Positions 1-6,258 of a DNA stretch of 6,258 nt are shown here, piece by piece. Position 1 is the stretch's first letter, and every line of letters starts with the position of its first letter. The translations under genes were made by a program, and so were the position numbers. Under the pieces are notes generated by a model. It did no database searches. It was not told the origin of the DNA and was given only the letters and a program-made list of their open reading frames with translations. The stretch is taken from positions 1-6,258 of IMG/VR virus record IMGVR_UViG_3300008807_000508; one strand, 5' to 3'. The DNA comes from a virus.

Positions 1-99
1 ACGCGTATCGAGATCACGAAAGCCGCTGTTGAAGCGACCTGGAAAAGCGTTCGTCGCCACATCCGGCGCCAGTACGGCGCGGCCCTCAATTTCATCGCC
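1..99. repeat. Terminal redundancy (copy 1), identical to 6160..6258; circularisation overlap
   Basis: Base-by-base comparison shows 1..99 = 6160..6258. 6159 is divisible by 3 and the rep frame is continuous across the junction. Confidence 0.95.
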
Positions 100-237
100 A
101 AGCACTGCCCGGACGATCAGGCACTGCGGGTGGTAATCGAATCCTGCACTTCGCCATCGCTGCCGAAGTGGGTCACAGGTGACACAGCAGCGCACTGGCC
201 CGAAATCGCGGCCGTACAACCAACCTCCAAGGGGTAA
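1..237 (+). CDS. C-terminal 78 codons plus stop of the same Rep protein (continuation of 5290..6159 across the circular junction)
   Basis: Frame 1 reads TRIEITKAAVEATWKSVRRHIRRQYGAALNFIAKHCPDD...TSKG then TAA at 235-237. The first 99 nt duplicate 6160..6258. Confidence 0.85.
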   Translation, partial: TRIEITKAAVEATWKSVRRHIRRQYGAALNFIAKHCPDDQALRVVIESCTSPSLPKWVTGDTAAHWPEIAAVQPTSKG

Positions 238-241
238 CGAA

Positions 242-541
242 ATGATCAAGGTCACCGTACTGGATTCGCAGATCAACGAGCGTGGCGGCAGCTTTACCAA
301 CGACCGCAACGAGAACGTTGAATTCACCACCCGCAAGCAGCGCGGCAAGCTGGAGGCGGATGGCTTCGCCTATCCGTTCGATGTGCGCCTGGACAAGGGC
401 CAGCCCGGCTATCAGGCGGGCGAATACGAACTGGACGTCCCGGCCATGCTCCAGGTCAACAAGGGCGTTGCAACCCTGAGCAAGTTCACTGTGCTGCGCC
501 CGCTGCAGAAGGCTGCGCCGCGTCCGGCTGCGCAGGCCTAA
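242..541 (+). CDS. gV-like single-stranded DNA-binding protein (99 aa)
   Basis: ATG at 242 with GGGG (231-234) 7 nt upstream. The track ORF 179..541 starts at a GTG inside rep, so I trimmed it. MIKVTVLDSQ... and VRLDKGQPGYQAGEYELDV resemble Ff gVp (MIKVEIKPSQ..., ITLDEGQPAYAPGLYTVHL). The gene sits immediately after rep. Confidence 0.88.
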   Translation: MIKVTVLDSQINERGGSFTNDRNENVEFTTRKQRGKLEADGFAYPFDVRLDKGQPGYQAGEYELDVPAMLQVNKGVATLSKFTVLRPLQKAAPRPAAQA

Positions 542-544
542 GTC

Positions 545-736
545 ATGGCGCGGTACGTCTACGAATGCCTGCAGTTCAACCAGCAGACCGGCACCTGCGA
601 GCAGGCTGGATTCGTGCCGCGCACCGATATTCCCGCACTTACCACTGCCGAAGTGTCGGGGATTCTGTCCATGGTTGCGGTGTGTTTCGCCGTGGCGTGG
701 GCATACAAACAGATAGGCAGAACTATCCGCAACTAA
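545..736 (+). CDS. Small membrane protein (63 aa) in the gVII/gIX position; function unknown
   Basis: ATG lies 3 nt after the gV stop. Third-position GC is high. A C-terminal hydrophobic helix (ILSMVAVCFAVAWAY) is followed by basic residues. No family recognised. Confidence 0.6.
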   Translation: MARYVYECLQFNQQTGTCEQAGFVPRTDIPALTTAEVSGILSMVAVCFAVAWAYKQIGRTIRN

Positions 737-752
737 CGAAAAGGGGAACACC

Positions 753-890
753 ATGGAACTCGACGCAAGCACCGCATTGACCATTCTGGCCTCGCTGGCC
801 GCTGTGCTGGGCACCATCGGCGCCGCCAAGCTGGCACCGGCAGCAATCTCTGTCGGCTTCAAGTGGATCAAGGGCGCGATCTTTGGTTGA
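753..890 (+). CDS. Major coat protein, leaderless Pf3-like type (45 aa)
   Basis: Strong SD AAGGGGA (741-747) lies 5 nt before the ATG. Translation is MELDASTALTILASLAAVLGTIGAAKLAPAAISVGFKWIKGAIFG: acidic N-terminus, hydrophobic core, basic C-terminus. FKWIKGAIFG resembles the Pf3 coat C-terminus IRWIKAQFF. Too short to appear in the ORF track. Followed by a terminator hairpin. Confidence 0.8.
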   Translation: MELDASTALTILASLAAVLGTIGAAKLAPAAISVGFKWIKGAIFG

Positions 891-902
891 TCGCAGTAAC
901 AC

Positions 903-928
903 GGGGCCGGGCAATCCGGCCCCTTTCT
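903..928 (+). terminator. Rho-independent terminator/attenuator downstream of the coat gene
   Basis: Stem GGGGCCGG (903-910), loop GCAAT, stem CCGGCCCC (916-923), then TTTCT. Same position as the terminator after gVIII in Ff phages. Confidence 0.7.
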
Positions 929-941
929 ATGGGGAATCGTG

Positions 942-1004
942 ATGCTCGGTCTATTCGTTCTCTGCGTCGGCAGTGCCGCGCTCTACATGGCGTTCGGGGA
1001 CTGA
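942..1004 (+). CDS. Possible 20-aa hydrophobic micro-ORF (MLGLFVLCVGSAALYMAFGD)
   Basis: ATG at 942 with GGGGAA (931-936) upstream. The stop lies 3 nt before the gIII ATG. Entirely hydrophobic. Could be a gVII/gIX-like minor virion peptide, or not translated at all. Confidence 0.25.
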   Translation: MLGLFVLCVGSAALYMAFGD

Positions 1005-1007
1005 CCC

Positions 1008-1985
1008 ATGCGTCTGCTCCTCATCCTATGTGTAGCACTGCTCGGCATGTCACTGCCAGGACGCGCGCAGGCGCAGGCTCAGGGGTATCGCTGCACCACT
1101 CCGAACGTGTGCGATGAGGGTGAGGCATACGCTGAGGCCGTTGCGTTTGGCGCTGAGCGGCAGGCCACGCTTCAGGCGCAGGAGCCGGGCGTTAAGTACC
1201 CAATTTGTCTCGAAAAGGCGGCTGGTGCGTTTACTCAACGCGTGTTCCGGTTGGCTTGCGGCAATGGCAGCTCCTCGGCACGCGAAACGTTCTACTACAA
1301 GGGAGCATGCTCAGCCCGCCCGTATGAATTGGGCTGGCAGGGTGGATCAACCTCCGCAACAGTCAATGCCTGCCACAAGGGTTGCATGTATAGCAGCGCG
1401 CTTGATCCAGAAGGGGCGGCAGGATTCGGCTATTGGCCTACTGGCGGCACTTGCACGGAGTCCGACGCCCCTGCGCCTACGCCTGCTGGTGATGGCGGAG
1501 GTGACGATGGTGGCGGCGGCGGCAGTGAAACCGGGGGTGGTGACGGTGACGGCGATGGTGGAGGGAGTGACGGTGGTGGCGATGGGGACGGGGGAGGGGA
1601 CGGCGGTTCCGGTGGTGGTGACGGCGGCGGTGATGGGGATGGAGATGGGGACGGCGATGGTGATGGGGACGGTGATGGCGACGGTGGCCCCGGTGATGGA
1701 GGTGAGAATCCCAGCCTTCCGGGCGATCCGCAGTATCCCGGCGACGTGCCGATGCCCTACATGGATCCACCGATTCCCAGTAGCCCGGATGGTCAGTGGT
1801 CTTCAGGGCTAGGCGGTGGCTCCTGTCCCGCAGCGAAAGTCGTCTCCGTTTCTCTGGCGGGCATGAGTACGTCCGTCAATTTCGAGTTCAAACCCTTGTG
1901 TGACTTCGCATCGCTGCTTCGGCCACTTCTTCTGGCCTGCTCAGCCATCGTCGCGGCATACATCATCGTGGGAGTGCGCAAGTAA
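1008..1985 (+). CDS. gIII-like minor coat / host-adsorption protein (325 aa)
   Basis: Signal peptide MRLLLILCVALLGMSLPGRAQA. N-terminal domain with 8 Cys. 72-aa Gly/Asp linker. C-terminal membrane anchor LLLACSAIVAAYIIVGVRK. Located between coat and gVI, and its TAA overlaps the next ATG (TAATG). Confidence 0.8.
   Translation: MRLLLILCVALLGMSLPGRAQAQAQGYRCTTPNVCDEGEAYAEAVAFGAERQATLQAQEPGVKYPICLEKAAGAFTQRVFRLACGNGSSSARETFYYKGACSARPYELGWQGGSTSATVNACHKGCMYSSALDPEGAAGFGYWPTGGTCTESDAPAPTPAGDGGGDDGGGGGSETGGGDGDGDGGGSDGGGDGDGGGDGGSGGGDGGGDGDGDGDGDGDGDGDGDGGPGDGGENPSLPGDPQYPGDVPMPYMDPPIPSSPDGQWSSGLGGGSCPAAKVVSVSLAGMSTSVNFEFKPLCDFASLLRPLLLACSAIVAAYIIVGVRK
1488..1703 (+). repeat. Coding low-complexity Gly/Asp-rich linker of gIII, including nine consecutive Gly-Asp dipeptides (GGN-GAY x9 at 1629..1682)
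   Basis: Direct reading of codons: ggt gat ggg gat gga gat ggg gac ggc gat ggt gat ggg gac ggt gat ggc gac. Third positions vary between units. Confidence 0.9.
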
Positions 1986-2269
1986 TGCCTTGGTTAGCCG
2001 CCTTTCTCGTTCAACTCCTGGGCAACTCGCTTGCCCGCGTCCTGACCGGTGCAGGCCTTGGCCTTGCAACTGGAGCGGCGCTGCTGCCGCTGGTCAAGAC
2101 GGCGCTCAACAAAATCCCCCAGCTATTTGGCGGCATCGCGGGTGATCTCGCGAACCTCATGCTTATGGCCGGTTTCGGGGAATCCATCACCATGATCGGC
2201 TCGGCTATCGTCACTAAGGTGGTGATTGATGCGGGCAAGGTCGCCGTACAGAAGGCAGCTTCCAAATGA
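1985..2269 (+). CDS. gVI-like minor coat / membrane protein (94 aa), DUF2523-like
   Basis: Overlaps the gIII stop (TAATG) and the gI start (ATGATG). Hydrophobic segments (LAAFLVQLLGNSLARVL, GLGLATGAALLPLV, LMLMAGFGESITMIGSAIV). Position between gIII and gI. The family assignment is from memory. Confidence 0.7.
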   Translation: MPWLAAFLVQLLGNSLARVLTGAGLGLATGAALLPLVKTALNKIPQLFGGIAGDLANLMLMAGFGESITMIGSAIVTKVVIDAGKVAVQKAASK

Positions 2270-3486
2270 TGTATCTGATTTCCGGGCAACCGGGCAATGG
2301 CAAGACCCTGCGCGCCATGTCGATGGCGTTGGAGTTCTACGAGCAGAACCAGCAGCAGGTGAAGGAGGGCAAAGCATCGCCGCGGCGCTTTTTCACGAAC
2401 ATCGCGGGTGCTACGACCGAAGAGAATCCGGAGGCCTTTCCGTGGCTCGAAAAGCTGCCAGAACACAACGACTGGACCCAGCTTCCGGACGGCTCGTTCG
2501 TGCTGTACGACGAAGCCCATTCCGATGGCAATACACAGGGGCTGGAGCGCTATGGGCGGCTGTTCCCATCCACCGGCAAGCCGGGTGAATCGGAAGATCC
2601 GCGTATCCGCTCGATGTCTACGCATCGTCATCGCGGCTTCGATCTGGTGTTTGTGACCCAGTGGCCTAGCAAGATTCACCACCAGGTGCGCAGCCTGATC
2701 GGCTCGCACACCCACATGAATCGTGCTTTTGGCATGCAGCGCGCAGGCGTCCTTACATGGTCGCGCGTACAGGCTGATCCCTACGATGAGCGCGTGCGCG
2801 ACAAGGCCGAGGAAGAAATCTGGGTCTACCCGAAGGCGCTTTACGCCCGATACCGCAGCGCCACGCTGCACACAGCCAGTCACAAGTTCAAGGTGCCCAA
2901 GCGTGTTTGGCAGGGTCTGTCGGTTGCCGTGACCTTGATAGGCGGCCTTTGGCTGATATGGACCTTTGTTGTCAAACCCTCCACCGCTGCACCGCCCAAG
3001 AAGGAGGAGCAGGGGGCCGGTGCTCTGCCGGCGGGAGGTGCCCTGGCGCCCTTGGGCGCGGGCATGCCGGCGGCACGGCCCCTCACTCGGGAAGAGTACG
3101 TGGCGAAGCACAAACCACGTGTCGAGTTTCAACCTTGGTCGGCACCGGCTTTTGATGAGCGTTCCGTGCAATCGCAGCCTGAGCTGTATTGCATGGCATC
3201 CGGTACCACCGAGCTGGACACCACTTGCACGTGTGTAACTGAGCAGGGCACCAAGGCCAGTATCTCCATCCCGGTGTGTGTGGCGATCGCGCGCGATGGC
3301 CCTGCTTACAACCCCTATCGGGCGCCACGGCAGCAGGCGGAGCCGGGCAAGGAGGAGGCTGGCCGGGCCTTGGCACAGTCGCCGCCAGTAGGCTCGCCCG
3401 AGCCGACTGCACATGCACTGATTGAGGTGGGAAAGCGGCCAATGGGCACATTCCCTGAGACGCCGCCTTACCCGGCCAGCTTCTAA
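2266..3486 (+). CDS. gI / Zot-family phage assembly NTPase (406 aa)
   Basis: Walker A GQPGNGKT at aa 7-14. Walker B FVLYDEAH. THRHRGFDLVFVTQ motif typical of Zot/pI. Single TM helix (LSVAVTLIGGLWLIWTFVV), then a Pro/Ala-rich linker and a Cys-containing C-terminal domain. Confidence 0.92.
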   Translation: MMYLISGQPGNGKTLRAMSMALEFYEQNQQQVKEGKASPRRFFTNIAGATTEENPEAFPWLEKLPEHNDWTQLPDGSFVLYDEAHSDGNTQGLERYGRLFPSTGKPGESEDPRIRSMSTHRHRGFDLVFVTQWPSKIHHQVRSLIGSHTHMNRAFGMQRAGVLTWSRVQADPYDERVRDKAEEEIWVYPKALYARYRSATLHTASHKFKVPKRVWQGLSVAVTLIGGLWLIWTFVVKPSTAAPPKKEEQGAGALPAGGALAPLGAGMPAARPLTREEYVAKHKPRVEFQPWSAPAFDERSVQSQPELYCMASGTTELDTTCTCVTEQGTKASISIPVCVAIARDGPAYNPYRAPRQQAEPGKEEAGRALAQSPPVGSPEPTAHALIEVGKRPMGTFPETPPYPASF

Positions 3487-3499
3487 TTATCGTGACGCA

Positions 3500-3643
3500 T
3501 CACGGGCAGGGTTGTCCCGGCACATTCTCCCAACCACCAGGTATACGGCGGAACGTGATTCCGCCGATGCATCTTGTCTCGCTGCGCCGCTGCTGGGCTT
3601 CGCGCTCTGCCTTTTCTCGTCGCGCGCGCACCTCGGCCAGCAT
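3500..3643 (-). CDS. Hypothetical small basic protein (47 aa)
   Basis: ATG (cat at 3641-3643 on +) lies 15 nt after the stop of the upstream - strand ORF. Translation is MLAEVRARREKAEREAQQRRSETRCIGGITFRRIPGGWENVPGQPCP. Alternative frames are also open, so the coding call is weak. Confidence 0.3.
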   Translation of the reverse strand: MLAEVRARREKAEREAQQRRSETRCIGGITFRRIPGGWENVPGQPCP

Positions 3644-3657
3644 TGCTTTCCGGTCCG

Positions 3658-3873
3658 CTATCGTTTCGGGCTGGGGCTGCGATCAACGCTGGTTGACTCG
3701 CTCGGCGCAGGCGCGGCTTGGAAGCGTGCATTCCAAGCGCTGCCGGTCTTCAGATGCAGCCAGATTCCAGCACCGGCCATGCCCAGCAGCAGCACAGCCC
3801 ACAAGGCGAGCCACGGAAACTCCCAGCGAGAGCGTGGGATGGGTTGCAGGTACTCCGGTCGTTCGCGTTCCAT
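3658..3873 (-). CDS. Hypothetical small membrane protein (71 aa)
   Basis: Real ATG (cat at 3871-3873 on +) is preceded by GGGGG on the - strand. The track ORF 3658..3900 was trimmed to this start. Clear TM helix WLALWAVLLLGMAGAGIWLHL after a charged N-terminus. GC3-rich. Confidence 0.5.
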   Translation of the reverse strand: MERERPEYLQPIPRSRWEFPWLALWAVLLLGMAGAGIWLHLKTGSAWNARFQAAPAPSESTSVDRSPSPKR

Positions 3874-3940
3874 ACGGCCCCCAAGGCGTCCTGCGCGCAT
3901 TCTAGCCGGGGTGTAGGGGCAGCGCCCCTACGGAAGCGCC

Positions 3941-4312
3941 TCACACGCGCTGGCGGCGTTTCGGCCCCGTCACCGGCAGGACTGCCGCTGGCGGCTCGGC
4001 GTCGGGGCCAGTCATCACCCTGGACAACCGCTCTTGCCGCCGTGCCATGAGGCTGGCTACCTCGATCACGTCAGCCGGCACTGCAGGAAAGGTGTTTCCG
4101 GCAGCCTTAGTGCTACAACGGTTTCGAGAGCGCCCCGATCGAGCATCGCCGCGAAGTTCACCCATCATGCGGCGCCATTCCTGTGCCTGTGCAGCAGTGA
4201 GCGACAGCCACGCGAGATCCTGCGGTTCCAGCTCGCGGCCTTCGGGGGTGACCAGTCGGCCAGCCTTAAACGAAAAACCGGCCCAAGGGCCGGTTAGGTT
4301 GCGATCACGCAC
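3941..4312 (-). CDS. DUF3653-like phage protein (123 aa from GTG 4312; the longest ORF would start at GTG 4369)
   Basis: The N-terminal NLTGPWAGFSFKAGRLVTPEGRELEPQDLAWL resembles the short conserved DUF3653 motif I recall from Xanthomonadaceae filamentous prophages. GTG at 4312 has a GGAG 7 nt upstream and starts 2 nt after the repressor stop. The 4369 start would overlap the repressor by 55 nt. Confidence 0.6.
   Translation of the reverse strand: MRDRNLTGPWAGFSFKAGRLVTPEGRELEPQDLAWLSLTAAQAQEWRRMMGELRGDARSGRSRNRCSTKAAGNTFPAVPADVIEVASLMARRQERLSRVMTGPDAEPPAAVLPVTGPKRRQRV
4268..4295 (-). terminator. Intrinsic-terminator-like hairpin plus T-tract on the - strand, just downstream of the repressor stop
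   Basis: The - strand reads AACCGGCCC-TT-GGGCCGGTT followed by TTTCGTTT, so with the stem's last two T the tract reads TTTTTCGTTT. Stem 4276-4284 / 4287-4295 is 9 bp and perfect. It lies inside the codons for TGPWAGFSF of the DUF3653-like ORF. Confidence 0.45.
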
Positions 4313-4314
4313 AA

Positions 4315-4767
4315 TCAGGCTCCATGCCACAGCAGGGCCGAGGGTCGAGGCAAGATGCGTGCCAGCCACCCCCGGATCGCCTTGAACATAATATACATAC
4401 CGCCGTTCTCGGTACCGCTAACCGCCTGAATTTGGGCGGTTTTTGTGTTTGCGAGGCCCGGCATGGACAGTGCCACCAGCGCAAACACCGCAGCCGCCGC
4501 GCTGATCCGGTCCAGCATCAAACGCCAAAGGGCCCGCTCGGTCTGAGTCTGCGCACGCTCGGCATGGACCATCGCGATCCATAGCGGGCCATCGAGTTTT
4601 GCCATTGCGCAGATCTGCGCAATTCGCTCATCGGGGATCGGATTTCGAGCCTGTCGCCAGTTCGACACGACTGCGCGAGTCACGCCCATTCGCTGAGCTA
4701 AAGCATTGTCCGAAGGGAGGTTTGCACCGATCCGGGCTTGGTCGAGGAGTTGGTTGACGGCATCCAT
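4315..4767 (-). CDS. HTH phage repressor-like regulator (150 aa) with a hydrophobic C-terminal segment
   Basis: Real ATG (cat at 4765-4767 on +). MDAVNQLLDQARIGANLPSDNALAQRMGVTRAVVSNWRQARNPIPDERIAQICAMAKLD is a Cro/CI-type helix-turn-helix of the DUF3693-like phage regulator pattern. Divergent from the rep operon, as rstR is from rstA in CTXphi. The 309-aa track ORF (to 5244) crosses the promoter region and two + strand genes, so I rejected its N-terminal extension. Confidence 0.75.
   Translation of the reverse strand: MDAVNQLLDQARIGANLPSDNALAQRMGVTRAVVSNWRQARNPIPDERIAQICAMAKLDGPLWIAMVHAERAQTQTERALWRLMLDRISAAAAVFALVALSMPGLANTKTAQIQAVSGTENGGMYIMFKAIRGWLARILPRPSALLWHGA
4381..4408. other. dif-like 28-bp site, candidate XerC/XerD attP
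   Basis: The + strand reads CTTGAACATAA TATACA TACCGCCGTTC. The reverse complement of E. coli dif is ATTTAACATAA TATACA TTATGCGCACC. Matches: 9/11 in the XerD arm, 6/6 in the central region, 4/11 in the XerC arm. It is an AT-rich island in a GC-rich genome. Confidence 0.6.
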
Positions 4768-4780
4768 GTACACGATTCCG

Positions 4781-4809
4781 TTGACAGGGTGTATTCGGGG
4801 AACTATACA
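4781..4809 (+). promoter_or_regulatory. Sigma70-type promoter for the rightward operon (small ORFs, rep, and possibly onward)
   Basis: TTGACA (4781-4786), a 17-nt spacer, then TATACA (4804-4809). It sits in the 132-bp gap between the divergent repressor ATG (4767) and the first rightward ATG (4900). Confidence 0.55.
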
Positions 4810-4817
4810 TCGACCCC

Positions 4818-4835
4818 GTATGCGGGATCGCATAC
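4818..4835. promoter_or_regulatory. Perfect 7-bp inverted repeat GTATGCG-GGAT-CGCATAC; candidate operator or origin element
   Basis: Read directly from the sequence. It lies 9-26 nt downstream of the rightward -10 element and over the expected -35 region of a leftward promoter. Confidence 0.4.
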
Positions 4836-4899
4836 ACCCGCCACCGGCACCCCAAGGCCGCTGGCGGGTTCTCTTGGGGCTTGGGGTAGGGGAACAGGG

Positions 4900-5127
4900 A
4901 TGATTGATCCGCTCATTACCTTCGTGCTGCTGGCGGCCATCGTGGCCGTGTCCATTGGCGGCGCTCGCATCGTTTCGTTGCTGCTCGACCGGCTTGACCG
5001 CACCGCCTCGCAGCGGTCCCGCGAAGCCCAGGTCATCGAACTTGCAAAGGCAGAGATTGCGGCCACGAAGCGCGGCGATCTGCTCGCTGCCGCCGAGCTG
5101 GCCGAAGCACAGGAGCGAGTCGCATGA
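4900..5127 (+). CDS. Hypothetical small membrane protein (75 aa), first gene of the rep operon
   Basis: Real ATG at 4900 with GGGG (4889-4892) upstream. The track ORF 4738..5127 was trimmed to this start. N-terminal TM helix LITFVLLAAIVAVSIGGARIV, then a charged helical tail. High GC3. Its stop overlaps the next start (ATGA). Confidence 0.6.
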   Translation: MIDPLITFVLLAAIVAVSIGGARIVSLLLDRLDRTASQRSREAQVIELAKAEIAATKRGDLLAAAELAEAQERVA

Positions 5128-5300
5128 GCATCCATTCCTTTGCCGTCGAGCTTGCGGAGACCGATATGGGCCTTTTCGCATGCGCGGTGGTGATTGTTGT
5201 CTGCCTCGGCGGCGCAATAGCTTCAATCGTGATTGAGCAGGCATGGCTTGGGATCAGTCGCCTGTGGAAGCTCTGGAAGGGCCGCGCCAATGGTCGGTGA
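5124..5300 (+). CDS. Hypothetical small membrane protein (58 aa)
   Basis: ATG at 5124 with AGGAG (5111-5115) 8 nt upstream. Translation is MSIHSFAVELAETDMGLFACAVVIVVCLGGAIASIVIEQAWLGISRLWKLWKGRANGR, with a central TM helix and a basic tail. It overlaps the rep ATG by 11 nt. Below the track length cutoff. Confidence 0.5.
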   Translation: MSIHSFAVELAETDMGLFACAVVIVVCLGGAIASIVIEQAWLGISRLWKLWKGRANGR

Positions 5301-6258
5301 TCGCGCGGTGCTGGCCGGGTCGGGACTCCCCTCGTCTAACAGGGGAGTCAGTGAATTCAGGAACCCCGAGGGAACCCTGACGGTCGGCATTGACTGGTTT
5401 TCCGCTTCCATCGATCTGCGCGCAGCGCTGGACGAGGTCGCGTTCCGTGATGGCGATAGCTTCGAAGAAGTCCGGCAGTGGATCGAGTTCTCCCCGGAAA
5501 ACGCACGCATTGCGGCCCTGCAAGTGTTCTGCTGGTTTTTCGCCGGGCTGGGTCTTGAACTGGATGAAGCTGCTGGCGGCGGTCGCTTCTACACGTGGCG
5601 AATCAAGATCATCGACGCCGCCAAGAAGTTCGTTGGCATGATCGAGCTGGGTGGCGAGGAGTGCCGTCGCGCGGATGGCACGTACACCGCCCGCATCGAG
5701 CTAACCGGTGATGGCTGCAAGGCAATAGGAGCAGCGCGCTGCGGCCATGCGAAGCGGTGGCTGGAGCTTCGAGCGAAGCTCGAAAGCTGCGCCGGAAGGA
5801 TCACCCGTGTGGATGTTTGCGCCGATGATCTGGTGGGCGACTACCCATTGCGACTGGCGCAGAAGTGGTATTCCGCTGGCGAGTTCGATAACCGTGGTCA
5901 GCGCCCCAAGGCGCAGTTGGTGGACGACTACGACAGCGGCGACGGCAAGACGCTCTATATCGGCGGCAAGAAGTCGGAAAAGCAGCTGCGCGTGTACGAA
6001 AAGGGCAGGGAGCAGGGCGACAAGAATTCACCGTGGGTCCGCTACGAAGCGCAGTTCCGCAACTCCAACCGCAAGGAACTGCCGCTCGACATTCTGCGTG
6101 ATCCGGCCTCCTACCTGCTGGGCGCCTATCCAGTCCTGTCCTTTCTGCGCTGCGTTGCCACGCGTATCGAGATCACGAAAGCCGCTGTTGAAGCGACCTG
6201 GAAAAGCGTTCGTCGCCACATCCGGCGCCAGTACGGCGCGGCCCTCAATTTCATCGCC
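5290..6258 (+). CDS. Rolling-circle replication initiation protein, Rep_trans / RstA-like. This is the N-terminal and central part; the ORF runs off the window end and continues at 1..237 (368 aa in total on the circle).
   Basis: Frame 1 is open from the stop at 5230-5232. ATG at 5290 is preceded by GGAAGG. Translation contains GIDWFSASIDL near the N-terminus, ITRVDVCADD (5800-5829) and LYIGGKKSEKQLRVYEKG (5953-6006, Tyr codon 5995-5997). These resemble the Rep_trans motifs of pT181 RepC and CTXphi RstA. The ORF is absent from the supplied track because it has no stop inside the window. Confidence 0.85.
   Translation, partial: MVGDRAVLAGSGLPSSNRGVSEFRNPEGTLTVGIDWFSASIDLRAALDEVAFRDGDSFEEVRQWIEFSPENARIAALQVFCWFFAGLGLELDEAAGGGRFYTWRIKIIDAAKKFVGMIELGGEECRRADGTYTARIELTGDGCKAIGAARCGHAKRWLELRAKLESCAGRITRVDVCADDLVGDYPLRLAQKWYSAGEFDNRGQRPKAQLVDDYDSGDGKTLYIGGKKSEKQLRVYEKGREQGDKNSPWVRYEAQFRNSNRKELPLDILRDPASYLLGAYPVLSFLRCVATRIEITKAAVEATWKSVRRHIRRQYGAALNFIA
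5324..5349. promoter_or_regulatory. Perfect 9-bp inverted repeat GACTCCCCT-(8 nt)-AGGGGAGTC inside the 5' end of rep
   Basis: Read directly: arms at 5324-5332 and 5341-5349, loop CGTCTAAC. Candidate plus-strand origin hairpin or translational control element. Confidence 0.4.
6160..6258. repeat. Terminal redundancy (copy 2), identical to 1..99
   Basis: Same as copy 1. The overlap lies inside the rep coding sequence. Confidence 0.95.

Follow-up and report, generated by a model that had tools for sequence, protein, structure and literature searches.

A dif-like half-site within the regulator gene of an inovirus related to phiSHP2 is its probable attachment site for integration at host dif

Introduction

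The filamentous phages CTXphi and VGJphi integrate at dif by means of the host Xer enzymes; the dif site of Escherichia coli is GGTGCGCATAATGTATATTATGTTAAAT. CTXphi recombines through two inverted sites folded in single-stranded DNA. In the attP of VGJphi the XerC arm is good, and homology to dif does not extend beyond the XerC side of the centre. TLCphi of Vibrio cholerae uses a double-stranded attP in which the XerD arm is crippled, and it encodes beside this site the protein XafT, a fusion of HTH and DUF3653 domains (PMC6744903). The DUF3653 domain was proposed to be the part of XafT that activates XerD; this activation is independent of FtsK, and DUF3653 genes cluster at dif (PMC6744903).

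The phages XacF1, Cf1c, phiLf, PSH1 and SMA9 integrate at dif without an integrase of their own, and their attP lies in the 3' part of a regulator gene. It contains the core TATACATTATGCGAA, with an XerC arm that matches at 10-11/11 positions and an XerD side that matches at 2-3/11. In XacF1, PSH1 and SMA9 the site reads ATTTCGCATAA-TGTATA followed by a degenerate XerD side (here and below, hyphens separate the XerC arm, the central hexamer and the XerD arm), and ORF12 of XacF1 is split upon integration (PMC5666396). The Xanthomonas dif itself is ATTTCGCATAA-TGTATA-TTATGTCAGGA (PMC2731167). The mirror-image arrangement is found in the Xanthomonas phage Cf2, whose attP, TGCGTATAGTC-TGTATA-TTATGTCAAAG, is degenerate on the XerC side and perfect in the centre and the inner part of the XerD arm. 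In the Cf2 record this attP is annotated within a minus-strand HTH gene, towards its 3' end, and a DUF3653-like gene lies downstream; a study of this phage carries 'XerD-dependent integration' in its title (Yeh 2020, Virology 548:160; title as cited in bioRxiv 10.1101/2023.12.30.573655).

Among phages of Stenotrophomonas maltophilia, phiSMA7 (Petrova et al. 2014, Arch Virol 159:1293) has the attP CAACGGCGGTA-TGTATA-TTATGTTCAAA. The 'proviral' record of this phage begins at the site and has ORF150 spanning its two ends, and the title of the phiSMA7 paper mentions integrative properties (as cited in PMC8228603). In phiSMA7, phiSMA6 and phiSHP2 (Liu et al. 2012) the regulator gene is followed by a DUF3653 gene. 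phiSHP2 was described as an episomal replicative form (PMC8228603), and phiSHP2-like prophages are common in S. maltophilia (PMC10746704). A half-site within a regulator gene is thus an already known design, given the phiSMA7 record cut at the site, the annotated attP of Cf2 and the split ORF12 of XacF1.

Here we describe such a site in a 6,258-nt stretch of viral DNA (the window) and compare it with its relatives in phage genomes, prophages and empty host dif sites.

Results

Genome organization

Positions 1-99 of the window are identical to positions 6160-6258. This terminal repeat shows that the genome is complete and circular, with a length of 6159 bp. It belongs to an inovirus whose closest known phage is phiSHP2 of Stenotrophomonas (84.7% identity across 83% of the length). 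The similarity drops at the linker of the pIII-like gene (window 1480-1700, plus strand), a long low-complexity stretch rich in Gly and Asp (GDGDGD...). The rightward genes encode Rep_trans, an ssDNA-binding protein, coat B, the pIII-like protein, DUF2523 and Zot. The leftward unit and a hairpin within it are as follows.

4315..4767, minus strand: regulator ('repressor') gene, 150 aa, with an N-terminal HTH, DUF3693 and a hydrophobic segment
3941..4312, minus strand: gene of a DUF3653 protein, 123 aa (Pfam DUF3653, E=4e-9)
3500..3900, minus strand: two small leftward ORFs, of 80 aa (with a membrane-like helix) and 47 aa
4420..4450, plus strand: terminator-like hairpin AACCGCC-TGAATTT-GGGCGGTT with a T run, 12 nt from the dif-like site, antisense within the regulator gene

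The regulator matches Pfam DUF3693 with E=1e-8 and the HTH, CI and Cro families weakly; its homologues include ORF150 of phiSHP2, ORF150 of phiSMA7 ('putative regulator') and ORF12 of XacF1. The DUF3653 gene starts with GTG 2 nt past the regulator stop codon. Its product is 47% identical to PSB15 of phiLf-UK (tblastn, phiLf-UK 5034-5309), a protein that binds the packaging signal and whose loss left integration unchanged (bioRxiv 10.1101/2024.03.19.585677). When the Protein Data Bank was searched by sequence, the regulator matched only Cro, weakly, and the DUF3653 protein matched nothing. In Pfam scans, none of the main ORFs of the complete genome showed an integrase, resolvase or recombinase domain.

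A consensus scan of positions 3400-5000 found no sigma-70-like promoter, and it neither found nor excluded internal promoters. The hairpin at 4420-4450 is the sole plus-strand terminator-like site that a scan found downstream of zot. It is kept in close relatives, and distant relatives have other stems; in a prophage it would sit just inside attR, toward the host flank. On the minus strand, positions 4276-4295 hold a perfect palindrome, CCGGCCC-TTG-GGCCGG, followed by T's, which was flagged as terminator-like on the coding strand and encodes the conserved TGPWAGF motif of DUF3653.

The 80-aa and 47-aa ORFs correspond to a single 133-aa ORF (4170..4571) in the related genome L007, and the interrupted copy in the window reflects either a real frameshift or a sequencing error. 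L007, a complete genome from this phage group, is the whole 6425-nt contig NZ_JACRST010000048.1 of an assembly that bears the label Ligaoa zhengdingensis. That species is an unlikely host for this phage group, and contamination is the likely source.

A dif-like site in the regulator gene

The site lies near the 3' end of the regulator gene and has the following parts.

4381..4408, minus strand: attP, 28-bp dif-like site GAACGGCGGTA-TGTATA-TTATGTTCAAG (plus strand CTTGAACATAATATACATACCGCCGTTC)
4381..4391, minus strand: predicted XerD-binding arm TTATGTTCAAG, 8-10/11 against host dif arms
4392..4397, minus strand: central hexamer TGTATA, presumed strand-exchange zone, 6/6 against every host dif examined
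4398..4408, minus strand: degenerate XerC-side arm GAACGGCGGTA, 3/11 against the host XerC arm

Compared with E. coli dif, the XerC arm scores 4/11, the centre 6/6 and the XerD arm 9/11, which reproduces exactly the values of an earlier sequence-only reading of this DNA. That reading had also placed the site in the 3' coding region of the regulator, about 25 codons before its stop, and this holds: the site takes in codons M124-K129 (MYIMFK), and between F128 and the stop there are 22 codons. Against the empty dif sites of Stenotrophomonas-like hosts, the XerD arm matches at 8-10/11 positions and the contiguous run of identity is 14-17 nt long. The centre and the inner 7-8 bases of the XerD arm are identical between attP and host dif, as one would expect from the earlier suggestion that the host dif matches these two parts. 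The phage arm also tracks the host. The arm of Cf2 (TTATGTC) resembles Xanthomonas dif and not Stenotrophomonas dif, and the Stenotrophomonas phages have TTATGTT.

A site this short, situated inside a coding sequence, might resemble dif by chance or as a by-product of coding for MYIMF. The 14-mer TGTATATTATGTTC occurs once in the window at up to one mismatch and in none of 200 dinucleotide-preserving shuffles; it is AT-rich, in a genome of 62% G+C. For the 13-mer core at up to two mismatches the chance expectation is 0.01. No second dif-like site is present in the whole genome, and a folded attP of the CTX kind was rejected on this ground.

Conservation among relatives gives a further view of the same question. 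The 28-mer is identical in phiSHP2. Across loci collected by protein similarity the core TGTATATTATGTT does not vary, despite regulator identities between 43% and 97%; the left (XerC-side) arm does, falling into a GGTA class and a CATTC class. Moreover, two reading frames are in use across the 13-14 nt core, which is translated as MYIMF in the window, phiSHP2 and phiSMA7 and as (S)VYYV in phiSMA6, L007, L026 and L052. In phiSMA6, which shares its gene order with the window and differs from it in this frame, a 1-nt length difference downstream of the core restores the conserved tail GWLAR..LWHGA. Since the core is conserved in two reading frames, the constraint acts on the DNA. A pure coding origin is ruled out by the two-frame core, and the junction data given below dispose of chance and coding alike, so that we regard this explanation as having practically no probability left. 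In sequence, attP is a deliberate half-site, with an XerC-side arm that would not serve as an XerC site.

Prophage junctions at the site

Relatives were gathered by a scan of IMG/VR for the core and by protein-guided scans, and these yielded many loci rich in G+C. The point at which about 30 related prophages cease to resemble the window is exactly the dif-like site: homology ends at position 4398 in about 23 loci and begins at 4379-4384 in about 10. In nine loci (L014, L017, L024, L028, L045, L053, L056, L057 and L058) both attL and attR were found, 5.0-7.5 kb apart. In many loci attL consists of the host ATTTCGCATAA-TGTATA joined to the phage XerD arm TTATGTTCAAG, beyond which lie the regulator tail and then the DUF3653 gene. 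At the other end, attR consists of the degenerate phage arm GAACGGCGGTA or a variant of it, then TGTATA and the XerD arm of the host, TTATGTTC with TAG, TAA, CAA, AAA or TCA after it. The locus L017 is 85% identical to the window and colinear with it, and cutting the window open at the central hexamer gives the map of L017. The XerD arms of attL and attR end differently, which bounds the crossover by the XerC arm on one side and position 8 of the XerD arm on the other. Comparison of the two junctions thus shows an exchange in or beside the central hexamer and a prophage that corresponds to the circle opened at 4392-4397.

The same junctions occur in sequenced bacterial genomes. A sequence identical to the window's ssDNA-binding protein is encoded in many NCBI genomes, and of ten loci fetched, four (L185, L186, L190 and L191) have this junction type. 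The prophage in L191 is situated at 50.7% of a 5.0-Mb chromosome. In one example of these junctions, in record LT906480.1 at 2.53 Mb of 5.00 Mb, attR is CTGACCCATTC-TGTATA-TTATGTTACAA and attL is ATTTCGCATAA-TGTATA-TTATGTTCTGC. From one side of the element to the other, GC skew changes sign in L186 and L190, as it does across a type-1 prophage (a prophage of the XerC-arm kind, see below) in L188; the change is weak in L185 and absent in L191, and we count it only as supporting evidence. Exact-protein look-ups with Zot and the regulator gave no match, the ssDNA-binding protein being the only one to yield genome loci. The regulator-guided scan of genome contigs gave two loci, one of them a complex array and not a clean insertion. 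No integrated copy of the exact window phage was found in these searches; the closest is 85% identical.

In agreement with the earlier proposal, these junctions lie at host dif and not, for example, at a tRNA gene. They also bear on a more modest function. Plasmid Xer sites such as cer and psi resolve multimers, and the replicative form in which phiSHP2 was isolated is plasmid-like (PMC8228603), so the site could serve solely to resolve multimers of the replicative form, or it could be a passive scar of a past excision. Dozens of integrated relatives with junctions exactly at the site, together with a core conserved across two reading frames, speak against both versions, and a site without an XerC arm would make a poor resolution site. 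We consider either version highly improbable.

Directly beyond the XerC arm of attL, L017 contains two large tyrosine-recombinase-like ORFs in an AT-richer stretch (7254-10047), which may be another island lodged at dif. In L006, about 600 bp homologous to window 3485-3995 are situated between attR and a host GNAT gene (10388-11000); this segment has no DUF3653 gene and, by its sequence, looks like the remnant of an older type-2 prophage (the XerD-arm kind).

Host dif sites

Host dif was sampled by a metagenome scan for TTCGCATAATGTATATTATGTTC, which yielded 120 contigs. In contigs without inovirus genes the empty dif reads ATTTCGCATAATGTATATTATGTTC, followed by TAG, TAA, CAA or AAA. The XerD-side flanks of empty sites are 99% identical to flanks outside prophage attR (L148 with L056, and L084 with L017). 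Pairs of empty and occupied sites with both flanks in common were sought, and only the XerD-side flanks matched (99%); the XerC side of dif is usually taken by a type-1 prophage or another island. One such type-1 prophage, in CP076403.1, adjoins the host XerD arm TTATGTTACAA.

Sequence on both sides of dif was available in 92 of the metagenomic contigs. A DUF3653 gene is present on the XerC side only in 23 of them, on the XerD side only in 21, on both sides in 3 and on neither in 45. In the metagenomic sample, such a phage therefore occupies 47 of 92 dif sites with this type of sequence, about half.

Fate of the regulator and the leftward genes

Opening of the circle at the central hexamer separates the end of the regulator gene from its body.

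4318..4383, minus strand: regulator tail K129-A150 (KAIRGWLARILPRPSALLWHGA), cut off from the gene body by integration

The tail peptide is conserved in episomal forms. Prophage regulators end in MYIMF* where the host arm ends with TAG or TAA (L017, L045, L058 and L082); elsewhere they end in MYIMFKAD* or read into host sequence. For the window regulator, the predicted prophage forms have 128, 128, 131, 148 or 179 aa, compared with 150 aa in the circle. The replacement of the C-terminus by host-encoded sequence, foreseen in the sequence-only reading, is thus seen in the integrated relatives, in some of them as a host stop codon. For the window phage, integration would accordingly be predicted from these loci to remove the last 22 residues of the regulator, often through a stop codon in the host arm.

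The integrated relatives likewise bear out the expected transfer of the leftward genes, the DUF3653 gene and the small ORFs, to the opposite prophage end. The tail, the DUF3653 gene and the small ORFs adjoin attL, the small ORFs being colinear with its proximal part. In 27/27 cases the DUF3653 gene lies next to attL and is oriented away from dif, and integrated DUF3653 genes oriented in this way have no gene upstream (27/27 and 30/30). On this evidence, the DUF3653 gene and the small leftward genes of the window would be shifted to the attL end, away from the regulator's promoter.

Two mirror-image site types

The sequence-only reading had stated that the attP core of Xanthomonas phages comprises the centre and the XerC arm, the opposite of the pattern seen here. 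This proved correct for XacF1, Cf1c and phiLf (bioRxiv 10.1101/2023.12.30.573655), and the core of these phages is absent from the window. In the position of attP within the homologous regulator gene and in the lack of an integrase the window resembles XacF1, Cf1c, phiLf, PSH1 and SMA9, but it has the mirror half-site. Cf2 shares with the window the type of half-site and the gene order around it, but its regulator is only 33% identical. Whichever the site type (type 1 with the XerC arm, type 2 with the XerD arm), the good arm is the one towards DUF3653.

The two types meet in arrays. In L006 (S. maltophilia Sm46PAILV), L022 and L032, a type-1 prophage occupies the XerC side and a type-2 prophage the XerD side of a single complete dif (2695-2722 in L006). 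This dif takes its XerC arm from the type-1 phage and its XerD arm from the type-2 phage, and the two DUF3653 genes diverge from it. In the loci L183-L192 the backbone from Rep to Zot is 80-90% identical to the window, with an ssDNA-binding protein 100% identical, and is combined with either an XerC-arm or an XerD-arm module. Since the same backbone occurs with either att module, the integration module has been exchanged between phages.

TLCphi, like the window phage, has a double-stranded attP with one crippled arm and a DUF3653 protein encoded beside it. However, the crippled arm is the XerD arm in TLCphi and the XerC arm in the window, and XafT is a fusion, whereas the window has two ORFs. 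Three related lineages have the domain pair of XafT: their regulator (HTH/DUF3693) and DUF3653 form one polypeptide through an in-frame fusion, and the att core lies in the linker between DUF3693 and DUF3653.

L007, 3323-4129: fused HTH/DUF3693 and DUF3653 gene, 268 aa
L052, near 1550: fused HTH/DUF3693 and DUF3653 gene
L026, 5730-6314: fused HTH/DUF3693 and DUF3653 gene

CTXphi and VGJphi are, like the window phage, filamentous. The single site of the window contrasts with the two folded sites of CTXphi, and its arms and centre contrast with the good XerC arm and one-sided homology of VGJphi.

Proposed mechanism of integration

The phage has no recombinase of its own and carries a dif-like site, and its relatives are integrated at dif between hybrid sites. 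The site is therefore very probably the attP of an integrase-less filamentous phage (IMEX) that recombines with host dif through the host enzymes XerC and XerD. We infer the dependence on XerC and XerD from the absence of an integrase in the genome and from the use of dif as the target.

By analogy with established Xer biology (PMC4246890, PMC6744903), XerD would bind the phage arm and recruit XerC cooperatively to the poor arm. The first strand exchange would probably be made by XerD, as suggested by the title of the Cf2 study and by the missing XerC arm. With the whole centre identical to dif, both strand exchanges could finish. XerD could be activated either by FtsK or by a phage factor.

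In the integrated relatives attL is the only complete dif remaining in the chromosome, and the phage arm would serve as its XerD arm. The good arm may be conserved because the lysogen needs it for chromosome dimer resolution. The bad arm may be kept bad because attL and attR would otherwise form two working dif sites, from which FtsK-XerCD would excise the prophage at cell division. A degenerate arm that prevents FtsK-driven excision has a precedent in the gonococcal island (PMC6744903).

An alternative order of events is that of VGJphi, in which XerC alone catalyses exchange and the Holliday junction is resolved by replication. This is the FtsK-independent Xer default for the double-stranded, replicative-form attP of VGJphi (reviewed in PMC4246890), and XerC could act from the dif partner. 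However, the XerC-side arm of the window matches at only 3/11 positions and is freely variable among relatives, and it is the XerD arm that is conserved. The entire central hexamer, not just its XerC side, is identical to dif. The same type of site in Cf2 is called XerD-dependent in the title of the study cited above. We therefore regard the route of VGJphi as improbable for this phage and favour a first exchange by XerD.

Discussion

The sequence-only reading had proposed that the leftward unit, contiguous only in the circle, might act as a sensor of the integration state. This idea can be extended to a switch: the full regulator and, from the same promoter, the DUF3653 protein would be made by the circular form alone. 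This DUF3653 protein could be an XafT-like activator of XerD, a binder of the packaging signal, or both. Once integrated, the phage would cease to activate Xer and to assemble virions, and both activities would return upon excision or in tandem copies.

Several observations are consistent with such a switch. The gap of 2 nt between the regulator stop and the DUF3653 start suggests co-expression, and the integrated DUF3653 genes all face away from dif with no gene upstream (27/27, 30/30). The three fused lineages encode the domain pair of XafT, of which the DUF3653 domain is the proposed XerD activator (PMC6744903), and integration would cut the fused gene in two. The XacF1 prophage was destabilised when the 5' part of ORF12 was deleted (PMC5666396), and host arms ending with TAG or TAA give a clean truncated regulator of 128 aa. 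On the other hand, PSB15 binds the packaging signal and its loss had no effect on integration (bioRxiv 10.1101/2024.03.19.585677), although phiLf-UK is a type-1 phage. The gene-internal position of att may also just reflect the little space in a 6-kb genome. We hold the switch as a tentative idea that is rather unlikely to be right, and we give a real regulatory role of the operon split about the same low probability, or slightly less.

We speculate further, with a little less expectation still, that the att core lies in the linker of a two-part XafT-like module, made of coupled but separate ORFs in the window and of one fused protein in L007, L052 and L026. Integration would dismantle this module and only the circular or tandem form would make it, so that Xer activation, excision and packaging would all be governed by the topology of the genome. 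At the same time, each of two phage classes with mirror-image sites would donate one arm of the working dif of the host.

For the genome in the window, the finding repeats what phiSMA7, Cf2 and XacF1 document. It shows a route by which a phage lysogenises Stenotrophomonas, an opportunistic pathogen, and the only working dif of the lysogen would then be partly phage DNA. Sites of this class, which exploit Xer recombination without an XerC arm, are little studied and could help to explain how XerD is activated away from FtsK.
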